Assembly (NCBI GenBank): GCA_038230075.1
Contig: JBBRNV010000005.1
Location: 14,071 to 78,070, forward strand
DNA length: 64,000 nt
From: Minisyncoccia bacterium
GTDB taxonomy: Bacteria; Patescibacteriota; Minisyncoccia; Phycocordibacterales; CALRBL01
Direction of reading: 5' to 3'
Shown here: in pieces, positions 1 through 64,000 of the stretch
How the letters are laid out: the number at the start of each line of letters is the position of its first letter
Numbering within the stretch: the stretch's first letter is position 1
Notes under the pieces: model-generated
The model's input: only the letters and a program-made list of their open reading frames with translations
Told to the model about the DNA's origin: nothing
The model's database searches: none
Program-made: the position numbers and the translations under genes

Positions 1-199
1 GCACCGCGAGCTCAAGCGGATTTTTCTTTTCTTTTTTCGCAAGCGAAAGTGCAACACTTGAGGCATAGTCTCCTTGTGCTCGGTTCGAAGGATGTTCAAG
101 ATGTATCTCTGATTTCTTCCCTTCAGCATTTTCAAAAGAAATACCAAGCGCACCAACTGCAGATGTAATAGAGTTTCGTATAATTTCAGCAATATTCAT
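1..199 (-). CDS. argS: Arginine--tRNA ligase, N-terminal fragment (gene continues beyond window start)
   Basis: Minus-strand translation from ATG at ~199 gives MNIAEIIRNSITSAVGALGISFENAEGKKSEIHLEHPSNRAQGDYASSVALSLAKKEKKNPLELA. The QGDYAS...LAKK pattern matches the ArgRS N-terminal domain. Not in the ORF track because it is truncated at the window edge. Confidence 0.55.
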   Translation of the reverse strand, partial: MNIAEIIRNSITSAVGALGISFENAEGKKSEIHLEHPSNRAQGDYASSVALSLAKKEKKNPLELAV

Positions 200-287
200 G
201 CCGTTACTGTATCAAAATAGGCAGGAACACGAAAGCCCGTCGCGAATTGCACGACGGGCTCATTTCATTAAAAGACTTTATGGCGAT

Positions 288-539
288 TTAATCGACCATT
301 GGGGTCACAAGCATTTGCTTGGGAAGACTTGGATCGGGTGTAAGACAAGGAACTTCGGACATATCCTCACCTTCGATCTCCATCGAGGCGCGAATACCGT
401 TTTGAAGTGCCGCACTCACCTGAAGCGACAAGTTACGATGACCAATAATAAAAGAGAAGCCTTCTTCTCCACACGGGCCAGTGCCTAAGGTGACGAGATA
501 CTGTCCTTCTTTCTTTTTAACAGGGATTGGCATGAACAA
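288..539 (-). CDS. Hypothetical protein (83 aa) upstream of argS
   Basis: ORF only; no recognisable motif. Competes with the overlapping + ORF 198..488, which overlaps the argS start. Confidence 0.3.
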   Translation of the reverse strand: MFMPIPVKKKEGQYLVTLGTGPCGEEGFSFIIGHRNLSLQVSAALQNGIRASMEIEGEDMSEVPCLTPDPSLPKQMLVTPMVD

Positions 540-637
540 TGGGAGTTTGGGTGTGCGGAAACCGTGCTCGGAAACCTAACACAACACTATCACAAGAGTG
601 TCAAACAGACAATTGAGTTTAAAAATAGTGAAAAGTG

Positions 638-682
638 ATAAAAACAAAACTCGGCCCCGCACCTTGTGGTGCGAAGGCCGGT
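638..682 (-). terminator. Rho-independent terminator downstream of tmk
   Basis: GC-rich hairpin cggccccgcacc-ttgt-ggtgcgaaggccg, followed on the minus strand by a gagttttgttttt U-run. Confidence 0.45.
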
Positions 683-702
683 TCGTGGGAGTCTGGCGGA
701 AC

Positions 703-1395
703 TTAGTTGAGCTTTGAAGCAACGAGGCTGTACACTTCCTGATGAATCTCTTCAATGAGTCGAGGCTGATTGTCACGATCACATGTAATAATTGGCCAAT
801 TATATTTACGCGCAACGTAATGATAAGCATCGAATGCTCGAAGAAGATGCGGAAGGTTTTCTTCGAGAAGGTCTCTACCTTTTCCTCCTGCGATTGCAAC
901 TTTGGTTTCAGCTTTCTTGCTGTCGACAAGCTGCTGACCAATGTCGGGTCGCATAGAGAGAAGAATAGTGACGTCAGGTCGAGGGATTCCCATGATTCCA
1001 AACTCGAGCTCATCAAGCCACGCAAGAAATTCATCTCGTTTGTCTTCAGAAACTTGAGCAGTCTGGTGACCCATGTTTGCAGATGCATATCTGTTGGCCA
1101 CAACATGGATTCCTTGACTGAGCCAGTTCCGAATTTCAAACGACGCCTCATACCGATCAAGAGCATAAAAGATGGAAGCACGTCTCGAATTAACTGATTC
1201 AAGATTGCCGTACTCACCTTTCAAATACCTTCGAACAAAGTATGAAGAATCTTCTCCATATCGAGGAAAATCTGCTGTCTTAACCTGGTGCCCTTCACTA
1301 ACGAGCCGTTTGATCAAAAGATCAACTTGAGTTCCTTTTCCAGACCCATCTGTCCCATCAATGACGATTAATTTACCTGGGAGTGGTGTGTTCAT
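703..1395 (-). CDS. tmk: Thymidylate kinase
   Basis: LIVIDGTDGSGKGTQ P-loop and DRY motif (YALDRYEAS); 230 aa, typical Tmk length and motifs. Confidence 0.95.
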   Translation of the reverse strand: MNTPLPGKLIVIDGTDGSGKGTQVDLLIKRLVSEGHQVKTADFPRYGEDSSYFVRRYLKGEYGNLESVNSRRASIFYALDRYEASFEIRNWLSQGIHVVANRYASANMGHQTAQVSEDKRDEFLAWLDELEFGIMGIPRPDVTILLSMRPDIGQQLVDSKKAETKVAIAGGKGRDLLEENLPHLLRAFDAYHYVARKYNWPIITCDRDNQPRLIEEIHQEVYSLVASKLN

Positions 1396-1407
1396 AAGCC
1401 TCGAGTA

Positions 1408-2676
1408 CTATATCAGTTTTCGTAATGTTTCGTCTATTCGGTTGGCAATTTTTCGGAAATCAGCTTCTTTTTTGCCACGAGTGGTTTCTGCGGCAGTTCC
1501 TAATCGAATTCCTGATGGATCAACTGGTGAGCGAGTTTCTCCAGGAATAGTATTTTTGTTCACAATGATTCCAACAGCTTCTAATGCATCACTCGCATTC
1601 TTTCCAGGAACTCCTCCAACTTTTATCTGATCGTTTTTCTTTGTCTTACTATTTTTTCGAGATACGATCTTTCCTCCATTCATCCATGTATCAACCAAAA
1701 CCATATGACTATCAGTTCCTCCAGAAATAATATGCCAGCCGAGCTTTTTTAATTCATCAGCAAGTGCGAGTGCATTTTTTAAAATTTGTTTTGCATATGT
1801 TTTAAATGCAGGCTGTGCTGCTTCTTGAAGCGCAACAGCAACGGCTGCAATTTGATTCATATGTGGCCCTCCTTGAAGACCCGGAAACACTGTTCGATCA
1901 ATTTTCTTTGGAAATTCTCGCTCATCAACTTTTGAAAAAATGAGAGCAGAGCGTGGACCACGAAGTGTTTTATGAGTGGTAGTTGTTACAATGTCTGCAT
2001 ATTGAAACGGTGCAGGATATGCTTTTCCAGCAACAAGCCCAGCAATGTGTGACATATCTACCATGAGAATTGCTCCACACGCGTCGGCGATTTCTCGAAA
2101 CTTTTTCCAATCTACTTTTCGAGGATATGCGGTGAATCCTGCGACAATAATATTCGGTCGTTCAGTGAAAGCCTGCTTCTTTAATTTGTCATAGTTAATA
2201 GTGTGCGTAACTGGATCAACTCCGAACGCAACTTGTTTCCAGAACTTTCCTGTGGCCGATGCTTTATGACCATGTGTTAAATGTCCTCCATGATCGAGTG
2301 ACATTCCCATAATTTTTCCCGCTTCGATTTTATTTCCTTCTTTATCAGTATGAGCATATGGAATAAGCGCTGCGTACACCGAAAAATTTGCGGGTGAACC
2401 CGAAAGAGTCTGAACATTAACTGCCCACTTACTTGGAGAAAGACCAAATAATTTTAGCGCTCGCTTTTGAGCAAGTAATTCAACTTCATCAACAACGATG
2501 TTTCCGCCATAGTATCGCTTCCCCGCATATCCTTCTGCATACTTATTGGTTAATTCTGTTCCAAGTGTATCGAGCACATCTTGTGATACATAGTTTTCAG
2601 AGGCGATGAGGTTAATAACTTTTTTCTGTCGAATTTGCTCATTCTTAATCAGTTTTTCTATTTCTTTGTCTTTCAT
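1408..2676 (-). CDS. glyA: Serine hydroxymethyltransferase
   Basis: 422 aa; TNKYAEGYAGKRYYGG and HKTLRGPR (PLP-lysine region) motifs are diagnostic of SHMT. Confidence 0.97.
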   Translation of the reverse strand: MKDKEIEKLIKNEQIRQKKVINLIASENYVSQDVLDTLGTELTNKYAEGYAGKRYYGGNIVVDEVELLAQKRALKLFGLSPSKWAVNVQTLSGSPANFSVYAALIPYAHTDKEGNKIEAGKIMGMSLDHGGHLTHGHKASATGKFWKQVAFGVDPVTHTINYDKLKKQAFTERPNIIVAGFTAYPRKVDWKKFREIADACGAILMVDMSHIAGLVAGKAYPAPFQYADIVTTTTHKTLRGPRSALIFSKVDEREFPKKIDRTVFPGLQGGPHMNQIAAVAVALQEAAQPAFKTYAKQILKNALALADELKKLGWHIISGGTDSHMVLVDTWMNGGKIVSRKNSKTKKNDQIKVGGVPGKNASDALEAVGIIVNKNTIPGETRSPVDPSGIRLGTAAETTRGKKEADFRKIANRIDETLRKLI

Positions 2677-2756
2677 GGGGTGTGGTTAAATGTAATAAAA
2701 ATAATAAAGAGTCAGTGGTAATCTTTTTATTTTTATATCGTTAGATCATAGTATTT

Positions 2757-3281
2757 TTAAATGCTGTCAGCTAAAAACTGCTTTCCTAAAATGTGCGATT
2801 TCGATGAAGGATTGAAAAGTAGTTCACTTCCTTCTAATAGATAGACGTCTTTGATTCCTCCTTTAATCATAGCATTCCAACAAGATTCGCAACACCACCA
2901 ATGACCCCAATGATAAAGGTCGGCACCTTGGGTATCGAATCCATTCTTTTGTGCATCTACTACTCCTCGAGGCTCAGAGTGGTTGGCATAACTGGCACAC
3001 CCTGGGCAAAGCCAATATTTTGTTCCAGATGCGACCTTAAAGAACTTACGAACACACCATCCTTCTTGATGAAGCTTTCGAAGAGTGGGGTTCTTTAGGG
3101 GGGCTTGGCTGGCTCCTCGACCAATCACCTTACCGTCTTTAACCAACACAACACTTGTTGGTTGCATAGTCTCACTTGAGAGCTTTCCTACCTCTCTCGC
3201 TTCATGCATAAACGGGTTATCAAGCGTCACGTAGATGAACTTTCTTCCTTCTGGTAGATAGGGGTACTTAATTTGTGTCAT
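2757..3281 (-). CDS. dCMP/cytidine deaminase-family zinc enzyme (ComEB/Tad-like)
   Basis: HSE...CESC arrangement (H-x-E then C-x-x-C) characteristic of the CDA fold zinc site; 174 aa; location inside the dTMP-synthesis cluster. Confidence 0.7.
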   Translation of the reverse strand: MTQIKYPYLPEGRKFIYVTLDNPFMHEAREVGKLSSETMQPTSVVLVKDGKVIGRGASQAPLKNPTLRKLHQEGWCVRKFFKVASGTKYWLCPGCASYANHSEPRGVVDAQKNGFDTQGADLYHWGHWWCCESCWNAMIKGGIKDVYLLEGSELLFNPSSKSHILGKQFLADSI

Positions 3282-3317
3282 AGTAAGTAACTTGTTTGCA
3301 TGCTATCACGCGCATAC

Positions 3318-3323
3318 TATAAT
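3318..3323 (+). promoter_or_regulatory. Candidate -10 box (tataat) for thyA-family gene in divergent intergenic region
   Basis: tataat lies 9 nt upstream of the ATG at 3333; the divergent partner gene starts at 3281. Confidence 0.3.
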
Positions 3324-3332
3324 GTTAATAAT

Positions 3333-4169
3333 ATGAATACATTCGACCACATCTATCAGGAGATGCTCAAGAAGATTATGGCAGAAGGTATTCGCGAAAT
3401 GAGCGAAAGAACCGGCCTTGAAACTGCTGCAATTCCTGGGATGACATTTTCATATGATCCAATTAAAGATGGCTTCCCTCTTCTCACGCTTCGAAAAATT
3501 CCTGTGAAAGTTTTTATCGCAGAGCAAGCATGGTTTATTTTAGGATGCAGAAAGCCTGAAGATTTTTTACGAGACTACACAAAAATTTGGGATGTATTCA
3601 CTAATCCAAACGATGTAGTTACTGTTGCGTACGGATACCGATGGCGAAAACATTTCGGACGAGATCAGCTCGCTCTTTTAATTGAACTTCTAGAAAAAGA
3701 ACCGAGCTCTCGACATGGAGTTGTTGTTGCATGGGATCCAGCACAAGACGGTCTTTCACTTCAGAAAAAGAAAAATGTTCCTTGTCCCTATACCTTTACT
3801 GTAAATATTATTGGTGGAAAGTTACATATGCATAATGTGGTTCGATCAAATGATATGGTTTTAGGATTCCCTCACGATGTCGCAGGCTTTTGTCTTCTTC
3901 AATATATTTTGGCTCAACGACTACACGTTGGAGTTGGGATTTACACTCACACCATTTCAAATGCTCATATTTATAGTAATCACTACGAAGGGGCACAAGA
4001 AATGATTAAACGAGAAAATAGTCATAAACCAATCACTCTTACCCTTCCTGAAAAAACATTTGAACGAATTGAGGCTCGAGAGATTCCAGTCATTGAAGAA
4101 ATCATGGCACAAGTTGCAGGTCAATATCAGCCACAAGCAGCCATTCCTAATTTAAAAATAGCCATTTAA
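3333..4169 (+). CDS. thyA: Thymidylate synthase (ThyA) family pyrimidine C5-methylase, with Asn to Asp at the base-specificity position
   Basis: Collinear with ThyA: FPLLTLRK, YGYRWR, RHGVVVAWDP, catalytic PC(P) and HIYSNH. Likely start is the internal M (MNTFDHIYQEML), not the ORF-track start at 3300. Segment RSNDMVLGFPHDVAGF aligns to E. coli RSCDVFLGLPFNIASY (sequence recalled from memory). Confidence 0.85.
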   Translation: MNTFDHIYQEMLKKIMAEGIREMSERTGLETAAIPGMTFSYDPIKDGFPLLTLRKIPVKVFIAEQAWFILGCRKPEDFLRDYTKIWDVFTNPNDVVTVAYGYRWRKHFGRDQLALLIELLEKEPSSRHGVVVAWDPAQDGLSLQKKKNVPCPYTFTVNIIGGKLHMHNVVRSNDMVLGFPHDVAGFCLLQYILAQRLHVGVGIYTHTISNAHIYSNHYEGAQEMIKRENSHKPITLTLPEKTFERIEAREIPVIEEIMAQVAGQYQPQAAIPNLKIAI

Positions 4170-4173
4170 TATC

Positions 4174-4821
4174 ATGTCAATTCTTACCAAGAAAAATTTA
4201 CTTGAACGATTAGCAAGTGGAAATGTCACCTTTAAACCACAACTCGATACATTTCAAATTCAGTCGCACGCAATCGACCTTCGTCTTGGTTTTACATTTC
4301 TTATTCCAAAAATGTGGCAGATAACAAAACATGGTCGTGAGGCTTTGAATATTGATCATTTTGATAAAAATCGACCACCATATTTTGAAACTGTTGAGCT
4401 TGAACAAGGACAACATTTTGATCTTCTTCCGGGAGAATATGTACTTGTATCAACACTCGAATCAATGAAAGTTCCTAATGACTTAATGGCAATTCTTTTC
4501 CCCCGATCTTCAACCAATCGAAAAGGGTTATCTGTTGATCTTACAGGAATTGTTGATTCAGGATATGAAGGGCAACTGGCTATCCCCGTTCGAAACAACA
4601 CAGCGCATCAAACAGTGCGACTTTATCCAGGTGAAAGATTCTGCCAAGTTGTATTTGAAAAACTAGATGAAGAAATTGATGTTGAACACAGTCGCTACCA
4701 TCGAAAAGATATTATCGACGGTTTTGTACGAAATAAAAAAGCGACCCCAGATGATGAAAAAGAAATTGAGCTTTTGTTACAAGGTGATATCAAGGCGCTG
4801 AAAGAACAATTTAAAATCTAG
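4174..4821 (+). CDS. dcd: dCTP deaminase / dUTPase-fold enzyme (Dcd-like)
   Basis: PRSSTNRKGL...GIVDSGYEGQLAIPV matches the Dcd/dUTPase beta-jelly-roll signature; the start lies 4 nt after thyA. Confidence 0.75.
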   Translation: MSILTKKNLLERLASGNVTFKPQLDTFQIQSHAIDLRLGFTFLIPKMWQITKHGREALNIDHFDKNRPPYFETVELEQGQHFDLLPGEYVLVSTLESMKVPNDLMAILFPRSSTNRKGLSVDLTGIVDSGYEGQLAIPVRNNTAHQTVRLYPGERFCQVVFEKLDEEIDVEHSRYHRKDIIDGFVRNKKATPDDEKEIELLLQGDIKALKEQFKI

Positions 4822-4827
4822 TTTCAC

Positions 4828-5316
4828 ATGATCAATCTCATAGCAGCTATTCAAAAAAGTGATCGAGGTCTCGGATATAAAAACGAACTTTTATACAGAG
4901 TATCTGACGACTTAAAACGATTCAAAGAAATGACAACGGGTCACCCAATCATCATGGGACGAAAAACATTTGAATCAATCGGACGGGCACTTCCTAATCG
5001 TACGAACATCGTGATCACTTCACAAAAAATTGATGTTCCCGGAATTATCACTGTTCTATCTGATCAAGAAGCTTTTAATATTGCAAAGAAATCTGAAGGA
5101 TCTAATCAAATATTTATTATAGGAGGTGCACGAGTATATGAGGCATTCATGACAGTTGCCGATCAACTTTTTATAACAATTATTGAAGGAAATAAAACTG
5201 CTGATGTATTTTTTCCTACATTTGAACAAGACTTCAAAGAAATATCACGAGAAAAGCACGTAGACGCAAACACTTCGACTCCTTATTCATACGTTACCTT
5301 AGTTAAGAACTCTTAA
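4828..5316 (+). CDS. folA: Dihydrofolate reductase
   Basis: MINLIAAIQKSDRGLGYKNELLY...RFKEMTTGHPIIMGRKTFESIG; classic DHFR N-terminus and GRKT motif; 162 aa. Confidence 0.9.
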   Translation: MINLIAAIQKSDRGLGYKNELLYRVSDDLKRFKEMTTGHPIIMGRKTFESIGRALPNRTNIVITSQKIDVPGIITVLSDQEAFNIAKKSEGSNQIFIIGGARVYEAFMTVADQLFITIIEGNKTADVFFPTFEQDFKEISREKHVDANTSTPYSYVTLVKNS

Positions 5317-5409
5317 ATCAACAGGAAAGATGTGGTTGAAAAGGACACAAAATTGAGTTAGTCTTGCCGTAGGTTTCGAGCAATTCCGCTCGTATGTACC
5401 CCCATTTCA

Positions 5410-6231
5410 ATGAACGACTACTCTGCAGCAAGAATTCTCGCAGCAACCCAAGAACTTGATGCGGCAGCCCTCGCAGGACCAGCACCAATGACCCGTCAAA
5501 TTCCTCAAGAGCCAAAGATGACTATCTTCGCACAACAAAATGCGTGGACGCTCCTCGACCAAACGGGATCCCTCGTTCTGCATTGGAAAGGTCATCGCGA
5601 AAAAAATCCAAACGTCAGACAAGTCTCGGTCACTGACCACATGATCAGTTCTTCGTTTATTGTCACGCAAGTCATCTTGCAACTACGTACGCTTTTCCAA
5701 GCGAACAAAGTAACACATTACGTCGACTGGTTTCGTTTGATGATGGCTTGGCAAATTCACGACCTGGCCGAAATTATCTTGAAAGGCGACGTGGATTATG
5801 CCCGAAAGAATGTCGAGCGCGACGCGGTAGAGTTTACCGCCTTCGTACCTTGGCTTCGAAAGGCCTGTATTCATGAGACAGTGATCGAACAATTCGAAGA
5901 AGCTTTTCTGCTACAGTTCGCGCTCAAACAGGAACACTTCTCTTCGTTTAACGCTCGGGGACGACAAATCCTCAGTCGACTTAACGAAGAAAGTATCTTG
6001 GAGGCAACGATCTTTTCGGCAGCCGAGGCACTTGAATGCTTCTTCTACGCTCTCGAATGTTTGCGAATCCACCACGTGAAGGGTCCTCTTTACCAAGTAG
6101 CCAAGGATCAACAGCCGAGGCTCGAGGTTTTTTCGAAGACCATCCCCCACTTCGACACCGTGTGGACACCAAAACTTAATGATTGGGCCAAAGAAGTTGC
6201 TGCAATCGGTGTGGCACAACCCCAAACATGA
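5410..6231 (+). CDS. HD-domain phosphohydrolase, YfbR-like 5'-deoxynucleotidase candidate
   Basis: H...HD pair (VTDHMISS; WQIHDLAEIILKGDV, which resembles the YfbR LHDxxEVxTGD motif). The gene is visibly more GC-rich (~50%) than its neighbours. Confidence 0.5.
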   Translation: MNDYSAARILAATQELDAAALAGPAPMTRQIPQEPKMTIFAQQNAWTLLDQTGSLVLHWKGHREKNPNVRQVSVTDHMISSSFIVTQVILQLRTLFQANKVTHYVDWFRLMMAWQIHDLAEIILKGDVDYARKNVERDAVEFTAFVPWLRKACIHETVIEQFEEAFLLQFALKQEHFSSFNARGRQILSRLNEESILEATIFSAAEALECFFYALECLRIHHVKGPLYQVAKDQQPRLEVFSKTIPHFDTVWTPKLNDWAKEVAAIGVAQPQT

Positions 6232-6313
6232 CTGTTAGGATCCAAAAGAAACAAAGGCGTCGTCGCTCTCACCGAGCCTCGGCGTCCTTTCTTTTTTCAA
6301 CCACAAGCGTGAT

Positions 6314-6404
6314 TTAAATAATAAATACAAAAAGAGTTTCTTCAACGTCCTCACCCTTACGGGCTGCGAATGTTTCAGAAACTCTTTTTGTATTTATTAT
6401 TTAA
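6314..6404. repeat. Perfect 28-bp inverted repeat (hairpin) with 35-nt loop overlapping the rplK stop codon
   Basis: ttaaataataaatacaaaaagagtttct at 6314-6341 is the exact reverse complement of 6377-6404. The loop contains a small cccttacggg hairpin. No U-tract on either side. Confidence 0.8.
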
Positions 6405-6822
6405 CCACATCAACACCCATTGATCGACACGTACCTCGAATCATTTGCATTGCAGCTTCAAGAGAGGTTGCATTCATTTCAGCAATCTTCTTTTCTGCAA
6501 TTTCTTTGACCTGAGCTTCAGTGATTTTTCCAATTTTCTTTGCACCAGTTGTACCTGATCCTTTTTCAAGACCAGCTGCTTTCAAAATCATTTGAGAAGC
6601 GGGGGCAGTCTTAAGAATGAAATCAAATGTTCGGTCATCAAATACTGACATAAGTACCGGAACAATTTCTCCCATTCGATCTCGTGTTGCATCGTTAAAC
6701 CGCTTTACGAAATCACCAATGTTAACACCAGCGGGACCAAGCGCAGTACCAACAGGAGGAGCTGGAGTAGCCTTTCCACCTGGAATTTGGAGCTTAATTA
6801 CTTTTGTGACTTTCTTTGCCAT
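6397..6822 (-). CDS. rplK: 50S ribosomal protein L11
   Basis: MAKKVTKVIKLQIPGGKATPAPPVGTALGPAGVNI matches the L11 N-terminus; 141 aa. Confidence 0.97.
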   Translation of the reverse strand: MAKKVTKVIKLQIPGGKATPAPPVGTALGPAGVNIGDFVKRFNDATRDRMGEIVPVLMSVFDDRTFDFILKTAPASQMILKAAGLEKGSGTTGAKKIGKITEAQVKEIAEKKIAEMNATSLEAAMQMIRGTCRSMGVDVVK

Positions 6823-6924
6823 ATAAATTTCTTAATTATTACGAATTGAAGCGCGTAACAGTTTTGTTAAAATACCTTAAAATGCAGATTTTTGCAATAA
6901 AAAGCTTGAAAAATGGCTTACTTA

Positions 6925-7470
6925 CTAGATTTTCTTGATCTGCAAAAAATCAAGTTCAACAGGAGTCTCTCGTCCGAACATTGAAACTAACACTTTCACC
7001 TTTCCTCGATCTGTATCAACTTCACTCACCTTTCCTTCAAGATCTTTGAATGGTCCGTCAGCAATAATGATTGCATCACCTGGAACAAGGTCGATAGTAT
7101 GCTTCACTGTTTCTGAACCCATTCGTCGGAAGAGTTCTTCGACTTCTTTTTTGTCTAATGGAACTGGTGTTACTCCTGATCCAACGAATCCTGTAACACG
7201 AGGAGTATTTCGAACGACATACCATGAGTCGTCAGTTACCACCATGTCTACAAGAATGTATCCGGGATAAATTTTTTCTTCTTCTTCTACTCTCTTCCCT
7301 GCTTTGATTTTAATTTTCTTTTCAGTTGGAACGATAACATTGAAAATTCGATCTTCCATTCCAAGAGATTCGATTCGCTGTTTTAAATTTCGAAGTACAG
7401 CGTTTTCATAGCCGGCATACGTGTGAATGGCGTACCAATTTCGATCTGCAATTTGTTGCTTTTGTGACAT
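6925..7470 (-). CDS. nusG: Transcription termination/antitermination factor NusG
   Basis: NWYAIHTYAGYENAV N-terminal NGN domain and C-terminal KOW (VKVLVSMFGRETPVELDF); conserved position between secE and rplK. Confidence 0.95.
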   Translation of the reverse strand: MSQKQQIADRNWYAIHTYAGYENAVLRNLKQRIESLGMEDRIFNVIVPTEKKIKIKAGKRVEEEEKIYPGYILVDMVVTDDSWYVVRNTPRVTGFVGSGVTPVPLDKKEVEELFRRMGSETVKHTIDLVPGDAIIIADGPFKDLEGKVSEVDTDRGKVKVLVSMFGRETPVELDFLQIKKI

Positions 7471-7502
7471 ATAGAACGATTAAGTAAGTGAATAAAGAAC
7501 TG

Positions 7503-7682
7503 TTATGAAATAATCTTTTTGATACCAATTGAGAATAGATAGTCGAAAAGTCCGAGGAATAATGAGACTCCAACACATACGATAATAATAATAAGTGTAT
7601 AGAAAATAGCCTGCTGACGTGTTGGCCAGTTAACATGCTTCATCTCAGCTTGTGTGTCTTTAAAATATTGAATAAGTCCCAT
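7503..7682 (-). CDS. secE: Preprotein translocase subunit SecE (59 aa; missed by the >=60 aa ORF track)
   Basis: Manual minus-strand translation: MGLIQYFKDTQAEMKHVNWPTRQQAIFYTLIIIIVCVGVSLFLGLFDYLFSIGIKKIIS. Canonical SecE start, single TM helix, and conserved secE-nusG synteny. The track's 7406..7636 ORF is in a different frame. Confidence 0.7.
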   Translation of the reverse strand: MGLIQYFKDTQAEMKHVNWPTRQQAIFYTLIIIIVCVGVSLFLGLFDYLFSIGIKKIIS

Positions 7683-7699
7683 GGTATGTAATTAAGTCT

Positions 7700-7728
7700 A
7701 TAGTAAAAAACCCCTCGGAGGGGCATTT
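7700..7728 (-). terminator. Rho-independent terminator after the giant surface-protein gene
   Basis: cccctcggagggg hairpin (7711-7723) flanked by an A-run on the plus strand, giving a U-run on the minus-strand transcript. Confidence 0.55.
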
Positions 7729-7776
7729 GTATAGTACGCTTTGATTATCGCACTGTCAAATAAGCCCTTGTTTGTA

Positions 7777-10700
7777 CTAATTGGTAGGAACTGGAGTCTC
7801 AACAGGAGTAGTTTCCGGAGCTGGTTCTGTTGGCGCAGGTGGAGTTATTACAGGATCAGTTGGAAGTATCGAAGGAGTTGATGTTCCAGAATCTGTTGGA
7901 GTTACAGGATCTGAAGATGTTGCAGTAGATGTTCCTGTGCCTGTATCTCCACTTCCACCGCCACCATTACCTCCAGTTGGAGGAGTTGATGTTCCTGTTG
8001 TTAACCCATGACTTTCACAAGATCCTATTGTTGCAACAATAGCACCATCACTTACGGTCATACAGGTAAGATTTCCTGTTACTTTATCTCGCACGGTAAT
8101 TCCCTCTTCAACTGTTGCGTGTTTTGCAGTGAAGTTCTCAACTATCACATCTCGAAGTGCCCCCATTCCATTAACAACTGATGCCCCGAATGATTGAATA
8201 ATTCCAAAGACAGAGGTTGAGCCAGAACCAAGAGCTAGTGAACTTGTTCCTGACATATTATTTGAGAGCACAAATGAAAGATCGCTCGATGATGCCATGA
8301 ACTGATTCAACTTTTCATTGAGTGCTTGAATACCAACAAGAGCAACTCCGACAGGGTCAACTTGTGAAAGGTGTTTTGGATCATTATTTAAACCAAAGAA
8401 GTCATAAAACTGTTCAGCAATTGGGCCAATGTGTGTAGTACTTGCGTCTTGTGATTTATAATTCCATTTACTAATATCGAGTTCTGAAATTTTCAAGAGA
8501 ATATTTTGCTTATCTACAGGTGTGAAGTTTTCCTTAAGTGATCGTGAAGAACTAAAGTTTCCAAGACCTGTCGAGTCAACATATGCGAGCAATGTTCCAT
8601 CATCTGCTCTCCACTCAGAGAGATTGGCGCTTTGTCCTGTTGAACCGGTGATTGTTTGAGCAACAATATCATCTGAGATTTGAATATTGAGACGACTATC
8701 TGGTGTTGTAGTTCCGATTCCCAAATTTCCCGTCGCGCCGATTAAGCGCATTGATTCAGTATATGTACTTCCATCTCCTGTTGAGACATTTCCGAAACTG
8801 ATATATCCATTATCTGGTGAGAATTGTCTAAGTTCAAAAGGTTGGATTCCAAAACCATATCTACTATTTCCACCATCATCATACAAAAGAAGTTTTTGTG
8901 CATCGGTTCCAGATCCAAGTGAAAGGAGGGCTTGTGGTGTGCCAAAAATACCAAGACCTAAGTAACCATTCTCTGAAAGTATTGCCCCATTCCCAGTACC
9001 AGTTCCAGAATCTCGGCTAAAATAAAGATCTCCCGTTGTGCCGTTATTTCGAATACTCCATTGTCCAGCCTCTGCTCCACCTTGGTTGTTAACAGCAAGA
9101 CCAATATTTGAACCACTATCATTTCCAATAATTGACATGAAGTTCGTACCATTCAAATATGTTGTAATTTGACCTTCGACAAAAAGTCTATCTGAAGGTG
9201 TTGTTGTTCCAATTCCTACATTAACAGCATGTCCTCCTGTTCCTCCAAGAATCAGGGAGTTTGATTGCTGTACTTGAGCAAAATAACCGATTGCTGTTGC
9301 ATTAGACAACGAAGAAGAAGAAAAGATCGCACCATCTTGCTGACCAGCATATGAACCAATAAAGGTGTTTCCAACACTGTCTGTGACTGATCCTCCAGCA
9401 AGAACTCCAATTGAAACGTTTTCATTTCCTAAAATATTTGCTTCACCAGCTCTAAAACCTATCGCGCTGTTGTATGAACCTGAAGTGTTCTCGTGTCCAG
9501 ATCGCGAACCAACAAAGCTGTTTCCAAACCCATCAATATTTTGATTTCCCGCTTCAATACCAAAGAAGTTGTTTTCACTTCCTGTTGTGTTATTTATACC
9601 CGCTGCGAAACTAAAGAAGTTGTTATTTGACCCAGTTATGTTATGTGTTCCAGCTGCCGTTCCAAAAAAGTTGTTTCCCCCTCCTCCTGTGTTGTCATGA
9701 CCCGCCGCATTTCCAAAAAAGTTGTTATCGGTTCCTGTTGCATTATTTGCTCCTGCGGTGAACCCAAAGAAGTTGTTAAAATATCCAGAAGTATTACTTG
9801 TTCCTGCATTAAATCCAAAGAAGTTGTTTGAGTACCCGTCTATATTGCTTGATCCGGCACCTGGCCCGAAAAAGTTGTTTGATGAACCATCAACGTTACT
9901 TATACCAGCAGAGTCACCAAAGAAGTTGTTATTAGATCCGATTGTATTCGATCTTCCGGAATTCAAACCAAGAAAGTTATTGGATGAACCATTCAAGTTA
10001 TTTAATCCAGAGTTGAATCCGAAGAAGTTGTTATGCGATCCGTCGATATTATTCTGACCTGTTCCTGACCCCAAGAAGTTGTTTGACACACCATTGATAT
10101 TAGTAACACCAGCATTAAATCCGAAGAAGTTGTTATCTGTTCCATCCTGTGTATCTCGCCCCGCATTTTCACCTATGAAATTATTTGATCCTCCTGTTGT
10201 AATATTTAGTCCAGCTTGATAACCAACAAGAAAATTACTTGTTCCACTCATTGTTGTATTACCAGAATCTGCAAGTAATATACTACTTCCGACACGATCT
10301 AACGCTCGAAAATTTCGAATATAATAAGGCTGACTAGTGTTAACAATTCCATCGACTTCAAGTTTTTGACCGATGGTTGTTGTGCCGATTGAAACATTTC
10401 CTGCATTAAAATAAATATCACTTCCGCTGTTTACCCACTGTGATGATGAAGTTCCACCAGCAAATAACACGCCGTTTTGGTAGAGGTTTCCAGTGAAGTT
10501 GATGTCGCCTTGAACTGCGAGTGTGTGACTTGGTGTTGTTGTGCCGATTCCAAATTTTCCTCCACCAATAGGCGCTCCACTCTGTGTATCACTATTGTAG
10601 ATACCGGTAGCATATAAAACATTTCCAATGTTCAACTCTTGTTCTGCGTTATTTATAACTCCTCGTCCCAACGAAATTGAATTTGAAAAACCTCCTGTTC

Positions 10701-13700
10701 CTGCCCACTGACCAATCGCAATTGATGTTCCGTCTGATGAGTTATTAACCGTGTCGGCTGATCCTGCGTTTAATCCAATAAATATAGAGTTGTTTGCTTG
10801 CGCTGAAGAATCTCCAGCAGTATCTCCTAGAAAAAGCGAGTAAGAAGCACTTGTGGCATTATGTCCTGCGCCAATTCCAAGAAACGTAGATCGAAATACG
10901 TTCGTTGCACCCTCTCCTGTACCAAAACCAATAAAGTTAGAGAGTCCTGCGTCAGTTGCGCCCATTCCTGCTCCTGCGCCAATAAATATTGAACTACTAG
11001 CACGTGTTGCCAATTCTCCCGCAGCGCCTCCGATGAAAATCGAATTCACAGCGTCAGAAGCATGAAATCCGGAACTAGCTCCAATAAAAATAGCTTGGCT
11101 TGCATTTGTTGCTTCGTTTCCAGAACCATCCCCAAGAAAAAGCGAATAGTTTGCGTTGGCGACGTTTGTTCCAGCAGAGGCTCCGATTGCAAGACTATTT
11201 CCATTGATAGAATGGATTGGAAGCCCACTCAGATTAAGAGTGCTTGTCGCGTCTATCGTTCCAAGTGTCACATCTCCTTTGAAAAAGGCATTACCATTGT
11301 CTACTGTTAATTTGTAACCTGGAGTCGTCGTTCCAACTCCCACATTCCCTAAATTATAATAAATATCAGAACCTGTAGTTGTCCACTGTGATGTTCCTGT
11401 TCCTGAAGTGAAGAGGTTTCCATTTTGATAGAGGTTTCCAGTGAAGTTGATGTCGCCACCAACTGCTAGTGTGTATCCAGGGGTTGAAGTAGCAATACCA
11501 ATTCTTCCACCTGTTTCAGGTGCACCACTTGGGGTAATGTCTGCTCGAATGTTATTGGCAAACAGTACTCCTCCCAAGTTTAGTTCTCGAGATTGATTAT
11601 TGGCAGTTCCTTCTCCAATTGCAATACTGTCACTGAATCCTCCAGTTGATGTCCATGCTCCAATTAATATAGAAGATGACGCGAGATTTGTTGTGTTATC
11701 TACCGTGTCGGAGTATCCAGCATTACTACCAAGAAAGATTGAATTCGCAGCGTTGGTTGCTGCGGTTCCGACATTTGCTCCTACGAAAAACGAATCGTGT
11801 GCGTTTGTCGCATCGAGTCCGGCAGAGTATCCAAAGAAATGAGAATTTCTTGCCTGATTTGCATTTCTTCCTGCCTCCTGTCCAAAAAAGTTTGAGCCGT
11901 ATGCAGTGGTTGCATCACGCCCCGCATTGATTCCGAAGAAATTGGAATCATTTGCGTTGAAAGCTCCTCTTCCTGCGTTTGATCCAAAGAAATTGGAATT
12001 ATTTGCGTCATTTGCGTCACGCCCAGCAGACAAACCAAGAAAGTTTGATTCATTAAGATTTGCATCATTTAATCCTGCAAATGAGCCAATAAGTATATTA
12101 TTACTTCCATCTGTTAATGACGTTCCCCCACCCGCAGCAAGAAAGTTATTAGTACCTGTAATTGAAGTGTTTCCCGATACTCCAAGAAACAAATTTCTAG
12201 TCGTGGATGAAAATGCTAACGCTTGAAGATTTTCTATTTTTAATATTCCACCATTTGAAATATTGATGTCACCAACAACACTAAGTTTTGATGCGGGGGT
12301 TGTTGTTCCAACTCCCACATTCCCTAAATTATAATAAATATCAGAACCTGTAGTTGTCCACTGTGATGTTCCTGTTCCTGAAGTGAAGAGGTTTCCATTT
12401 TGATAGAGGTTTCCAGTGAAGTTGATGTTACCTTGAACTGCGAGTGTGTGACTTGGTGTTGTTGTGCCGATTCCGAGGTTTCCATTTGAAAGCATTTGGA
12501 TATATGCAGTATTTGAAAGACCGAGTTTAAAAATATTATCCTGAACAGTTGTTAAGCCATCACCTATCAGATATGAGTTTGTTGCTGTTGCAGCGTTAGC
12601 TTTTCCTAAAGCAAAGCTTCCGTTCGGAACATTGTTGTTGTATCCAAAGGCATATGTAGTAGAACCTGTTACCATATTCAGGAAACCAAAAGCTCCAGAA
12701 TAAGATCCGTTATTTATGGTGTTACTTCCACCAAAAATCGCAGACTCTGTACTAGTACTTATTCCATTTTCACTACCATATACACTTGCGTGATCAAATG
12801 AGTTTATAACCTTGTTTCCTATTCCAAAAGCAACACCTCGAATACCAGAAACTGTATTTGAAGTTCCGTAGGCAAGATTCTCACCTGGAGTAATAGCATC
12901 AACAGGAAAGATTCCATTTGAAATTGTATTTGAAGCTCCGTAGGCTTGGTTATTTCTTCCTTCAATTGTGTTGAATTTACCAAAAGCAACAACACCCCCT
13001 CCGGCTCCTGACGTTACATTCGATCGACCAATTATTATCGCGACACCTGAGTCTACAATGTTTGATGATCCAAAAATATTTGCACCTGATCCGGATCCTG
13101 AATTATCATTTCCCACAACTGATCCACCACTTGAATTCACAACAGAGATATCTCCTGCAACTGTAAGTGCCAAATTTGGAGTTGTTGTTCCTATTCCAAC
13201 ATTTCCTAAATTGTAATAAATATTTGAACCATTATTTAACCACTGAGATGATGTCGTTACTCCTCCAAATAAAATTCCGTTTTGGTAGAGGTTTCCAGTG
13301 AAGTTAATGTCGCCATCTACTCCTAATTTATAACTAGAAGTTGTTGTTCCAACCCCAAGGTTTCCTGTACTACTCGCAAGAGAAAGATAAGAACCGCTCG
13401 ATAAACCAATTAAGAAGGAGTCATTAACATTGTTAATGAGATTGTTTCCGAGAGTGTAAGAACCTGTACTGTTCACCGAGTTTGCAAGCCCAGCAACAAA
13501 ACTATTTGTTCCTGTTGCTCTGTTATTGCTTCCAAAAACTGAGACTTCGGAACCCGTAATAACGTTTGAGAAACCAAACGCATTTGATTCAAATGTTGTT
13601 CCTGACAAAATATTAAACACGCCGAAAGCTGAAGATGTATTTGATGTTCCAGAAATTCCGTTTTGAATTCCAACTGCAACCGAACGATCATCAGCAACAA

Positions 13701-14607
13701 CACTGTTTCCATACCCAAGCGCAGTTGCTCCTCCTGAACTGTTACTTTGAACAGCATTACTTCGTCCAATTGCCGTAGACCTTCCACCGAGTGATGAGTT
13801 ATTGAAACCAACAGCAACAGGTTTAAATCCTGATCCTTGATCGTCAGCGGTGTTGGTAAATCCAAGAGCAACACCATTAATTGCACTGACTCCTGACCCA
13901 ACCGCCACTCCTGATGAACTGTTAATAACATTAATATTTCCAACAATGTTTAGTCGTTCAACTACTGATGTTGTTCCAAACCCCACATTTCCATTAAGAA
14001 AATTAAGATTACTTCCAATATTTAATATCCCACCCGACCCATCGAGGTCTCCAATATGAACCGACCAATCTCCTGTGTTTAAATCAGTTCCTGTTTGATC
14101 AAAAAAACGAGCACCTGAAAAATCTCGAAGAATCAATGTTGAGGTTGATACACTATAAGGAGTTACGTCCAATGCGGCATGTGGAGAAGCAGTTCCTATA
14201 CCAAGTCGTGTAGTTACCGAATCAAATACAAAGTTAGCATTCGCACCGAACACTCCCCCATTGTTAAATTGAATCTGAGTATTTGATCCAGCAGGAGAAG
14301 TAGAACCACTTGAGCTTGCGGTACCGAGGGTTACCCAATTCGAGTTTGTAATTCCTCCTTGTAACTGATAATTAGTTGTATTTGCAACAACATACACACT
14401 CAGGCCTTGAAATCGTTGACCTGATGGAATGGCATCTCGTGCAGTGAGGTCTTGAACTACTGTTCGTGCATCGAGCGGCAATTGAGAATTTAACTGAAAG
14501 TTCGATCCAAGTTGAATACTTGCGAGCGCGTAACTTGCAACGAATACAATGGCAACAATAATACCAGTGAGAGATGATTTAAATATTTTTTTAAAAAATC
14601 TTTTCAT
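7777..14607 (-). CDS. Giant (2276 aa) secreted/cell-surface protein with tail-fibre-like repeat modules and an endosialidase-type C-terminal intramolecular chaperone (peptidase S74-like) domain
   Basis: N-terminal signal/TM (MKRFFKKIFKSSLTGIIVAIVFVASYALAS). Many LGIGTTTP...GDINFTGNLYQNG modules and (S/G)NNFFG repeats. A block ~175 aa from the C-terminus (SRSLKENFTPVDKQNILLKISELDISKWNYKSQDASTTHIGPIAEQFYDFFG...GVALVGIQALNEKLNQ) matches the phage tail-spike autoproteolytic chaperone domain. Thr/Pro/Gly-rich tail follows. Confidence 0.85.
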   Translation of the reverse strand: MKRFFKKIFKSSLTGIIVAIVFVASYALASIQLGSNFQLNSQLPLDARTVVQDLTARDAIPSGQRFQGLSVYVVANTTNYQLQGGITNSNWVTLGTASSSGSTSPAGSNTQIQFNNGGVFGANANFVFDSVTTRLGIGTASPHAALDVTPYSVSTSTLILRDFSGARFFDQTGTDLNTGDWSVHIGDLDGSGGILNIGSNLNFLNGNVGFGTTSVVERLNIVGNINVINSSSGVAVGSGVSAINGVALGFTNTADDQGSGFKPVAVGFNNSSLGGRSTAIGRSNAVQSNSSGGATALGYGNSVVADDRSVAVGIQNGISGTSNTSSAFGVFNILSGTTFESNAFGFSNVITGSEVSVFGSNNRATGTNSFVAGLANSVNSTGSYTLGNNLINNVNDSFLIGLSSGSYLSLASSTGNLGVGTTTSSYKLGVDGDINFTGNLYQNGILFGGVTTSSQWLNNGSNIYYNLGNVGIGTTTPNLALTVAGDISVVNSSGGSVVGNDNSGSGSGANIFGSSNIVDSGVAIIIGRSNVTSGAGGGVVAFGKFNTIEGRNNQAYGASNTISNGIFPVDAITPGENLAYGTSNTVSGIRGVAFGIGNKVINSFDHASVYGSENGISTSTESAIFGGSNTINNGSYSGAFGFLNMVTGSTTYAFGYNNNVPNGSFALGKANAATATNSYLIGDGLTTVQDNIFKLGLSNTAYIQMLSNGNLGIGTTTPSHTLAVQGNINFTGNLYQNGNLFTSGTGTSQWTTTGSDIYYNLGNVGVGTTTPASKLSVVGDINISNGGILKIENLQALAFSSTTRNLFLGVSGNTSITGTNNFLAAGGGTSLTDGSNNILIGSFAGLNDANLNESNFLGLSAGRDANDANNSNFFGSNAGRGAFNANDSNFFGINAGRDATTAYGSNFFGQEAGRNANQARNSHFFGYSAGLDATNAHDSFFVGANVGTAATNAANSIFLGSNAGYSDTVDNTTNLASSSILIGAWTSTGGFSDSIAIGEGTANNQSRELNLGGVLFANNIRADITPSGAPETGGRIGIATSTPGYTLAVGGDINFTGNLYQNGNLFTSGTGTSQWTTTGSDIYYNLGNVGVGTTTPGYKLTVDNGNAFFKGDVTLGTIDATSTLNLSGLPIHSINGNSLAIGASAGTNVANANYSLFLGDGSGNEATNASQAIFIGASSGFHASDAVNSIFIGGAAGELATRASSSIFIGAGAGMGATDAGLSNFIGFGTGEGATNVFRSTFLGIGAGHNATSASYSLFLGDTAGDSSAQANNSIFIGLNAGSADTVNNSSDGTSIAIGQWAGTGGFSNSISLGRGVINNAEQELNIGNVLYATGIYNSDTQSGAPIGGGKFGIGTTTPSHTLAVQGDINFTGNLYQNGVLFAGGTSSSQWVNSGSDIYFNAGNVSIGTTTIGQKLEVDGIVNTSQPYYIRNFRALDRVGSSILLADSGNTTMSGTSNFLVGYQAGLNITTGGSNNFIGENAGRDTQDGTDNNFFGFNAGVTNINGVSNNFLGSGTGQNNIDGSHNNFFGFNSGLNNLNGSSNNFLGLNSGRSNTIGSNNNFFGDSAGISNVDGSSNNFFGPGAGSSNIDGYSNNFFGFNAGTSNTSGYFNNFFGFTAGANNATGTDNNFFGNAAGHDNTGGGGNNFFGTAAGTHNITGSNNNFFSFAAGINNTTGSENNFFGIEAGNQNIDGFGNSFVGSRSGHENTSGSYNSAIGFRAGEANILGNENVSIGVLAGGSVTDSVGNTFIGSYAGQQDGAIFSSSSLSNATAIGYFAQVQQSNSLILGGTGGHAVNVGIGTTTPSDRLFVEGQITTYLNGTNFMSIIGNDSGSNIGLAVNNQGGAEAGQWSIRNNGTTGDLYFSRDSGTGTGNGAILSENGYLGLGIFGTPQALLSLGSGTDAQKLLLYDDGGNSRYGFGIQPFELRQFSPDNGYISFGNVSTGDGSTYTESMRLIGATGNLGIGTTTPDSRLNIQISDDIVAQTITGSTGQSANLSEWRADDGTLLAYVDSTGLGNFSSSRSLKENFTPVDKQNILLKISELDISKWNYKSQDASTTHIGPIAEQFYDFFGLNNDPKHLSQVDPVGVALVGIQALNEKLNQFMASSSDLSFVLSNNMSGTSSLALGSGSTSVFGIIQSFGASVVNGMGALRDVIVENFTAKHATVEEGITVRDKVTGNLTCMTVSDGAIVATIGSCESHGLTTGTSTPPTGGNGGGGSGDTGTGTSTATSSDPVTPTDSGTSTPSILPTDPVITPPAPTEPAPETTPVETPVPTN

Positions 14608-14608
14608 A

Positions 14609-15040
14609 TTACTTATACACCACCTTATAATCTACTAATGTCGTTACATTATTATACTCGTATATTCGATATGGAACCTTAACTCCTTCTGAATTTGGAA
14701 GTAACTCATTGTCTCTCACGGTAAAATCGGACGTTAGATCGAAACCATTTGAATCTTTAATGGTGGTGAGTGCTGCAATAGTTTCTGGATATGCGAAATA
14801 CCACACCTGATTAACAGGAGAAATTGTTAACGTGTAAGGAATAATGTTTTCTCCAGGAAATTTTGGAGATGTAGTTGCAAGCTCTGCTATGTGCTCTGCA
14901 GACAAAGCTTTTTCACCTACTCCAAAATAATAAACATCAGCCATTTTACTAGATTTGTTTGCTTGTATAGCAATAACAACAACTGCAACAAAAACAATTG
15001 CAAGTATGATGAAAAGAATTTTTGTTGAAGTCTTTTTCAT
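14609..15040 (-). CDS. Small membrane-anchored protein sharing a C-terminal domain with the upstream tail-fibre-like protein
   Basis: N-terminal TM helix; C-terminus (VWYFAYPETIAALTTIKDSNGFDLTSDFTVRDNELL...YRIYEYNNVTT) is paralogous to the C-terminus of 15043..16521. The stop lies 1 nt before the giant gene start. Confidence 0.55.
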   Translation of the reverse strand: MKKTSTKILFIILAIVFVAVVVIAIQANKSSKMADVYYFGVGEKALSAEHIAELATTSPKFPGENIIPYTLTISPVNQVWYFAYPETIAALTTIKDSNGFDLTSDFTVRDNELLPNSEGVKVPYRIYEYNNVTTLVDYKVVYK

Positions 15041-15042
15041 AA

Positions 15043-16521
15043 TCAGAATTTAAAGGTATTAGTGAAATTCACTTGAGTAGTTACATTTTTATACTCATAC
15101 ACTTTGTACGTTTGCGGTGTTCCATCGAGCCCAGTAATGGTAACTGTTCGAAGGGTGTAGTCCGAAAATGTTTCAAATCCGTTTGTATCGAGAATTGAAG
15201 TAAGTGCCGGAGATGTGTCTGGATACGCAAGATAAAATACTTGTGAAGTTGGTGAGGTTACCGTGACTGTGTTTGATGGAGTTTTAATTAATGAAGTCAA
15301 CGTACTTCGAATTTGAGCACCAGTAAGACCTTGTGCCCCTACGCCGTAGTAAAATGGATACACAAATGTGTAACCAATGGTGTTTGAAGTAATAGTTTGT
15401 GTTCCGTCGCCTGCTCGAGCGGTGAAAGTAACTCCGTTTGTAGTTACTGGTGTTGTATCAACATATGTTTCGGTTCCACCATTCGCAAATGGAGATGCTT
15501 GCGTATGAATCAATACCCCATTTCTGTAGAAATCGACAAGTGTAATATTGTTAGTATGTTTTGTGGTATTTCCATTCAACGTTGTTGTTGTAACAGTATT
15601 TCCAAATTCTCGAATAGTACCCGTTGTTGGATTTGCAGAAAGTGAAATTGAAGGTGCTATGTATGGGTATAGCAAACTATCAAACATATTTTGCAATGTC
15701 TGAGCGGTAAATGTTGATCCTGATTGAATTCCTCCAAGTGTTATTGGGGTTGGGTTTGCATTTGTGTATGAACTTCCACCAAGCGCAGTCCACCCGACAC
15801 CGTCGTACAAGTTTAAAGCTTTGTCTGTGGTGTTAAAAACCATAAGTCCAGCTGCCGGAGAAACAATTGCATCTCGTTCAGCTGTTGTCATTCGTGGAGG
15901 AAGAAAACCTTTCGTTGTTGAAGTAAGATCGAGAATTGAAGTTGTGTCTGGGGTGTTTGTTCCTAAACCAAGAGCATGATTTACAGAATCATAAAAGAAG
16001 TTTGCATTATCTTCTGTTAAACCGGCACTTCCCATGAAAGCAACTGAACCTAAAGCAAATGCAGGGTTAAAAATTCCACTAGTCGATGTTCCTTGTGTTC
16101 GATTTTCAAGTGCAATAACTCGAAGGTCAAGCGCGTGTAAGCCTTGCCCTACTGAATCAGCAAGACCTGTTGGAATTCCAATCGGATTATTATCAACAAT
16201 ATAACTACCCCCAGTTGAGTAGTTATTTGTTACATGAGAGGGTGGAAGTGTTGCGATGTATTTCGCTATCTGAGCATTAATGATGGCAATAATGTCATTT
16301 CGTGAAAGACCACTGTTTACTTGTCTAACAATTGTTTGTGTTGGAACGATAACAGTCTTTGTTTGCACTGTCTGAGCATGAGGAGTTTGTGGTTCAATCT
16401 TAATAGTTGGAAGTGTTTTTTTCTTTACGATATAGATTGTATTTTGCGCAAACACAACTCCGCCCCAGACCACTGAGAATACAAAAAGAGAACAAATCGT
16501 AAGAATAAAAGCACGCTTCAT
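15043..16521 (-). CDS. Secreted tail-fibre-like protein
   Basis: Signal peptide; motif GFLPPRMTTAERDAIVSPAAGLMVFNTTDKALNLYDGVGWTAL recurs in phage tail-fibre-like and surface proteins; forms an operon with 14609..15040 and 7777..14607. Confidence 0.65.
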   Translation of the reverse strand: MKRAFILTICSLFVFSVVWGGVVFAQNTIYIVKKKTLPTIKIEPQTPHAQTVQTKTVIVPTQTIVRQVNSGLSRNDIIAIINAQIAKYIATLPPSHVTNNYSTGGSYIVDNNPIGIPTGLADSVGQGLHALDLRVIALENRTQGTSTSGIFNPAFALGSVAFMGSAGLTEDNANFFYDSVNHALGLGTNTPDTTSILDLTSTTKGFLPPRMTTAERDAIVSPAAGLMVFNTTDKALNLYDGVGWTALGGSSYTNANPTPITLGGIQSGSTFTAQTLQNMFDSLLYPYIAPSISLSANPTTGTIREFGNTVTTTTLNGNTTKHTNNITLVDFYRNGVLIHTQASPFANGGTETYVDTTPVTTNGVTFTARAGDGTQTITSNTIGYTFVYPFYYGVGAQGLTGAQIRSTLTSLIKTPSNTVTVTSPTSQVFYLAYPDTSPALTSILDTNGFETFSDYTLRTVTITGLDGTPQTYKVYEYKNVTTQVNFTNTFKF

Positions 16522-16539
16522 TACCTAACTATTTTAACA

Positions 16540-17322
16540 TTATTTGATTTCAAAAAGAATAGTAACGTTCGAAGTAATTTTCTGACTGCCATTTTCAATT
16601 GGAACTGGGGCACCCGCTTCAGATTTCATCGCCATTGGAGCATAAGAATCCATTGCATATGGCATCACAGGATTTGATCCGTCTTCGTTAAAACTAATAA
16701 TTCTTCCTAAATGAAGTCCTGCAGCTTTTGCAATTGACTCCGCTTGTGCTTTTGCATCAGCAATTGCCAATTCTCGAGCCTGAGCTCTGAATGCCTCGGG
16801 CTTATCAACAACAATTGAAAGGCTACTGATGTTTGAAACTCCTTTATCACCAACAAGAGCCACAATTGAGCCGGCATCATCGAGTTTTCGAACTTTCACC
16901 GTAACTGTTTCTGACGCTTCATATCCTGAAATTACAGAATTTGTTCCACATGATCCACCGTATGAACAAGGTGCATTCTGATATTCGTATGTAGGATTCA
17001 AGCTATAATTTTCTGTCTTGATATCTTCTTTTGCTACACCAGCCGCTTTAACTGCATCGATGGTGGGATTTGCTTTAGCAACCATTGCGGCCTGAGCGTC
17101 TTCGCCTTTCTTAGCTTTTTCAGTAATAGTAAAACTGAACGTTGCAACGTCTGGAATAGTAACCACCTCTCCTTTTCCTGTTACAGGAAGTGAATAAGGA
17201 CTCACCGTAAATCGCGCCTGACTAAGTGATAATGATGTTTGGGCTAGTAAATACAGAACGAGGGCACCTAAGGTGACATAAATAACCCATCGATTTGTTT
17301 TTGATTGTAAAAATTGTTCCAT
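16540..17322 (-). CDS. SIMPL/DUF541-family (YggE-like) periplasmic protein
   Basis: N-terminal TM; ISLEVTVKV-like beta-rich body (ETVTVKVRKLDDAGSIVAL) and overall YggE-like layout. Tentative. Confidence 0.5.
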   Translation of the reverse strand: MEQFLQSKTNRWVIYVTLGALVLYLLAQTSLSLSQARFTVSPYSLPVTGKGEVVTIPDVATFSFTITEKAKKGEDAQAAMVAKANPTIDAVKAAGVAKEDIKTENYSLNPTYEYQNAPCSYGGSCGTNSVISGYEASETVTVKVRKLDDAGSIVALVGDKGVSNISSLSIVVDKPEAFRAQARELAIADAKAQAESIAKAAGLHLGRIISFNEDGSNPVMPYAMDSYAPMAMKSEAGAPVPIENGSQKITSNVTILFEIK

Positions 17323-17369
17323 GAGTAAATTATACCACGGAAGGATGCCGTTAAAGGTTGTAGAAAACT

Positions 17370-18209
17370 CTAAAAAGTTGCCTTATATGCATCGAGTACA
17401 TTTTGGAAAAGAGACACAATTGTTAACTGTCCAACACCTCCAGGAACTGGAGAAATAGCCTTAACTAAGGGTTCTATTGCCACAAAATCGACATCTCCGT
17501 ACAAACCTTCTTCTTCTCTGTTGATTCCAATATCAAATATTACCTGTTGTTCATTTACAAAGTCTTTTGTAATAAAATGTTTTTTTCCAATAGCAACCAT
17601 GAGCATATCTGCAGACTGACAGAGACGAGGTAAATTTTCAGTGTGCGAGTGAGCGATGGTTACTGTTGCATTTTGATTGAGTAGTGCAAGCGCGAGTGGT
17701 TTTCCAACAATTAATGATCTTCCAATAACGACAATATGTTTTCCTTTAAAAGGAAGTTGATATTCCTGTGCCATTGTAATAATTCCCCTCACTGTCGCAG
17801 GAAGAAAACCTTTCTGACCAGAGTACAACTTTTTTACATTCGAAGCAGTTAATCCGTCTACATCTTTTTCTGCAACAATTGCATCAATGACAGAATGTTC
17901 ATCAACATGTTCAGGAAGCGGAAGTTGTACTAAAATTCCATGAACAGACTCATCAACATTATACTGTCTTACAAGTGCAACAACCTCTTCTGTTGTTACA
18001 TCTTCTCTCATCAAATTGTGTACAACACTCATTCCAATAGTTTCTGCAAATTGCTTTTTGTGCTGAATATACGTTGTTGAAGCTTGGTTGTTTCCAACTT
18101 GAATAATAGCCACCGCTGGAGTCTTTTTTCCAACAACAACAGCTTCGGTTACCTGTTGTATAAGGATAGATCGATATTTTTCTTTAACAGTTCGTCCATT
18201 TAAAATCAT
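17370..18209 (-). CDS. folD: Bifunctional methylenetetrahydrofolate dehydrogenase/cyclohydrolase
   Basis: AIIQVGNNQASTTYIQHKKQ, HGILVQLPLP, DVDGLTASNVKKL, VVIGRSLIVGKPLALALL - canonical FolD motifs. Confidence 0.95.
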   Translation of the reverse strand: MILNGRTVKEKYRSILIQQVTEAVVVGKKTPAVAIIQVGNNQASTTYIQHKKQFAETIGMSVVHNLMREDVTTEEVVALVRQYNVDESVHGILVQLPLPEHVDEHSVIDAIVAEKDVDGLTASNVKKLYSGQKGFLPATVRGIITMAQEYQLPFKGKHIVVIGRSLIVGKPLALALLNQNATVTIAHSHTENLPRLCQSADMLMVAIGKKHFITKDFVNEQQVIFDIGINREEEGLYGDVDFVAIEPLVKAISPVPGGVGQLTIVSLFQNVLDAYKATF

Positions 18210-19489
18210 TACAGCGGATTATGGTCTTTTCGGAAGAATTTAACAAGGGGTTGATATGAATACTCTACCGCTCTAATAATGAGAATAAAAAAAGTCACAG
18301 TAAAAAGGCCAAGTGAAAATCCGGCAATAACATCGGTCGGCCAATGAACTCTAAGATAAATTCGACTAATTCCAACAAGTAACGGATAGAACAAGCAAAC
18401 AAGAAGAAATAAAAATTTATTTGTTCGTGAATCAATGTACTTTTTAAATACGAAGAAAATGAGAAGCGCATACATGGTTGAAAAGTTGGTATGTCCACTT
18501 GGAAAACTTAAAGACAGAACATTAATCAGAGCATTTTGAGGACGATCAATGTTTGTTACTAGTTTGAAAAAGTTATCGACAAGCACCCCTCCTCCAAGCA
18601 CCAAAGGAATGAGAATAGCATCAGTCCAATATCTTTTGTACAAAACATATGCAAACAGTAGTACCGATAATACCGCCGCAACGGCTGGATCTGCCAAGTG
18701 TGTGACGAATGTAAAAAATGATGTGAGAGTGGGTGTCGTAATCGAAGGAAGCCAACCATTAATGGTTTGATCAAATGTGCTCAACCACTCGTGATCAATG
18801 ACACCCTCGAGGGTATAACAAAAAATTAAAATGGCGGAGATGTTAAAAAATAATGCGTAAACATGATATTTTTTAAATACTTGATGACGATGATTAAGGA
18901 ATCGATATCCTAAAATAAGCCCAATTATAAGAACAATTGCTGCAAGAATAAAGGCGCTGAAGTATTGAATCGCAAGTTCGATTCCCTGTCCAAAGATATA
19001 TCCACCAACAAGATGTACCACCGCCCAGAACACTGAAGAAACAAGTGATGATGCAACAAATGCTCCAAATGAGTAGTTGGTTGAGCCAAAAATAACTGGC
19101 GAAATTGCACGAGTTACTGAATTAAATCGTCCGATAATAATTGTTTTTATTGGATGAGCTTCAACAACCGATTTCACTCTATCAATATTCTTTTTTCCAA
19201 TAAAAGCATATCCGGAAAGTTTTTCAAGAAAATGATTTCCGTATTTTTTCCCAACTACATATCCTAAAATATCTCCGAGAAATCCTCCGGCAGTTGCAAT
19301 GAAAATAAGAGGAACAAGATGGATCTTTTGAACATGCGCAGTGATTCCAAGAATAACAGTGATTGATGAACCCGGAACAATTGAGCCAACAATTGGTAAT
19401 CCTTCAACAAATGCCGCGAGAAAAGCAATGGGAAAACTGAAGGTTTGAATAAGAGGCTCTATCACCTTTAAAAGATGATGCAGTAACAT
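18209..19489 (-). CDS. Membrane protein, DedA/SNARE-associated domain fused to PAP2 (BcrC-like) phosphatase domain
   Basis: N-terminal VEGLPIVGSIVPGSSI (DedA), C-terminal PSGH (SFPSGHTNFS) and RIYLRVHWPTDVIAG (PAP2 motifs 2/3). Confidence 0.7.
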   Translation of the reverse strand: MLLHHLLKVIEPLIQTFSFPIAFLAAFVEGLPIVGSIVPGSSITVILGITAHVQKIHLVPLIFIATAGGFLGDILGYVVGKKYGNHFLEKLSGYAFIGKKNIDRVKSVVEAHPIKTIIIGRFNSVTRAISPVIFGSTNYSFGAFVASSLVSSVFWAVVHLVGGYIFGQGIELAIQYFSAFILAAIVLIIGLILGYRFLNHRHQVFKKYHVYALFFNISAILIFCYTLEGVIDHEWLSTFDQTINGWLPSITTPTLTSFFTFVTHLADPAVAAVLSVLLFAYVLYKRYWTDAILIPLVLGGGVLVDNFFKLVTNIDRPQNALINVLSLSFPSGHTNFSTMYALLIFFVFKKYIDSRTNKFLFLLVCLFYPLLVGISRIYLRVHWPTDVIAGFSLGLFTVTFFILIIRAVEYSYQPLVKFFRKDHNPL

Positions 19490-19491
19490 AA

Positions 19492-20241
19492 TTAATAAGC
19501 AGCACTTGAGGCAGATGTATCAACTGTTACTGGAACTGAAGTTGAAGATGAAGATGAAGATGTCGTGGCGTTTGTTGTCCCTCCTTCTTTTTTTGCCAAT
19601 TCTTTTTCAATTGCATCCTTAATTGTTTTAAAATCTGCCACACGAACAGTTGATTCTCCAACAAAGAATGTTGGTGTTGAAATAACACCAAGTATATCTC
19701 CATCACTCATGTCAGCTTTAATTTTATCGACAATACTTGCATTGTCACTATCTTTTTTAAACTTTTCAACATCGAGATTGAGAAGTTGTGCATACTTTTC
19801 AAAAGTGGGCTTTGCATCAACAAGCTCTGACCATTCATTTTGGTGTTCATACAACATGTCATGCATTTCAAAATACTTTCCTTGCATTCCAGCAGCCTCA
19901 GCAGCTTTTGCGGCAGGAAGAGCATTTGGATGAATGTTAAGAGGGTAATTTCGAAAAACAAATGTGACACGGTCTCCATATGTTTCAAGAAGTGTTTTAA
20001 TCATAGGATACGCTCCCCCACACGCAGGACATTGATAGTCTCCAAATTCAACTAATTTTATTTTTTCTTCTTTTGATGCAGGAATAGCTCGAGAATCATT
20101 GTGAGCAAGTAATTCCGGATGAGAAATAGCTCCTTCTTCTATATTCGAAGGAATACTTCCTGAATATAACCATCCTCCGATTGCTAAAATAGCAACACAC
20201 ACTGCGGCAATACTAACGATGATTTTAGTTTCTGAATTCAT
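19492..20241 (-). CDS. DsbA/BdbD-family thiol:disulfide oxidoreductase (membrane-anchored, Ser/Thr-rich tail)
   Basis: Thioredoxin-fold CPAC active site (FGDYQCPACGG), N-terminal TM, low-complexity SSSSSTS C-terminus. Confidence 0.75.
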   Translation of the reverse strand: MNSETKIIVSIAAVCVAILAIGGWLYSGSIPSNIEEGAISHPELLAHNDSRAIPASKEEKIKLVEFGDYQCPACGGAYPMIKTLLETYGDRVTFVFRNYPLNIHPNALPAAKAAEAAGMQGKYFEMHDMLYEHQNEWSELVDAKPTFEKYAQLLNLDVEKFKKDSDNASIVDKIKADMSDGDILGVISTPTFFVGESTVRVADFKTIKDAIEKELAKKEGGTTNATTSSSSSSTSVPVTVDTSASSAAY

Positions 20242-20250
20242 ATATTTATA

Positions 20251-20703
20251 TTATATACCCTTTTCTGACGAGGTATTCTGATTATATCGGCTATTAAGAT
20301 AGACAAGGACAATAATAACGCTAAACGCCACAAAGGCCATAAATGGAATGGTGATGAATCCCAAATATCCAACAAACCTTGTAGTACATGACACACCTTG
20401 TTGGCATGGGGCTGCCGCTTCTGGAATAATTTTATAATAAAGAAGATTGTGAAAAAGTGAGATGAGCCATCCAAACGAAGCCAGTGGCAAGACATATTTT
20501 GATACAAAATGATCTTTTCGTGCATATGCAACAGCAAGAATAAGCACAAGTGGATACATAAAAATACGCTGATACCAACAAAGAACACAAGGTGTGTAAT
20601 GCTTTATTTCACTATAATAAAGACTGCCAAGCATGGCTGCAATTGACTGAAGCCAGGCTAGTAATAACAGATTCCGCTTAACCCATGAAGATAATGTAGA
20701 CAT
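20251..20703 (-). CDS. DsbB/BdbC-family disulfide bond formation protein
   Basis: Four TM helices with the two Cys pairs (CVLCWYQR and CQQGVSC); adjacent to the DsbA-like gene. Confidence 0.75.
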   Translation of the reverse strand: MSTLSSWVKRNLLLLAWLQSIAAMLGSLYYSEIKHYTPCVLCWYQRIFMYPLVLILAVAYARKDHFVSKYVLPLASFGWLISLFHNLLYYKIIPEAAAPCQQGVSCTTRFVGYLGFITIPFMAFVAFSVIIVLVYLNSRYNQNTSSEKGI

Positions 20704-20772
20704 TAAGACATCATAACAAAATCACCCCCATTTAAAAGGGGTGATTTTGTTATGATGTCTTCTGTTTCGATC

Positions 20773-21543
20773 TTACTTAACTGTTCCGAGTGCTGTTTTC
20801 AAATCTTGAGTTGCCTGAGAAACAAGAGTTTTAAATGTTGCTTCTGTTGCAGAAATTGAAGTTTTTCGTGCCACCTGAAGTGCGGCGACCTCATCTTTTA
20901 CTTTTGGAAGCTGTTCCACTGAAGTCTTAAATGTTGCTTTTGCAGAAGTAATACCTGTTTGCAAATGTGCCTTTGCATCTTTGCTTGTCACACCATTTGC
21001 ACATTCTGACTTTGCTGTAGCGACTAAAGTGTCAACTGATTGTGTGAGTGTTGCCAACGCTCCATCGATACCTGTTTTTCGTCCATCTATTAATTGTGAT
21101 ACTCCTGTTGAAAACGTAGCAATTGCAGAATCTATAGCAGCTCGCTTAGTTGCAACTCCTGTATTAATAGTCGCCTCATAGGTAGCAACGATTTGTTTCT
21201 GGGCGTCAGTTTTTGCTTTCGCTTCTAATTTTGAAAAGTGTCCATCTCGATTGTTATTCCATTGATCTCTTTTTGCATAAAGTTTTGACCCAGCACTCAC
21301 TTCTTTTGCCTTAAGTGCATCTGCTTGCGATTGTTTTTTTGCAAGCAAGACATTTGTCTTTGATGCAATAGAATCTACATTCGTACAAAAATCTCCTTTT
21401 AGAGTTGTTGTTGCAGTAGCTGCAAATGAAGAAACTGGCACTACAACTGTTGCGATTAGTGCGAAAACTGATAATACTTTAGCTGTTCTTGTGATTAACA
21501 TATTAAATTTCATTAGTGTTATTTGTATTTGTAATTGAATCAA
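20773..21543 (-). CDS. Secreted alpha-helical hypothetical protein (true start probably an internal Met near 21501-21513)
   Basis: Signal peptide after MKFNMLITRT...; Ala/Thr/Lys-rich helical repeats; no known domain. Confidence 0.45.
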   Translation of the reverse strand: MIQLQIQITLMKFNMLITRTAKVLSVFALIATVVVPVSSFAATATTTLKGDFCTNVDSIASKTNVLLAKKQSQADALKAKEVSAGSKLYAKRDQWNNNRDGHFSKLEAKAKTDAQKQIVATYEATINTGVATKRAAIDSAIATFSTGVSQLIDGRKTGIDGALATLTQSVDTLVATAKSECANGVTSKDAKAHLQTGITSAKATFKTSVEQLPKVKDEVAALQVARKTSISATEATFKTLVSQATQDLKTALGTVK

Positions 21544-21967
21544 TTTCTATATCGGTGAGGTTAGCGATGGTTTCATATTGACCATCTTCAATGCTTTCGA
21601 TATAACCTTCCTCGTCTTGATTTGAAATATCGTACGCCATTTTATCTATACTGAAAGAAGGTTCATATGTATTTGTTTTGTACACATAACCACTTATTCC
21701 AATAAAAATACTGATTGCTGTAAATATTCCAACCACCTTTACTGAACTCGATCTCTTTATATAACGAGCATAAGGTGAAGATGTGACAATAGGTTGTTGT
21801 GAAAAGTTTTTAATAAGTCCTTCGAACTTTGTGAAGGATGGAATGGTTAATTCTTTTAAATCAACAAAAGCACGTTGAATCAGCTGTTCCTCACTTTCTT
21901 GTATTAAATTATCTTGTTTATTATTCATGTTACTTAAGCAGTCATGTTGATCGTGTCTTTTTATCAA
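21503..21967 (-). CDS. Putative membrane-anchored anti-sigma factor
   Basis: Lies immediately downstream of and overlaps the sigma factor gene; single TM (VVGIFTAISIFIGISGYV). Assignment is by context only. Confidence 0.4.
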   Translation of the reverse strand: MIKRHDQHDCLSNMNNKQDNLIQESEEQLIQRAFVDLKELTIPSFTKFEGLIKNFSQQPIVTSSPYARYIKRSSSVKVVGIFTAISIFIGISGYVYKTNTYEPSFSIDKMAYDISNQDEEGYIESIEDGQYETIANLTDIEIDSITNTNNTNEI

Positions 21968-22514
21968 AATTTACTTCATCTCTTTTTAAAATATCTCTCA
22001 ATCTTTTTATCCCTCTCGATTGCAATTGTCTAATCGCATCAAGATTTTTGTGAAGAATCCGAGAAATCTCTTCATTCGATAATTCAGAAAGAAATCTAAA
22101 CTCAAGTACTTCGCGCTCTCCACAACTAAGTTCTGCGAGCGCTTTATATAACCACACTGACCATTCTTTTTTCTCAAATAAAGAATCTTGTGGATCAAGA
22201 TCTGTTGCATATGTATTTAACACCTCATCATCAACAATAACCTCTCTACTCTTCTTCTTGAAATCTATGATGGCGTTTCGAGACATCGTATATAAATATG
22301 GAAGTAATGTCACCTCACCTTTTGATTCTCGAATTTCATAACGCTTCAATGCATCAATAAACTTTATAAATATATTCTGTACAATATCTTCAGCATCTTC
22401 TTTTTTTCCAACACGCAGTAAGATATATCGATACACCGGTGTGTAATATGTTTTATATAGTAGCTCAATCGCAGACCTATCTCCTTGTATTGCCTTTTCA
22501 ACAATGTCTTTCAT
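21942..22514 (-). CDS. RNA polymerase sigma-70 family factor (ECF-like, regions 2 and 4)
   Basis: Region 2 (YYTPVYRYILLRVGKKEDAEDIVQNIFIKF) and region 4 HTH (LSNEEISRILHKNLDAIRQLQSRGIKRLR). Confidence 0.85.
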   Translation of the reverse strand: MKDIVEKAIQGDRSAIELLYKTYYTPVYRYILLRVGKKEDAEDIVQNIFIKFIDALKRYEIRESKGEVTLLPYLYTMSRNAIIDFKKKSREVIVDDEVLNTYATDLDPQDSLFEKKEWSVWLYKALAELSCGEREVLEFRFLSELSNEEISRILHKNLDAIRQLQSRGIKRLRDILKRDEVNFDKKTRST

Positions 22515-22547
22515 TTATATAACGAATGATTAGATTATTTGTGACTT

Positions 22548-23309
22548 TTAAAGCATTGCGAACGAAATAACAAAGTAGATAAAACCCGCACCAAGAATAG
22601 TTGCAATGGTAGTAATTGTTCGTGGGTGAGCATGGTGACTTTCGGGAATCAAGTCGCTCGCACCTATATATAAAAAGAAGCCACAGAACACAGCGAGTAA
22701 TAATCCAAAATATCGATCAGGAATAGTAAAAAAGAGTGTAGAAATAATTCCAAGCACAGGAGCCAGAGCATCAGCAATTAACCATTTAAAAGCGTTCGTT
22801 GGTTTTCCTTTATTTTTTAATACAACTGAAACAGTATTTAAACCATCTGAAAAATCGTGAGCAAGAACTGCGAGTGCAACAACCGCACCAACAACAGGCG
22901 ATGCTTGAAATGCCAAACCAATCGCAACACCGTCTAGGAAGCTGTGAATCGATAAACTTGCCGCACCAAGAAATCCCTTTCTCTGATGTAGTTCGTTAGC
23001 ACACTCAACCTCATTTTCATCTTCCTCGTGATTATGTCCGTGCGTGTGGTGACCATGCGCATGAAGCATAAAGAGTCGATCAAGAAACATATAGAATAGA
23101 AAGCCAAGAGCGATGCATAGAGTAACCTTCTCTACACCAAACGAACTTCCGAGCGATAAAGCTTCGGGCATCAAATCAAAAAAAGCTACACCAATAACTG
23201 CACCCGCACTAAAACCCAACACTCCGTGAAGTGCATCTTTTTGAAGAATTCCAAAAACACCTCCAGCAATGGTTGCTAAAAATGTTCCGATGGCAAAAAG
23301 TAGTAACAT
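22548..23309 (-). CDS. zupT: ZIP-family zinc transporter
   Basis: HSFLDGVAIGLAF / LAHDFSDGL ZIP signature; His-rich loop HGHHTHGHNHEEDE. Confidence 0.8.
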   Translation of the reverse strand: MLLLFAIGTFLATIAGGVFGILQKDALHGVLGFSAGAVIGVAFFDLMPEALSLGSSFGVEKVTLCIALGFLFYMFLDRLFMLHAHGHHTHGHNHEEDENEVECANELHQRKGFLGAASLSIHSFLDGVAIGLAFQASPVVGAVVALAVLAHDFSDGLNTVSVVLKNKGKPTNAFKWLIADALAPVLGIISTLFFTIPDRYFGLLLAVFCGFFLYIGASDLIPESHHAHPRTITTIATILGAGFIYFVISFAML

Positions 23310-23348
23310 GTTGAAAAGTATAACACATCGATATTTGAAGCTCTCAAA

Positions 23349-24524
23349 TTAGATGAACCGTTCCTTCAACCTTAAGAAAGGTTGCTCGATATATGTATAT
23401 GAAAGATGAGCAATGCCAATAGTTCCTCCTAAGATCAGAATGGATAGTGGAATAAACTTCCAAACCGATAGCCCTTCATCCCCTATCGACTGAATATTCA
23501 ATAGTCGAAGTAAAACAGTGAGAACAATTAAATGATAGACGTACAGGCCGTATGATATTTTTCCAAGATGCACAAAAAAACTCTTCATCTTTTCTTTCAT
23601 TCTTATCATATTTTTATTTTCTTTTTTAGATTCAGCAAATGCAGCGATCATAATAATTAATCCAAATGAAAGTGCAAAAACTAACAAACTAACGACTGAA
23701 AAATATGCATTTGAAGCATCACCTAAAATAGATCCACGTATAAAAAGAATAATGAGTGAAGCAAGAGTCGCAATCTTCCAAAAGTAAGAACCGTATTTCG
23801 AAACAAACTGTACGACCACTTCTCTATACAGAAACGAAAAAGATCCAATGAGCGCACCGACAAATAAATATCCCATAATACTAAATGTATAAAACTCACG
23901 TATTTCAAATGTTCCGGCATATACAAATCGATGATAGAGAGAAATGAAGAGGCCACACATGGTGACAAAAACAACACCTCGCACTCCTATATATTTCCGA
24001 AACAAGAAAAAGAGAAGCGGCCATACAAGATAAAACTGCTCTTCGACCGCAATTGACCACAAGACTGCAATCATATCGTTTGTCACGTCCCAAAATGCTC
24101 GATATATATTTCCAAGCAAAAATACATAACAAAGTAACTCTTCTTTAACAATCGCAGTTTTAAGAACGTCAAAGTTTTTGGTGAACAATGAAATGAGACA
24201 AACAAGAATGATAACTAAAAAATATAATGGCCAAATACGAAGAACTCGACGTATGTAAAACTTTCGAAAAGAAATACTTTTTGTTCTATCAAATTCTTTC
24301 TCAAGTAGATACGTAATTAAAAATCCACTTAAAACAAAAAAGAAACCTACGCCGATATCCCCTATTTGAAAAAGTGTCCACGACCACGATTTAGGCTCCC
24401 ACACACTCGAAGGAGTTTTTAAAAATGCGGTTATATGGTTAATAAAAACCACAAAAAAAGCGAAGAAACGTAGTATATCGAGTCGAAAAAAGTAGTCTTT
24501 TGAAGAAGTGTGTTCGGAGGTCAT
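23349..24524 (-). CDS. Acyltransferase family 3 (OafA/YrhL-like) membrane O-acyltransferase
   Basis: FRLDILRFFAFFVVFINHI N-terminal motif; ~10 TM helices. Start moved to the internal Met (MTSEHTS...) to avoid overlap with the upstream gene. Confidence 0.65.
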   Translation of the reverse strand: MTSEHTSSKDYFFRLDILRFFAFFVVFINHITAFLKTPSSVWEPKSWSWTLFQIGDIGVGFFFVLSGFLITYLLEKEFDRTKSISFRKFYIRRVLRIWPLYFLVIILVCLISLFTKNFDVLKTAIVKEELLCYVFLLGNIYRAFWDVTNDMIAVLWSIAVEEQFYLVWPLLFFLFRKYIGVRGVVFVTMCGLFISLYHRFVYAGTFEIREFYTFSIMGYLFVGALIGSFSFLYREVVVQFVSKYGSYFWKIATLASLIILFIRGSILGDASNAYFSVVSLLVFALSFGLIIMIAAFAESKKENKNMIRMKEKMKSFFVHLGKISYGLYVYHLIVLTVLLRLLNIQSIGDEGLSVWKFIPLSILILGGTIGIAHLSYTYIEQPFLRLKERFI

Positions 24525-24525
24525 A

Positions 24526-24807
24526 CTACTCTTGTAACATCTTTTTTCTTTTTTCGGTATAGTCCCACCAAGGTTTTGCAGGTGCACCATTCATAAAATC
24601 AACAGCGGCAAGGAATGTATCAAGAACGCAAGGGTCATGCGTTACTCCTGTTTTTCTGCAAAGGGTCTTATACATTGTAAGCCCATCAGACTTTTGTAGG
24701 TCAGAAGGCGCGTGAATTCCAAGTAATGCAAAGTCTTCAATCATTGCTGGGCCGATATTTGGAATATCTTTTAACAACAATGCTTCTTTGTGTGTTTTGG
24801 CTTTCAT
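24526..24807 (-). CDS. Small helix-hairpin-helix domain protein (TfoX-C/Cdd1-like)
   Basis: LKDIPNIGPAMIEDFALLGIHAPSDL resembles an HhH DNA-binding motif. Tentative. Confidence 0.4.
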   Translation of the reverse strand: MKAKTHKEALLLKDIPNIGPAMIEDFALLGIHAPSDLQKSDGLTMYKTLCRKTGVTHDPCVLDTFLAAVDFMNGAPAKPWWDYTEKRKKMLQE

Positions 24808-24812
24808 TAAAA

Positions 24813-25496
24813 CTAGTTAAACATTTCGTACTGCTTCTTAAACACCCGCTTGGCGATCTCTAAAATTCCATAGGTGATAAAAAATGCTGAGAATACATCG
24901 ATTGAATAGTGAAGATGGCCAATAATTACTGCAACAGATCCTATGATAGTGCAAAGTAAAAAATAATATCGAAGATAGGCAAACCTCCAAAAAATAAGTG
25001 TGAGAAGAAATGGAAACCCTGTGTGTCCTGAGAAAAATAAGTCATTTCCAGAATCTAAACTGAAAAGAACTTGCTTAACATGATGTTCATATTCGTAGTA
25101 ACTATAGTGAGCGACAGCTGGAGCTGAGAGATGTGTCATCACCATAAATATTGAACGAATGATAAAAAAGAGTGCACTAGCAACCAACGTGAAGGGAATC
25201 GATTCGGGAATAAGAACGAGAACACATACAGCAGTAATAATAAAAAAGAATAATCCTTGAAAGAAAATATAGGAAACATCGATGGTTGGAAGATGATCGA
25301 GAAGAATATCTGGAACAACATATCCTAAATATCCCCCAATATATGTTCGGGCTATTCCTGCAGCAATAAGACTAACAATTAATAAGACCAGATTTACCCC
25401 AACCTTAATAAGAAACTTCTTATCTTTCCATAAAGACATGTGTTTACCGCATAGTATTTTAAGCTGATCAATCAAAGTATTTTGATTATAGTCCAA
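24813..25496 (-). CDS. PAP2-superfamily membrane protein
   Basis: FFSGHTGFPFL (PSGH-like) and GHLHYSIDV (SRx5Hx3D-like) motifs; multi-TM. Confidence 0.5.
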   Translation of the reverse strand: MDYNQNTLIDQLKILCGKHMSLWKDKKFLIKVGVNLVLLIVSLIAAGIARTYIGGYLGYVVPDILLDHLPTIDVSYIFFQGLFFFIITAVCVLVLIPESIPFTLVASALFFIIRSIFMVMTHLSAPAVAHYSYYEYEHHVKQVLFSLDSGNDLFFSGHTGFPFLLTLIFWRFAYLRYYFLLCTIIGSVAVIIGHLHYSIDVFSAFFITYGILEIAKRVFKKQYEMFN

Positions 25497-25531
25497 ATGA
25501 CATTATCGGTACAATAAATTATACTTCGAAG

Positions 25532-26116
25532 ATGACCATTTTTAGTCATCTACTTACCCTCATTGAATCGTCAAAATATTTCCTTCTTTTTATTGGTTCA
25601 TATGTAGAAGGATCCGTAGTCATGATGACCGGAGGAATATTGATTCATCTTGGCAGTGCGACAATTCTCAAAACATTTGTTGCATTGTACGCTGGTGATA
25701 TTCTGTCTGACATCACCCTCTATATTGTTGGTTACTTTGGCGCACGAAAACTAGTAGCACGTTTTGGAGGAGTTATTGGAGTAACTCCTGAAATTATCGA
25801 TAAAGTTGAGATACGTTTTAAACGTCATCACTTATGGATACTCATTATTTCTAAACTAACCATGGGTTTTGGTTTGGCTTACGCCACCCTTATCACAGCG
25901 GGTATTACTCGTGTTCCTTTTTGGAAATATCTTTCGGTAAATGCAATTGGCGGAATAGTTTGGATTCCCTTTCTTATGACGCTCGGATATTACTTCGGCA
26001 ATATATTTGATTATATTCCACACCAATTCAAAGTACTTTCATGGATCCTCATTCCAGTTATTTTTATTTTAGTTTTCCGATACGTCACCAAACGACTTGC
26101 AACAGTAGATTGGTAA
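25532..26116 (+). CDS. DedA-family membrane protein
   Basis: VEGSVVMMTGGILIHLG DedA signature; divergent from the PAP2 gene. Confidence 0.7.
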   Translation: MTIFSHLLTLIESSKYFLLFIGSYVEGSVVMMTGGILIHLGSATILKTFVALYAGDILSDITLYIVGYFGARKLVARFGGVIGVTPEIIDKVEIRFKRHHLWILIISKLTMGFGLAYATLITAGITRVPFWKYLSVNAIGGIVWIPFLMTLGYYFGNIFDYIPHQFKVLSWILIPVIFILVFRYVTKRLATVDW

Positions 26117-27226
26117 CTATACCCGACCTTTTTGCATATCACTTTTAAAAGCAGCAAGAACGTCTTCTGGTTGTATTTGTTCTATAAAAGAAAAATTGTT
26201 TGTTTTTATAAAGCGTTGAGTTAATCCCCGACCATGAGACCTATCGATAATAATATCTTCACTGTTTCGAGGTGTATATAAATGCGGTCCAGGACCAAGC
26301 AAAGTAATACTTGGAGTTCCAACAATATTTGCCATATTTCGAGGTCCGCTATCTATACCAATAAAATAATCTGAATCTTTTATCACAAGTAACAACTCAT
26401 AAAGATTCACTTTTCCAATAAGTGATTGAATATCGAGAGATGGTAACTGCGAGACAATAACATCTAAATCTTTTTGTTCTTTATGTGACCCCACAAAGAT
26501 GAATCGAAAATCTCCTAAGGCGGCTAAGAACAAAAGTAATGTCATCCACTTCTCGAGGCTCCAATGATTCATTATCCAACTAGCACCGGTATGAATAATA
26601 ACTTTCTTTCTTGTTGTTTGTAACTCACTTAAAGAATCGAGTTTAGCTGAATCTTCTTGAACTACAGCAAACATCTCATCAAAAGGAATTACTCGCGGAG
26701 CACTTCCTATCATTTCAAATACAACATCAGCCCATCGCTTCGGAGTTTTTCTCAACAAAAGAGAAACGATAAGATGTGGCACATACATGCTGTATGCAAA
26801 TAATCCTGTGTGTAATTTCTCTACACTAATATCTTTTATTTGTTTGTATGCATCTCCACTCATTCTTAATACCAACATCTCTTTGTAATTCCCGAGTTTC
26901 TTTTTGTGTTCACTCACCTGTTCGATATCTCGAGAAAAAACTGACTCGGCAATATACACGTTTCTAATTCCTTTAATTTTTTCTGCAATAGATTTAAGTG
27001 GAGGCGAAACAAGAATATCAATCACGCCTCCTTTATGTTTCTCTATGACATCATGTAGTGCAGGAACCGACACAATAAACTCTCCGATGAGGCAGGTGTT
27101 TACAATAAGAAGATTGTTTGTCGTCACTTCATTTGAATGATCAAAAGTGAAGGCTCTCTTAATAATAAGCAAGCAAAATAAGGGTATTTCTTTGTACAAA
27201 CTAAGGTAGTCAGTATTTAATTTCAT
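26117..27226 (-). CDS. Glycosyltransferase family 9 (heptosyltransferase-like)
   Basis: C-terminal GIDSGPRNMANIVGTPSITLLGPGPHLYTP matches the GT9 donor-binding signature. Confidence 0.7.
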   Translation of the reverse strand: MKLNTDYLSLYKEIPLFCLLIIKRAFTFDHSNEVTTNNLLIVNTCLIGEFIVSVPALHDVIEKHKGGVIDILVSPPLKSIAEKIKGIRNVYIAESVFSRDIEQVSEHKKKLGNYKEMLVLRMSGDAYKQIKDISVEKLHTGLFAYSMYVPHLIVSLLLRKTPKRWADVVFEMIGSAPRVIPFDEMFAVVQEDSAKLDSLSELQTTRKKVIIHTGASWIMNHWSLEKWMTLLLFLAALGDFRFIFVGSHKEQKDLDVIVSQLPSLDIQSLIGKVNLYELLLVIKDSDYFIGIDSGPRNMANIVGTPSITLLGPGPHLYTPRNSEDIIIDRSHGRGLTQRFIKTNNFSFIEQIQPEDVLAAFKSDMQKGRV

Positions 27227-27248
27227 GCAAGTCTGTTAGTATTGAAAT

Positions 27249-27971
27249 ATGAATCAAAGGTTTTTCTCGATTATTATACCAGCACACAATGAGGAAGTTC
27301 TTATTGAACAAATGCTTTTATCTTTGAAACAACTAGAATATCCTACTACACATTATGAAGTTATCGTAGTTGAGAATAGCTCTACCGATAAAACATACGA
27401 ACTAAGCAAAATGTATGAATCAAGTAACGTTAAAGTCTTTCAGACGAAAGAGAAGGGGGTATCGAAAGCGCGCAACTTTGGAATACATATGTGCGCACCC
27501 AACACAGAGTGGTCTATCGTACTTGATGCTGACACAAGTTTGAAAAGCTTATTTCTAAATGAACTCAATATGTTTCTCGATATGCACCCATTAGCAACAT
27601 ACGGAATGACTGCACTTACACCAAACAAAAATACTCTTACAGCGAGATTTTGGTTTTGGTATCGAAATCAAACAGATAAATTAATGAAAACATTAGATAC
27701 GATTCATATAGTAAAAAAAGAGTTACTGAGTAAAGTTCACTATAGTGAAGAATTTAACTTTACCGAAGATTTACAATATGCAGATGAATTAAAAAAATGC
27801 GGTGTCTACTTTTTTATGCCAACAAAAAGCCTTATTACCTCAACAAGACGATATGAGGAAAAAGGTTATATGAATATGTTTTTCATGAATCTTATAATAG
27901 GTTTTAAATATATATTCAAAAGAGAATCTTTGAAAAATAAATCTTGGGAAATTATTCGAGAGGATAAGTAA
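27249..27971 (+). CDS. Glycosyltransferase family 2
   Basis: FSIIIPAHNEE...VIVVENSSTDKT...DADT (DxD) GT-A signature. Confidence 0.8.
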   Translation: MNQRFFSIIIPAHNEEVLIEQMLLSLKQLEYPTTHYEVIVVENSSTDKTYELSKMYESSNVKVFQTKEKGVSKARNFGIHMCAPNTEWSIVLDADTSLKSLFLNELNMFLDMHPLATYGMTALTPNKNTLTARFWFWYRNQTDKLMKTLDTIHIVKKELLSKVHYSEEFNFTEDLQYADELKKCGVYFFMPTKSLITSTRRYEEKGYMNMFFMNLIIGFKYIFKRESLKNKSWEIIREDK

Positions 27972-27993
27972 TTGTGTTGTATTTAGGTTTATT

Positions 27994-28428
27994 TTAAAGT
28001 GAATTCTCTTCAATAAAACCTCTAACCAACACACCGATCTGATTCATTGTGACTACGTGTTCTTCAAGAGATGTTCCCTTAGGATCTTTTACATCCCAAT
28101 ATGTTACTTTGCTTGAATTCTTTAAGTAGTCTGGAATAAATTCTGATTCAACTGTTACCACTATTTTATCAGCCCATTCAACCATACCTGGAGTAAGCTG
28201 AGTTCTAGTATTTTCAGCTATTTCAATTCCTTTTTCACGAAGAGGCATGAGAACCTTTTCAATTTCTGGTATTTCTTTAAGCATTTGCCCATCTCTGCTC
28301 TCACCCTCTTTTGAAACAACTGTTGTTCCAGCAGAACTAACTTTATGTTTATTATTGATCTGCTTAAAAAGAGCTTCGGCCATCTGACTCCGTCCAACAT
28401 TTCCCTTGCAAACAAAAAGGATATTCAT
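27994..28428 (-). CDS. Low-molecular-weight protein tyrosine phosphatase / ArsC-fold
   Basis: N-terminal CX5R P-loop ILFVCKGNVGRSQMAEA. Confidence 0.8.
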   Translation of the reverse strand: MNILFVCKGNVGRSQMAEALFKQINNKHKVSSAGTTVVSKEGESRDGQMLKEIPEIEKVLMPLREKGIEIAENTRTQLTPGMVEWADKIVVTVESEFIPDYLKNSSKVTYWDVKDPKGTSLEEHVVTMNQIGVLVRGFIEENSL

Positions 28429-28432
28429 AAAT

Positions 28433-28891
28433 TTATATTACCAAATGAGAGATACAAGCCAACATAATACCAATTGGTATCCAAATAAAATATTCCTTCG
28501 GAGCTATTAACCACCAATTATCGCGATGCCACCAAATCTTTTCTTTTCTGAAGTTCTTCAAACCATATGCAGGATTAAGCAGAAACCATAAAAAGTCTTC
28601 GAATACCCAAAATAGAATAAACAATGCGAGCAACTGAAGTTCTATCGCAAGTGATAGAGATTGAAATAAATAGACGACATGAAGAATAAATAATATGAAT
28701 GCGTTGATCCAAACATGGTATCCAGTTGCTGGTCTTCGTCCAAAAAATAATCTACTTATCCAGTGTTCTTTTGACACTTTCCATGTTGGTAAATTCTCTG
28801 CCCACCCAGCTGACCCTTCAATAGTAATTTCTACTTTTGCGAAGAAGAAGCTAGCAATTAGAATAAAGAGGAGTGAAGACAGGATGTTCAT
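28433..28891 (-). CDS. Hypothetical integral membrane protein
   Basis: Four predicted TM helices; no domain assignment. Confidence 0.45.
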   Translation of the reverse strand: MNILSSLLFILIASFFFAKVEITIEGSAGWAENLPTWKVSKEHWISRLFFGRRPATGYHVWINAFILFILHVVYLFQSLSLAIELQLLALFILFWVFEDFLWFLLNPAYGLKNFRKEKIWWHRDNWWLIAPKEYFIWIPIGIMLACISHLVI

Positions 28892-28910
28892 AGTAGTGAA
28901 TAACTAAATC

Positions 28911-30058
28911 TTATTTTCCTTCCAAAATAATCTTTTTATAAAGCTCTATTAAACTTTTAGCAATAGTTGCACTTCCAAATTGTTTGGAAGTTTTAATAGC
29001 TTCTGCTGATAACTTTTCTCGGAATGATACATCTTTGAGAATCTGATCTATTCGCTCAACACCTTCTGTTTGCGAAGAAACAATAAAACCATTCTCGCCA
29101 TTACGGATTATTTCAGGCGCTACACCCACCGCATATGTAATAGGGATAAGCCCTTGAGACATGCCTTCAATAAGACTCAGAGAAAACCCCTCATAACGTG
29201 ATGAGATAAAAAGAATACTTCCTCGAAGGGGTCGCAATAACTCTGGCAGCTTATCCTTTTGAACATTAAGGTGTAGTGAGTGGTGAGAAATTTTTGAACG
29301 AAGCCATGCACCAAGCGGCTTATTAATGGTCATACAAAATGTAGATTTTGGCACATCTGGAAATTTTTGATACATGTGAATCAAGCGATCCAAACCTTTC
29401 AGTTTTAAGGTGAAAGCATCATTACCAAGTCTCCCAAAAAAACAATATGCGGAGCAGTTGTTAGAATCGACTGTTCTAAAGCATCGAACCAGTAGTCTTC
29501 GATGGCATTGTGAATCAAATAAATTTTATTCTGATCAATACCACATGAAATCAGCTCCTTACGAACATTCTCTGATGTAGCAATCACCGCTGTCGCACGA
29601 GAAGCAACATAACTCTCAACGTCGGCAATATCTCGAAGTGGTTTTCGTGTCTGAATATTTAGTTCTGATATAGCCCCGTCTTTTTTGAGCTTGTACCACA
29701 CCTTGCGACAGCCGTTTTCCAGCTTACTTGCGAATGGTGTTGAACTTAGGAAACCTTTGGTCGTTGAGCCGAAATGACAAACTACAGGTACTGGATATGC
29801 CAAAAATGGAAGAGCTGTGTATGTTGTCCCTTGGATAAGGCTATACTTGAGAATTTCTTTTCTGCGCTCAAGCAAGGAATAGAAGAATAATATATTCTTG
29901 ATGCCACCAAAGTGAACAGGTGTATCAATGAGTGATGTTTTAGGGTAGAAATTTTTAATCTCCACACTTGACTCCTTCAACTTTGAAGCCATGAGATCAT
30001 TGATGTAATGAGCTCCTGTTCCGATTTTCTTTTCATTGTGAATAAAGGCAACTTTCAT
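28911..30058 (-). pseudogene. GT4 glycosyltransferase split into two ORFs by a frameshift at an A7/T7 homopolymer (pseudogene or phase-variable)
   Basis: 29405..30058 encodes the GT4 N-terminal domain and 28911..29393 the C-terminal Glycos_transf_1 domain (EGFSLSLIEGMSQGLIPI). The reading frames join across the tract cccaaaaaaac at about 29435-29441 (HIVF-[F]GRLGNDAF...). Confidence 0.6.
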
Positions 30059-30097
30059 GATGGTTCATATCTTATAATCCAAAACAATCCCACAATG

Positions 30098-30170
30098 GGT
30101 GCCTATCGGGATTTGAACCCGAACTGAGAGTTCCACAAACTCTAGTGCTAACCATTACACTATAAGCACC
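30098..30170 (-). tRNA. tRNA-His (anticodon GUG) with encoded G-1
   Basis: Hand-folded cloverleaf: 7-bp acceptor with extra 5' G; anticodon loop TTGTGGA; T-loop TTCAAAT; no encoded CCA. Confidence 0.75.
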
Positions 30171-30214
30171 ATATACGAAAACGCGACCATCTTTAACCCT
30201 AACTGCGTATCGTG

Positions 30215-30298
30215 TGCACAGGAGAGGACTCGAACCTCCATACCCTTGCGGGCGCTACCACCTCAAGGTAGTACGTCTACCAGTTTCGCCACCTGTGC
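30215..30298 (-). tRNA. tRNA-Leu (anticodon GAG), long variable arm
   Basis: Hand-folded: acceptor GCACAGG/CCTGTGC; anticodon loop TTGAGGT; variable stem-loop; T-loop TTCGAGT. Confidence 0.75.
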
Positions 30299-30384
30299 AT
30301 TACTTGAATCTATCCTAGATCAAGCAACATAACAATACATCATAAAGTGGCTTATTTCCAAGGATTTTTGACTATTCCGTCTAT

Positions 30385-30413
30385 TGACATTCTCATTAAT
30401 ATGTGATAATATA
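30385..30413 (+). promoter_or_regulatory. Sigma-70-like promoter (ttgaca - 17 nt - taatat, with upstream tgtgataat extended -10-like element)
   Basis: ttgacattctcattaatatgtgataatat lies directly upstream of the secreted-protein gene; A/T-rich UP region. Confidence 0.45.
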
Positions 30414-30438
30414 TAGGAGTAATCAACTAATCAATTAT

Positions 30439-32316
30439 ATGAATATTCTATCCATCAAAAACAAGGTAATTTCAAAGATTTTCACAGGTCTCATGACTGC
30501 GCTTGTTACTTTTGGAGCAGCTGGAATCGCAGAAGCTACGAGCTATATTCCACTCAGTGATACATATAACATTAGTCTTTCTCCTTCTGTGGCAACCCTT
30601 AGTTCATCTGAATACGTTACGATTAACTTCAACCAGGTTCTCACAGATGCAATTTCAAATCTCTCCGTTGCAGTCTACGACCAACAGCATAATCTTATCA
30701 GCGACAACCGACTTGATTCATACAAGTTTGTTCAAACACATTATCCTTTAGCACAGACCGATGTCATGTGTTACTACCCTACCGACGATGGAATTGGACA
30801 ATACCACATTCCAAACTGTGGTGGATATCTTTATGCTACTCAATTTCAAGCAAAGGTAACAGACCTTGTTTCTAATGCGGGCACATACTCAATCAATATT
30901 CATCAAACATATACAAACGGATATGCAAATTCACTTCGAAATATTCTAAGCAACACTGTTACTCTTACTGTTACCTCAACATCAACAGATCTCGATACTA
31001 TTACAATCACATCAACAGACTCTCTAAGTCATCCTGCAAATACAGCAACAACTATTGCCTTTAGTGCAGGTCTCAGTTATGGATACGCACAAACAACATT
31101 TAACACATCACGAAGTCAAACAGTTCCAGGAATGACATTTACTCAAGGATACGCTCCTTGCGAATTAGGAATGGCATGTACTCAGAATTATGTTGCAAAC
31201 GCATTATTTCTTTCAGGAACACCAACAACACCAGGAACATACCAAATTGTAATTGATGCAACACAGTCTCTCTATCCTCAGTGCGCAGCTCCAATTGATG
31301 GAATTGCAATAGGATGTGATCAAGTTATTGAACATGGAACAAAAACTTTCACTCTTACTATTACTCAAAATCAGGTGATACAAACTGAAAACATTTCTTT
31401 CTCATATCCAGTTAACGCTCAGGTATTAAATTACAACAACGGTCACTGGTACATGTTTAAGGTTCAGTCATCAACTCAGAATTCACATGTTGCATCATAC
31501 CGATACACCCTTACTCAAAATGGAAATACTATTATTAATAGTCGGCTCGTTGGTTCAACAGGAGAATTCGCAGTAGGCCCAACAGATGCTGAATACAATT
31601 CTATTCAACGAGGAAACCTGACAGTAACCGCAACAGGATACTCAAATGCTGCAGGAACTGTTCAGATCACTAACCCAGTATCTATCACTATTTCGATTGC
31701 AGATCTTGGCAATCCAAATCCTTCAAACCCTGGAAACTCAAATGGAACAATCACAGGAACATTTGGATTCACTTTCCCAACATATCCATTCAATCAAAGT
31801 CTGGAACGAGGAAATACGTATCCAGTTTCTTGGAACCAGACAATTAACGGCGCAACGGTTGGAGACCTCTATCTTACAAGTCGACGTGGTGATGTCATTG
31901 CTTCGCAGTTAATTGCACACAATGTTTCTATTGCAAACAACTCATATTCAGTAACAATTCCTTCTAACACCCAGCTGTATGATGGTTCTGTGTGGAACTT
32001 CCAATTCATTGTTGCTGTAGGAACTGCAAACGCTCAAACATTTCGAAGTAACAACTTTGCAATCGTTGATCGTCAGCCAACTTCAGAAGAAATTACAAAT
32101 CGAAACTTGAAACTTCAGGCAGAATATAATGCACAGTTCCCTACTACTTCATATTTATCACAGTATCAATATTCACAAGCTAATCAGACACAAACAACTA
32201 ACTACGCAGCAAAAGTTGCAGCTCCACAGCAAACATTCCAAATCGCGTGGCCAACTACAAGCTATAGTTACCAGAACCAATATCAGTACCAGCCTTCATA
32301 TAACTATTCGTACTAA
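30439..32316 (+). CDS. Large secreted Ser/Thr/Asn-rich protein, paralog of 51917..54901, with Tyr/Gln-rich C-terminal tail
   Basis: Signal peptide after MNILSIKNKV (the track's start at 30403 lies inside the promoter). C-terminal module PSNPGNSNGTITGTFGFTFPTYPFNQSLERGNTYPVSWNQTINGATVGDLYL is shared with the 994-aa protein. Confidence 0.7.
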   Translation: MNILSIKNKVISKIFTGLMTALVTFGAAGIAEATSYIPLSDTYNISLSPSVATLSSSEYVTINFNQVLTDAISNLSVAVYDQQHNLISDNRLDSYKFVQTHYPLAQTDVMCYYPTDDGIGQYHIPNCGGYLYATQFQAKVTDLVSNAGTYSINIHQTYTNGYANSLRNILSNTVTLTVTSTSTDLDTITITSTDSLSHPANTATTIAFSAGLSYGYAQTTFNTSRSQTVPGMTFTQGYAPCELGMACTQNYVANALFLSGTPTTPGTYQIVIDATQSLYPQCAAPIDGIAIGCDQVIEHGTKTFTLTITQNQVIQTENISFSYPVNAQVLNYNNGHWYMFKVQSSTQNSHVASYRYTLTQNGNTIINSRLVGSTGEFAVGPTDAEYNSIQRGNLTVTATGYSNAAGTVQITNPVSITISIADLGNPNPSNPGNSNGTITGTFGFTFPTYPFNQSLERGNTYPVSWNQTINGATVGDLYLTSRRGDVIASQLIAHNVSIANNSYSVTIPSNTQLYDGSVWNFQFIVAVGTANAQTFRSNNFAIVDRQPTSEEITNRNLKLQAEYNAQFPTTSYLSQYQYSQANQTQTTNYAAKVAAPQQTFQIAWPTTSYSYQNQYQYQPSYNYSY

Positions 32317-32335
32317 ACACATTGAATAGATAAAC

Positions 32336-32368
32336 AAAAACCTCGCACATGATGCGAGGTTTTTGTTT
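32336..32368. terminator. Bidirectional intrinsic terminator between convergent genes
   Basis: cctcgca-catga-tgcgagg hairpin flanked by A-run and T-run. Confidence 0.6.
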
Positions 32369-32377
32369 TAATTTTTG

Positions 32378-32839
32378 TTAGACAGTTGCTGCTTCTACTG
32401 GATCATCTTGTTTCTTGCTGACTGCTTTTGCTTGAGAAGTTTTTCGGGTGTCGAGAATTTCCATTTTCATTCGCTTACTAATTTCTTTTGCTGCTTTGTC
32501 TCGGATGAAATATAGTTTTGATCGTCTTACTTTTGATCGTCGTGTCATTTCAATCTTTTCGATCGCTGGAGAATAGAGGGGAAAGATTCGTTCTACTCCC
32601 ACACCTTCTGAGACTTTTCGCACAGTAAACGTTCCTCCAGATTCTGTTCCATGCTTTCGAGCAAGAACCAATCCTTCGAATACCTGTAATCGAATCTTTC
32701 CTTTTTCTTGAATTCGCTGATGAACACGAACAGTATCACCAGTTTGCATATCTAGGTTTTTTCGTTCATCTCGGTCAATTGGAGGAAGTTTCATCGCTCC
32801 AGCTGCTTTTCCATCGTCTTTTTTTGCTACTTTTGCCAT
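32378..32839 (-). CDS. rplS: 50S ribosomal protein L19 (with terminal extensions)
   Basis: [32 protein letters not shown]...[16 protein letters not shown] core is L19. Confidence 0.9.
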
Positions 32840-32881
32840 ATAATATTAGATTTTATATACGTTATTTGTCATGGCAATCTA

Positions 32882-33709
32882 TCATGAGAACTTGATTTCA
32901 GCAAGAGCATGGCTAAAATCATCAGGATATGGGGCTACAGCCTTCACTTTCTTGCCCTTAGGGTCAGAAAACTCAAGTTTATAGGCGTGAAGTGCCACTC
33001 GCTTAAAGCCAAACAAAGGCTTTCTTTTTGGAGCATAGAGGTGGTCGGCAACCAGAGGATGATTGATAGCTTTCATATGAACTCGAATCTGATGAGTTCG
33101 CCCTGTTTGAGGCATCACTTCAACAAAACTATATGGTTCATAGACTTTGTTTTCTTTACTATCAGCTTCTTTTTTTAAACTCTTTTTGGCAGAAGCAACT
33201 TCTTTTCCTCCGATATCAGTTGGAAAATCTGTTTCAATGGCTGCCCCTCGTGCCAATACTTTAAAATCGGTCACCGCTTCTCGAGCTTCTCCTCTTCCTC
33301 CACGTTGTGCAGACCACAATCTAAAATCATTTTTAGCACGAGAAATTGGTCGATCAATGGTTCCTTCATCTTCTTTTATTTGTCCATATGTAAATGCGTG
33401 ATATGTCTTATGCATATCTCTTGTTTGAAACTTTTCTTTCAAGAATTCAAACATTGTTTGTGTCTTTGCCACAATCATCACGCCTGAGGTGTCTCGATCA
33501 AGTCGATGAACAATTCCTGGGCGATTAATAGTGACACCAGTTGAAAGTTTAAGTGGTTCACCGACTTCTTTAACACCAGGGAAATGTTCACACACCCAAT
33601 CAACAACAGTTGGCTCTTTGGTTTTTCCATCGGCATGCACAATAAGCCCTGCTGGCTTATTAATGATGATGTATTCTTTTGTTTCGAGAAGGATGGTTGG
33701 GGTTTTCAT
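32882..33709 (-). CDS. RluA-family pseudouridine synthase (contains a ~45-aa insertion)
   Basis: INKPAGLIVHADG and VHRLDRDTSGVMIVAKT catalytic Asp motifs; HQIRVHM C-terminal motif. Start moved to the internal MKTPTILLE. Confidence 0.8.
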   Translation of the reverse strand: MKTPTILLETKEYIIINKPAGLIVHADGKTKEPTVVDWVCEHFPGVKEVGEPLKLSTGVTINRPGIVHRLDRDTSGVMIVAKTQTMFEFLKEKFQTRDMHKTYHAFTYGQIKEDEGTIDRPISRAKNDFRLWSAQRGGRGEAREAVTDFKVLARGAAIETDFPTDIGGKEVASAKKSLKKEADSKENKVYEPYSFVEVMPQTGRTHQIRVHMKAINHPLVADHLYAPKRKPLFGFKRVALHAYKLEFSDPKGKKVKAVAPYPDDFSHALAEIKFS

Positions 33710-33780
33710 TTGTATGCTTAGAGTAAAGGAAAACGGCGCAGATGTCACTTCTGCGCCGGATCCGATGAATCGATTGATAA

Positions 33781-34371
33781 TCAATCCATGATGGTTGCGA
33801 TACCAAATTCTTCGCACTGAGGGGCCGTAAGCTTAAGCACCCCTGAGATAGAGAACTGATGAAGCAGTTGTTTGCCGATTGAAAGATCTTTAACTGCGGC
33901 TCTCGTTTTGGTAATCATTTCGACAACTGCTCGATTGACTGAGTTCGGAAGATTCACAGCTCCCGCTGCAGAAACGTCGATATCAGCCAAAGAGATATTG
34001 AGATTACCAAGATGGAAGGCCAACTCTCCTGTCCGAACTATTTCACGAGACGAACAAGATAGGGCAATCATTGCGGCGATGGAAGAAGCGTTGTAGATGA
34101 CCGCATGAGTCTTAAAGGAGGCTCGTTTGATGAACTCACAGAGCTTGAGGCCCTTTTGTGAGTCTCCTCCTTCACTCATAATGACGATGGTGATACCTTC
34201 TTCGTCGGAAAAACCCTCCTTACTCGCGATGATTTTCAACTGCTCACCAAATGCATCCAATCTCTTTCGAGATAGATGCCCTGACAAAAGGACAACTTTC
34301 ATTAACATTCCTCCTAAAAGGTTTGAGGTTTGACCGACACTTGCTATAATACCTTTATTACTATTAAACAA
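33781..34371 (-). CDS. ClpP/crotonase-fold serine peptidase-like protein
   Basis: IVIMSEGGDSQKGLKLCEFIKRASFKTHAVIYNASSIAAMIAL parallels ClpP [44 protein letters not shown]. Confidence 0.5.
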   Translation of the reverse strand: MFNSNKGIIASVGQTSNLLGGMLMKVVLLSGHLSRKRLDAFGEQLKIIASKEGFSDEEGITIVIMSEGGDSQKGLKLCEFIKRASFKTHAVIYNASSIAAMIALSCSSREIVRTGELAFHLGNLNISLADIDVSAAGAVNLPNSVNRAVVEMITKTRAAVKDLSIGKQLLHQFSISGVLKLTAPQCEEFGIATIMD

Positions 34372-34734
34372 TTTTATATATATGTCAATATAAGAACAGA
34401 ATAATGTTGCCCTATCTGCCGATCAGCAAGCAGCGATTGATTTAGTAATGAAAGACTTCACGATTAACCAACCAGGAAGAGAATAGGTTGTTCAAAATAT
34501 TATAAACAGCATTAAATCAGGCAAAGACAAGTTGGGAGAGCCTATTGAAGATTACGGAGAATACGTAAATGCCGCTCTTGCAGCAGCTGCAGAAGTTCCA
34601 GACGCATCAACTGTCGAAGGACATATCACAAAAATTCTTAACCCGGAACTTAACGACTAAGAATCTGTTCGAAGTCGGAAAAGTGGCCGCTTGATAAAAA
34701 AAAGGTTATGAGATACGCTATCTCTGCGTATCGA

Positions 34735-34810
34735 GGGAGATTAGCTCAGTTGGTAGAGCAACTCATTTACACTGAGAAGGTCACAGGTTCGAGTCCTGTA
34801 TCTCCCACCA
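34735..34810 (+). tRNA. tRNA-Val (anticodon UAC), CCA encoded
   Basis: GGGAGATTAGCTCAGTTGGTAGAGC...loop TTTACAC...TTCGAGT...ACCA; hand-folded. Confidence 0.75.
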
Positions 34811-34826
34811 TTGTTAGAATAACTTG

Positions 34827-34898
34827 TGCTCCCGGTTGGAATCGAACCAACATTGACGGCTTAGAAGTCCGCAGTTCTATCCATTGAACTACGGGAGC
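34827..34898 (-). tRNA. tRNA-Arg (anticodon UCU) candidate
   Basis: GCTCCCGTAGTTCAATGGATAGAAC...loop CTTCTAA...GTTGGTTCGATTCCAAC...CGGGAGCA. One mismatch in the anticodon stem in my fold. Confidence 0.6.
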
Positions 34899-34947
34899 GT
34901 TGTTTGTGTAGATGGAATATATCAAAGACTAGAGAATACTCCAATCT

Positions 34948-35259
34948 TTAAAGTGCCGGATCGGGAATGTCTGACGCATCTGGCTTTTGATCATTCAAGT
35001 GTGCCAGATGGTCTTCGTAATAAGAAATCACCGCATCGGTTTGTAATTTTGATTGTGTAGCAGCATCAGAAGTGAGAAGAGTTGGTCTTTCGACAGAGTC
35101 TTCAATCGGTGTGTAATAAAGGTACAAAGCAAAAACTGTATGGAGAAGCACAGCCAATGTTGAAAAAATAATGAGAATCGTCCAGTCACGATCTGCATGT
35201 CTCGAAGGAGGTGTGTACGTTTTTTGTTTTTTAAAGATACTTGATAGTGAGAATTTCAT
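34948..35259 (-). CDS. Hypothetical small membrane protein
   Basis: Single TM (WTILIIFSTLAVLLHTVFALYLYY); no domain. Confidence 0.35.
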   Translation of the reverse strand: MKFSLSSIFKKQKTYTPPSRHADRDWTILIIFSTLAVLLHTVFALYLYYTPIEDSVERPTLLTSDAATQSKLQTDAVISYYEDHLAHLNDQKPDASDIPDPAL

Positions 35260-35260
35260 A

Positions 35261-35857
35261 TTATTGTGTTGGATTTACGTCTTTTTGCTTTAAGACAGAG
35301 AAAGATATTGCTGCTCCCCACTGACTTTCTTTCGACACCTTATCATCTGAATTACTTCCATTTGCCTGAAGATTAACGTGACTGATATTTATTTTATACG
35401 GCAACGATTCAAGGGTGGTTAACACATTAACAACGTCGTGCCACAAACCATTACTTTGAACATCAAGACTGAGCGATTCAAGATCTGCAATTGAAGTAGA
35501 GTCGGTGACATTGATCCCAATGATGGTGGTGGTTGCTCCACTACTTTGTGTTTCAGACTCTACCAACTCAACAAACTTTACTGTTTGATCAGGTTGCACA
35601 GTGTACGCTAATAATTTTTGTTTTCTGTCAGAAGCGTCATTGGTGAGCTCTTTCAAATGCTTCATGCTTTGTGTTTCTTGTGTTCTGTCGGCCAACTCTT
35701 TTGAGAGATCGTGAACTCGTTTCGATGTTGTATTAATGGTGTACATACCATATGCATACACACCTCCAAAAATAAATGTTAGAAGAATCATGAGAACAAG
35801 TGATGTGTGTCTGAATTTATTCATGATGTTTAAGAATAATATGAATATTAAATCCAA
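35261..35857 (-). CDS. pilO: Type IV pilus assembly protein PilO-like
   Basis: N-terminal TM followed by a coiled coil; position after pilM-pilN. Confidence 0.5.
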   Translation of the reverse strand: MDLIFILFLNIMNKFRHTSLVLMILLTFIFGGVYAYGMYTINTTSKRVHDLSKELADRTQETQSMKHLKELTNDASDRKQKLLAYTVQPDQTVKFVELVESETQSSGATTTIIGINVTDSTSIADLESLSLDVQSNGLWHDVVNVLTTLESLPYKINISHVNLQANGSNSDDKVSKESQWGAAISFSVLKQKDVNPTQ

Positions 35858-36356
35858 TGTTTGAACTTTTTGTTAAATCAGAAATGGGAGAATCAACACT
35901 TTGCACATCACTTACCCGAGCGAGTTGCTGTTTAAACGAAACAAGCGCTTCTCTTGTTTTAGCCGAACCACTTATTTCAACAGTTCCCTGTTCTCCGAGC
36001 GACACTCCAATATGGTCGAGAGTTATTCCAGCAACACGGGCCCGAACTACATTCTCAATCACTCGTGAATATGTCGAAGAAGAAGCTGTTGGTGTAAGTG
36101 CTGTGGTTAAATCTTTCACATCTCGAAGTGTTCCTGAAAGTGGAGTTGAGGCACTGTCTCCCAACTGAATCTTAAGAGCATCACTCCGTGTCTGAAGTTC
36201 ATTAATTTTTGTTGTAGAAATAATATATGAAGGAATGATTGAAACCACCGCGATGAATAATCCCGAAGCCAAAAAACCAAACAAAATAGTTGCCACGCGT
36301 AAACGATATTCTCGTTCTAACTTCTTTCTGTGTTGGCGTGGAATAAGATTAAACAT
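35817..36356 (-). CDS. pilN: Type IV pilus assembly protein PilN
   Basis: MFNLIPRQHRKKLEREYRLR matches the PilN N-terminal INLLP...R...R motif; single TM. Confidence 0.6.
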   Translation of the reverse strand: MFNLIPRQHRKKLEREYRLRVATILFGFLASGLFIAVVSIIPSYIISTTKINELQTRSDALKIQLGDSASTPLSGTLRDVKDLTTALTPTASSSTYSRVIENVVRARVAGITLDHIGVSLGEQGTVEISGSAKTREALVSFKQQLARVSDVQSVDSPISDLTKSSNIGFNIHIILKHHE

Positions 36357-37431
36357 GAGGATTGTGTAATCGAGGAAGTGCTAATCCGATTGCTGGACCA
36401 TATCGAAGAGAATCTTCAAACGAAATTGGTGGAATGTAGTCGTCGAACGAACACACGTTTGTCCAAATATTTCCAATCTCTGCAGGCACTTTGATTGATT
36501 GAGAAATGTGATCGACGAATCCTGGAACACTTGCGTCGTCTCCGCAGAGAATAATTTTTTGAATACGTGGCTTTTCTACAGTCACCCCCTTGTGAGTGTG
36601 CCAGTACACATACACTCGCTCAATTTCTTCTTTAAGAACTGATGCGGGGCCCGCCATCGCAGAAAGCATTTCAGAATTCTCTTTTGTTTTAACGAATCCT
36701 TTTTCTTTTTTCATTTTCTCAGCCTCAACAGGAGTAATATTAAATTGCTTTGCGATTCCTTCGGTGAAATTTCGTGATCCTATTTGAATCGTTGAAGTGA
36801 ATTGCACACTATCTTGCGACACCACAAAGAGACCAGTTTTGCTTTCTCTAATATTAACCAAGAAATATGCATTCATGTCGTTTCCTTTAATCACCGCCTT
36901 CGAAAGTGCTTGAGGCTCAATCAAGAATGAAAGAGGAGTAAGGCCTGCCTTAGCGAATAAGTCGATATAGTTTTGCACAACCTCTTCAGGAAGCACCGTT
37001 ACAGCAACAACCACTTCCCCGTTTCCAACGTCTCCGATAAGTCGAAAATCAAAAATAGATTCCGCTGGTGAAATTGGCACATTTTCTTCAAGACTGAATT
37101 CGATCGAACTTCGCATCTCAGCTTCTGAACCAATCGGTACTTTAGTTTCAAATAAATATGCTCGCTCTTCAGGAAGAGATGCTTCAATAAACTGAAGGTT
37201 GTACTTCTTTTTCCACTCAGTCAAAATATCAACAAGATTAGTGTGCTTTGAAATATCTTCAGAGAAGTTAACGGGATATTTCAAGTCGGCTGATGCATAT
37301 TGAGAGACCTCAAGTGAATGCTCTTTTGCTTCGAGAGAAATGAGGTTAACTGAGAATTGAGTAATATCAATTCCCGCTGTTGGCATCTTTAGATACTTAG
37401 GAGTTGGAAAAAACTTAAAAAACAAACTCAT
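36349..37431 (-). CDS. pilM: Type IV pilus assembly protein PilM (actin-like ATPase fold)
   Basis: AGIDITQFSVNLISLE N-terminal motif, 360 aa, followed by pilN/pilO. Confidence 0.75.
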   Translation of the reverse strand: MSLFFKFFPTPKYLKMPTAGIDITQFSVNLISLEAKEHSLEVSQYASADLKYPVNFSEDISKHTNLVDILTEWKKKYNLQFIEASLPEERAYLFETKVPIGSEAEMRSSIEFSLEENVPISPAESIFDFRLIGDVGNGEVVVAVTVLPEEVVQNYIDLFAKAGLTPLSFLIEPQALSKAVIKGNDMNAYFLVNIRESKTGLFVVSQDSVQFTSTIQIGSRNFTEGIAKQFNITPVEAEKMKKEKGFVKTKENSEMLSAMAGPASVLKEEIERVYVYWHTHKGVTVEKPRIQKIILCGDDASVPGFVDHISQSIKVPAEIGNIWTNVCSFDDYIPPISFEDSLRYGPAIGLALPRLHNPHV

Positions 37432-37485
37432 GATGAAATTATATCATGCTCGGCAAAAAAATTAATGACTAACGTAAAGAATTTA

Positions 37486-37821
37486 TTATGAAATTCGAGA
37501 ACCCGGTGTTACTTCAGATGAAGCAGTGAGAAGTGCAAATCTTCCCTCAGTATCAGAAACAGCAAGAATCATACCGTTACTTTCAAGTCCAAAAATTGTT
37601 CGAGGTGCTAAGTTGGTTGCGAAAGGAAATTCTTTTCCAATCAACCATTCAAGGTTTTCAACTTTCTGAGCAATTCCTGAGATAATCTGACGCGGTGAAG
37701 CCTCGCTAAAATCAACCATTAATTTCAAAAGCTTTTCACTTCCTTCTACCTTTTCAACTGAAATAACCTTTCCTATTTTAATTTCTACTTTTTTAAAGTC
37801 GTCGATGGTGATGTGTTCCAT
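37486..37821 (-). CDS. tRNA-binding protein (CsaA/Trbp111-like OB-fold)
   Basis: IKIGKVISVEKVEGSEKLLKLMVDF...RQIISGIAQ...GMILAVSD matches the MetRS-C/CsaA tRNA-binding domain. Internal Met start. Confidence 0.7.
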   Translation of the reverse strand: MEHITIDDFKKVEIKIGKVISVEKVEGSEKLLKLMVDFSEASPRQIISGIAQKVENLEWLIGKEFPFATNLAPRTIFGLESNGMILAVSDTEGRFALLTASSEVTPGSRIS

Positions 37822-37825
37822 ATAT

Positions 37826-38257
37826 TTATATTCCTTTTTTATGCATTTCTTTATCAAGAAAACTCTGAAGAATAATAGCTGCGGCTGATGCATCTAGCAT
37901 ATCATGAGCTCCTTGAATATGTGTTGCTTGGTGAGACGTGAGAAACTCTGGCTCAAAAAAAATAGGAAGCTTTGAAGCTTTTTTAATATCATCAGCAAAA
38001 ATAATAACGTCTTTCATGATTGGATTCATATTTCCACTAAACGTTCGAGACTCTCCAATTACAATTCCTATTGGCTTTGACTCTTTTATCAATCTCATCA
38101 CTTCTTTAATGAGCCCTGGAGAATTTTTAATAACAGCCTGAGGAAAGGCTAATCGGGCATGATCGTCTGAGATGGCAACACCTACTCGTTTTGAGCCGTA
38201 ATCGACTCCTATATATTTCTCGATTTGGGGATTTTTGGGCGATGCCTTCTTTTTCAT
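37826..38257 (-). CDS. ruvX: Holliday-junction-resolvase-like pre-16S rRNA nuclease YqgF/RuvX
   Basis: YIGVDYGSKRVGVAISD N-terminal RNase H-fold motif. Confidence 0.85.
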   Translation of the reverse strand: MKKKASPKNPQIEKYIGVDYGSKRVGVAISDDHARLAFPQAVIKNSPGLIKEVMRLIKESKPIGIVIGESRTFSGNMNPIMKDVIIFADDIKKASKLPIFFEPEFLTSHQATHIQGAHDMLDASAAAIILQSFLDKEMHKKGI

Positions 38258-38318
38258 AATTTCATACTACTCTATACCCCCTATTTTCCCAACTCTCACA
38301 GGATGCTAGTATAAATGC

Positions 38319-38603
38319 ATGAACCTTCTCACTTCACTTGGCCTAACTCAAACACAAGGAACACTTTTTCTTTTATTTAGCATTTTGTGGATTCTCCCTT
38401 GGAAAGCTATCGGCCTCTGGAAAGCTTCTCAAAATGGTCACAAATGGTGGTTTGTTTTCATCTTCATCATTAACACGTTCGCTCTTTTAGAGATCTATTA
38501 CATCTTCTTTGGTGCTGAGCGACAAATTGAAAAAGACCTTCTGAAGGAAGAAGTCGAGGAATCAGATCAAAATCGACACTCTCAAGAGGATGACTCTCAA
38601 TAG
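38319..38603 (+). CDS. Small hypothetical membrane protein
   Basis: Two TM helices, acidic C-terminus; no domain. Confidence 0.35.
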   Translation: MNLLTSLGLTQTQGTLFLLFSILWILPWKAIGLWKASQNGHKWWFVFIFIINTFALLEIYYIFFGAERQIEKDLLKEEVEESDQNRHSQEDDSQ

Positions 38604-38643
38604 AAAGTTGTAAAAGTCTATAAATAAGGTTATAAATGACCAC

Positions 38644-38733
38644 GGAGGAGTGGCAGAGTGGTCTATCGCACTTGTCTTGAAAACAAGAGTCCCTTCACGG
38701 GGACCGTGAGTTCGAATCTCACCTCCTCCGCCA
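38644..38733 (+). tRNA. tRNA-Ser (anticodon UGA), CCA encoded; insertion target of the adjacent element
   Basis: GGAGGAG...anticodon loop CTTGAAA...long variable arm GTCCC-TTCA-CGGGGAC...GTGAGTTCGAATCTCAC-CTCCTCC-GCCA. Confidence 0.85.
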
Positions 38734-40230
38734 AGAATCACATTTAGAAAAATCAAGGTTGGAAGCCTCGGCGCAAAGCGCCTCGGCATGGTATTTTTCC
38801 GCAATTTTGAAGGCATTTTTGAAATCGCACGCCAGCGTGCGGTCGGCAATGCGGAAGTTCGAACCAATCTTTTTGAGAAAATCCCGTCCCGCGACGGGAT
38901 TTTCTTGTTGAGCGTATTTTTCGGCTTGGTTGGCCTCTTTTAGAAAGGCAATGGCAAGTTCGAACCGATTATTGCTCTTTCGCTCAAAAGACTGGATTTT
39001 CTCCTGAAAATCTTTTTTAGCGAGAATGAGCTTGTGCTTTTTAGTGGCATATTCCGTTTGCAATAAATTGCCTTCAAGTTGTAAATCGAGCAAACGATCA
39101 AGTTTTGTCTCAACCTGCACAAGCTCATCTCTCGTCTTTTGAGCAAAAGAGCTTTCCGCTTGGGCAATATCTATTTTTTCTTTTTCAAAATATGCGATTG
39201 AAACATTGACCCAAGCGGAAGACAAAGAAACTTTTTTGATTTCCTCTTTTATTTGAGAAGTGATGGCGTCCTCTCTCGCGTATCTTTGCGAGCAAGGATT
39301 TTTCCGTTTGGTACAGCGGAGATAGTTGTGTCCCTTTTGTGTTTCAGTGGTAATGAAGCAACCACATTCTCCGCAACGGAAAAATCCTCTATACACATAA
39401 GGTTTCAACTTTGGCGATTTCGGTTTGCTCTTATTCGCCATCACTTCTTGAACGGAATCAAAAAGTTTCTTTGTGATAATCGGTTCATGCTTTCCGTCAT
39501 ACAATTCGCCGTTATATTCAATCATTCCAAAATAGATTTTATTTTTCAGCATGTACTGATAATTTGAGACGGAAAGCATTTTACCTTTCTTGCCAACCAA
39601 GCCCAAGGAATTGATAATCTTTCGGATTTGAGCGAGGGGGTATTCGCCAGTAGCGTACATTTCAAAAGCCCGCTTGATATACTTTGCCTTTTCTTTATCA
39701 ACAGCGATACAGCGGGCATTCTTGTCGTTCACATAGCCAAGCGGCGCCCAAGCGGGCCATATTCCATTTCTCAATTTCTGGCGAATACCCCTCTTTATAT
39801 TTTCCGAAAGATTATCCACATAGTATTTTGATTGCCCAAAAGCAATGGACAACATAAATTTCCCTTGCGGTGTGCAGTCAAACCAAAAAGTGGGAAATTT
39901 TAGCGTGGTAATTTTGCCAGTATCTACGAGATAGATAATCCGTCCGCCGTCTATAGAATTGCGAGCAAGGCGGTCGGGGTGCCACGCTAAAATTCCTTCC
40001 GCTTCGTTTTTCTCTATGCCCGCCACCATATCATTAAAAATTTCTCGCCCCGGCTCTTTGGCGGTTTTGCTTTCCACAAATTCACGGACGATCTGCAAAT
40101 TTTCTTTTCGCGCGTATTCTTTTAGCTCGAAAATTTGCGCTTCAATACTCAAAACCTGCCTTTCGGGTTCGTCCGTGGATTTGCGGGCATAGAGGAAAAA
40201 CTTTTTGGTTTGTAAATTTATGTTGTCCAT
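38719..40230 (-). CDS. Large serine recombinase (resolvase catalytic domain + recombinase domain + zinc ribbon + coiled coil)
   Basis: YARKSTDEPERQVLSIEAQ (catalytic Ser motif), recombinase-domain motifs, CGECGC...C zinc ribbon; 503 aa; ~44% GC versus ~37% for the host. Confidence 0.9.
   Translation of the reverse strand: MDNINLQTKKFFLYARKSTDEPERQVLSIEAQIFELKEYARKENLQIVREFVESKTAKEPGREIFNDMVAGIEKNEAEGILAWHPDRLARNSIDGGRIIYLVDTGKITTLKFPTFWFDCTPQGKFMLSIAFGQSKYYVDNLSENIKRGIRQKLRNGIWPAWAPLGYVNDKNARCIAVDKEKAKYIKRAFEMYATGEYPLAQIRKIINSLGLVGKKGKMLSVSNYQYMLKNKIYFGMIEYNGELYDGKHEPIITKKLFDSVQEVMANKSKPKSPKLKPYVYRGFFRCGECGCFITTETQKGHNYLRCTKRKNPCSQRYAREDAITSQIKEEIKKVSLSSAWVNVSIAYFEKEKIDIAQAESSFAQKTRDELVQVETKLDRLLDLQLEGNLLQTEYATKKHKLILAKKDFQEKIQSFERKSNNRFELAIAFLKEANQAEKYAQQENPVAGRDFLKKIGSNFRIADRTLACDFKNAFKIAEKYHAEALCAEASNLDFSKCDSWRRR
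38728..38861. repeat. Inverted repeat X, copy 1 (~134 bp; includes the last 6 nt of tRNA-Ser and the last ~45 codons of the recombinase)
   Basis: ccgccaagaatcacatttagaaaaatcaaggttggaagcctcggcgcaaagcgcctcggc...gcggaagttcg is the reverse complement of 40345-40478, with 1 mismatch. Weaker similarity continues ~60 bp further. Confidence 0.85.
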
Positions 40231-40344
40231 ATTGTTTTGAAATTAGTTTTTGGGCAATCAGGGAAAAATACGCTCAACCTTTCGCCGAAAGCGAAAGAAA
40301 AAAGATTGGTTTGCAAAATTCCATTTTGCCAGAACTTCGCTCTG

Positions 40345-40478
40345 CGAACTTCCGCATTGCCGACCGTACGCTGGCGTGCGATTTCAAAAATGCCTTCAAA
40401 ATTGCGGAAAAATACCATGCCGAGGCGCTTTGCGCCGAGGCTTCCAACCTTGATTTTTCTAAATGTGATTCTTGGCGG
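40345..40478. repeat. Inverted repeat X, copy 2 (immediately upstream of the recombinase start, abutting Y copy 1)
   Basis: Reverse complement of 38728-38861. Carries a duplicate of the recombinase C-terminal coding segment (the + ORF 40311..40535 reads FRIADRTLACDFKNAFKIAEKYHAEALCAEASNLDFSKCDSW). Confidence 0.85.
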
Positions 40479-40643
40479 TGTTTCTTGATTGATGTTCGAA
40501 CATTTTTTGAAGAAAATCCGAATTCCGAATTTTAAAATCCAGTTGCTCGGGCGGGCAAAAAGGAAGGGGGTTGGGGGGAAGGAATTTTTGCCCGCCCTCG
40601 CTTTCCAATCCCAATTTTTTTCCGCCGCCGTCGCCGAATTTCG
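40475..40643. repeat. Inverted repeat Y, copy 1 (~167 bp)
   Basis: gcggtgtttcttgattgatgttcgaacattttttgaag...gggcgggcaaaaaggaagggggttgggggg...ccgaatttcg is the reverse complement of 43967-44132, with 2-3 mismatches. Contains the palindrome gttcgaac. Confidence 0.85.
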
Positions 40644-40727
40644 TATTTCGCTTTGCGAAATGCGCCGCCTAGAATTTTGGTTGCCAAATTTCAATGTTTT
40701 TGTTATCATTATATTAAGCTAGTTGAT

Positions 40728-40757
40728 ATACACTCAATATAAGTAGTGTATTATAAT
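40728..40757 (+). promoter_or_regulatory. Candidate operator palindrome (atacact-N10-agtgtat) and -10 box (tataat) upstream of the cargo operon
   Basis: 7-bp inverted repeat at 40728-40751 is immediately followed by tataat at 40752-40757, 22 nt before the ATG at 40780. A plausible binding site for the XRE HTH protein in the operon. Confidence 0.35.
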
Positions 40758-40779
40758 AGTTTATCAAAGTCAAAACAAT

Positions 40780-41094
40780 ATGGCAAATCAATCGGTAAAA
40801 GAAACATTTGAATCACTTTGGGAATGTTGCACTTCTAATAAGAGGGTATGCCCAATGCCAATGAAGTGGAATGATTTATATCAAATGTTAAATGATACCA
40901 AGCAAGTCGGTGCCGGTTATGAGCCGTCAATCCCCTTGATTTTAGGAGCATGGGGAAATACTTCAGACGAAGATAAACTAAATAGATTGAGAATTCATAT
41001 TAAATGGGCTTCAGATCATAATCAGCTTGATGAAATTGGAAAATATTTGAGATCACTTTCAGAAGAAGATTGGGCTCATTACGGAGAAATATAA
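40780..41094 (+). CDS. Hypothetical 104-aa protein, first gene of the cargo operon
   Basis: MANQSVKETFESLWECCTSNKRVCPMPMKWNDLYQ...; no recognisable domain; the next gene starts 4 nt after its stop. Confidence 0.5.
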   Translation: MANQSVKETFESLWECCTSNKRVCPMPMKWNDLYQMLNDTKQVGAGYEPSIPLILGAWGNTSDEDKLNRLRIHIKWASDHNQLDEIGKYLRSLSEEDWAHYGEI

Positions 41095-41098
41095 TTTT

Positions 41099-41299
41099 AT
41101 GGCAAATACAGTAAGCGAAAACATCCGCAAATTACGAATCAAAAAAGGAATATCCCAAGATCGCCTCTCAAAAGAGGCTGATTTGGCGTTAAATACAGTT
41201 GTGAAGATAGAAACAGGCGGAAGCCCGAATCCAACCGTGGATACTTTAGAAAAAATAGCCAAAGCCCTCGGCGTTCCGGTGGCTGAATTATTTAAATAA
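41099..41299 (+). CDS. XRE/Cro-C1-type helix-turn-helix transcriptional regulator (66 aa)
   Basis: NIRKLRIKKGISQDRLSKEADLALNTVVKIETGGSPNPTVDTLEKIAKALGVPVAELF is a canonical HTH_3 domain. Confidence 0.85.
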   Translation: MANTVSENIRKLRIKKGISQDRLSKEADLALNTVVKIETGGSPNPTVDTLEKIAKALGVPVAELFK

Positions 41300-41303
41300 A
41301 AAT

Positions 41304-43934
41304 ATGTTAACACAAAAATACGACGAACTTTTTAATCCGCTATTAGAAGCACTCAATAATCTTGGGGGCTCTTCTTCGATTAAGAAAATAGAAGAGGAGG
41401 TTGCAAATATTCTTAATTTAACAGCAGAGGATAGATATGATAAGCATCGTGGAAATAGAACAAAGCTAGAATATAGATTAGCATGGGCTAGTAATTACTT
41501 AAAAAGATATGGCTTAATTGATAAATCAAAAAGAGGAATATGGTCTCTAACTGAAGACGGAAAGAGAACCAACATTGTTGACAAAGACGAAGTTAATCAA
41601 TTTGTTAAAACATTAGATTTAAAAAAATCTAATGTTCGTTTAACAAAAAAAATAGTTGAGAAAATCAATATAGTTGAATTTCTTCAAAAAATTGATTTGG
41701 AGGCTTTTAAATATGAACCTCATTTTTTAACTAACCCCGGAGTAAGAGTTAAGGATATTCTATCCAGCGTTGAAAAGAGATGGGTATTGCCGAATTTCCA
41801 AAGATATTATGATTGGGACAAGGAGGACGTAAGGGCTTTTTTGGAATCCATTTTTAAGGACTATTTTGTAGGATCGCTGCTTTTGTGGGAAGTAGAGAAA
41901 GAACCAGAGATTGCTTATTTTCCGATACAAGGTGTTAAAAACAAAATTGATAAGCCAGAAATAATTATTCTTGATGGCCAACAAAGGATTACTTCGTTGT
42001 ATTATGCGATTAAAAATCCAACTCTAGAAGAGGATGGTGTTAAATCGTTGTTTTATATAAATTTCAAAAATTATTTTGAAAATTTATCTTCCGACATTGT
42101 TATTACAAGTAGTAGAAAATTAAGCATTAGAGAGTCGGTAGAGTCCTTACTTTTCCCATTTTACGAACTGGAAAATCATGTCGAATGGATGCGAGAATTT
42201 GTTGATTTTTATGAAGAGCAGGATGGAATTGACAAAAGAAAGTTAAAAGAGCTTAGCAGAATAATGGAGGACAGGGTTCGTCATATGTGGGGAAGTTTTC
42301 AAATTCCCGAAATTAAACTTCCGGCCTCAATGAAACTTCATCATGTTGTTGATATATTTGAAAACATAAACACAAGAGGGAAACTTCTTGACGCTTTTGA
42401 TCTTTTAATTGCAGCCTCCATAAAACAGAATATTGATTTAAGAAAATTATGGGATGGTTCACGTCAGAAGTACCCAAACCTTGCTAGATATGCCGAAAAA
42501 ACAAAAAACAAGATTAGGATGTATATTTTGCAATCAATTTCGCTACTCCATAATCCAACTAGTTCATGCAAAAAAAGTGACATATTAGAATTATACGAGC
42601 AAATATACTCAAATAAGGGAAAGGACCCAAAAACTTTTGAAAAGCATTGGGAAGAAATGTCTGATTATGTAAATTTGGCCATAAAGGAGATGGAGGATCT
42701 CAAAGGTGGTTTTGGAATAATTGATGAATCACATGTTCCATTCATGTCGATAATTCCGATACTGGCTGCATTAAAAAGAGAGGTTGATTCGAGAGATAAT
42801 AAGCATAGTTGTAATGAAAAAATCAAACAATGGTATTGGTCAGTGGTATTTAGTGAAGCATATTCATCTGCGGTTGATAGCCAGCTAACATTAGACTTTA
42901 AGGAATTAAAGGAGTGGTTCTCCGATGATACAAAAATTCCAAAAAGCGTGGAAGAGGCAAGAATTCTCATTAAAACTTTGAATTTAAAAAAGGTTAATAC
43001 TTTTTCAAGTGCTGTTTTTCGTGGAGTACTCTCTTTACTAGCCATAAAAGGATCTAAAGATTTGCAAACAGGTGAAATGGTTAATAATAGAAATGACTAT
43101 CATAAAGACCATATATTTCCGAAAAGCAAATCAGAAAAATATGTTACTACAAAAAAGGAGCTAGATTCAATATTAAATATGGCTTGGTTGACAAGTCCCA
43201 CTAACGAAAGCAAGGGCGCAAAAGAACCAAAGAAATACTTTGAAGAGTTTGAGAGTAAATACAACGGAAATAAAGGAGCGTACACAGAAGTTCTTGAATC
43301 ACACTTCATCAACAAAGAGGACTACGACTATCTTCTAGATAATAATTTCGAAGAATTTATAGTCGAAAGAGAAAGTGTTTTAGTGGACGAGATTAAAAGA
43401 TTAATTGGTTGGAATAAACATGATCAAGACAGTGATATCCAAAATAACGATATCGACCAATTAATAAATTCTTACGAAAATGAAAAACTTGAGTTTAAGT
43501 CAACATTTAAAAAAAACATACTAACACAAAAATCTGATGAAATTATTAGATTTTCAGTGCTTAAAACAATAGCTGGTTTTTTGAATGCACGAGGAGGAAC
43601 TTTAATAATTGGTTATGACGAAAAAGGCAAGAAGGTAATTGGATTGGAACAAGATTACGAATTAATGAAGAGGGGTGATCGAGATAGTTTTGAGTTAGAG
43701 TTTTGGAATTACATTGAAGCGAATATTGATAAGGATGTAGTGAAAAATAATATAAATTTGAGATTTGAATTAATTGATGAGAAAGAGCTGGCAGTAATTG
43801 AAATCAAAAGAAGTTCAAAGCCAATTTATATTAAAAAAGCTGACAAAAAAATTCTTTATACTCGTAACAGAAATGAGACTGAGAATTTAGAAGATCCTGA
43901 AGAAATTCATAATTATATAGAAAAACATTTCTAA
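41304..43934 (+). CDS. Four-domain nuclease: Mrr_N winged helix + DUF262 (ParB/GmrS-like NTPase) + DUF1524 (GmrD-like His-Me/HNH nuclease) + C-terminal AlbA_2/Schlafen-like domain; GmrSD/BrxU-like type IV restriction candidate
   Basis: N-terminus YRLAWASNYLKRYGLIDKSKRGIWSLTEDG (Mrr_N). NFQRYYDW...IILDGQQRITSLYYAI (DUF262 DGQQR motif). YHKDHIFPKSK...NMAWLTSPTNESKG (DUF1524 DHIxP motif). C-terminus EKLEFKSTFKKN...SVLKTIAGFLNARGGTLIIGYDEKGKKVIGLEQD (AlbA_2). 876 aa; ~32% GC, AGA/ATA-rich codon usage. Confidence 0.8.
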   Translation: MLTQKYDELFNPLLEALNNLGGSSSIKKIEEEVANILNLTAEDRYDKHRGNRTKLEYRLAWASNYLKRYGLIDKSKRGIWSLTEDGKRTNIVDKDEVNQFVKTLDLKKSNVRLTKKIVEKINIVEFLQKIDLEAFKYEPHFLTNPGVRVKDILSSVEKRWVLPNFQRYYDWDKEDVRAFLESIFKDYFVGSLLLWEVEKEPEIAYFPIQGVKNKIDKPEIIILDGQQRITSLYYAIKNPTLEEDGVKSLFYINFKNYFENLSSDIVITSSRKLSIRESVESLLFPFYELENHVEWMREFVDFYEEQDGIDKRKLKELSRIMEDRVRHMWGSFQIPEIKLPASMKLHHVVDIFENINTRGKLLDAFDLLIAASIKQNIDLRKLWDGSRQKYPNLARYAEKTKNKIRMYILQSISLLHNPTSSCKKSDILELYEQIYSNKGKDPKTFEKHWEEMSDYVNLAIKEMEDLKGGFGIIDESHVPFMSIIPILAALKREVDSRDNKHSCNEKIKQWYWSVVFSEAYSSAVDSQLTLDFKELKEWFSDDTKIPKSVEEARILIKTLNLKKVNTFSSAVFRGVLSLLAIKGSKDLQTGEMVNNRNDYHKDHIFPKSKSEKYVTTKKELDSILNMAWLTSPTNESKGAKEPKKYFEEFESKYNGNKGAYTEVLESHFINKEDYDYLLDNNFEEFIVERESVLVDEIKRLIGWNKHDQDSDIQNNDIDQLINSYENEKLEFKSTFKKNILTQKSDEIIRFSVLKTIAGFLNARGGTLIIGYDEKGKKVIGLEQDYELMKRGDRDSFELEFWNYIEANIDKDVVKNNINLRFELIDEKELAVIEIKRSSKPIYIKKADKKILYTRNRNETENLEDPEEIHNYIEKHF

Positions 43935-43966
43935 ATTATTTTGGCGGCGTGCCAGTTTCACTGGCA

Positions 43967-44132
43967 CGAAATTCGGCGGCGGCGGAAAAAAATTGGAATC
44001 GGAAAGCGAGGGCGGGCAAAAATTCCTTCCCCCCAACCCCCTTCCTTTTTGCCCGCCCGAGCAACTGGATTTTAAAATTCGGAATTCGGATTTTCTTCAA
44101 AAAATGTTCGAACATCAATCAAGAAACACCGC
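43967..44132. repeat. Inverted repeat Y, copy 2 (right boundary of island)
   Basis: Reverse complement of 40475-40643. Ends in ...gaaacaccgc, directly followed by unique flank acataacaat. Confidence 0.85.
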
Positions 44133-44136
44133 ACAT

Positions 44137-44173
44137 AACAATAAAGACCACCTCATTGGTGGTCTTTATTGTT
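44137..44173. repeat. Perfect 16-bp stem hairpin (aacaataaagaccacc-tcatt-ggtggtctttattgtt) flanking the island; no U-tract
   Basis: Exact palindrome immediately outside IR Y'. Could be the pre-insertion tRNA-Ser downstream structure, a terminator of the convergent regulator gene, or part of the attachment site. Confidence 0.6.
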
Positions 44174-44239
44174 ATGCTACATAAGATAGAGAGATTCGGG
44201 TCGAACCTCCTTTCGAAAGGAATCTCACATTTACCACCT

Positions 44240-45085
44240 TCAAGCATTAATCCCCTTCAATACCTCACGAATCATTTTATTATGATCAACTTTCTTTCCT
44301 CCAGCTTTTACATATTCAAACATTTCTCTCATGAAGCCTGTCATATTTTTATTGATAATTTCAATAGCAACATCTTCATGCCAATTAATAATTAATGTGG
44401 TGTCTTTGAAAATCCATATTTCTGAATCGTAGTTAAAACGATCATTGGGAAACACGGTATAGTCTGCCATTCTTCCCTCAAGGGTCTTTGTTGACTCCTT
44501 ATACCTCTGAGGATCAGACGTTATTTCTTTTTCATACGAATCATACGCACCCTCATTCAAAATACCATCAACAACCAAGTGATTATCGATAATTGATTTA
44601 TTGAAACTTCTGAATTGTTCGGGGGTTAGTTTGTGAATTTGATCGAGATACGATCGGTGATGCTGAATCGCCTTAATGCGCTCGTTTTTATTCAACGAAG
44701 CGATGCGTGCAAATGTTGGAATAATCTCTTTGGGTCCAACGTGAATAATAAACTCATTTTCTTTGGCAGTTTTAATACGCGCACCCTTTTTTGTTTCTGT
44801 GGCAATAGTTACTTCATCAATAATATTCTGCAATTCTAGAACAAATTGTTGCTGTGTAAGTGCAATGTATCTATATCGTTTACCAAATTTCACCTGATTC
44901 ACCAACTTCCTTTCTAAAAGCTCTTTCAAGGTGAAAGCGACACTTGTTCGAGGAATCCCCGTCTCTTTTGCGACATGACTAAGACTTTTGGCAGTACTCA
45001 TTGATCGCAACAACTCAATTGAAACATCAGACAAGCCAAGCATTTTTAGTATTTTTTTATCCCACATCATATGGATAGTATACAT
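44240..45085 (-). CDS. TrmB/MarR-like winged-helix transcriptional regulator with C-terminal ligand-binding-like domain
   Basis: N-terminal HTH (LSHVAKETGIPRTSVAFTLKELLERKLV); 281 aa. Uncertain family. Confidence 0.45.
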   Translation of the reverse strand: MYTIHMMWDKKILKMLGLSDVSIELLRSMSTAKSLSHVAKETGIPRTSVAFTLKELLERKLVNQVKFGKRYRYIALTQQQFVLELQNIIDEVTIATETKKGARIKTAKENEFIIHVGPKEIIPTFARIASLNKNERIKAIQHHRSYLDQIHKLTPEQFRSFNKSIIDNHLVVDGILNEGAYDSYEKEITSDPQRYKESTKTLEGRMADYTVFPNDRFNYDSEIWIFKDTTLIINWHEDVAIEIINKNMTGFMREMFEYVKAGGKKVDHNKMIREVLKGINA

Positions 45086-45250
45086 TCGGGCAATATTATT
45101 GTCACTTTTTATATTGTTTTTAAGGCTATATATATTGTTTTCTTATACAAATAGGCTTATTTTATCTATTTACATGATTAAATATATGTTTCTTAATATA
45201 ATTATCCTAGTTAGAGATTAACAGCAAATTATTAAGTAAGAAAATTATAT

Positions 45251-46354
45251 ATGAATAAAAAAATACAAATAACAGTATTAGTGGTAGCGGTGGTTGCAGT
45301 CATTATTGGCGTTACAATCTTCAGTAAAGATTCACAACAACCTAGTGACAAACCTCTCACCCTCGGCATCATGCTTCCACTTACAGGAGACTATGCAGCC
45401 GCAGGTCAGAACATGCAAAAAGGAATGGAATTAGCGTTGGATGAATATAAAAAGAGCCATCCTGAAGCGTCTATCAAAGTGGTTACTGAAGATGACGGAT
45501 ATGACGCAAAAAAAGGAGTTGCTGCATACAAGAAACTAACAGATCTTGATCATGTTGATGCAATCTTAATGCTTTCAACTCCAGTTATCGATGCAATTCA
45601 CGAAGATGTGGTAAAAAAGGGAATCCCTGTTATTCAACTTGGTGTTCAAACTGTTGGAATCGCAAACGACAACATCTTCCAATTTAGTCCCGCAGCTGAA
45701 TCCCCTATCGGATATCTTGCAACATACTTAAAAGATACTACTGACTTTAAATCTAAGAAAGTGGCCGTGATATATGACAACTCGGCTGCACAGATTAGTT
45801 TCTTTAAGGTCTTTCAAGAACGATACGGAAATGGATTCACTCCGTTTGTTGTGAATAGCAAAAGTGACTTACGTGGATACGCTTCGAAGATTGCGGTCGA
45901 AAAGTACGAATCAGTGGTAGTTATTGAATCCCCTGAAAACGGAGCAATCTTCACTAAAGAATTGCTCACTATTGATCCAACACTTCCAGTTCTTGCATAC
46001 GACGCACAGCTTCAAACAGGATTCGCCGACTACGGACGAATCTTGGGTGACACTAATAAAATTAACGGAGCTAAGTCTATGTGGTTTAAAGCAGGAAAGA
46101 CTGATGAATTCAAAACTCTCTTCAAAGCAAAGTACTCTGAAGAACCTGGATTTCTTGCAGACTTTGCCTTCGATATGGTTAATGTTGCACTCAACACTCA
46201 CAACAATAGTGATGCGGTATGGATAAGTAACCTACAGAAAGTTAATGATCCAAATGGTGTTTCTGGCTCTATCTCATTTGATGAACAAGGGGTCCGAATT
46301 CAACCCATGGTCATCACTCAGGTAACAAACGGTACGTTGGAACCGATTCAGTAA
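45251..46354 (+). CDS. Periplasmic/extracytoplasmic substrate-binding protein (LivJ/Peripla_BP_6-like), membrane-anchored, orphan
   Basis: LTLGIMLPLTGDYAAAGQNMQKGMELALDEY is typical of type-1 branched-chain amino-acid-binding proteins; no adjacent permease or ATPase. Confidence 0.75.
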   Translation: MNKKIQITVLVVAVVAVIIGVTIFSKDSQQPSDKPLTLGIMLPLTGDYAAAGQNMQKGMELALDEYKKSHPEASIKVVTEDDGYDAKKGVAAYKKLTDLDHVDAILMLSTPVIDAIHEDVVKKGIPVIQLGVQTVGIANDNIFQFSPAAESPIGYLATYLKDTTDFKSKKVAVIYDNSAAQISFFKVFQERYGNGFTPFVVNSKSDLRGYASKIAVEKYESVVVIESPENGAIFTKELLTIDPTLPVLAYDAQLQTGFADYGRILGDTNKINGAKSMWFKAGKTDEFKTLFKAKYSEEPGFLADFAFDMVNVALNTHNNSDAVWISNLQKVNDPNGVSGSISFDEQGVRIQPMVITQVTNGTLEPIQ

Positions 46355-46425
46355 GTCAAAAAGCAAGACAAACAAAAAGACCGGGCAAGAAGCTCGGTCT
46401 TTTTGTTATCTATTGAGAACTTCTA

Positions 46426-46899
46426 TTACTTAACTTCTGACATTGGAGCACTCATTCCATCCTTTTTTCCACACCAGCACATTCCTTGAGACATTCCACA
46501 TTTAAAGATTGAAAATCTTCCTGCGCCCAAGAATATTAATGCAATCGAGTTTAAAATAAGAAGAGCATTTGGAACGTATGCTGGAAATCCTGCTTTTCCT
46601 GTAACTGTAGCGATGGCAACAACCATAACCACTGAAAGGAAAATTGCAGAAACAGGAATAAGAATACCGAGCAAGATTGCAAGACCCCCAAGAAGTTCTC
46701 CCCAAGCAACAATGTAAGTTAGAAATGTTGGAATTCCGAGTTGTGCAAAAAACGCAACTGTCATTCCCATATCACTAACTTTCATCCAACCAAAAATAAT
46801 AAAAGTAATACCTACTCCGATTCGAAGCAGCAGAAGACCAAGGTCTTTTGCTGAACAATTCATAGAATCACATGATCCAGAACACATATTTTTAAACAT
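46426..46899 (-). CDS. DoxX-family membrane protein with Cys-rich termini
   Basis: LLLLRIGVGITFIIFGWMKV (DoxX motif). Cys clusters at both ends (CSGSCDSMNCS; CGMSQGMCWCGKK). Confidence 0.55.
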   Translation of the reverse strand: MFKNMCSGSCDSMNCSAKDLGLLLLRIGVGITFIIFGWMKVSDMGMTVAFFAQLGIPTFLTYIVAWGELLGGLAILLGILIPVSAIFLSVVMVVAIATVTGKAGFPAYVPNALLILNSIALIFLGAGRFSIFKCGMSQGMCWCGKKDGMSAPMSEVK

Positions 46900-46951
46900 A
46901 TAAAACGCTATTATCTTAATAATACGAACAACGCACATAACTATAGCATGT

Positions 46952-47662
46952 TTAAAACTTATCGGTTTTATTAATGATTTCTCTAAAAATAGGGTTGCCT
47001 GTGTGATTTTCAACTTGCTCAACAGCCCACATGGTTCCTTCGTGCTTTTCTTTTGTATTCGATATTTCTTCTTTTGTCAGCCACTTATTTTCACCCGAGT
47101 CGAATTTTTCAAGAAGAATTCCTCGTATATTTGTGGCACGAAATGCGTAGAAGAACTTATCTTCAAGAACCTCGCACTCTGTTGAGATATCAGTTCGATG
47201 TTCAATACAAAACAGTTCAATATCACCTTCAAGTCCAGACTCTTCCATTAATTCGCGCTTGGCGGCGTCAACAATTGATTCTCCGTATTTTATTTTCCCA
47301 CCCAGAAATGCATATACGCCAAAGAAGGGTTGCTTAAGACGTTTTTGAAAAAGATATTCTTTTGTTCCATCACCTCTTATTCGTACAGCAGCAATCAACA
47401 CACTTGTTTTTGCTTGTTTCTCAAATACCATTTCTTTGCTGTCGGTATCGAAACGATTAGCATATTCTTTTCCTTTAAGAGAAAGCTCGTATGTTCCTTT
47501 TTCGTTTTTCACAATTAAATTTTCTTCAACTAGTCTTTTAACATGAAAGTTGAAATGATCAGTCGTCATTCCCTTAGGAACCATGTCAGTAAATCGACTG
47601 TCTTTGGTAAACAACAAATGCTTCAAAATATACTTTTGGATGTCATGTGGGTTTTGATTCAT
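46952..47662 (-). CDS. NUDIX hydrolase with N-terminal winged-helix domain
   Basis: Nudix box GGKIKYGESIVDAAKRELMEESGL. Start moved to MNQNPHDIQ. Confidence 0.7.
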   Translation of the reverse strand: MNQNPHDIQKYILKHLLFTKDSRFTDMVPKGMTTDHFNFHVKRLVEENLIVKNEKGTYELSLKGKEYANRFDTDSKEMVFEKQAKTSVLIAAVRIRGDGTKEYLFQKRLKQPFFGVYAFLGGKIKYGESIVDAAKRELMEESGLEGDIELFCIEHRTDISTECEVLEDKFFYAFRATNIRGILLEKFDSGENKWLTKEEISNTKEKHEGTMWAVEQVENHTGNPIFREIINKTDKF

Positions 47663-47759
47663 ACAGGAACCATAGCAAGCGCTGTAAATTAATCTAGTAA
47701 AGTGAACTTCAGTAGTACATTTCAAATAACCCTTGTTTGTAAGGGTTATTTGGCAGAAG

Positions 47760-48008
47760 TTAACACCTGATAGCCCTTTCAGGACACCAAAGGTTAATAG
47801 CTGCACCGTTTCCAATCAAACGACGAATAAAAGGCCGATCAAAAAGCACGAACTGATGACCGCCACATCTCCACACAACCTGATCTCCTTTAAAACACAA
47901 AACTAAAGTTCTTGATTCAGTTGTGAATTGCGACGTTGTGAGAGAAACAATTCTCGTTTCTTCGTTTGTTTCAGAAAAAAATACTTCGTTAATAGGATCA
48001 AACTTCAT
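47760..48008 (-). CDS. Hypothetical 82-aa protein
   Basis: ORF only. Confidence 0.3.
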   Translation of the reverse strand: MKFDPINEVFFSETNEETRIVSLTTSQFTTESRTLVLCFKGDQVVWRCGGHQFVLFDRPFIRRLIGNGAAINLWCPERAIRC

Positions 48009-48090
48009 AGGAACTCCTTTCCAAAGAAAGTATCCAACATCTACTTAAATTTTCTTTGAAGTAAAGACTAAGAAGTGATAAAATATACAC

Positions 48091-48588
48091 ATGGCCGACG
48101 CTCACTCACCTGTTACGTGGAAAGCCCACGAATATCATCATTTTGAAAGAAGTACTGATTGGTATTGGGCGGTTGCACTCGTTGCTGTTTGTATTTGCGC
48201 ACTTTCAATATTCTTTGGAAATTATATCTTTGCGCTACTCATCATTGTTGCAGCGGCATCACTAACACTTCACGCAGCAAAAAGTCCGGAACTAACAAGT
48301 TTTGAATTAAATGAAGAAGGAATAAAGATTATTTCAATGAATGAATCGATTCTCTATCCTTATAAAAATCTCGAAGCATTTTGTGTTGAAGAACATAAAG
48401 ACGAAAACAACGAACTCATTCATGCAAAACTTTTAGTAAAGTCAAAACACTTCTTTATGCCATTCATCGTTATTATTGTTGACGAAATTACACCAGGAGA
48501 CGTACGAAGACACCTGATTCGTCACCTACAAGAACATGATTTATACGAACCACTTGGACAGCGAGTAATGGAATATTTAGGATTTTAG
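48091..48588 (+). CDS. Hypothetical membrane protein
   Basis: Two TM helices (WYWAVALVAVCICALSIFFGNYIFALLIIVAAASL). Confidence 0.45.
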   Translation: MADAHSPVTWKAHEYHHFERSTDWYWAVALVAVCICALSIFFGNYIFALLIIVAAASLTLHAAKSPELTSFELNEEGIKIISMNESILYPYKNLEAFCVEEHKDENNELIHAKLLVKSKHFFMPFIVIIVDEITPGDVRRHLIRHLQEHDLYEPLGQRVMEYLGF

Positions 48589-48599
48589 CTCAATCTCGC

Positions 48600-49763
48600 A
48601 TGATTCGATACGCCCGACAATTTTTATACATAACACTTGCTTGTGTTGTTATTACTATCATTATTAGTATTCATCTTTTTTCTGTAAAAGCTTCAACAGC
48701 ACCCATAAGCACACCAACTTCTGCCACCTTTCCAAACAAAGCATCAGTTACTGAAGTTGTTCAAGAGATAAAACAAGAAATAAAAACTTCAGACGTAAGA
48801 GCGTTGGTTAACAAAGAGGAGTACGACAAAAAAGTTATTCAGAATGCGAACATTAAACGTGTACCTGTCGGAAAAGTATCGACTTCAACCAAAACTTCAA
48901 CTTCAAGCACAACGACAGTAGCAACTTCAACATTGGTAAAAAGTTTGTGGCCGGCAAAAACTGTTTATCACTTAGAGGGAGCACTTCTTCCTTTTAATCG
49001 TATTGTTGCCTACTACGGAAACTTTTATTCAAAAAACATGGGGGTTCTTGGACAATATCCAAAAACTGAGATGCTCGCAAAACTAAATGGTGAAGTTGAA
49101 AAATGGAAATTAGCTGACCCCACAACCCCTGTTATTCCTGCAATTGACTACATAGCACTCACCGCCCAAGGAACTGCAGGAGATAGCGGCTACTACAGCT
49201 TACGAATGCCAAGCACTGAGATTGATAAAGCAGTTGCACTCGCAAATGAAATTGGTGGCATTGTTATTCTTGATACACAAGTAGGGCAAAGTAACGTAAA
49301 AATTGAAATTCCTCTTCTAGAAAAGTATTTAAAAATGCCCAATGTTCACTTGGCACTTGATCCAGAATTTTCAATGAAGAAAGGACAGAAGCCAGGAACT
49401 GTTATTGGCACCATGGATGCCACTGATATTAATTACGTCGCGAACTACTTAGCAAAGCTGGTGAAAGATAATAATATTCCTCCAAAAATTCTCATCGTTC
49501 ACCGATTCACTACACCAATGATCACTCATTCAAAAAGTATTACTCCCCTCCCAGAAGTTCAGATTGTAATCGATATGGATGGATGGAGTATGCCTTCAAA
49601 AAAGATTGCTGTGTACAATCAAATAGTTGCAAGTGAACCTGTTGAATTCACCGGATTCAAACTCTTTTATAAAAACGATCTTCGAGCACCAAGCACTCGA
49701 ATGACTACAACTTCAGAGATATTAAATCTCACCCCTCAACCAGTTTTCATTCAATATCAATAA
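48600..49763 (+). CDS. Hypothetical secreted/anchored protein (387 aa)
   Basis: N-terminal TM/signal, Thr/Ser-rich linker, globular C-terminal domain; no confident family. Confidence 0.5.
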   Translation: MIRYARQFLYITLACVVITIIISIHLFSVKASTAPISTPTSATFPNKASVTEVVQEIKQEIKTSDVRALVNKEEYDKKVIQNANIKRVPVGKVSTSTKTSTSSTTTVATSTLVKSLWPAKTVYHLEGALLPFNRIVAYYGNFYSKNMGVLGQYPKTEMLAKLNGEVEKWKLADPTTPVIPAIDYIALTAQGTAGDSGYYSLRMPSTEIDKAVALANEIGGIVILDTQVGQSNVKIEIPLLEKYLKMPNVHLALDPEFSMKKGQKPGTVIGTMDATDINYVANYLAKLVKDNNIPPKILIVHRFTTPMITHSKSITPLPEVQIVIDMDGWSMPSKKIAVYNQIVASEPVEFTGFKLFYKNDLRAPSTRMTTTSEILNLTPQPVFIQYQ

Positions 49764-49813
49764 AATTCAGCAAAGTTTGGTTGGAAGAATATGAAATTGC
49801 AAAAAATAAGTTT

Positions 49814-49885
49814 GAATGAGAGGATGTGATCACTCCTCGTCGTTCAATGGATAGGACATGAGTTTGCGGAACTCAAAATTTAGGT
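49814..49885 (+). tRNA. tRNA-like gene, by my fold tRNA-Arg with anticodon GCG (unusual; needs verification)
   Basis: CTCCTCG-TC-GTTCAATGGATAGGAC-A-TGAGT-TTGCGGA-ACTCA-AAAT-TTAGGTTCGATTCCTAA-CGAGGGG-A. Followed by a strong terminator. Confidence 0.45.
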
Positions 49886-49915
49886 TCGATTCCTAACGAG
49901 GGGAAAGCAAAAATA

Positions 49916-49955
49916 AAAAGCATCTAGTGGGAATGAATTCACTAGATGCTTTTTA
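49916..49955. terminator. Bidirectional intrinsic terminator (aagcatctagtg-loop-cactagatgctt + T-run)
   Basis: 12-bp perfect stem flanked by A-run and T-run, between the tRNA (+) and rpsT (-). Confidence 0.65.
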
Positions 49956-49963
49956 TTTTGTTT

Positions 49964-50227
49964 TTACTTAGCCTTCGCTACTAACTTTGCAAGTCGAGAC
50001 TTCTTTCGGTCAGCAGCACCTTTCTTGATAAGACCAGTTTTTGCCGCCTTATCGATAGCTTGAAATGCTTTTGAAAGCTCAGCTGCTGCTTTTTTAGCAT
50101 CACCTGATGTAGCCATCTTTCGGATGTCTTTTGAAGCATCTTTCATTACTTCTTTTCGTCGTAGATTGAATACTCGCTTTTTATCTGATCCTCGAAGAGC
50201 CTTTTTGGCTGATTTGGTAATTGGCAT
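49964..50227 (-). CDS. rpsT: 30S ribosomal protein S20
   Basis: MPITKSAKKALRGSDKKRVFNLRRK...GLIKKGAADRKKSRLAK matches S20. Start set at the internal Met. Confidence 0.85.
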   Translation of the reverse strand: MPITKSAKKALRGSDKKRVFNLRRKEVMKDASKDIRKMATSGDAKKAAAELSKAFQAIDKAAKTGLIKKGAADRKKSRLAKLVAKAK

Positions 50228-50303
50228 ATGTTCGACCAAATTAACACAAAAGGCGGTGTGGCGCAAGAGAGTAGTAGCGCCAAAGACCATATATACTTAG
50301 GCA

Positions 50304-50873
50304 ATGATCAGCCATCTTACAGGCACCCTCCTTCTTCTCGATATTCGATATGCAATTATTGATGTTAATGGCGTTGGATACAAAGTTTCAATCACCGGCG
50401 AAGTTGTTGAAAAACTCTCTCACAGCTTGAATACTACTGTCTCACTTCATACCTATTTAGCAGTTCGGGAAACCGCTCTCGACTTATACGGATTCATGAC
50501 TGCTTCAGACCTAGAGATGTTCGAATATCTCTTAACAGTTTCAGGAATTGGGCCAAAGTCTGCTCTTGGGGTGTTAAACATTGCGAATGCCAACACGGTT
50601 CGAGAAGCGGTGACTTCGGGCGACATTTCATATTTAACCAAAGTCTCAGGGATTGGAAAGAAAACTGCAGAAAAGATCATACTTGAACTTAAAGGAAAGC
50701 TCGGAGATGAAACAGAAATGCTCTCTGGAGGAAAGGATGCTGGTATTGCCATCGAAGGCCTTAAGGCGCTTGGATACAGTGAACGCGAGGCTCGTGATGC
50801 TATTAAAGACATGCCAAAAGATATGTCTCCTGAAGCTCTGCTCAAAGAGGCTCTTAAGAAGCTTGGATCTTAA
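50304..50873 (+). CDS. ruvA: Holliday junction DNA helicase RuvA
   Basis: MISHLTGTL...VNGVGYKV (OB domain), two HhH motifs (SGIGPKSA; VSGIGKKTAEKII). Confidence 0.9.
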   Translation: MISHLTGTLLLLDIRYAIIDVNGVGYKVSITGEVVEKLSHSLNTTVSLHTYLAVRETALDLYGFMTASDLEMFEYLLTVSGIGPKSALGVLNIANANTVREAVTSGDISYLTKVSGIGKKTAEKIILELKGKLGDETEMLSGGKDAGIAIEGLKALGYSEREARDAIKDMPKDMSPEALLKEALKKLGS

Positions 50874-50936
50874 GACACTCAAAACGGACGCAAATTTCAA
50901 CTTCCCTCTTTTACCCTTTTAGAATAGAGTATTTCC

Positions 50937-51860
50937 ATGCCAGAACTACCAGAAGTTCAAACCACCGTTGATGGAATTAAGAAAGTTGTTGTTGGAAGTG
51001 TAATTACTGATGTTTGGACCGACTATAACAGCCCTTATTACAAAGGATCAGAACAAATCAAAGATCCAACGTATTTTACATTTTTTAGAAAAGAACTTCT
51101 TGGAAAACAAATCATCGGTTCATCTCGTCGCGCAAAAAATGTATTAATTCATGTCGAAGGAGGTCTCACTATTCTTATTCATATGAAAATGACTGGCCAC
51201 ATAATGCACGGAACATTTGCCTTTGATGCCAAAAAGAAAAAAGATAAATGGTCACCTCTTGATGAAGGCCCCTTACAAGATCCTTTTAACAAATTTCTTC
51301 ATCTTGTTTTCTCTTTATCTTCAGGCAAAAGCTTAGTTCTCTCTGATATGCGAAAGTTTGCCAAAGTAACTTTGGTTAAAACCGCAGACATGAATTCAAC
51401 GATTCATTTTAAAGATCTGGGGCCAGAGCCACTCTCAAAAGAATTTACTCTAAAGGTTTTTATGGAAACAATTAATAAGAAACCAAAAGGAAAAATAAAG
51501 ACAGTTCTGATGGACCAATCTCTTATCGCAGGAATTGGAAATATTTATTCAGATGAAGTGTTGTGGAGAGCGGGAGTTCATCCTGAAGAATTGGTTTCAA
51601 ATATCCCCCACCCTCTCTTTAAAAAAATGTTTGATGCGATAAAAACAACACTCAATAAAGGAATCGATTTCGGCGGAGACTCAATGTCAGATTATCGAAA
51701 CATTTATGGTGAACCTGGAAAGTTTCAAGAACAACACCAAGCATACCGACAAACTAAAAAATCATGTAAGAAACCTAAGTGCAAGGGAATCATTCTTCGA
51801 AAGATGGTTGGAGGAAGAAGCGCTCACTTCTGCAGCGCTCATCAGTTGTTACAAAAATAA
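50937..51860 (+). CDS. mutM: Formamidopyrimidine-DNA glycosylase / Nei family
   Basis: N-terminal MPELPEVQ (catalytic Pro2/Glu3), H2TH domain, C-terminal zinc finger CKKPKCKG...HFCSAHQ. Confidence 0.85.
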   Translation: MPELPEVQTTVDGIKKVVVGSVITDVWTDYNSPYYKGSEQIKDPTYFTFFRKELLGKQIIGSSRRAKNVLIHVEGGLTILIHMKMTGHIMHGTFAFDAKKKKDKWSPLDEGPLQDPFNKFLHLVFSLSSGKSLVLSDMRKFAKVTLVKTADMNSTIHFKDLGPEPLSKEFTLKVFMETINKKPKGKIKTVLMDQSLIAGIGNIYSDEVLWRAGVHPEELVSNIPHPLFKKMFDAIKTTLNKGIDFGGDSMSDYRNIYGEPGKFQEQHQAYRQTKKSCKKPKCKGIILRKMVGGRSAHFCSAHQLLQK

Positions 51861-51916
51861 AAAACACCGAGTTGGAGTAACCCCACTCGATGCTTTTTAT
51901 TTTTATAGTCTATTTA

Positions 51917-54901
51917 TTACCGTCCGTATTTCTTCATGTAGTCTTGGGCCGCTTTAAATATTTTTTCTACTTCACTTGCACTTAACACTGAAGAAGCTGC
52001 TTGCTTAATTGCTTTTTCAGTTGTTGTATCAGCCTTTGCTGGAGCCACAGTTGTGGTAGTTGGTGTTGCAACTGTTTTGATAGGAGTGACGGTAGTTGTG
52101 GGTCGCGCACCAGTAGTTGCCGCCTGAGAAGCAGGTGCTGTCAAAGCAAATTTATTACTTGAGAAGTATTTGGTATTTGCGCCAGTTCCAACAATCATTC
52201 CCACATTCCATACATAACCAGATCCAAAGCTGACAAAGGTTGGAATTTTAACTGATTGTGATCCTGCTGCTAACGACACATTTGTTGCCAATATTGTTCG
52301 TTCGCCATCTTCTCTAACAATATAGAGATTTCCAACTGTCGCACCTCCAATATTTTGACTCCACGAAAGTGTTGTTGTTGATCCAGACTGGAGTGAAGTC
52401 ACAAATGGATAGGCTGGGTAAGTAAATCCAAGTGTTCCAGTTATAGGATTTGAGGGTGTGAGGTCAGCGAGTTTAACAGTTATAAGGGTTGGTGACGATG
52501 AAGAGTTTCCCCCGTGACCATTATCAGCAATAGCACTTACAGCGATTTTAAGATCTCCTTCAATAAAATGTGCGTATTCTGGACTACCTGAGTCAATAGA
52601 AACAATTCCATCTGCAGAGGCAGACAAATATGTTGGAGGAGTTCCAATTTGTCCAAATTGATAGTAGTAACTAAATGCACCAGGAGAACTTACTTTAAAT
52701 TGGTAACTATTACCGTGTCCATATCCTAACACTTGGCCATTCACTGGATATGCAAAAACCGGAGAAAGTACCGAGACTCCTTGACCAACAAGATTAACTG
52801 TTACTGTTGCTCCCGACACAAGACAAAATCCTCCAGAGTAGCAAACATCAACACTAACTTTTAATAAACCCGAGTGTATCTTTTTGTATAAATCATCTCC
52901 TTGTTGAACTGCAATCTGACCATTTTGAGAGTTAAGTGTGCCGAGTTCGACACCATTTTGAGAGAAATTAAATCTGTAATTAGTTACTGTTCCAGAACCT
53001 GAAGCAGTTGCTTTGAATAGATAGCTATTGCCCCAACTCCAGTTTAACGTTTGATCGTTGTGTGGGTAATCAAATGAAACGGCTGAAGGGGTTTGAGATG
53101 TTGAAGTTGCATAACGAACACCTAATTGAAGAGTATTTTGAATTGTAGGACCAAAATTTCCACCCGGAGTAATTGTTAATGCATTACAATTTGTTTTTAA
53201 AGCATAAAGATTATTTGCTTCGCCATAGTGCTGCAAGCCTTCAAAGTAGCTGTTTAATGATCCATTTGTATTATCAAACGTGACATTGAAAGCTGGGACT
53301 GAAGATGTTGCTGGGTAAGAAGTAGTTTGGGCAATAGTTTGATTTGTTCCGTTTTGTGCTGAGCGCGAAATAGTACAGATTAAATTACTGATACCAGTAA
53401 TAGGGGCATTGGGATCTTGAGCTGCTACGACCGTGAGTCTAAGTTTTTGTATATTTTGAAAGTCTACTCCAAGAACGCCTGTAGATGTGTATGTAGAACT
53501 AGTCCCTGAATTTGAAATACCGAAGATTACAGTTGATGCAGCACCTGTTGTGTTTTGAACAAGAAGTGAAGGATTAAATATCACAAGCTTAACTGTCGAA
53601 GTAGGTGTCACAACAACTGGACCAGATTGAGAAATGGCCAAACCATTAACCTGACTTCTTCCGTTTGTTGGGCTATAGATATTCATGGCAACACTTTGTG
53701 TTATTGGAGGAAGTACTTGTCCAACAATAAACGAGTAGGTGTTTACATCAGTTCCAATAATAGAAATAGTTCGTGTGATAAGCGGTGAATTAAGTGGAAT
53801 TGTTTTAGTCGATGTTGTTGAGTTTCCTCTTATTTCAAGAAAGTCAGTGTCTCGGTTTTCATATTTAGTGTCGAAAGAAACACTCTGAGTTCCAAATGAA
53901 TTGTTTTGATCAAAAGAAATAGCATTTGGACTAACGTTTGTCATTACAGGAGCTTTTGCATCACTAGGTGATCCTGTTACATACAATAATCGGTCAACAC
54001 TTTTTCCATTTAGAGGATTCTCGACTGCAACTTCATAGTATCCCTCTTCAGGAACAAGATTCGATGGTGTGAAGCTGTAGATACTTCTTCCAGTCTCATC
54101 ACTTACGGTAAAAACATTCGAACTAAGTGCAATTCTTTTAAATACAGGAGCGTTGTTGCCCTCATTTCGAACCGTTAACACATCTGTCTTTCGATTGATT
54201 CTTTCTCCAACAAAACTTGCTGTACCATTAAGAGCTACTGGATATGGAGTGATACTACTTAAGTTTGGACCTTTTTCACCAACAACTGCAACATATGCGG
54301 TCTTAGGACCTGTCATTTGGTATGGTTCCAAGTGAAAACTTTGATCATTCCACCCAATGTCTTTGATGTCTGTTTTGTGAGGCGCCTTGTAAAACTGTAC
54401 GTAACTTAGACCCCAAGCATATACACCAGAAGGGATATCTTTTGTTTCAATAGCTCTTGAGGTTCTAAAGTATGCTGAGGCACCTGATTGAATTTTATAA
54501 ACAACTTGTCCTGAACTATAAAATCCTGGTGGAATTGTGATAGGTGTTGCTCCTCCCAAATGTTCAATGCTCGTAGAACTAAAATTAACATTGACAGAAG
54601 TGTCCGGATCTTGTTTTCCATAGAGACTTAAACTTGCTAATTCAACATACACATCATCAGGGCTGTCATTTCTAAAAAGAAAACGTGCTTTCCCATTGAG
54701 AAATACTTTTCCAGCAGTGTCTCGAATAATGTTATTTGACGTTCGAACAACTTGTGCACTTTGTGGAGGCGCTGAAAAAGACTGAGCGCTTGCAGTTAGC
54801 GCTCCTGCTCCAGTAACGAGAAGTAGTGCAGCAATTAAACTTCCTGCAAAACTTTTTTTAGTAAACAACGAAACCTTCCCTATTGGGTTAGTAATTCTCA
54901 T
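51917..54901 (-). CDS. Large (994 aa) secreted Ser/Thr/Asn-rich surface protein, paralog of 30439..32316
   Basis: Signal peptide. Shared C-terminal module PSNPITGTLGFTYPAYPFVTSLQSGSTTTLSWSQNIGGATVGNLYI. Thr-rich linker near the C-terminus. Confidence 0.75.
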   Translation of the reverse strand: MRITNPIGKVSLFTKKSFAGSLIAALLLVTGAGALTASAQSFSAPPQSAQVVRTSNNIIRDTAGKVFLNGKARFLFRNDSPDDVYVELASLSLYGKQDPDTSVNVNFSSTSIEHLGGATPITIPPGFYSSGQVVYKIQSGASAYFRTSRAIETKDIPSGVYAWGLSYVQFYKAPHKTDIKDIGWNDQSFHLEPYQMTGPKTAYVAVVGEKGPNLSSITPYPVALNGTASFVGERINRKTDVLTVRNEGNNAPVFKRIALSSNVFTVSDETGRSIYSFTPSNLVPEEGYYEVAVENPLNGKSVDRLLYVTGSPSDAKAPVMTNVSPNAISFDQNNSFGTQSVSFDTKYENRDTDFLEIRGNSTTSTKTIPLNSPLITRTISIIGTDVNTYSFIVGQVLPPITQSVAMNIYSPTNGRSQVNGLAISQSGPVVVTPTSTVKLVIFNPSLLVQNTTGAASTVIFGISNSGTSSTYTSTGVLGVDFQNIQKLRLTVVAAQDPNAPITGISNLICTISRSAQNGTNQTIAQTTSYPATSSVPAFNVTFDNTNGSLNSYFEGLQHYGEANNLYALKTNCNALTITPGGNFGPTIQNTLQLGVRYATSTSQTPSAVSFDYPHNDQTLNWSWGNSYLFKATASGSGTVTNYRFNFSQNGVELGTLNSQNGQIAVQQGDDLYKKIHSGLLKVSVDVCYSGGFCLVSGATVTVNLVGQGVSVLSPVFAYPVNGQVLGYGHGNSYQFKVSSPGAFSYYYQFGQIGTPPTYLSASADGIVSIDSGSPEYAHFIEGDLKIAVSAIADNGHGGNSSSSPTLITVKLADLTPSNPITGTLGFTYPAYPFVTSLQSGSTTTLSWSQNIGGATVGNLYIVREDGERTILATNVSLAAGSQSVKIPTFVSFGSGYVWNVGMIVGTGANTKYFSSNKFALTAPASQAATTGARPTTTVTPIKTVATPTTTTVAPAKADTTTEKAIKQAASSVLSASEVEKIFKAAQDYMKKYGR

Positions 54902-54922
54902 GTAATTTGTTAATTTATTAAT

Positions 54923-55786
54923 TTGATGTTAATTGTATCATACGCAATGAAAAAGATATTCTTCATTTTTGTCTACATTTTTGCCTTCATCGGCTTCTTT
55001 TTTGTTGCTGTTTTTTTTGCTTTGAAACTAGGCTTAACCAAAACGGCCGGTATTATCGATTTTCAACGTGAAGCATTTTTAAAAGAACAAAACACTTCTT
55101 CAACAAGCACTCAAGGAGAAGCTTCTGCTGACTTTTCATACATTCAAGGGACTACAGAATGGAACACTTTCAAACTGTCTGTGTTAAAAGACACAGGAGT
55201 ACTTTCTCGAGTAAGCGCCACCACAAATGTACCCTCTCGATTAATAGTTTCTGTTCTCGCTTCTGAACAACTGCGTCTTTTCTTCACCGACAGAGAGGTT
55301 TTTAAGCAATTTTTCTCTCCTCTTAAGATTTTAGGTAATGAAACCCAGTTTTCATGGGGTGTCATGGGGGTCAAAGAAGAAACAGCCGTGGCAATTGAGC
55401 AAAATCTCAAAAATCCAAACTCTGAGTACTATTTGGGGCCTGAATATGAGCACTTGCTTGATTTTAAGGCCACAGATAAGTCTGGAATTGATCAGGAACG
55501 CTTTGCGCGAATCACCGAAGAGCATGATCGTTACTATGCATACCTTTATGGAGCACTCTTTATTAAAGAAATTGAGAAACAGTGGCGTACCGCAGGTTTT
55601 GATATCTCAAAACGACCTGAAATTATTGGAACTTTATATGATTTGGGTTTCCAGAAATCACAACCCAAAGCCAATCCTCAAATTGGAGGTGCTGAAATCA
55701 ATATCGACGGAAAGATTTGGAGTTTCGGAGGCCTTACCTACGATGTTTTCTATTCAAATGAGATGATAGATGCCTTTCCTCAATAA
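54923..55786 (+). CDS. Hypothetical membrane-anchored protein
   Basis: N-terminal TM (IFFIFVYIFAFIGFFFVAVFFAL); no domain. Confidence 0.45.
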   Translation: MMLIVSYAMKKIFFIFVYIFAFIGFFFVAVFFALKLGLTKTAGIIDFQREAFLKEQNTSSTSTQGEASADFSYIQGTTEWNTFKLSVLKDTGVLSRVSATTNVPSRLIVSVLASEQLRLFFTDREVFKQFFSPLKILGNETQFSWGVMGVKEETAVAIEQNLKNPNSEYYLGPEYEHLLDFKATDKSGIDQERFARITEEHDRYYAYLYGALFIKEIEKQWRTAGFDISKRPEIIGTLYDLGFQKSQPKANPQIGGAEINIDGKIWSFGGLTYDVFYSNEMIDAFPQ

Positions 55787-55809
55787 AAACAGAGATTTCT
55801 AAATGAGGA

Positions 55810-56313
55810 TTAAATGCCAAGTATTCGAAAAACTGCAATTCCTGTAGCGATTGCCACATTCAGAGACTCTTTTTCACCTCTCTGGGGAATTTCTATGACT
55901 TCATCACAAATATCGAGTGTTTCTTGAGGAATCCCAAAGGGCTCGTTACCTATCAACAATACAGTTGGATGTGAAAGTGAGAGTTTGAAGTCTTTATAAT
56001 CGATAGAATCTTTTGATTGTTCAAGAGCCACAAGACAGTATCCTTGGTTTTTAAGACTTATCATAAGATCAGTAGTTTTCCCTTGAGAAAAAGGCACTGT
56101 TTTTTCTGAACCAAGTGAAATTTTTGAAAAATCTTTTCGACTTCTTCCAAATCGATCAATGGGGGCCGGAGTGTATCCTCCTAAATAAATATGTGAAATA
56201 CCTGCACAATCAGCAATACGAAAAATCGAAGCGACATTTTGAACACTTCGAATATCATCAAGTAGGAGCACGAGCGAAGATGAGGTTTGGGGGCTGGAAT
56301 CCTTTTTCATCAT
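55810..56313 (-). CDS. SpoU/TrmH-family (SPOUT) RNA 2'-O-methyltransferase
   Basis: LLLDDIRSVQNVASIFRIADCAGI...LLIGNEPFGIPQETLDICDEVIEIPQRGEKESLNVAIATGIAVF matches TrmH motifs. Confidence 0.8.
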   Translation of the reverse strand: MMKKDSSPQTSSSLVLLLDDIRSVQNVASIFRIADCAGISHIYLGGYTPAPIDRFGRSRKDFSKISLGSEKTVPFSQGKTTDLMISLKNQGYCLVALEQSKDSIDYKDFKLSLSHPTVLLIGNEPFGIPQETLDICDEVIEIPQRGEKESLNVAIATGIAVFRILGI

Positions 56314-56330
56314 TGTGTTATACTCTTTTT

Positions 56331-56738
56331 ATGCATTTTGTGAATCCCCTCCCATTTCTTCTCGACTATGGAATTTTCGTTCCCCTCTTTCTTCGAGTGA
56401 TTGTTTCTTACTTTCTTTTAACAACATTTCTTCTTCTTGGAAAAGTGAAGTCTGAGCAAACTGATCCAACAAATGTTACCTCATTTAGTTTTATCGAAAA
56501 CAATATTGTTGTTTCTATCATTCGATTTTGCATTCCTTTCATTATTGTTCTCGTGCTCGTTGGCGCATTCACTCAAATAGCCGCAATACTTTCAATTATT
56601 ATTTTCATCGGCATGTCACTTCTTCAAGAAACAAAACTTTTTCCTGTTGGGAAAACTTCTTTTCTCATTCTTATTGTCATTGCGGTTTGCCTTCTTGTAT
56701 CAGGAGGTGGACATTACGCCCTTGATTATCCCTTGTAG
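56331..56738 (+). CDS. DoxX-like small membrane protein
   Basis: Four TM helices; C-terminal GGGHYALD. Start moved to the internal Met to remove overlap with trmH. Confidence 0.5.
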   Translation: MHFVNPLPFLLDYGIFVPLFLRVIVSYFLLTTFLLLGKVKSEQTDPTNVTSFSFIENNIVVSIIRFCIPFIIVLVLVGAFTQIAAILSIIIFIGMSLLQETKLFPVGKTSFLILIVIAVCLLVSGGGHYALDYPL

Positions 56739-56841
56739 TTAAAACACCCGATTTCCAAAAGGATTTTGATTTTCAAGGATTTTTTGTTAGTATCGCTCGT
56801 ACAGATATGTTGTGTGATTAAGACCCCAGAATGTTAGCAAT

Positions 56842-56914
56842 GCACCCGTAGCTCAGTCGGTAGAGCTGCTCCCTTTTAAGGAGAAGGTCGCAGGTTCGAT
56901 TCCTGCCGGGTGCA
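56842..56914 (+). tRNA. tRNA-Lys (anticodon UUU)
   Basis: GCACCCGTAGCTCAGTCGGTAGAGC...loop CTTTTAA...GCAGGTTCGATTCCTGC-CGGGTGC-A; no encoded CCA. Confidence 0.75.
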
Positions 56915-57061
56915 CAACTTAAGTAGATGAGGTTTGGAAAAATGTAGCCTCTCAAGAAAACCTCTTTGTTGTTAAGATCTTGAACAAAGAATTCTTTTTT
57001 TCAATAAACTTTTCAGAACAAAAAAACAGACCTTATGCCATAAGTCTGTTATACTTTATTA

Positions 57062-57799
57062 ATGATCAAATTTAATGAAGTGACTTGGTATTCAAAATTA
57101 TTAGCGGTTATTTTATTTATTGCATTGCTTCCCATTCTTACGTTCTATATCGGAACTGAGTATCAGCAAGCAGTTGATATTAATAACAACATTCCTTCTG
57201 TAAGTGAATCTTCTTCTGTAAAAACAAACGTTGCTGTAAGTGGTTCAACTGGAAGTAGTATGTCGACGGGAGTTTATACAAACGCAACATATGGATGGAG
57301 CTTTCATTACCCAACTAATTGGAAAGTGGCAGAAACTGCAAATGGAGGCGTAACAGTTTCAGCAAATATCGCAGTGGCCACATCAGCGGTTAATGTTAAG
57401 CAGCCAGCAATCTTAGCAATTACAATTACATCTGTTAAAAAGACTGCTTTTGCTCCTCTAAAAACAAAAGTTGGAAATATTGGATACGACGCTGCTCTTG
57501 GAGCACTTGTGGACTCTTCAGGACAATCACAACGATGTTTGCCTTACACACCTTTCTTAGGACGAAATAATGTTATTAAAGGATTCCTCTATGGTGGAAG
57601 TAATATGTCAGATCCTGCCTACTTAAACTACGCAATCCTCACCAATAAAGATTACATGGTTCTTATGCAAACTGAAGACTACGGAGAAACAAACAATGAG
57701 AAGCTTCGATTAGAAGCTGAAGCTGGTCAGCAAAAGATATTTGACTCATTCAAACTTACAGCTGGCACAGATGCCATTGTTCCTGCTTGCTCACAATAG
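57062..57799 (+). CDS. Hypothetical secreted/anchored protein
   Basis: N-terminal TM, Ser-rich linker; no domain. Confidence 0.45.
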   Translation: MIKFNEVTWYSKLLAVILFIALLPILTFYIGTEYQQAVDINNNIPSVSESSSVKTNVAVSGSTGSSMSTGVYTNATYGWSFHYPTNWKVAETANGGVTVSANIAVATSAVNVKQPAILAITITSVKKTAFAPLKTKVGNIGYDAALGALVDSSGQSQRCLPYTPFLGRNNVIKGFLYGGSNMSDPAYLNYAILTNKDYMVLMQTEDYGETNNEKLRLEAEAGQQKIFDSFKLTAGTDAIVPACSQ

Positions 57800-58513
57800 T
57801 TAGATTCTGTTTAAGATAAATCGCTCGAGCGCCACTTCAAACTCATTTCTTCCTCGGTGCGCGTCGTGATATATCATCACTAAGTCATCCGCAATATTCA
57901 CAAGTTCACTTTCCTTAAAGTTCTTTGAATACTGGGATGCTTTTTGGTATACAAACGGACTTAGTCCTGCATCTTGTGCATTCTTAAGCTGACTAGCTAA
58001 TACAATAGCTTTCACCTGCCACCACAAAATACCGTGGATTTCTTCTGAAGCTGCCAGTGTTTTCGCAGTTTGGTAAAGGGCCCACAAGTCTCCCTTCTTT
58101 CGCTGACCCAATGCTTCTGCCAATGAAAATAAATTAAATACTTCTTTTTTCTTTTCAATCTTACTTACCACTTGTATCTTTTCTGCAACCTTTTCTATTT
58201 TTGTGAGAGATGTTTTATCTAGCTCAGCCTCAATAAACACAAAAGCATTTTGTGATGATTGTAAATCTTTTAATCGTTCAATCACCTGCCCTTTGGCTTC
58301 TTTATTTTCCCACACACCCCGTAAAGAAATGATGAACTTTTGTTCAAATAAACCCTGAGACTCAATAAACTCTTCAAACCGCCCTGCATCCCAATCACCA
58401 CCATGCATGGTAAATACTTCAGCATCGGGTCTCTTTTTTCGAAGCACGTTCACAAGATTTCTTCCTTTACTAATCAGATTGTCGGTGTCGTTTCCGTGAA
58501 TGAAGAAAAGCAT
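57800..58513 (-). CDS. holA: DNA polymerase III delta subunit-like protein (short HolA candidate)
   Basis: N-terminal MLFFIHGNDTDNL resembles the HolA start (YLFYGEE-like). Alpha-helical C-terminus. Location next to polA. Weak. Confidence 0.4.
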   Translation of the reverse strand: MLFFIHGNDTDNLISKGRNLVNVLRKKRPDAEVFTMHGGDWDAGRFEEFIESQGLFEQKFIISLRGVWENKEAKGQVIERLKDLQSSQNAFVFIEAELDKTSLTKIEKVAEKIQVVSKIEKKKEVFNLFSLAEALGQRKKGDLWALYQTAKTLAASEEIHGILWWQVKAIVLASQLKNAQDAGLSPFVYQKASQYSKNFKESELVNIADDLVMIYHDAHRGRNEFEVALERFILNRI

Positions 58514-58520
58514 GCCAATA

Positions 58521-61013
58521 TTAAAGCATTTTTTTAAGTGATCCCCAATTCTTTCCCTCGCCTGAGTTTGCCAAGATTGGAACTCCTTTCGATTGTTCTT
58601 TGGTAAGCACTCCTTCCATTATCTTTTTGATTTCTGGAACCACCTCTTTAACCACCTTCTCATTAATTTCATAGACCAACTCATCGTGCACTTGAAGAAT
58701 AAGTGAAACCTTATCTTTCAAAGACTCTTTTTTTAAGTATTCATCAACTCGAAACATGGCAATTTTGATAATGTCACCCGTAGCAGTTCCTTGAATAGGT
58801 GCGTTTATTGCCATACGTTCAGCACTTGCGCGAATAAATGGAAGTGGTGATTTGATTCCTGGAAAGAATCTTCGCCGTCCAAACAATGTTTCAGTAAAGC
58901 CTGTTTTAACAACACCTGCTTTTACATTTTCTAAGTAATCAGCAAGTTCAGTAAATTCTTTAAAGTACACATCATAAAATTGTTTTGCCTCATCGCGCGT
59001 TCCACCAAGATTAAGTCGAAGTGCATTCACTCCCATTCCATAAAGAATTCCGAAATTAATTACTTTTGCCTTTCGTCGCATTTCACTTGTAACATCTTTA
59101 ATGGCAACATTAAACACCTGACTCGCAACAGCAGCGTGAACGTCTTCTCCATCTTTAAAAATCTTAATCATTTTTTTATCACCTGAAAGTACCGCTGCAA
59201 TTCGAAGTTCAATTTGTGAGTAGTCGAGAGCAACCAACACATTGCCTTTTTCTGCGATAAAAGCATTTCGAATAACTCGTCCGAGATCTGTTTTAATAGG
59301 AATATTCTGCAAATTAGGGCTCTGAGAGGCCATTCTACCCGTAGCAGAACCTGCCTGAAGAAATCGTGCGTGTAAACGATTGTTATCATCTACTTGAGTC
59401 GGCATTGTGTCTATATACGTACCGAGTAGTTTTGAAAGTTCTCGATGTTCAAGTACCAAAGGAATGATTGGATGTGAGTCTTTCAACTTTTCTAACTCGG
59501 ATTCTTTTGTTGAACGTGCACCGCCTGCTGTTTTTTTCAAACCCTTTGCTGTCAATGCCAACGTATCAAACAAAATTTCACCGAGTTGCTTTGGAGATGC
59601 AACATTAAATTCTACACCAGCCAATTTCCAAATTTGTTTTTCGATTTCTGAAAGTTTTTTATGATACTCAACTGAAAGTTCTTTGAGATAATCGCAATCA
59701 ATTTTTACACCCTTGTCTTCCATTTCTTTTACAATGGGAATAAGCGGAAGCTCAATATCTCGGTACACTCGATCGAGATTATTAACTCTAACTCGATCTT
59801 CAAGAGAAGAAAGAGCTTGTGATGCTGTTTCTGCTTTTGCATATTCCAAAATGTCATCAACTGTTGGATTTGAATAATTGGAATCAAGCACCCACAAAGC
59901 AAGTGCTGCTTTTTCATACTCAGGAGAAATACGAAGACCAGCCTCACCAAACATATTTTTACTAGTTCCCTCAGGCCCATCTCCCTCTTCTTTCTTCTTT
60001 TTCGCAACCTTTTTCTTTGGCGCTTCTTTTTTTGAAGAATCTTTATCACTCTGAGAATCGGACTCAGCCTCAACAACTTGACCACCAATCTTTAAAAGAG
60101 ATTGCTTAACTTTTTCACCAAGTGTTCGGAATTCAACAGTTTTAAAGTACGCTTGTACCTTATCAATAGAAATAGATTCTCCAATAGTTTTTTCAGGTAA
60201 TTTAAAGGTGATAGGAGCGTCTCTTGTAATTGTTGCGAGCATTTTACTAAACAAAGCTTCGTCTTTATGTTCTTTAAGTAAACCAATCATTCGTTCAGAA
60301 ACACCAACCTTAATAAACTTTTCATCTCCTCCTTTTGACTCGAGTGTTTTATACATCTCCTCAAGAGTTCCGAAATTTGTAATAAGTGTTGTTGCAGTTT
60401 TTTCACCAACCCCTTTTACACCAATTATATTATCTGACGGGTCCCCTCTTAATCCTTTGTAGTCTGGAATGAGTTCCGGACCAAAATTAAATCGTGCGCG
60501 AACGGCATCTTCGTCATATAAAACAGTATCTTTGAGGCCTTTTTTGAGTGTGTAAACTTGCACACGCTTTCCATCAACAAGTTGAAGGGTGTCCATGTCG
60601 CCCGAAGCAATAATGACCCGAATAGGTTTTCCTTTTAATTCTTCAGCAATAGTTCCAAGCATATCGTCTGCTTCAAAACCTGCTTTGTCATAAAGTGGAA
60701 TATCGAATGCCTTGAAAAGCTCCGGGGCTTGTACAATTTGATTGATGAGGGCTTGATCTGTTTTTTGTCTTCCCGCCTTATAGTCTTTATATACTTTATG
60801 GCGATGAGTTTTATCAGGAAGATCGAAGGTGGCAACAATATAATCAGGCTTGAACTTATCGATCAATGATACAAGCATAAGAGAAAGGCCATAAAGAGCA
60901 CCAGTTGGTTCACCAGAAGACGTAGTGAATTCAGGAAGTGCGTGGTACCCCCGATGCAAAATAGCGTGAGAATCGAGTAAAACTAAGACTTTTTCTTTGT
61001 TTTCTGGCTTCAT
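58521..61013 (-). CDS. polA: DNA polymerase I (5'-3' exonuclease + polymerase domains)
   Basis: N-terminal 5' nuclease (LLDSHAILHRGYHA...), polymerase motifs (RRKAKVINFGILYGMG; QVHDELVYE). Confidence 0.95.
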   Translation of the reverse strand: MKPENKEKVLVLLDSHAILHRGYHALPEFTTSSGEPTGALYGLSLMLVSLIDKFKPDYIVATFDLPDKTHRHKVYKDYKAGRQKTDQALINQIVQAPELFKAFDIPLYDKAGFEADDMLGTIAEELKGKPIRVIIASGDMDTLQLVDGKRVQVYTLKKGLKDTVLYDEDAVRARFNFGPELIPDYKGLRGDPSDNIIGVKGVGEKTATTLITNFGTLEEMYKTLESKGGDEKFIKVGVSERMIGLLKEHKDEALFSKMLATITRDAPITFKLPEKTIGESISIDKVQAYFKTVEFRTLGEKVKQSLLKIGGQVVEAESDSQSDKDSSKKEAPKKKVAKKKKEEGDGPEGTSKNMFGEAGLRISPEYEKAALALWVLDSNYSNPTVDDILEYAKAETASQALSSLEDRVRVNNLDRVYRDIELPLIPIVKEMEDKGVKIDCDYLKELSVEYHKKLSEIEKQIWKLAGVEFNVASPKQLGEILFDTLALTAKGLKKTAGGARSTKESELEKLKDSHPIIPLVLEHRELSKLLGTYIDTMPTQVDDNNRLHARFLQAGSATGRMASQSPNLQNIPIKTDLGRVIRNAFIAEKGNVLVALDYSQIELRIAAVLSGDKKMIKIFKDGEDVHAAVASQVFNVAIKDVTSEMRRKAKVINFGILYGMGVNALRLNLGGTRDEAKQFYDVYFKEFTELADYLENVKAGVVKTGFTETLFGRRRFFPGIKSPLPFIRASAERMAINAPIQGTATGDIIKIAMFRVDEYLKKESLKDKVSLILQVHDELVYEINEKVVKEVVPEIKKIMEGVLTKEQSKGVPILANSGEGKNWGSLKKML

Positions 61014-61525
61014 TTGGCCATTATACCATCCTCAACTTTTTCGAATACAAAATGTCGAGTTGTCTCATTTACATGTTCAATAGTCAATTTAAAGAAGTAT
61101 TTGGGTAAAATATCAACAATTTTTTCTGGCCATTCAATCAAAATAAGATTGTGAGCATCATTCAACATAAATGAGAAACCAAGTGTTTCCATTTCTTTTC
61201 CAGAATCAAGTCGGTATGCATCAATATGCACCAAATCAGAGAATCTTGAAGTGAAGTCGGCGTTAGTAATCTGATACCGTTTAAGAATAACAAACGTTGG
61301 ACTTGTTACAGTATCTTTCACACCAACAATTTCAGCAACTGACTGAGTAAAGATAGTTTTCCCGGCACCGAGATTTCCTGAAAGAGCTACCACCACAGCC
61401 TTTTGATCATTAAGAGAAGAAAAACCACCAATAGCTTTTAAAACTTGTGCAGCAAATTCTTTTGTTTCGGCTACACTAGTCGTTGTTGCTTCTATTTTTT
61501 GAAAGATTTGTTCGTTATCAGACAT
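61010..61525 (-). CDS. tsaE: tRNA threonylcarbamoyladenosine biosynthesis protein TsaE
   Basis: ALSGNLGAGKTIFTQ Walker A and SPTFVILKRY motif; 4-nt overlap with polA. Confidence 0.85.
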   Translation of the reverse strand: MSDNEQIFQKIEATTTSVAETKEFAAQVLKAIGGFSSLNDQKAVVVALSGNLGAGKTIFTQSVAEIVGVKDTVTSPTFVILKRYQITNADFTSRFSDLVHIDAYRLDSGKEMETLGFSFMLNDAHNLILIEWPEKIVDILPKYFFKLTIEHVNETTRHFVFEKVEDGIMAK

Positions 61526-61593
61526 ACGTTGATTGTATATGGTTTTGGCAAGATTAAAAGGTTTATAAAAAAGTAATTGTCCCCTCCCATGAT

Positions 61594-63309
61594 ATGCGTA
61601 TCTGCGGTACTATATATGAAATGATTCATTTTGATGAAGAAAAGCAAATAAAAAAGTTTGACGAACTTCGCCACGAAGAACAAGAAGAGTTAGCAAAAGC
61701 ACTTGCTGACAAATATGGCGTCGAATACGTAAACTTAAGTGGAATTTCTATTAATACAGACGCTCTTCGCCTTATTCCAGAAGCAACAGCTAAAGAAAGT
61801 AAAACAGCGGCCTACAATATAGTTGGAAAGAGAGTGTCGGTAGCCACTGTTTCTCCACAAAGTCCTAAAGTAACAGAGGTTGTGCAACAACTTCGAGAGA
61901 AAAACTATGAGATAACAGTTTTTATCTGCTCTGAGGAAAGTCTGATTAAAGCCTGGAGTAGGTATAAAGATATTTCTTTTGCCAGTGAAACAAAAGGAGG
62001 GTCTCTCGATATTTCAAGTGATGAAATCGAAGAGTATGTAAAAAAAGTTCACAGTATCAACGACATCAAAACATCTATTGGTGAAGCACTCGCAATGAAA
62101 CGAAGTTACCGAGTATCTAAAGTGATGGTAATTATTTTTGCGGGCGCACTCTCTGTTAGTTCTTCCGACATTCACATCGAACCTGAAGAAACATTTGCTC
62201 GAATTCGATACAGACTCGACGGGGTGCTCACTGATGTCATTGAATTTGATACTGAAACATATAATTTGATTCTTTCTCGAATCAAACTTCTTTCGAATCT
62301 TAAATTGAACGTGAAAGACAACGCCCAAGACGGACGATTCAGTATTAAAATTTATCAAGACGATATCGAAATTAGAACATCAGTTATTCCTGGAGCATAT
62401 GGAGAATCAATTGTGCTTCGAATCCTTAATCCAAAATCTCTTTCTGTTTCACTTGAAGAAATGGGTATTCCGGAAAATCTTTATAATATTTTGATTCGAG
62501 AAGTTGAAAAGCCTCAAGGAATGATTCTAACCACCGGCCCAACAGGTTCTGGAAAAACAACAACATTATATTCGTTCTTGAAACGAGTAAAATCTCCGAT
62601 GATTAAAATTATTACCATTGAAGATCCTATTGAATATCACCTTCCTGGAATTACTCAAACTCAAGTTGAAGCACACAAAGGATATACATTTGAAAATGGG
62701 CTTCGTTCGGCACTTCGACAAGACCCCGATGTCATCATGGTTGGAGAAATTCGAGACAATGAAACAGCGAGAACCGCTATCGACGCCTCGCTCACAGGTC
62801 ACCTTGTATTTTCAACACTTCACACCAACTCTGCGGCTGGAGCATTTACACGCTTAATGGATCTTGGGGTTAATCCTCGAATCTTACCTTCAGCGGTAAT
62901 GGTTGCCATTGGTCAACGACTCGTTCGTCGACTATGTCAGACATGTAAAAAGAAAGTTGAAATTCCTGCAGAGAAAAAAGATGTGATCAAAGCAGTTGTT
63001 GAAAGTATTAAAAATAAAGAAGCAGATAAGAATTTACTACTCGGCACACTCGACACAGAACATATGTATGAAGCTGTAGGATGCCCACTGTGCAACGGAA
63101 CAGGATATAAAGGACGAGTAGGAGTATATGAAGCAATTCTCGCCGATAAGCAAGTCGAGTCAATCATTCGAGAAATGCCGAGTGAAAGAGAAATTGAAGA
63201 AGCTGCATCAAATCAAGGAATCATGACCATGCGACAAGATGGAGTTATTAAAGTATTAAAAGGCCTCACCTCTTTGGTTGAACTTGAGCGAGTTGTTGAA
63301 GTCTACTAA
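61594..63309 (+). CDS. pilB: Type IV pilus assembly ATPase PilB / GspE family
   Basis: GSPII_E N-terminal domain, Walker A (GPTGSGKTTTLYS), Asp box and His box; C-terminal tetracysteine motif (CQTC...CPLCNGTGY). Confidence 0.85.
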   Translation: MRICGTIYEMIHFDEEKQIKKFDELRHEEQEELAKALADKYGVEYVNLSGISINTDALRLIPEATAKESKTAAYNIVGKRVSVATVSPQSPKVTEVVQQLREKNYEITVFICSEESLIKAWSRYKDISFASETKGGSLDISSDEIEEYVKKVHSINDIKTSIGEALAMKRSYRVSKVMVIIFAGALSVSSSDIHIEPEETFARIRYRLDGVLTDVIEFDTETYNLILSRIKLLSNLKLNVKDNAQDGRFSIKIYQDDIEIRTSVIPGAYGESIVLRILNPKSLSVSLEEMGIPENLYNILIREVEKPQGMILTTGPTGSGKTTTLYSFLKRVKSPMIKIITIEDPIEYHLPGITQTQVEAHKGYTFENGLRSALRQDPDVIMVGEIRDNETARTAIDASLTGHLVFSTLHTNSAAGAFTRLMDLGVNPRILPSAVMVAIGQRLVRRLCQTCKKKVEIPAEKKDVIKAVVESIKNKEADKNLLLGTLDTEHMYEAVGCPLCNGTGYKGRVGVYEAILADKQVESIIREMPSEREIEEAASNQGIMTMRQDGVIKVLKGLTSLVELERVVEVY

Positions 63310-63312
63310 CAA

Positions 63313-64000
63313 TTATAGAAGGTTTGGTTTTTCTAAACCGAGATGAAGATATCCGCGAGTGGTCACTTCTCGTCCTCGAGGTGTTCTTTCGAGGAATCCG
63401 AGTTGCATCAAATAAGGCTCATTAAACTCTTCAATAGTTGCTTGTTCTTCACCAAGTGCTGCAGCAAGTGTACTTAAACCAACTGGCCCTCCATTAAATT
63501 TATGAATAATAATGTCGAGAATACTTCTATCTGATGCAGTGAGGCCTTCTTGATCAATTTGCAAAAGACTCAATGCCTCATCAACAATTTCTTTACTCAG
63601 AGTAGATTTTTTAACTTGTGCAAAATCGCGACACCGCTTCAACAAAAAGTTTGCAGTTCGTGGGGTGCTTCTACTTCTTCGAGCAATTGCTTCTACTGCA
63701 TCATTTGATAATGCAAATCCTAGTATGGCAGCTGATCGAGTTAATATGTGTTCAATTTCTTTATTTGTATAAAATTCTAATTTAAACACTCCTCCAGAAA
63801 ATCGAGAACGAAGTGGTGATGAAATAAGAGCAATACGTGTTGTTGCAGCAACGAGTGTGAATGAAGGAAGTTCAAGTTGAATCGTTCGAGCAGAAGGACC
63901 TTTTCCAATGATAATATCGAGCACCCCTGATTCCATTGCTGGATAAAGCACTTCTTCAATCGCCTTATTCAGACGATGAATTTCATCGATAAACAAAATG
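63313..64000 (-). CDS. ruvB: Holliday junction helicase RuvB (C-terminal two-thirds; N-terminus beyond window end)
   Basis: FIDEIHRLNKAIEEVLYPAMES (sensor-1 region), TTRIALISSPLRSRF, winged-helix C-terminus. Confidence 0.9.
   Translation of the reverse strand, partial: ILFIDEIHRLNKAIEEVLYPAMESGVLDIIIGKGPSARTIQLELPSFTLVAATTRIALISSPLRSRFSGGVFKLEFYTNKEIEHILTRSAAILGFALSNDAVEAIARRSRSTPRTANFLLKRCRDFAQVKKSTLSKEIVDEALSLLQIDQEGLTASDRSILDIIIHKFNGGPVGLSTLAAALGEEQATIEEFNEPYLMQLGFLERTPRGREVTTRGYLHLGLEKPNLL

What the first reader, a model, noticed from the sequence alone, without database searches (positions are those of the whole stretch)
38644..44180. tRNA-Ser-abutting 5.4 kb island with two nested pairs of long inverted repeats, a large serine recombinase and a defence-like cargo operon
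Directly 3' of tRNA-Ser(UGA) lies a segment with a double inverted-repeat layout: X (38728-38861), recombinase gene, X' (40345-40478), Y (40475-40643), cargo operon, Y' (43967-44132). X' and Y are contiguous, so the centre reads X'Y and the ends read X and Y'. All three junctions carry ccgc. The cargo operon is a 104-aa unknown protein, an XRE HTH, and an 876-aa Mrr_N-DUF262-DUF1524-AlbA_2 nuclease. Large serine recombinase elements normally have neither long terminal inverted repeats nor this nested geometry. That suggests either an invertible, shufflon-like defence locus driven by the recombinase, or a new kind of tRNA-targeting integrative element.
Basis: partly seen in the sequence, partly recalled or inferred. 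Interest (0 to 1): 0.9.

Follow-up and report, generated by a model that had tools for sequence, protein, structure and literature searches.

The report
tRNA-Ser island with inverted internal attP
This 5.4-kb segment is one copy of a very widespread, apparently undescribed family of small mobile islands in ultra-small (CPR) bacteria; a large serine recombinase inserts them at the end of tRNA-Ser genes, they carry anti-phage genes, and they always keep a complete upside-down copy of their own attachment site in the middle.

Summary
tRNA-Ser(UGA) is followed by X (134 nt), a 503-aa large serine recombinase (LSR), then X'Y, a three-gene cargo and Y'. The repeats are 98-99% identical.

The junction logic is simple. 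The left end is attL (tRNA|X) and the right end is attR (Y'|flank). The centre, X'Y, is the exact reverse complement of the attP (Y'X) that excision would create.

This is not a one-off. The LSR has at least 534 relatives in species-representative genomes and about 8000 protein clusters. Almost every locus with enough flank has the same layout:
- a 134-nt X pair;
- a 155-420-nt Y pair;
- variable cargo of 1.3-7 kb, mostly restriction-modification systems;
- a tRNA-Ser gene, of any isoacceptor, at the LSR 3' end.

Y carries the tRNA T-arm motif TTCGAA 5 bp further from the crossover. That is the known attP-versus-attB geometry of serine integrases. Y also encodes a selected C-terminal LSR tail, which is lost in the usual integrated state.

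Relatives include rare alternative isomers, tandem arrays and flipped cargos.

Best reading: a new architectural variant of an LSR integrative island whose two modules can invert. It is not a shufflon. The function of the internal attP is inferred; I propose a recombinase on/off switch.

The parts
38644..38733 (+). tRNA-Ser(UGA). Its 3' half (T-arm, acceptor stem, G73) is the specific B-type arm of attB. The 3' terminal GCCA is now supplied by the element.
   Evidence: ARAGORN and Rfam tRNA at 56 bits. In relatives the LSR 3' end abuts a tRNA-Ser gene in 23 of 24 loci scanned.
38728..38733 (.). attL crossover core, CCGC(CA). The shared identity CCGC recurs at 40475-40478 (as gcgg) and at 44129-44132.
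   Evidence: Read directly. Of 17 relatives' attR junctions, 16 keep at least CCGC.
38728..38861 (.). Repeat arm X. It is the P' arm of attP and also the last 45 codons of the LSR gene.
   Evidence: The arm is 133-134 nt in 17 close relatives and also in 60%-identical Elusimicrobia relatives.
38719..40230 (-). Large serine recombinase, 503 aa, in its integrated (truncated-tail) isoform. It ends ...DSWRRR* inside the antisense strand of the tRNA.
   Evidence: Pfam Resolvase, Recombinase and Zn_ribbon_recom. It is 85-96% identical to hundreds of CPR proteins.
40231..40344 (.). U, the LSR upstream region. It ends in a 6-bp hairpin (CAGAAC-TTC-GCTCTG, 40330-40344) that abuts X'.
   Evidence: The hairpin stem shows compensatory variants among relatives: CCGTGC/GCACGG, CTGTGC/GCACAG and CAGAGC/GCTCTG.
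40345..40478 (.). Repeat arm X', an inverted copy of the LSR 3' end.
   Evidence: 99% complementary.
40420..40530 (-). Internal complete attP in inverted orientation. X'|Y is the reverse complement of Y'|X, with the crossover at 40475-40478.
   Evidence: Junction comparison. Relatives L029, L039 and L083 show this copy recombined with a tRNA-Ser gene.
40475..40643 (.). Repeat arm Y, the P arm of attP. GTTCGAAC lies 17-22 nt from TGGCGG. In the LSR frame it encodes the tail CFLIDVRTFFEENPNSEF*. It contains a GC-rich hairpin at 40549-40597.
   Evidence: The motif is shifted 5 bp relative to the tRNA arm. Codon-position entropy shows coding selection.
40311..40535 (+). 74-aa ORF that repeats the LSR C-terminus plus the Y tail. 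It is probably a by-product of the duplication and not a gene.
   Evidence: None of 46 variants has an ATG and 5 have no start codon at all.
40644..40779 (+). V, the cargo leader, with a promoter-like site (TTGCCA-17-TATCAT, 40681-40709).
   Evidence: a consensus match only. V-like sequence sits next to the central Y arm in relatives.
40780..41094 (+). Cargo gene 1, 104 aa, no family.
41099..41299 (+). Cargo gene 2, a 66-aa XRE/HTH_3 regulator resembling R-M control (C) proteins and CapH.
   Evidence: Pfam E=2e-15. PADLOC Control_protein and capH. Similar HTH genes open the cargo in several relatives.
41304..43934 (+). Cargo gene 3, 876 aa: Mrr_N, GmrSD_N (DUF262) and AlbA_2, a type IV (modification-dependent) restriction-like enzyme.
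   Evidence: (HEC-05, E=8e-30).
43966..44132 (.). Repeat arm Y'. Its outer end, ...AAACACCGC|, is attR.
44133..44172 (+). Native flank D (acataacaat...) with a hairpin and T-run at 44140-44170. This is probably the displaced terminator of the tRNA-Ser gene.
   Evidence: Read. Flank D differs in every relative.

Best explanation
The segment is an integrated copy of an LSR-driven mobile island that targets the 3' end (around G73/C74) of tRNA-Ser genes.

Shown by the analysis:
- The left junction is attL (tRNA|X) and the right junction is attR (Y'|flank).
- The centre, X'Y, is a complete inverted copy of the element's attP.
- Y is a P-type arm that carries the tRNA T-arm motif 5 bp further out.
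- Y also encodes a conserved LSR C-terminal tail.
- The architecture is conserved in a very large family in CPR bacteria and Elusimicrobia.
- Cargo is a swappable defence cassette. Here it is a type IV GmrSD-like enzyme with a C-protein-like HTH. Elsewhere it is mostly type I, II or III R-M systems.

Inferred:
- The free form is a circle with two inverted attP copies that split it into an LSR segment and a cargo segment, in the manner of the yeast 2-micron plasmid.
- Either attP copy can integrate. The one inside the LSR 3' end is used far more often, and using it swaps the LSR's conserved tail for tRNA-antisense codons.
- Tandem arrays indicate that the regenerated tRNA (T|X) can still be used as attB. 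The internal attP and attL are therefore an LSR-competent inverted pair.
- Flipping the LSR module restores the full-length LSR.

Proposed function: this flip is the element's on/off and directionality control, standing in for a dedicated RDF gene. The smallest elements have no room for one.

Separate confidences: about 0.9 for the integrative element with an internal inverted attP, and about 0.3 for the switch function.
For: Junction logic: read directly and reproduced in 17 relatives.

Family and architecture:
- At least 534 relatives were found and 80 loci fetched.
- 17 relatives have both repeat pairs; X arms are 133-134 nt and Y arms 155-423 nt, and across complete elements the cargo gap is 1.3-7.1 kb.
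- The 134-nt X pair persists at 60% LSR identity.

Target: tRNA-Ser with anticodons tga, gct, gga or cga.

attB/attP geometry: TTCGAA lies at +12..17 in 47 tRNA arms and at +17..22 in 41 Y arms. This equals the 5-bp ZD-motif shift of LI integrase (PMC3783163).

Tail is coding: entropy at codon position 3 is 11.5, against 5.3 and 4.8 at positions 1 and 2. The motif [CS][FL]L.[EK][VI]RT[FY]F.[EQ]NP is kept down to about 60% identity.

State bias:
- LSR->X'->tRNA in 36 of 80 genome loci; LSR->X'->Y in 0 of 80.
- Y-tailed proteins sit mostly on 2-3-kb contigs (a few reach 8-15 kb); tRNA-tailed ones often sit on long contigs, up to 1 Mb.

The other attP copy is used: L083 (arms distinguishable, 543-kb contig), L039 and L029.

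T|X re-used as attB: tandem arrays L020, L081 and L114.

Cargo survey. Flipped cargos. Identical element with both cargo orientations.
Against: - No read-level data were available. No contig was closed as a circle. L108 is only consistent with a circle or a tandem dimer.
- Contigs that show an LSR-only flip (L091, L096, L099, L105, L109) could be assembler mis-traversals of identical arms.
- LSR-catalysed attP x attL inversion contradicts the standard model, in which attL is locked by coiled-coil interactions. It is inferred only from tandem arrays.
- The function of the tail is unknown.
- The crossover dinucleotide is unresolved. The symmetric centre GC would be palindromic, and L034 keeps only CCG.
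- An RDF could be host-encoded or hidden in the cargo.
- The strong bias toward one state could simply reflect preferential use of one attP copy, with no switching afterwards.
Confidence: 0.6

Rival explanations
1. Integrative LSR island in which the internal inverted attP has no function of its own. It is an old inverted duplication (for example a partly deleted inverted dimer), inherited by the whole family and kept homogeneous by gene conversion. Module flips are occasional RecA events. Excision needs an unidentified RDF.
For: - Arms are 97-100% identical within an element but differ between elements, as expected for gene conversion.
- Y-arm length is not fixed, at 155-423 nt.
- One orientation dominates strongly.
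- Chimeric arms are explained by homologous deletion within tandem arrays.
Against: - The X arm length (134 nt) and its inner boundary are conserved down to 60% LSR identity, together with a co-varying hairpin.
- The internal attP copy has demonstrably been used for recombination with tRNA-Ser genes (L029, L039, L083).
- No element in the family was found to have lost the duplication, except possibly L106.
Confidence: 0.27
2. Phase-variable, shufflon-like defence locus. The recombinase flips the cargo between Y and Y' to switch or diversify the defence genes.
For: - Long perfect inverted repeats flank the cargo.
- The same element is assembled with the cargo in both orientations in related samples (L108/L109, L114/L115-120).
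- 3 of 22 relatives have flipped cargo.
Against: - The promoter-like site and all coding sequence lie inside the invertible segment, so a flip changes no product.
- Cargos are unrelated complete R-M or defence systems.
- Y|...|Y' pairs two P-type arms, which LSRs do not normally recombine.
- Long Y arms exceed read length, so assembled orientation is unreliable.
Confidence: 0.06
3. Two independent elements bounded by terminal inverted repeats that happen to lie side by side: an LSR 'IS' with 134-nt ends, and a cargo transposon with 160-nt ends.
For: - GC content differs between the modules: 0.42-0.45 versus 0.31-0.33.
- The LSR module occurs alone between two tRNA-Ser genes in L029.
Against: - The centre is exactly the reverse complement of the two outer ends joined, in every locus.
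- The modules co-occur in essentially all complete loci.
- There are no target-site duplications.
- The ends behave as LSR attL and attR at a tRNA gene.
Confidence: 0.03
4. Assembly artefact: a collapsed or chimeric contig creates the repeats.
For: Many contigs end in or near the arms.
Against: - The same layout appears in more than 100 independent assemblies made by different pipelines, including a single-amplified genome (L006).
- L050 has a contig name that looks like a long-read assembler's (not verified).
- Several loci have arms that differ at many positions, so they cannot be one collapsed sequence (L013, L026, L083).
Confidence: 0.02

Closest known systems
Serine-integrase (LSR) integrative elements and prophages (A118/LI, Bxb1, phiC31 type)
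   Same: The Resolvase, Recombinase and Zn-ribbon architecture is shared. So are an attP x attB reaction with a short common core and a motif placed 5 bp further out in the attP arm than in the attB arm.
   Different: - Identity to any phage or plasmid LSR is at most 32%. The PDB matches only catalytic domains.
- Only one arm of attB (the tRNA) is conserved.
- attP lies inside the recombinase gene, so integration swaps the protein's tail.
- A second complete attP is kept in inverted orientation.
- No RDF gene is evident.
tRNA-targeting genomic islands, including tycheposons (bioRxiv 10.1101/2020.12.28.424599)
   Same: Small cargo- or defence-carrying islands at tRNA 3' ends. The tRNA is regenerated, and tandem arrays accumulate at the same tRNA.
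   Different: Those islands use tyrosine integrases almost exclusively: 910 of 937 tycheposons. They have direct-repeat ends only, with no internal inverted attP and no bipartite inverted-repeat layout.
Hin, Gin and Cin invertible segments
   Same: A serine recombinase gene lies inside or next to a segment bounded by inverted crossover sites. Hin lies inside its own invertible segment.
   Different: Those are about 190-aa invertases with 26-34-bp sites and a Fis enhancer. They are not mobile islands. Here the enzyme is a 503-aa LSR and the inverted partners are attL and attP.
Yeast 2-micron plasmid (FLP with 599-bp inverted repeats)
   Same: The inferred free circle would be split by one long inverted repeat into two unique segments that flip relative to each other. 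The recombinase is encoded in one of those segments.
   Different: FLP is a tyrosine recombinase and the plasmid replicates autonomously. Here the circle is only inferred, no replication gene is conserved, and the repeats are attachment sites for chromosomal integration.
SSV1-type integrases (attP inside the int gene)
   Same: Integration changes the recombinase gene because attP lies within it.
   Different: SSV1 uses a tyrosine integrase whose gene is split in two. Here only the last 16-20 codons are exchanged, and an intact spare copy of the 3' end is kept.

Membership tests
Large serine recombinase (serine integrase) | N-terminal resolvase catalytic domain, recombinase domain and zinc-ribbon domain | tested here: met
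   Pfam PF00239 (2e-19), PF07508 (1e-16) and PF13408 (7e-8). The YARKST serine motif is visible at residues 14-19.
Large serine recombinase (serine integrase) | attP and attB arms share a distal (ZD) motif that lies about 5 bp closer to the crossover in attB | tested here: met
   TTCGAA lies at +12..17 in tRNA arms and at +17..22 in Y arms. The rule is taken from PMC3783163.
Large serine recombinase (serine integrase) | Unidirectional integration, with excision needing a separate RDF | not testable with these tools
   No conserved small gene accompanies the LSR, and the smallest cargos are a single unrelated gene. Activity cannot be tested in silico.
tRNA-targeting integrative island | Inserted at the 3' end of a tRNA gene, with the gene regenerated and a short direct repeat at both ends | tested here: met
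   (CCGC at both ends). The same holds in relatives.
tRNA-targeting integrative island | Empty target site in related genomes | not tested
The only other record of this genome (Logan SRR19962015) breaks in the Y arm.
tRNA-targeting integrative island | The same element occurs in unrelated genomic contexts | tested here: met
   DNA is 85-95% identical in MAGs labelled as many different CPR lineages, and the flanks differ in every locus.
Shufflon or phase-variable defence locus | Inversion recombines alternative coding segments or uncouples a gene from its promoter | tested here: not met
   The cargo is a complete operon with an internal promoter-like site. Cargos are unrelated complete systems.
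Shufflon or phase-variable defence locus | Both orientations coexist in a population | tested here: inconclusive
   L108 versus L109 and L114 versus L115-120 differ only in cargo orientation. However, the Y arms exceed read length.
Small serine invertases (Hin/Gin) | About 190-aa enzyme with a C-terminal HTH and short hix/gix sites | tested here: not met
   The protein is 503 aa with LSR domains.
GmrSD-type type IV restriction enzyme (cargo) | DUF262 (GmrSD_N) plus a DUF1524 His-Me nuclease domain | tested here: inconclusive
   GmrSD_N scores 5e-31. DUF1524 is not detected at E<=5. PADLOC HEC-05 aligns over residues 144-702, and a DHIFP motif is present.
2-micron-like flip-flop circle | Circular molecule with one long inverted repeat separating two unique segments | tested here: inconclusive
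   About 2-kb contigs have Y on both sides of the LSR, and L108 is consistent with a circle. No contig was closed.

The most novel reading that the evidence does not exclude
A natural serine-integrase element that controls its own directionality by DNA inversion instead of an RDF. Integration through the attP inside the LSR gene removes a conserved C-terminal tail and parks the enzyme. The spare inverted attP and the still-competent tRNA|X site then let the LSR module flip, which restores the full-length enzyme and re-mobilises the island. The same design makes a one-armed attB (any tRNA-Ser) sufficient for integration. It has also made this family a main vehicle for R-M and defence cassettes across CPR bacteria.
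Probability: 0.25. Interest if true: 0.9.

Novelty: new variant of a known kind. Interest (0 to 1): 0.76.

Why it matters
- CPR/Patescibacteria have few known mobile elements. This family appears to be very abundant in them, with about 8000 protein clusters, and it moves restriction-modification and other defence genes between distant lineages at 85-95% DNA identity.
- Mechanistically it offers a natural LSR system with several unusual properties: an attB defined by a single arm (the tRNA-Ser T-arm and acceptor stem), an attP embedded in the recombinase gene, and a conserved inverted second attP. The last feature is a possible inversion-based alternative to RDF control.
- Both points can be tested directly with oligonucleotide substrates. 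They are relevant to the use of serine integrases as genome-engineering tools.

Tried and rejected
- Exact-sequence look-up of the window's LSR returned nothing on record.
- The viral-contig scan for the LSR->X'->Y junction gave 0 hits.
- Rfam with permissive thresholds over 38000-45000 found only the tRNA, so the Y and U hairpins match no known RNA family.
- The 74-aa ORF across X'Y was considered as a candidate RDF and set aside. None of 46 variants has an ATG, 5 have no start codon, and the other frames are equally open.
- X-proximal variants were checked against the tRNA-Ser isoacceptor. Each variant occurs with several anticodons, so there is no correlation.
- Pfam did not find DUF1524 in the 876-aa protein.
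- Four literature searches found no description of this architecture.
- Annotated phages and plasmids hold no close relative, with identity at most 32%.
- L107 was flagged by a regex as a tRNA|X-hairpin locus but is a false positive, since it has no tRNA.
Full report
**1. Observation**

The window holds tRNA-Ser(tga) at 38644-38733. It also holds two long inverted repeats:
- X 38728-38861 / X' 40345-40478: 134 nt, 99% complementary.
- Y 40475-40644 / Y' 43966-44132: about 160-170 nt, 98%.

A 44-nt piece of Y occurs exactly twice, with 0 expected by chance.
- an LSR of 503 aa at 38719-40230 (-);
- a 104-aa protein with no family;
- a 66-aa HTH_3 protein;
- an 876-aa protein with Mrr_N, GmrSD_N and AlbA_2 domains.

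Pfam did not find DUF1524. The two repeat pairs are adjacent and overlap by the 4-nt core. They are not nested. X is the last 134 nt of the LSR gene, and the LSR stop codon lies in the antisense strand of the tRNA.

**2. Junction logic (read directly)**

- J1: ...cctcCCGCCAagaatcac (tRNA|X)
- J2: gtgattctTGGCGGtgtttcttg (X'|Y)
- J3: caagaaacaCCGCacataac (Y'|flank)

The reverse complement of J2 is Y'|X. That is the attP an excised circle would carry. The island therefore reads attL - LSR - inverted attP - cargo - attR.

**3. This is a family, not a one-off**

A scan of one genome per species found at least 534 relatives of the LSR. I fetched 80 loci. They are 85-95% identical at the protein level in MAGs whose records name many CPR lineages, and about 60% identical in Elusimicrobia. 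Segment BLAST and self-BLAST show the same layout in 17 loci with enough flank:
- an X pair of 133-134 nt;
- an abutting Y pair of 155-423 nt;
- cargo of 1.3-7.1 kb between the Y arms (range over all complete elements).

The 134-nt X pair persists in the 60%-identical branch, and L074 there has the full double repeat. Many contigs stop in the arms, which is what real repeats cause. A protein search found 7986 clusters at E<=1e-20. No close relative exists in annotated phages or plasmids (at most 32% identity). The PDB matches only remote catalytic domains.

**4. Target and attachment sites**

In 23 of 24 loci scanned, the LSR 3' end abuts a tRNA-Ser gene. All four anticodons occur: tga, gct, gga and cga. 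The junction is always TTGGCGG|agagg..gggattcgaaccc. The other flank (D) differs in every genome, so attB has one conserved arm.

Consensus half-sites, reading outward from TGGCGG, come from 47 unique tRNA arms and 41 unique Y arms:
- tRNA arm: AGaGgg.GGGATTCGAACCC
- Y arm: TGTTTTTTGgacGA.GTTCGAACaTTtTTTGA

The shared TTCGAA motif lies 5 bp further out in Y. This is the attP-versus-attB displacement of the zinc-ribbon-domain motif shown for LI integrase (PMC3783163, read). So Y is a P-type arm that mimics the tRNA T-arm, and the tRNA is the B-type arm.

The shared core is CCGC in 16 of 17 attR junctions; L034 keeps only CCG. The exact crossover dinucleotide is unresolved. The symmetric centre, GC, would be palindromic.

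**5. The LSR has two C-termini**

When the gene reads into the tRNA it ends in tRNA-antisense codons: RR* here, and WRRGRDSNPR... in relatives. When it reads into Y it gains the tail WRCFL[ID][DE]VRTFF[ED][EQ]NP...

In 46 unique Y sequences the summed entropy at codon position 3 is 11.5, against 5.3 and 4.8 at positions 1 and 2. The motif is kept in relatives down to about 60% identity. The tail is therefore translated and under selection in some state of the element.

Among the 120 best protein clusters, about 60 have tRNA tails and about 20 have Y tails. Y-tailed proteins sit mostly on 1.8-3-kb contigs (a few reach 8-15 kb). tRNA-tailed proteins often sit on long contigs, up to 1 Mb. This fits a non-chromosomal (circular or arrayed) form for the Y-tailed state. 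It is not proof.

**6. Isomers and arrays**

A pattern test gave LSR-body->X'->tRNA in 36 of 80 genome loci and LSR-body->X'->Y in 0 of 80. The same test on metagenome contigs gave 25 hits. They resolve as follows.

- About 7 belong to a subfamily with 147-149-nt arms in the standard layout.
- Tandem arrays: L081, L084 and L087, plus L020 and L114. A newer element sits next to the tRNA and the older one is displaced. The regenerated tRNA|X has therefore been used again as attB. In L020 it was used by a different LSR subfamily.
- The alternative isomer: tRNA|X-hairpin-U-LSR(full length)->X'|Y.
  - It occurs in L083, a 543-kb contig. Its two arms differ at many positions, so an assembler flip is unlikely. 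Its cargo converges on the LSR.
  - It also occurs in L039.
  - L029 has the LSR module between two inverted, identical tRNA-Ser(gga) genes with different outer flanks.
  - Together these show that the 'internal' attP copy is recombinationally competent.
- Contigs with an LSR-only flip (L091, L096, L099, L105). These could be real or could be mis-traversals of identical arms.

A regex classification of all loci gives about 38 standard-state loci against 2 alternative ones in the unbiased genome set.

**7. Cargo**

In 22 complete elements the cargo genes diverge from the LSR in 18. They are flipped in 3 (L040, L044, L045) and mixed in 1. The same LSR module, 100% identical, is assembled with its cargo in both orientations in related samples: L108/L109 and L114/L118 versus L115-L120. 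The Y arms are longer than reads, so this is suggestive only.

The 57 cargo proteins are dominated by R-M components:
- N6_N4 and C5 methylases;
- NgoPII;
- ResIII/type III Mod-Res;
- type I HsdR/S;
- Eco57I-like enzymes;
- plus AAA_21, AAA_13, DUF6119 and others.

The window's cargo is a type IV-like enzyme with a C-protein-like HTH. GC content is mosaic: 0.42-0.45 in the LSR module, 0.31-0.33 in the cargo and 0.36-0.41 in the flanks.

**8. Other conserved details**

- The 36 nt of X next to the core encode the last ~12 aa before WR. They are hypervariable between elements, with at least three variants.
- In several loci the two arms carry different variants: L013, L016, L026, L029, L033, L083 and L087. 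Homologous deletion between neighbouring LSR modules in an array would produce such chimeras and would also swap cargos.
- The central X copy is always preceded by a 6-bp hairpin whose stem changes by compensatory substitutions. Its role is unknown.
- The 74-aa ORF across X'Y has no conserved start codon.

**9. Mechanism**

Shown:
- integration at tRNA-Ser through an LSR-type attP/attB pair;
- a conserved inverted second attP;
- both attP copies used in nature;
- re-use of tRNA|X as attB;
- a selected LSR tail that is absent in the usual integrated state.

Inferred:
- The free form is a circle with two inverted attPs.
- The internal attP and attL form an LSR-competent inverted pair, so the LSR module is self-invertible.
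- All four observed isomers can be reached by attP x attB-type reactions. Cargo flips may also arise by RecA acting on the long Y arms.

Proposed function (about 0.3): integration through the attP in the LSR 3' end removes the tail and parks the enzyme. A flip restores the tail and with it mobility, replacing an RDF. The main rival (about 0.27) is that the duplication is an inherited accident with no role. Assembly artefact, a shufflon, and two adjacent transposons are unlikely, for the reasons given under the rival explanations.

**10. Comparison and verdict**

The element works like a serine-integrase island and passes the LSR tests that could be run. It resembles tRNA-island families such as tycheposons in target choice, arrays and cargo. 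Those use tyrosine integrases almost exclusively and have no internal inverted attP. It is not a Hin/Gin system or a shufflon.

I found no published description. I rate it a new architectural variant of a known kind. It is of high interest because it is so widespread in CPR bacteria and because the internal attP raises a directly testable question about directionality control.

Noticed in passing
window 44140-44170: A hairpin (AATAAAGACCACC...GGTGGTCTTTATT) followed by T's lies just outside Y'. It looks like the original terminator of the tRNA-Ser gene, displaced 5.4 kb by the insertion.
   Followed up: no
window 40330-40344; relatives L002-L107: A 6-bp hairpin abuts the inner end of the central X copy. 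Its stem variants are compensatory: CCGTGC/GCACGG, CTGTGC/GCACAG and CAGAGC/GCTCTG. It is not a terminator by sequence, and its function is unknown.
   Followed up: partly
window 40549-40597 and mirror copy in Y' (about 44012-44060): A strong GC hairpin (GGGCGGGCAAAAA ... TTTTTGCCCGCCC) with a G-rich loop lies inside each Y arm. This part of Y (q72-118) is 100% conserved in many otherwise diverged relatives.
   Followed up: no
window 38734-38769 / 40437-40472; L004, L007, L013, L016, L026, L029, L033, L083, L087: The 36 nt of X next to the crossover are hypervariable between elements. They are both the P' arm and the last ~12 LSR residues, which follow the pattern xSx[DN]Fx[KE][CS]xxWR. The two arms of one element can carry different variants.
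   Followed up: partly
L029:9669-11587: An LSR module is flanked by two inverted, sequence-identical tRNA-Ser(gga) genes with different outer flanks. This would result if both attP copies had recombined with attB sites, which implies a chromosomal rearrangement or a cassette-exchange-like event.
   Followed up: partly
L124:5016-7052: A 68%-identical LSR with a 126-nt X pair sits next to tRNA-Gln(ttg) in the alternative orientation (LSR reading away from the tRNA). Other branches of the family may therefore target other tRNAs.
   Followed up: no
L106:9776-12242: A 73%-identical LSR lies 137 nt downstream of tRNA-Ser(gct) with an intact X'|Y after it. No upstream X copy and no inverted repeat are present. 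It may be a simpler or decayed relative.
   Followed up: partly
L114:11499-11693: The tRNA-proximal member of a tandem array has lost its whole LSR module. The deletion joins 39 nt of X to the distal part of Y at a shared CAAAATCC, leaving a cargo-only derivative next to the tRNA.
   Followed up: partly
protein clusters P0003-P0120: Database LSR proteins of this family range from 499 to 580 aa. The reason is that gene callers translate on through the antisense strand of the tRNA, giving tails such as ...WRRGRDSNPR.... These tails are target-derived and are not part of the recombinase.
   Followed up: yes
window 40708-40737 (-): A promoter-like site (TTGAGT-18-TATAAT) in V points leftward toward Y, X' and the LSR. 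A transcript from it would carry X at its 5' end and X' at its 3' end, which could form a 134-bp duplex.
   Followed up: no
window 44240-45085 (-): The flanking 281-aa gene just outside the island has weak TrmB/Penicillinase_R HTH hits and weak PADLOC hits to Csa3/CARF-associated regulators.
   Followed up: no

Follow-up and report, generated by a model that had tools for sequence, protein, structure and literature searches.

Large serine recombinases (LSRs) are prized for genome engineering as unidirectional integrases that need a directionality factor (RDF) for reversal, and excision by canonical LSRs requires this factor. TnpX of Tn4451, TndX of Tn5397, and CcrAB of SCCmec are LSRs that excise and insert via a circular intermediate without a directionality factor. 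To our knowledge, Tn4451, Tn5397, and SCCmec contain neither long inverted repeats nor an internal inverted joint site, their own recombinase genes are not split, and their targets are not tRNA 3' ends. Inversion that joins a constant 5' part to alternative 3' ends is known from the Mu G segment (Gin), P1 (Cin), Salmonella (Hin), and the R64 shufflon. Hin, Gin, Cin, and Pin are small serine invertases of ~190 aa with a C-terminal HTH, ~26-bp inverted sites, and an enhancer; Gin, Cin, and Hin work with Fis, and the shufflon depends on the tyrosine recombinase Rci. The segments inverted by Gin, Cin, Hin, and Rci switch a tail fibre or pilin gene, and their sites are not known to serve an integrating element for attachment. 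The yeast 2-micron plasmid has two unique segments and a long inverted repeat with an embedded FRT site, and one segment encodes the recombinase FLP. This plasmid replicates and uses flipping to amplify its copy number, and FLP is a tyrosine recombinase. In mycobacteriophages BPs and Brujita, attP lies within an ORF, the free and integrated forms encode different C-termini, and integration acts as a switch; the gene split there encodes the repressor, with a degradation tag as its C-terminus, and the integrase is a tyrosine recombinase (PMC3694055).

We analysed a 64-kb stretch of DNA from a Minisyncoccia bacterium (the window). It contains a ~5.4-kb integrative element (38728-44132) at the 3' end of a tRNA-Ser(UGA) gene, inserted there by its own LSR (Table 1). 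The window family resembles the phage LSRs in its short core, in exchange at a few shared bases, and in a distal motif that is 5 bp nearer the centre in the bacterial site. Unlike the phage systems, attP lies inside the integrase ORF, so that integration changes the protein; a recognisable motif is present on only one arm per site; an intact inverted attP and a copy of the 3' end are kept inside the element; insertion is at the 3' end of tRNA-Ser or tRNA-Gln, and the attP arm mimics the T-loop; and no conserved candidate RDF is found besides a small HTH gene. In contrast to BPs and Brujita, which have no spare inverted copy, and to the Gin, Cin, Hin, and shufflon systems, the gene that is split or switched is that of the recombinase itself. 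The predicted circular form would resemble the 2-micron plasmid, with four isomeric arrangements possible, whereas the window element has no replication gene and integrates into a tRNA gene. The literature searched contained no description of such an architecture. Our overall account is of a tRNA-integrated element with a spare inverted attP and recombinase 3' end, which would flip reversibly and so switch the C-terminus of its recombinase; we assign it a probability of about 0.6.

Table 1. Features of the integrative element and its target in the window.
Feature	Position	Strand	Remarks
tRNA-Ser(UGA), integration target	38644-38733	+	ARAGORN, alignment
Large serine recombinase, tail-shortened integrated form, 503 aa	38719-40230	-	Pfam Resolvase + Recombinase + Zn_ribbon_recom
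attL core CCGC, left element boundary	38728-38731	+	Crossover within core
Repeat X (attL arm)	38728-38861		Contains the last 45 recombinase codons; 134 nt, 99% identity with X'
Conserved upstream region U	40231-40344		Between recombinase start codon and X'
Plus-strand ORF across X'	40311-40535	+	Same 45 residues, then ...DSWRCFLIDVRTFFEENPNSEF
Repeat X'	40345-40478		Spare inverted copy of recombinase 3' end
Repeat Y	40475-40633		P-type half-site, native tail codons, stop, and downstream sequence
Native tail codons CFLIDVRTFFEENPNSEF in Y	40479-40532; stop 40533-40535		Tail conserved at protein level
ORF, 104 aa	40780-41094	+	No Pfam match; first cargo ORF; not found in other elements
Small HTH_3 (XRE-type) protein	41099-41299	+	Pfam; promoter-proximal end of cargo operon
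Cargo, 876-aa Mrr_N + GmrSD_N + SLFN/AlbA_2 protein	41304-43934	+	Pfam; type IV restriction-like defence gene
Repeat Y' (attR arm, right element boundary)	43974-44132		Core CCGC at 44129-44132 (outer end)

A preliminary description of this DNA had noted that a repeat, X/X', duplicates the 3' end of the recombinase gene, and had regarded this as a design feature rather than a chance duplication. Both points held: X and X' form an inverted repeat with one mismatch, which is synonymous (CGC/CGT, Arg), both copies encode the same peptide, and the window contains no inverted repeats of 45 nt or more besides X/X' and Y/Y'. Y and Y' form a 159-nt inverted repeat with 98% identity and 3 mismatches. 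X' adjoins Y with a 4-nt overlap, GCGG (40475-40478); this is the CCGC core of the inner site, in the opposite orientation to those of attL and attR. X'Y is thus a single 289-bp unit, and its reverse complement reads as Y' followed by X. CCGC is the sole block common to attL, the inner site, and attR, the outer two being direct and the inner one inverted. Because X'Y is one unit that is split into the attL and attR arms, and because all three sites share CCGC, the element is integrated in the tRNA gene and carries an intact inverted attP inside. Integration split one attP copy into attL (tRNA/X) and attR (Y'/chromosome), and X'Y is a second, intact attP, inverted, between the recombinase gene and the HTH-led defence cargo. 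With X'Y, the element has a further copy of the last 45 codons, of the native 18-aa tail, and of the sequence downstream. The attP is situated inside the recombinase ORF.

X begins within the 3' end of tRNA-Ser(tga), and alignment indicated that the last tRNA bases, CCGCCA, are supplied by or common to the element. The locus has the marks of a tRNA-integrating island, namely a restored tRNA 3' end (the element supplies CCA), an adjacent integrase, and low-GC cargo. The invertible-cassette reading of the preliminary description was therefore only partly sustained: flipped relatives do exist, but the locus is primarily a tRNA-integrated element in which X is attL, Y' is attR, and X'Y is an inverted attP. 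An IS or transposon with terminal inverted repeats was considered and rejected, as the outer sites attL and attR are direct and the inverted partner is internal; no target-site duplication was found beyond the shared core. An origin of X'Y by tandem or nested insertion was also rejected because the inner core is inverted, whereas true tandem-array junctions are direct. Logan unitigs from the only sample with identical flanks, identified by exact-protein look-ups, stop ~30 nt inside the arms, and neither an empty target site, a circular junction, nor the alternative orientation of the window element was found in this search; its putative attB was reconstructed by inference.

For the description of junctions, T denotes the tRNA arm, D chromosomal DNA, and x and y the element arms, with primes for inverted arms and a slash for the junction. 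The attR of a related locus (L034) reads CCG/A, so that the crossover can be placed at CC or CG. The preliminary description had proposed the palindrome gttcgaac, which it placed in both X and Y, as the crossover core. The palindrome (GTTCGAAC) is complete in Y at 40494-40501, 16 nt from the core, and in its Y' copy at 44106-44113, but in X, where it occupies 38857-38864, it runs across the inner end of the repeat at 38861, and it is missing from X', which reads gttcgc. The exchange point is in CCG(C) at the arm junction, and the palindrome was thus discarded as the core. The T-loop of tRNA-Ser contains GTTCGAA at 38710-38716, 11 nt from the core, and gttcgaac in Y is a mimic of this T-loop placed 5 bp farther from the core than in the tRNA. 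The shift from 11 nt (tRNA) to 16 nt (y') was invariant in all loci inspected, and it equals the 5 bp by which the ZD motif of LI integrase sites is shifted toward the centre in attB relative to attP (PMC3783163). The right arms x and D contained no GTTCGAA-like motif at any offset. The D arm was unconserved and the x arm moderately conserved, and the latter could be a specific half-site. As far as can be read from the sequence, these sites are not pseudo-palindromes with both half-sites recognised, as those of canonical LSRs are. Junctions of the wrong polarity (T/y, y'/y, and x'/x), which would point to a palindromic crossover or to independent cassettes, were found in none of the fetched loci.

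The recombinase belongs to the LSRs (serine integrases) by its domains, catalytic Ser, zinc-ribbon Cys residues, coiled coil, and fold. The catalytic domain (PF00239) was matched with E = 2e-19, and Y14, R16, S18, and D86-R87 were invariant among 43 homologues. PF07508 and PF13408 are also present, with invariant Cys residues C286, C289, C306, and C313. An AF2 model of a homologue contained coiled-coil helices at 338-385 and 391-441, and Foldseek matched this model to the SPbeta, LI, PhiC31, and Bxb1 integrases with E = 1e-15 to 1e-10. A sequence search of the PDB matched the catalytic domain alone, and the full match needed the fold search. Listeria A118/LI, PhiC31, Bxb1, and SPbeta SprA share the same domain set and fold, with a zinc ribbon that contains an inserted coiled coil. 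A small serine invertase of the Hin/Gin/Cin/Pin type was rejected as an identity, the protein being 503-519 aa with LSR C-terminal domains and att-type sites. The "Pin-like" labels that databases give to some homologues reflect the catalytic domain only.

In the window, the recombinase ORF ends in ...FRIADRTLACDFKNAFKIAEKYHAEALCAEASNLDFSKCDSW-RRR, i.e., W-R-R-R-stop, of which the two final Arg codons and the stop codon are tRNA antisense. The preliminary description had called the tail encoded by X'Y the alternative one. This relationship is the reverse: the tail CFLIDVRTFFEENP... is native, ancestral, and conserved at the protein level, and the RRR end is derived from reading into the tRNA antisense. 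Third codon positions of the native tail were ~2x as variable, and the tail was predicted as a confident helix in the AF2 model of a homologue. Because the recombinase of the window reads into the tRNA antisense and ends in RRR, it has no conserved tail helix. With the native tail, the protein would be 519 aa long, and the tail helix would span residues ~498-513. Among 120 homologues, at least 64 had tRNA-antisense tails and at least 19 had native tails, although many native-tail ORFs came from ~2-kb contigs ending in the repeat, a place at which assembly can produce false joins. Within single clusters at 90% identity, the same recombinase occurred with the native tail or with several different tRNA tails. 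Native and tRNA-antisense tails were thus found on otherwise identical proteins, as an integration-dependent switch would produce.

To place the window element among its relatives, 534 loci were confirmed in a genome collection, from at least 8000 candidate homologues. In 80 genome loci from CPR, Elusimicrobia, and other MAGs, the recombinases were 59-95% identical to that of the window, and most of these loci had the same layout of ~134-nt X and abutting 150-420-nt Y inverted repeats. The layout recurred in nearly every informative locus among ~100 related CPR/Elusimicrobia loci, and X' was at the same position, with ~134 nt, in most related loci that cover this position. Identity of the X arms had a median of 99.2% within elements versus 69% between elements, indicating concerted evolution. 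Region U was alignable among loci with recombinases 73-91% identical to that of the window, and it presumably holds the recombinase promoter or a control region. The targets of the relatives were tRNA-Ser genes with anticodons gct, cga, gga, and tga, as well as tRNA-Gln, and one recombinase lineage occurred at different tRNA genes.

We refer to the arrangement in the window, with the 3' end of the recombinase gene next to the tRNA, as state A. Nearly all resolved loci of the genome set were in state A, implying that flipping may be rare. The preliminary description had predicted that a flip of the X-X' interval would keep the ORF complete and swap the extreme C-terminus. Near-identical recombinases with either tail agree with this prediction, as do two relatives, L092 (on a 543-kb contig) and L135, which were flipped and had the native tail, their recombinase and cargo genes being convergent (D-type). 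The state of these two loci is unambiguous because their arms are only ~86% identical; they could have arisen by integration through the second attP and not by inversion in situ. Co-directional isomers (states B and C) were also found among the relatives. A pattern scan returned 18 metagenome contigs; in all but one, tRNA(+)/x-U leads into the start of the recombinase gene, and the exception (L104) had an X-arm fragment only. T/x also serves as a target for incoming elements, as shown by tandem arrays in L020, L082, and L014. L082 was considered as a wrapped circle, but its arms were 93-94% identical, not 100%, which identified it as a tandem array. A pattern scan of the IMG/VR viral contigs for the circular form gave 0 matches.

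In the mechanism that we propose, the type of a site would be set by its left arm alone: T, with GTTCGAA at 11 nt, would be attB-type, and y', with GTTCGAAC at 16 nt, would be attP-type. The right arm would be either x or arbitrary chromosomal DNA, and its irrelevance is suggested by the pattern of sequence conservation. Every exchange between a T-type and a y-type site would regenerate one site of each type, so that integration (T/D with y'/x), excision (T/x with y'/D), and inversion of the recombinase segment (T/x with inverted x'/y) would be one intrinsically reversible reaction without a directionality factor. The X-X' flip would re-join the ORF to Y and restore the full-length recombinase, and the same result would be obtained by integration through the other attP copy. 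The 134-nt homology of X greatly exceeds a half-site and would also permit RecA-type flipping, together with gene conversion that keeps the arms identical. We infer that the window element may itself undergo inversion and that this would have a regulatory purpose. We speculate that the element forms a two-state switch of the recombinase C-terminus and of orientation relative to tRNA transcription, with state A as a quiescent form that accumulates in genomes. A more specific version is a self-switching integrase with one-armed att sites and an RDF-free reversible reaction, in which the recombinase would toggle between a full-length (active) and a tail-less (quiescent) form; locking would occur by site-specific recombination and unlocking by a flip across the 134-bp arms. 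We regard this version as possible and hold it only tentatively. If true, it would represent a new logic of directionality control in LSRs and a widespread vehicle of defence genes in CPR bacteria. The combination of attP within an ORF, one-armed sites that mimic the T-loop, and an internal inverted attP suggests a different solution to directionality and self-regulation, and the family could yield compact, RDF-free invertible switches.

The element might instead be static after integration, with two equivalent inverted attP copies on the free circle, either of which can be used, and an inner site that is no more than the attP left unused. One circle isomer would give exactly the pair of states A and D, and L092 and L135 belong to type D. 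The orientation of homologous cargos is constant, and canonical LSRs do not recombine attL with attP (PMC3783163). However, this explanation gives no reason for a 134-nt coding duplication kept ~99% identical where ~25 bp would be enough, it leaves the co-directional isomers B and C unexplained, and the circular form it relies on was found neither in the viral contigs nor in L082. We consider it rather doubtful. It is also conceivable, but unlikely, that X'Y is a cis-regulatory or insulating module and not a recombination substrate, its identity being kept passively by gene conversion; it might serve the recombinase or HTH protein as an operator, stop transcription beside the cargo, or encode a small C-terminal peptide. 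X'Y does lie between the divergent recombinase and HTH genes beside the conserved region U, the cargo operon has a Y arm on either side, and the sequence of Y contains a 13-bp inverted repeat 3' of the tail stop codon. This inverted repeat was not called by a terminator scan, and the folding energy of the Y hairpin was not better than that of shuffled sequence (z = 0.61). No conserved start codon or Shine-Dalgarno sequence was found that would make a separate ORF or small protein of the spare copy. Moreover, an operator needs no perfect inverted identity over 290-550 bp including the exact core, and the flipped and tandem states show that these sites recombine.

Two further explanations carry much less weight than a reversibly flipping, tRNA-integrated element. 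Taking X/X' and Y/Y' as independent invertible cassettes for phase variation of recombinase and cargo, with gttcgaac as the crossover core, would agree with the inverted repeats that flank both segments. It would also agree with two pairs of loci (L083 and L084, L129 and L133) in which identical recombinases from different samples were accompanied by cargo in either orientation. Opposite orientations across arms that are 100% identical can, however, result from assembler ambiguity, and cargo orientation across loci was biased 17:5. The arms meet at CCGC, whereas gttcgaac is half inside X, missing from X', and a T-loop mimic in Y; X adjoins the tRNA as attL, and Y' adjoins the chromosome as attR. 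Because the cargo promoter region and the HTH gene are inside Y-Y', a flip of Y-Y' would not switch expression. We therefore consider independent cassettes very improbable. An assembly artefact, such as a fold-back or chimeric contig, deserves mention since inverted duplications arise in amplified or misassembled metagenomes and many related contigs break at the arms. It is nearly inconceivable given the arm mismatches (1/134 and 3/159) and the same architecture in dozens of independent assemblies from different studies and phyla with diverged sequences.

The GC content of the cargo segment was 0.29-0.34 compared with ~0.38-0.42 in the flanks. Of 22 complete elements, 20 had a homologue of the HTH_3 protein (37-97% identity), in each case at the 5' end of the cargo operon beside a Y arm, and no other conserved accessory gene or candidate RDF was found in the elements. 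Homologous cargo in opposite orientation was not found among the resolved loci; the loci with identical recombinases and cargo in either orientation hint at inversion of the Y-Y' segment. Modular exchange of cargo was considered for the elements with NgoPII restriction-modification genes, but recombinase and cargo were equally diverged and gave no signal of exchange. The family is very abundant. In CPR/Patescibacteria and Elusimicrobia, few of whose mobile elements are understood, it is among the major carriers of defence genes, including those for restriction-modification. As a consequence of the element architecture, assemblies of these genomes often break beside tRNA-Ser genes.

Comparison of the 34-46 kb segment with itself detected two pairs of inverted repeats, X/X' and Y/Y', the only ones of at least 45 nt across the full 64-kb window. 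X starts within the 3' end of a tRNA-Ser(tga) gene. X' and Y adjoin and share 4 nt (GCGG, 40475-40478), so that X'Y forms a single 289-bp unit. Because the reverse complement of X'Y reads Y' and then X, the outer repeats are the halves of a second copy of this unit, with the whole element (38728-44132, approximately 5.4 kb) between them. The three junctions around CCGC bear the signature of recombination between attP and attB sites that have only a very short core in common: attL is tRNA|X, attR is Y'|chromosome, and X'Y is an intact, inverted copy of attP within the element. These results showed that the region, which the preliminary description had misread, is a large serine recombinase (LSR) element inserted at the 3' end of a tRNA gene, with X and Y' as its attL and attR arms and attP located inside the recombinase ORF. 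The recombinase is a genuine LSR and not a Hin/Gin-type invertase. X had been proposed to duplicate the 3' coding end of the recombinase gene, with X' encoding the same peptide in the opposite orientation, and both proposals were confirmed: the last 45 codons lie within X and are repeated across X', the sole mismatch being synonymous. The GC content of the cargo was clearly below that of the flanks.

Features of the element and its attachment sites (window positions)
Feature	Position	Strand or type	Description
tRNA-Ser(tga)	38644-38733
Recombinase ORF	38719-40230	minus	503 aa; Resolvase, Recombinase, Zn_ribbon_recom domains
X / X'	38728-38861 / 40345-40478	inverted repeat	134 nt, 99% identical
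Conserved region upstream of recombinase			114 bp
ORF across X'	40311-40535	plus	repeats the recombinase's last 45 codons, then ...DSWRCFLIDVRTFFEENPNSEF
Y / Y'	40475-40633 / 43974-44132	inverted repeat	159 nt, 98% identical
gttcgaac in Y / Y'	40494-40501 / 44106-44113	palindrome	whole
Inner site X'Y			between upstream region and 104-aa ORF
ORF, 104 aa			part of element
Small HTH_3 / XRE-type gene	41099-41299		part of element
876-aa protein			Mrr_N + GmrSD_N + SLFN/AlbA_2; type IV restriction-like
attL		junction around core	...GAGTTCGAATCTCACCTCCT-CCGC-CAAGAATCAC...
Inner site (reverse complement)		junction around core	...ATGTTCGAACATCAATCAAGAAACA-CCGC-CAAGAATCAC...
attR		junction around core	...ATGTTCGAACATCAATCAAGAAACA-CCGC-ACATAACAAT...

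The recombinase family is very large, with at least 8000 homologue candidates. In the genome collection 534 loci were confirmed, 80 of which were fetched for comparison; related loci came mostly from CPR/Patescibacteria and Elusimicrobia MAGs. Self-BLAST of the fetched loci revealed a common layout nearly everywhere the contig extended far enough: an inverted repeat of ~134 nt has its arms at the 3' end of the recombinase gene and 115-250 nt 5' of its start codon, and it is adjoined by another inverted repeat, 150-420 nt long, whose partner lies 1.3-7 kb away beyond a unidirectional cargo operon. This layout was kept even where the recombinase was just 59-65% identical to that of the window. 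The internal inverted second attP, with its copy of the 3' end, is intact and conserved. The cargo consisted mostly of restriction-modification and other defence genes. Besides the recombinase, the sole conserved gene encoded a small HTH protein of the XRE type, present in 20 of 22 complete elements with 37-97% identity between elements. This gene always lay adjoining a Y arm, on the promoter-proximal side of the cargo operon, and its product could be a regulator or a directionality factor. Strikingly many related contigs stopped 40-60 nt past the upstream X arm on its outer side or comprised ~1.8-2.3 kb with the recombinase alone; the inverted repeats of the element systematically break assemblies beside tRNA-Ser genes in CPR genomes. 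At one locus (L081, 7700-10242), a tRNA-Ser(gct) gene was followed after 137 nt, in the same orientation, by a recombinase with a differing N-terminus. Neither an X arm nor the conserved upstream region could be recognised 5' of this recombinase gene, yet its reading frame ran on into an ordinary y arm and encoded the native tail.

At all loci inspected, the recombinase 3' end entered the antisense strand of tRNA-Ser (anticodons gct, cga, gga, and tga), except in one sub-lineage, where it entered that of tRNA-Gln. Every inspected locus carried GGTTCGAATCC in the tRNA arm, 11 nt from the core, and GTTCGAAC in the y' arm, 16 nt from the core. The same 5-bp shift is known for LI integrase, whose distal zinc-ribbon-domain motif lies 5 bp nearer the centre in attB than in attP (Rutherford et al., PMC3783163). 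From these registers, the gttcgaac in Y, previously suggested as a crossover core, mimics the T-loop at the attP spacing and is not the crossover. The attR of L034 (CCG|A) confines the crossover to CC or CG. The palindrome had also been placed in both X and Y; it is complete in Y and Y', straddles the repeat boundary in X, and is absent from X'. No GTTCGAA-like motif was found at any offset in the x arm, and no conservation was found in the chromosomal arm. T|y, y'|y, and x'|x junctions (T being the tRNA arm), whose polarity would be wrong, occurred in none of the fetched loci, implying that the core is effectively asymmetric.

Homologue C-termini split into two classes directly after a conserved ...W-R. 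One has a conserved CFL(D/I/N)(E/D)VRTFFE(Q/E)NP... tail, and the other, R(G/E/D)RDSNPR..., is the translated antisense of the tRNA T-arm. Among 37 distinct y arms, variability at third codon positions was approximately double that at the first and second, and GTT CGA was unchanging at all three, indicating that the tail is a selected peptide overlying a DNA motif. The AlphaFold model of P0020, a native-tail homologue, contained the LSR domain set, in which residues 338-441 form a long coiled coil, together with a beta-hairpin (456-470) at the start of the X arm, a helix (474-489), and a confidently modeled tail helix (498-513); its top structural matches were the SPbeta, LI, PhiC31, and Bxb1 integrases. 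The DSWRCFLIDVRTFFEENPNSEF-type tail is therefore not an alternative end created by flipping, as had been supposed; it is native and conserved, and integration gave rise to the RRR end seen in the window. Within single 90%-identity clusters, recombinases identical through W-R bore either the native tail or various tRNA-derived tails, which demonstrates recent mobility and both configurations within a lineage.

JGI metagenomes were scanned for the pattern tRNA T-arm, 11 nt, CCGCCA, ~240 nt, recombinase start. The scan yielded 39 matches, 18 of them from the window's recombinase family; the start lay at the predicted position in 17, and the remaining contig (L104) held an X-arm fragment only. 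The tRNA in these contigs lay upstream of the recombinase and in the same orientation. On a 543-kb contig (L092) the order was tRNA-Ser|x-U-rec-x'|y, U being the region upstream of the recombinase start, and the protein ended in ...NWRCFLIDVRTFFEQNPQ. A second unambiguous flipped locus (L135) was found at a tRNA-Gln gene. As the X arms of these two loci were just ~86% identical, they are not assembler mis-joins, and both orientations and both tails of the recombinase occur in nature. The design recognized in the preliminary description is real, and its flipped state exists. Cargo also occurred in opposite orientations behind identical recombinase DNA in different samples (L083 versus L084; L129 versus L133), although these switches may reflect assembly ambiguity because the arms spanned are 100% identical. 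Cargo and recombinase were divergent in 17 and co-directional in 5 of 22 complete loci resembling state A (the window arrangement), and homologous cargos retained a single orientation. Inversion of the cargo must therefore be uncommon or not catalysed.

These arrangements can be accommodated if site type is set by the left arms only, the right arms being x or arbitrary DNA. Any exchange between a tRNA-type and a y-type site would then regenerate one site of each type, and integration, excision, and X-X' inversion would be a single reversible reaction. The main rival explanation is that orientation variants arise solely at integration, through either attP, with no later inversion. Median identity between X arms was 99.2% when both belonged to one element (identical in 17 of 39) and 69% when they came from different elements, a pattern of concerted evolution; the long X homology would also permit RecA-dependent flipping and gene conversion. 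Tandem arrays of related elements at three loci, in which a second element sits inside the attL (T|x) of the resident, indicated that T|x serves as a usable target. The arrays (L020, 1-8733; L082, 1-8255; L014, 9370-9624) had the form ...y2'|x1-rec1-x1'|y1..., and the insertion endowed the resident recombinase with a foreign "native-like" tail. At L029 (7600-9656), a recombinase segment lay between two inverted, 100%-identical tRNA-Ser(gga) genes with unrelated 5' flanks and differing x-arm types; either the internal attP recombined with another tRNA-Ser gene, inverting part of the chromosome, or the contig is chimeric. Speculatively, the recombinase could be quieted in state A by the missing tail helix, so that state A would accumulate and flipping would re-arm the element.

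The yeast 2-micron plasmid, in which two unique segments are parted by a long site-bearing inverted repeat, resembles the predicted circle of the element, and the proposed swap of C-termini through inversion recalls the Mu G segment and R64 shufflon. In contrast to canonical serine-integrase systems, the element has its attP inside an ORF, appears to use one-armed sites, keeps a conserved internal inverted attP, and has no obvious directionality factor. A full-text literature search found no account of such a design, which should be of considerable interest to specialists in recombination and CPR mobile elements. The nearest conceptual analogue for a protein change through an attP within an ORF is mycobacteriophage integration-dependent immunity, in which integration alters the protein (PMC3694055).

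Elsewhere in the window, 9100-13400 contains dense 51-nt-periodic repeats and 189-nt repeats every ~0.9-1 kb, which seem to fall within one or several highly repetitive coding regions. Two 52-nt hairpin sequences (49908-49959 and 51852-51903; 81% identical) bracket an rpsT-ruvA-fpg-like block immediately after tRNA-Arg(gcg); as no integrase lies between them, they are probably merely related terminators. Separate unitig-type contigs of Logan SRR19962015 (L126, L127, and L128) carried the left flank, the cargo, and the right flank of the window, the left-flank contig ending within the tRNA-Ser gene and the right-flank contig ~30 nt into the Y' arm; this sample probably contains the window's own population.

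What the first reader, a model, noticed from the sequence alone, without database searches (positions are those of the whole stretch)
40700..41299. Unknown 104-aa protein plus XRE-HTH form a tight operon with the nuclease, preceded by a palindromic operator-like site overlapping a -10 box
The three cargo genes are separated by 4-nt gaps (40780-41094, 41099-41299, 41304-43934). The first protein (MANQSVKETFESLWECCTSNKRVCPMPMKWNDLYQ...) has no domain I recognise. It could be a sensor, an antitoxin-like partner, or an immunity partner of the nuclease. The atacact-N10-agtgtat palindrome at 40728-40751 abuts tataat (40752-40757), the classic layout of an autoregulated HTH-controlled promoter.
Basis: partly seen in the sequence, partly recalled or inferred. 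Interest (0 to 1): 0.55.

Follow-up and report, generated by a model that had tools for sequence, protein, structure and literature searches.

The report
Portable control head of restriction cassettes
The region is the conserved front end (promoter, palindrome, an unannotated 104-aa protein and a small repressor-like protein) of a mobile restriction-enzyme cassette, and the 104-aa protein belongs to a large unnamed family that accompanies many kinds of restriction systems, not this nuclease in particular.

Summary
The three ORFs, the 4-nt gaps, the ATACACT-N10-AGTGTAT palindrome and the abutting TATAAT sit exactly where stated.

The palindrome alone is not beyond chance. But the 58 nt that hold it are 97-98% identical in five other metagenome loci, where the adjacent coding sequence is only 76-81% identical (dS about 1). 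That makes it a constrained control region.

The 66-aa protein is an XRE/C-protein-like HTH. The 876-aa protein is a Mrr_N + GmrSD(DUF262) + AlbA_2 type IV-like nuclease.

The 104-aa protein ("FAM") matches nothing in Pfam, NCBIfam, PADLOC or PHROGs. Its confident AlphaFold model has no PDB or viral fold relative. It belongs to a family of about 1,300 clusters at 50% identity across many phyla.

At least 38 of 68 distinct FAM loci lie in restriction operons. The commonest order is HsdS-FAM-HsdR, and type III, GmrSD and PD-(D/E)xK neighbours also occur. FAMs 82-93% identical sit beside type I, III or IV cargo, so FAM is not a nuclease-specific antitoxin or immunity partner.

The leader, FAM and HTH form a portable head for swappable restriction cargo. 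Here the cassette lies in a 5.4-kb serine-recombinase island in tRNA-Ser. FAM's biochemical role is still inferred only.

The parts
38644..38733 (+). tRNA-Ser(tga). Its 3' end is the left junction (J1, attL-like) of the island.
   Evidence: ARAGORN; junction alignment.
38719..40230 (-). Large serine recombinase, 503 aa.
   Evidence: Resolvase + Recombinase + Zn_ribbon_recom domains.
38728..38861 (.). Inverted copy of repeat 'a'. It covers the 3' end of the recombinase gene.
   Evidence: Inverted repeat I2: 134 nt, 99% complementary to 40345-40478.
40345..40478 (.). Repeat 'a'. Together with 'b' it forms an intact attP-like a|b junction (J2, core GCGG at 40475-40478).
40475..40633 (.). Repeat 'b', the left boundary of the cargo module. 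It contains GC-rich hairpin 1 (40549-40597).
   Evidence: Inverted repeat I1: 159 nt, 98% complementary to 43974-44132. The hairpin is conserved in L030, L032, L033 and L041.
40642..40664 (.). Hairpin 2 (CGTATTTCGC-TTT-GCGAAATGCG) between conserved CCGCC runs. The stem sequence is replaced by a different complementary pair in L041 and at the right end of the island.
40681..40709 (+). Promoter-like site P1 (TTGCCA, 17 nt, TATCAT, with an upstream TG).
   Evidence: Consensus scan, 10 of 12 matches. It is 87-92% conserved in related loci.
40728..40751 (.). Palindrome ATACACT-N10-AGTGTAT, the putative operator. It would also form a hairpin in any transcript from P1.
40752..40757 (+). Consensus -10 hexamer TATAAT (P2). 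It is invariant in all six aligned leaders.
40780..41094 (+). FAM: a 104-aa member of a large unannotated family of restriction-associated small proteins.
41099..41299 (+). 66-aa XRE / C-protein-like HTH regulator.
   Evidence: HTH_3 E 2e-15. PADLOC HTH_VI, capH and Control_protein. C.BclI is the best natural PDB hit. Its 90%-identity cluster has 405 members.
41304..43934 (+). 876-aa nuclease: Mrr_N (6-88), GmrSD_N/DUF262 (149-368), an His-Me-like region (about 577-657) and SLFN AlbA_2 (725-861).
   Evidence: HEC-05, E 8e-30, residues 144-702; BrxU-type DUF262 structure 7p9k.
43974..44132 (.). Inverted copy of repeat 'b'. Its outer end is the right junction (J3, attR-like, core GCGG read on the - strand).
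44134..44176 (.). Perfect 19-bp hairpin just outside the island, probably the terminator that originally followed tRNA-Ser.
   Evidence: Inverted repeat I8; junction reconstruction.

Best explanation
The region 40546-41299 is a portable control head: a hairpin-rich leader, promoter(s), a 24-bp palindrome, FAM and a 66-aa XRE HTH. It drives whatever restriction cargo lies downstream, here a Mrr_N-GmrSD-AlbA_2 type IV-like nuclease. The cassette is the cargo module of a 5.4-kb large-serine-recombinase island inserted in the 3' end of tRNA-Ser.

Shown:
- The three genes are co-directional and tightly packed.
- The HTH is C-protein-like.
- The palindrome/-10/5'UTR segment is far more conserved than synonymous sites.
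- The same head precedes type I and type III R-M cargo elsewhere.
- FAM is under purifying selection.
- FAM belongs to a large family enriched in type I, III and IV restriction operons, and it does not co-vary with cargo type.

Inferred:
- The HTH dimer binds the palindrome, which overlaps the -35/-10 of P2 and lies just downstream of P1. It thereby represses its own operon and keeps nuclease expression low and buffered, as C proteins, HsdC and RptR do.
- FAM is a non-enzymatic accessory whose job does not depend on the enzymology of the nuclease. Most likely it is a regulatory or adaptor (sensor-type) domain that modulates expression or deployment of restriction. In this head it may act together with the HTH.
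For: - Anatomy.
- HTH identity.
- Nuclease identity.
- Leader conservation: five further loci carry the leader, palindrome, FAM and HTH in front of different cargo. L030 has Mod/Res. L031 and L041 have HsdM (plus HsdS in L041). L032 has DUF5655 then Mod/Res. L033 has RadC then Mod. The 58-nt segment is 96.6-98.3% identical, against 76-81% for the FAM coding sequence. dS to the window copy is 0.36-0.51 for the HTH and 0.9-1.7 for FAM.
- FAM is a real gene: 35 close homologs, dN/dS about 0.11, AlphaFold pLDDT 89.8 and pTM 0.81.
- Family size: 1,294 representatives at E<=1e-3.
- Restriction association. Of 68 distinct loci, 38 have recognised restriction genes within 5 kb, and 14 of the other 30 have under 2.5 kb of flanking sequence in total. 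Of 7 loci chosen only for contig length, 4 are type I or DUF1156/DUF499 (Hma-like, from my memory of that system) loci.
- Cargo independence: FAMs 82-93% identical lie beside type I, III or IV cargo.
- Conserved positions are R22, C24, P25, P27, W30, P52, W58, K66, R69 and W98, with no obvious catalytic constellation.
- Precedents for small first-ORF repressors of R-M operons whose sites overlap the promoter: PMC12707154 (C proteins, HsdC), PMC5282649 (HsdC), PMC12255303 (RptR).
Against: - No binding data exist.
- A single 7-N10-7 site puts the half-site centres 17 bp apart. That differs from classical C-boxes, which are two adjacent short palindromes.
- The palindrome lies upstream of FAM, not directly upstream of the HTH gene.
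- L012-L015 and L070 carry a nearly identical HTH with no palindrome within the sequence held.
- The HTH cluster (405 members) is much commoner than close FAM relatives, so the HTH does not need FAM. Most FAM genes have no HTH neighbour (6 of 68), so FAM does not need the HTH.
- Leader conservation could partly reflect homogenisation of the element's recombination end rather than operator function.
- FAM's role rests on context and exclusion only. No fold, motif or fusion points to one activity. Thirty of 68 loci show no recognised restriction gene, and the neighbours found by Pfam include Macro, HD_4 and TPR proteins as well as plain housekeeping genes.
Confidence: 0.55

Rival explanations
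1. FAM and the HTH form a type II toxin-antitoxin (HigBA-like, toxin-first) addiction module that stabilises the island. The palindrome is the TA operator.
For: A small protein is followed at 4 nt by an XRE HTH on a mobile island. The pair occurs twice in L012, once directly in front of a P-type ATPase. NCBIfam gives weak similarity of the HTH to Y4mF/HipB/MqsA-type antitoxins, all below their cut-offs.
Confidence: 0.08
2. FAM is a dedicated inhibitor, immunity protein or sensor partner of the GmrSD-type nuclease.
For: It is adjacent to and co-transcribed with the nuclease here. GmrSD genes also lie near FAM in L017, L025, L049 and L063.
Against: FAMs 82-88% identical to the window copy lie beside type I or type III systems with no GmrSD. 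The dominant arrangement is HsdS-FAM-HsdR. The head is shared while the cargo differs.
Confidence: 0.05
3. The palindrome is not a protein operator. It is an RNA hairpin in the 5'UTR of a P1 transcript (affecting stability or translation), or it is conserved only as part of a recombination-homogenised element end.
For: P1 (40681-40709) would place the palindrome at about +10 to +35 of the transcript, and it folds as a hairpin. The only substitution is in the loop or spacer, which suits either reading. The neighbouring leader hairpins are also highly conserved. Seven-nt inverted repeats are common by chance.
Against: The perfect TATAAT abutting the right arm is invariant. The layout (arms over -35 and -10) is that of a repressor site. 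P1, which lies between the hairpins and the palindrome, is less conserved (87-92%) than the palindrome segment (97-98%), so conservation is not a simple gradient from the element end. A highly conserved HTH is always present with it.
Confidence: 0.2
4. FAM is an anti-restriction or restriction-alleviation factor (ArdA/Ocr-like or Ral-like). It would protect the incoming element or the new host while the cassette establishes itself.
For: It is the first gene of a mobile cassette, it is associated with many restriction types regardless of mechanism, and it is mildly acidic (pI 5.1).
Against: It is not strongly acidic (family median pI 5.7, median net charge -3). None was found in the phage, plasmid or IMG/VR collections searched. 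It has no fold match to known anti-restriction proteins. [quoted passage not shown]
Confidence: 0.1

Closest known systems
R-M controller (C) proteins, including HsdC of Mycoplasma gallisepticum
   Same: The 66-aa protein is a small XRE HTH encoded immediately upstream of, and co-transcribed with, the restriction nuclease. A symmetric site overlaps its promoter. C.BclI is the best natural PDB sequence hit and PADLOC Control_protein scores E 3.6e-11. HsdC shows that such a protein can head and repress a non-type II (type I) operon (PMC5282649, PMC12707154).
   Different: There is one 7-N10-7 palindrome rather than the paired C-boxes. An extra gene (FAM) lies between the site and the HTH gene. 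The cargo here is a methyltransferase-less type IV-like nuclease, so the usual rationale of delaying restriction relative to methylation does not apply. The same regulator heads type I, III and IV cargo.
RptR (79-aa first-ORF repressor of type I RMS defence islands, PMC12255303)
   Same: It is a small, previously unannotated protein encoded at the head of a restriction island and strongly associated with type I RMS. Its binding sites overlap the -10 box, and it had no PDB fold relative when found. It is a precedent for what FAM or the head might be doing.
   Different: RptR is a four-helix, 79-aa homodimer. FAM is about 100 aa, mixed alpha/beta and Trp-rich. No PDB chain gave a meaningful sequence or fold match to FAM, whether or not RptR is in the copies searched. 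FAM usually lies between hsdS and hsdR, not first.
GmrSD / BrxU type IV restriction enzymes
   Same: The downstream 876-aa protein has the DUF262 (GmrSD_N) domain (E 5e-31). It matches PADLOC HEC-05 over residues 144-702 and the BrxU-type DUF262 structure 7p9k.
   Different: It carries an N-terminal Mrr_N and a C-terminal Schlafen AlbA_2 domain. Pfam GmrSD_C (DUF1524) is not detected at E<=0.1, and only an His-Me-like stretch is seen (PHROG endonuclease VII, residues 577-657).
Genes embedded in type I R-M operons between hsdS and hsdR (PrrC, DarTG2 and similar)
   Same: FAM occupies the same hsdS-X-hsdR slot that the RptR paper notes as a hotspot for embedded defence genes (PMC12255303).
   Different: Those are effectors or toxins with recognisable catalytic domains. 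FAM is a 100-aa domain with no catalytic signature.

Membership tests
R-M controller (C) protein | Small single-domain XRE-type HTH protein | tested here: met
   HTH_3 E 2e-15 over residues 9-64. PADLOC Control_protein E 3.6e-11. C.BclI is the best natural PDB hit.
R-M controller (C) protein | Gene directly upstream of and co-transcribed with the restriction endonuclease gene | tested here: met
   4-nt gap to the nuclease ORF on the same strand. Co-transcription is inferred.
R-M controller (C) protein | C-box operator (paired palindromic sites) upstream of the C gene, giving activation then repression | tested here: inconclusive
   A single conserved 7-N10-7 palindrome overlaps the promoter, upstream of FAM rather than of the HTH gene. 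No second site was identified. Binding and the dual activity are not testable here.
GmrSD type IV restriction enzyme | N-terminal DUF262 (ParB-like NTPase) domain | tested here: met
   PF03235 E 5.4e-31, residues 149-368.
GmrSD type IV restriction enzyme | C-terminal DUF1524 His-Me finger nuclease domain | tested here: inconclusive
   PF07510 is not reported at E<=0.1. PADLOC HEC-05 aligns through residue 702. PHROG endonuclease VII matches residues 577-657, E 2e-5. A DHIFP...N motif is visible in the translation.
GmrSD type IV restriction enzyme | Cleavage dependent on modified DNA | not testable with these tools
   Biochemical property.
Type II toxin-antitoxin (HigBA-like) for FAM + HTH | Toxin with a known toxin fold or catalytic residues | tested here: not met
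Type II toxin-antitoxin (HigBA-like) for FAM + HTH | Obligate pairing of the two genes | tested here: not met
   The HTH is adjacent in only 6 of 68 distinct FAM loci. The HTH cluster of 405 members far exceeds the close FAM relatives.
RptR family | 79-aa all-helical homodimeric repressor, with sequence homology to EPEC RptR | tested here: not met
   The FAM profile finds no meaningful PDB sequence. The model contains strands and has no PDB fold match. The description of RptR is from PMC12255303. I did not confirm that the RptR entry is in the PDB copies searched.
DNA-mimic anti-restriction proteins (ArdA/Ocr) | Strongly acidic surface; encoded on phages, plasmids or transposons | tested here: not met
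   pI 5.1 and net charge -5; family median pI 5.7. No hit in the phage, plasmid or IMG/VR collections searched.
Large serine recombinase integrative island | Resolvase + Recombinase + zinc-ribbon recombinase, with short-core junctions reconstructing an intact target | tested here: met
   Domains. J1, J2 and J3 share the core GCGG, and joining the outer halves gives the tRNA-Ser 3' end followed by a terminator hairpin. Activity is not testable.

The most novel reading that the evidence does not exclude
FAM defines a new, widespread, mechanism-independent component of restriction systems. It would be a small sensor or adaptor domain with a fold not yet seen, gating expression or activity of type I, III and IV enzymes alike. 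In Patescibacteria it would be packaged with an XRE repressor and a hairpin-rich leader as a standard head onto which a serine recombinase swaps restriction cargo. The cargo modules bounded by inverted repeats and an internal inverted attP-like site would then act as a kind of restriction-cassette exchange platform.
Probability: 0.2. Interest if true: 0.8.

Novelty: new variant of a known kind. Interest (0 to 1): 0.6.

Why it matters
How restriction systems are regulated and safely established is understood mainly for type II C proteins and ClpXP-dependent type I alleviation. RptR (2025) showed that small unannotated regulators of R-M islands are still being found.

FAM is a family of about 1,300 clusters at 50% identity. 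It has a confident but unmatched fold, is under strong purifying selection, and is absent from Pfam, NCBIfam, PADLOC and PHROGs. It sits inside type I, III and IV restriction operons across many phyla.

If FAM is a shared regulatory or accessory component, it is missing from current models of these systems and from defence-annotation tools. The shared leader-FAM-HTH head with exchangeable cargo also suggests how reduced-genome Patescibacteria shuffle restriction specificities.

Tried and rejected
1. Family libraries for FAM (Pfam, NCBIfam, PADLOC, PHROGs), tried on the window protein and, for Pfam and NCBIfam, on 96 diverse members: only scattered single-member noise hits.
3. A PDB profile search gave only a designed repeat protein, which is spurious.
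4. tblastn against plasmids (with the Bradyrhizobium FAM) and phages, and an IMG/VR scan for FAM and for the leader: no hits.
5. DNA-mimic idea: rejected on charge.
6. Diversifying-selection (arms-race sensor) idea: rejected, dN/dS about 0.1.
7. Looked for a common partner gene downstream of FAM. The partners are heterogeneous: T5orf172, Macro, HD_4, zinc-ribbon-like proteins (read from the sequence) and unknowns.
8. Fusion partners do not converge on one function: GIY-YIG_2, weak PIN, Mrr_N, DUF3293, Sel1, zf-C2H2, and three FAM copies in tandem.
9. The literature search for DUF3293 returned nothing.
10. The alignment of 96 diverse members was too divergent for the genome scan, so the closer alignment A1 was used. 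This biases the sampled loci towards relatives of the window protein.

Full report
**1. Observation.** The sequence matches the description. ORFs 40780-41094 (104 aa), 41099-41299 (66 aa) and 41304-43934 (876 aa) lie on the + strand and are separated by 4 nt each. ATACACT (40728-40734), a 10-nt spacer and AGTGTAT (40745-40751) are followed directly by TATAAT (40752-40757).

A perfect 7-nt inverted repeat is weak evidence on its own. The window holds 135 of them with spacers of 0-14 nt, and 22-26% of composition-matched resamples of this leader contain one. The consensus scan also finds an upstream promoter-like site, P1 (TTGCCA-17-TATCAT with a TG, 40681-40709), and a weaker match whose hexamers fall on the two palindrome arms.

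**2. The three proteins.** The 66-aa protein is a bare XRE HTH (HTH_3, E 2e-15). It resembles PADLOC HTH_VI, capH and R-M Control_protein models, and its best natural PDB relative is the controller protein C.BclI.

The 876-aa protein has four parts: Mrr_N, GmrSD_N (DUF262), an His-Me-like stretch and Schlafen AlbA_2. It aligns to PADLOC HEC-05 over residues 144-702 and weakly to the BrxU-type DUF262 structure 7p9k. Pfam GmrSD_C was not detected, so calling it DUF1524 is plausible but unproven.

The 104-aa protein (FAM) hits nothing in Pfam, NCBIfam, PADLOC or PHROGs.

**3. FAM is a real and widespread family.**
- Thirty-five close homologs (52-86% identity) align end to end.
- dN/dS among close relatives is about 0.11.
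- A profile search of 1.84 billion cluster representatives finds 1,294 at E<=1e-3 and 572 at E<=1e-10.
- None of 96 diverse members matches a Pfam or NCBIfam model, apart from scattered single-member noise hits. Source names are "hypothetical protein" in all but one odd case.
- Genome hits span Patescibacteria, Spirochaetaceae, Neomarinimicrobiota, Bradyrhizobium, Chthoniobacterales and Pyrinomonadaceae, plus a Deltaproteobacteria MAG.
- None was found in the phage, plasmid or IMG/VR collections.
- Positions conserved across the family are R22, C24, P25, P27, W30, P52, W58, K66, R69 and W98. The median pI is 5.7. This gives neither a catalytic signature nor a DNA-mimic charge.

**4. Context of FAM.** I used database gene calls with Pfam, my own Pfam scans of neighbours and a BLAST classification of ORFs in 98 loci.

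Thirty-eight of 68 distinct FAM loci have recognised restriction genes within 5 kb:
- type I: 25 loci, 4 of them also with GmrSD;
- type III: 10 loci, one of them also with PD-(D/E)xK;
- GmrSD-like: 6 loci in all, counting the 4 that also have type I;
- PD-(D/E)xK: 2 loci in all, counting the one that also has type III.

Fourteen of the remaining 30 loci have under 2.5 kb of flanking sequence. The commonest arrangement is HsdS-FAM-HsdR.

Seven further loci were chosen only because their contigs were long. Three are type I loci (one degenerate) and one is a DUF1156/DUF499 locus, which I recall as the Hma system. The reference set was small, so these counts are lower bounds. The sampling is also biased towards relatives of the window protein, because the diverse alignment could not be used for the scans.

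Other neighbours or fusion partners include T5orf172/GIY-YIG, Macro with DUF3293, HD_4, Sel1/TPR, weak PIN and Mrr_N. FAM is therefore a promiscuous small domain of conflict-type loci, with restriction operons as its main home.

**5. FAM is not nuclease-specific.** FAM proteins 82-93% identical to one another lie beside type I, type III or GmrSD cargo. The window protein itself is 88% identical to one next to a T5orf172-like gene and HsdM (L029). It is 83% identical to one in HsdS-FAM-HsdR (L035) and 82% identical to one heading a Mod/Res operon (L030). A protein that had to fit its nuclease would not tolerate this. This removes the dedicated antitoxin or immunity reading.

**6. The conserved head.** In L030, L031, L032, L033 and L041 the same non-coding leader, FAM and a 95-97% identical HTH protein (90-92% at the DNA level) precede different cargo:

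| Locus | Cargo after the HTH |
|---|---|
| L030 | Mod/Res |
| L031 | HsdM |
| L032 | DUF5655, then Mod/Res |
| L033 | RadC, then Mod |
| L041 | HsdM ... HsdS |

Identity to the window, segment by segment:

| Segment | Identity |
|---|---|
| Hairpin leader | 90-99% |
| P1 | 87-92% |
| Palindrome / -10 / 5'UTR (40722-40779) | 96.6-98.3% |
| FAM coding sequence | 76-81% |
| HTH coding sequence | 90-92% |
| Cargo | unrelated |

Synonymous divergence from the window copy is 0.36-0.51 in the HTH and 0.9-1.7 in FAM, so the 58-nt segment is under strong constraint. The only change inside the palindrome is at the spacer centre. The exact palindrome occurs once in each of these five loci and in none of the other 93.

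This supports a functional control element that travels with this HTH. It does not prove an operator. The palindrome would also form a hairpin in a P1 transcript. The L012-type loci carry the same HTH recognition helix without a palindrome in the sequence held.

The HTH's 90%-identity cluster has 405 members, the named ones from Wolfebacteria, Roizmanbacteria and other Patescibacteria. It is therefore a widely circulating regulator that does not depend on FAM.

**7. Setting.** The cassette is the cargo of a serine-recombinase island. tRNA-Ser (38644-38733) abuts the 3' end of a large serine recombinase gene (38719-40230, minus strand).

Three junctions share the core GCGG:
- J1: tRNA 3' end | rc(a);
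- J2: a|b at 40475-40478;
- J3: rc(b) | a perfect hairpin at 44134-44176.

Joining the outer halves of J1 and J3 gives the tRNA 3' end followed by a terminator-like hairpin, which is a plausible empty site. Unusually, an intact inverted attP-like a|b copy separates the recombinase module from the cargo module. Each module is therefore bounded by inverted repeats of 134 or 159 nt at 98-99% identity.

In L041, the segment next to the head is also bounded by inverted repeats. It carries a TaqI-like endonuclease, a LexA/S24-N6_N4 methyltransferase fusion and a GIY-YIG protein. This suggests arrays of exchangeable restriction modules, which remains an inference.

**8. Mechanism.** Most likely the HTH dimer binds the palindrome over P2 (and downstream of P1) and autoregulates the operon, buffering nuclease levels. 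C proteins, HsdC and RptR do the same for their operons (PMC12707154, PMC5282649, PMC12255303).

FAM is co-expressed as a cargo-independent, non-enzymatic accessory. My preferred reading is a regulatory or adaptor (sensor-type) domain. I hold it at modest confidence, because it rests on context, fusions and exclusion of alternatives.

Rivals, with their confidences:
- TA module: 0.08
- GmrSD-specific partner: 0.05
- RNA hairpin or recombination-end conservation for the palindrome: 0.2
- anti-restriction or alleviation factor: 0.1

**9. Verdict.** The HTH-controlled restriction cassette is a new variant of a known kind. The main new result is that the "unknown 104-aa protein" belongs to a large, uncurated, restriction-associated family with an unmatched fold, packaged here in a portable control head.

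Noticed in passing
window 38644-44176: A 5.4-kb large-serine-recombinase island sits in the 3' end of tRNA-Ser. Junctions J1, J2 and J3 share the core GCGG. An intact inverted attP-like copy (a|b, 40345-40633) lies between the recombinase module and the cargo module, so each module is bounded by inverted repeats of 134 or 159 nt at 98-99% identity. The modules could invert or be exchanged.
   Followed up: partly
window 40642-40664 and 43950-43972; L041 about 4810-4835: Hairpin 2 of the leader keeps its CCGCC-rich flanks but has three different complementary stem sequences: ATTTCGC/GCGAAAT, GCCAGC/GCTGGC and GTGCCAG/CTGGCAC. This is compensatory variation and suggests a selected DNA or RNA structure.
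   Followed up: partly
L012 40-565 and 4205-4742: One contig holds two FAM+HTH pairs. The first is followed directly by a P-type cation ATPase and a YgaP-like membrane protein. The second is followed by an EVE-YhcG nuclease and a type III Mod/Res pair. Neither has the palindrome in the sequence held.
   Followed up: partly
window 41099-41299: The 66-aa HTH belongs to a 90%-identity cluster of 405 members. The named ones come from Wolfebacteria, Roizmanbacteria and other Patescibacteria, which points to horizontal spread or extreme constraint.
   Followed up: no
L041 1053-4693: The segment next to the head is bounded by 199-nt inverted repeats (98%). It carries a TaqI-like endonuclease, a LexA_DNA_bind + Peptidase_S24 + N6_N4 methyltransferase fusion and a small GIY-YIG protein. 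A methyltransferase fused to a LexA-like repressor is notable in itself.
   Followed up: partly
L069, L071, L096; proteins P0118, P0153: FAM is fused to DUF3293 in some proteins. In other loci it is followed by a Macro-domain gene and then a DUF3293 gene. This is a Rosetta-stone link to a possible ADP-ribose-related module.
   Followed up: partly
proteins P0036, P0065, P0093, P0167, P0061: Other FAM architectures: three tandem FAM copies; GIY-YIG_2 + FAM; weak PIN + FAM; Mrr_N + FAM + an unknown 115-aa C-terminal domain also found in P0046 and P0109; and FAM followed by a region that looks receiver/GGDEF-like from reading the sequence, with no Pfam hit.
   Followed up: partly
window 40311-40535 (+): Because repeat 'a' duplicates the recombinase 3' end, an ORF here encodes the same C-terminal 45 or so residues with a different tail (...DSWRCFLIDVRTFFEENPNSEF instead of ...DSWRRR). 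Inversion of the recombinase module would switch the enzyme's C-terminus.
   Followed up: no
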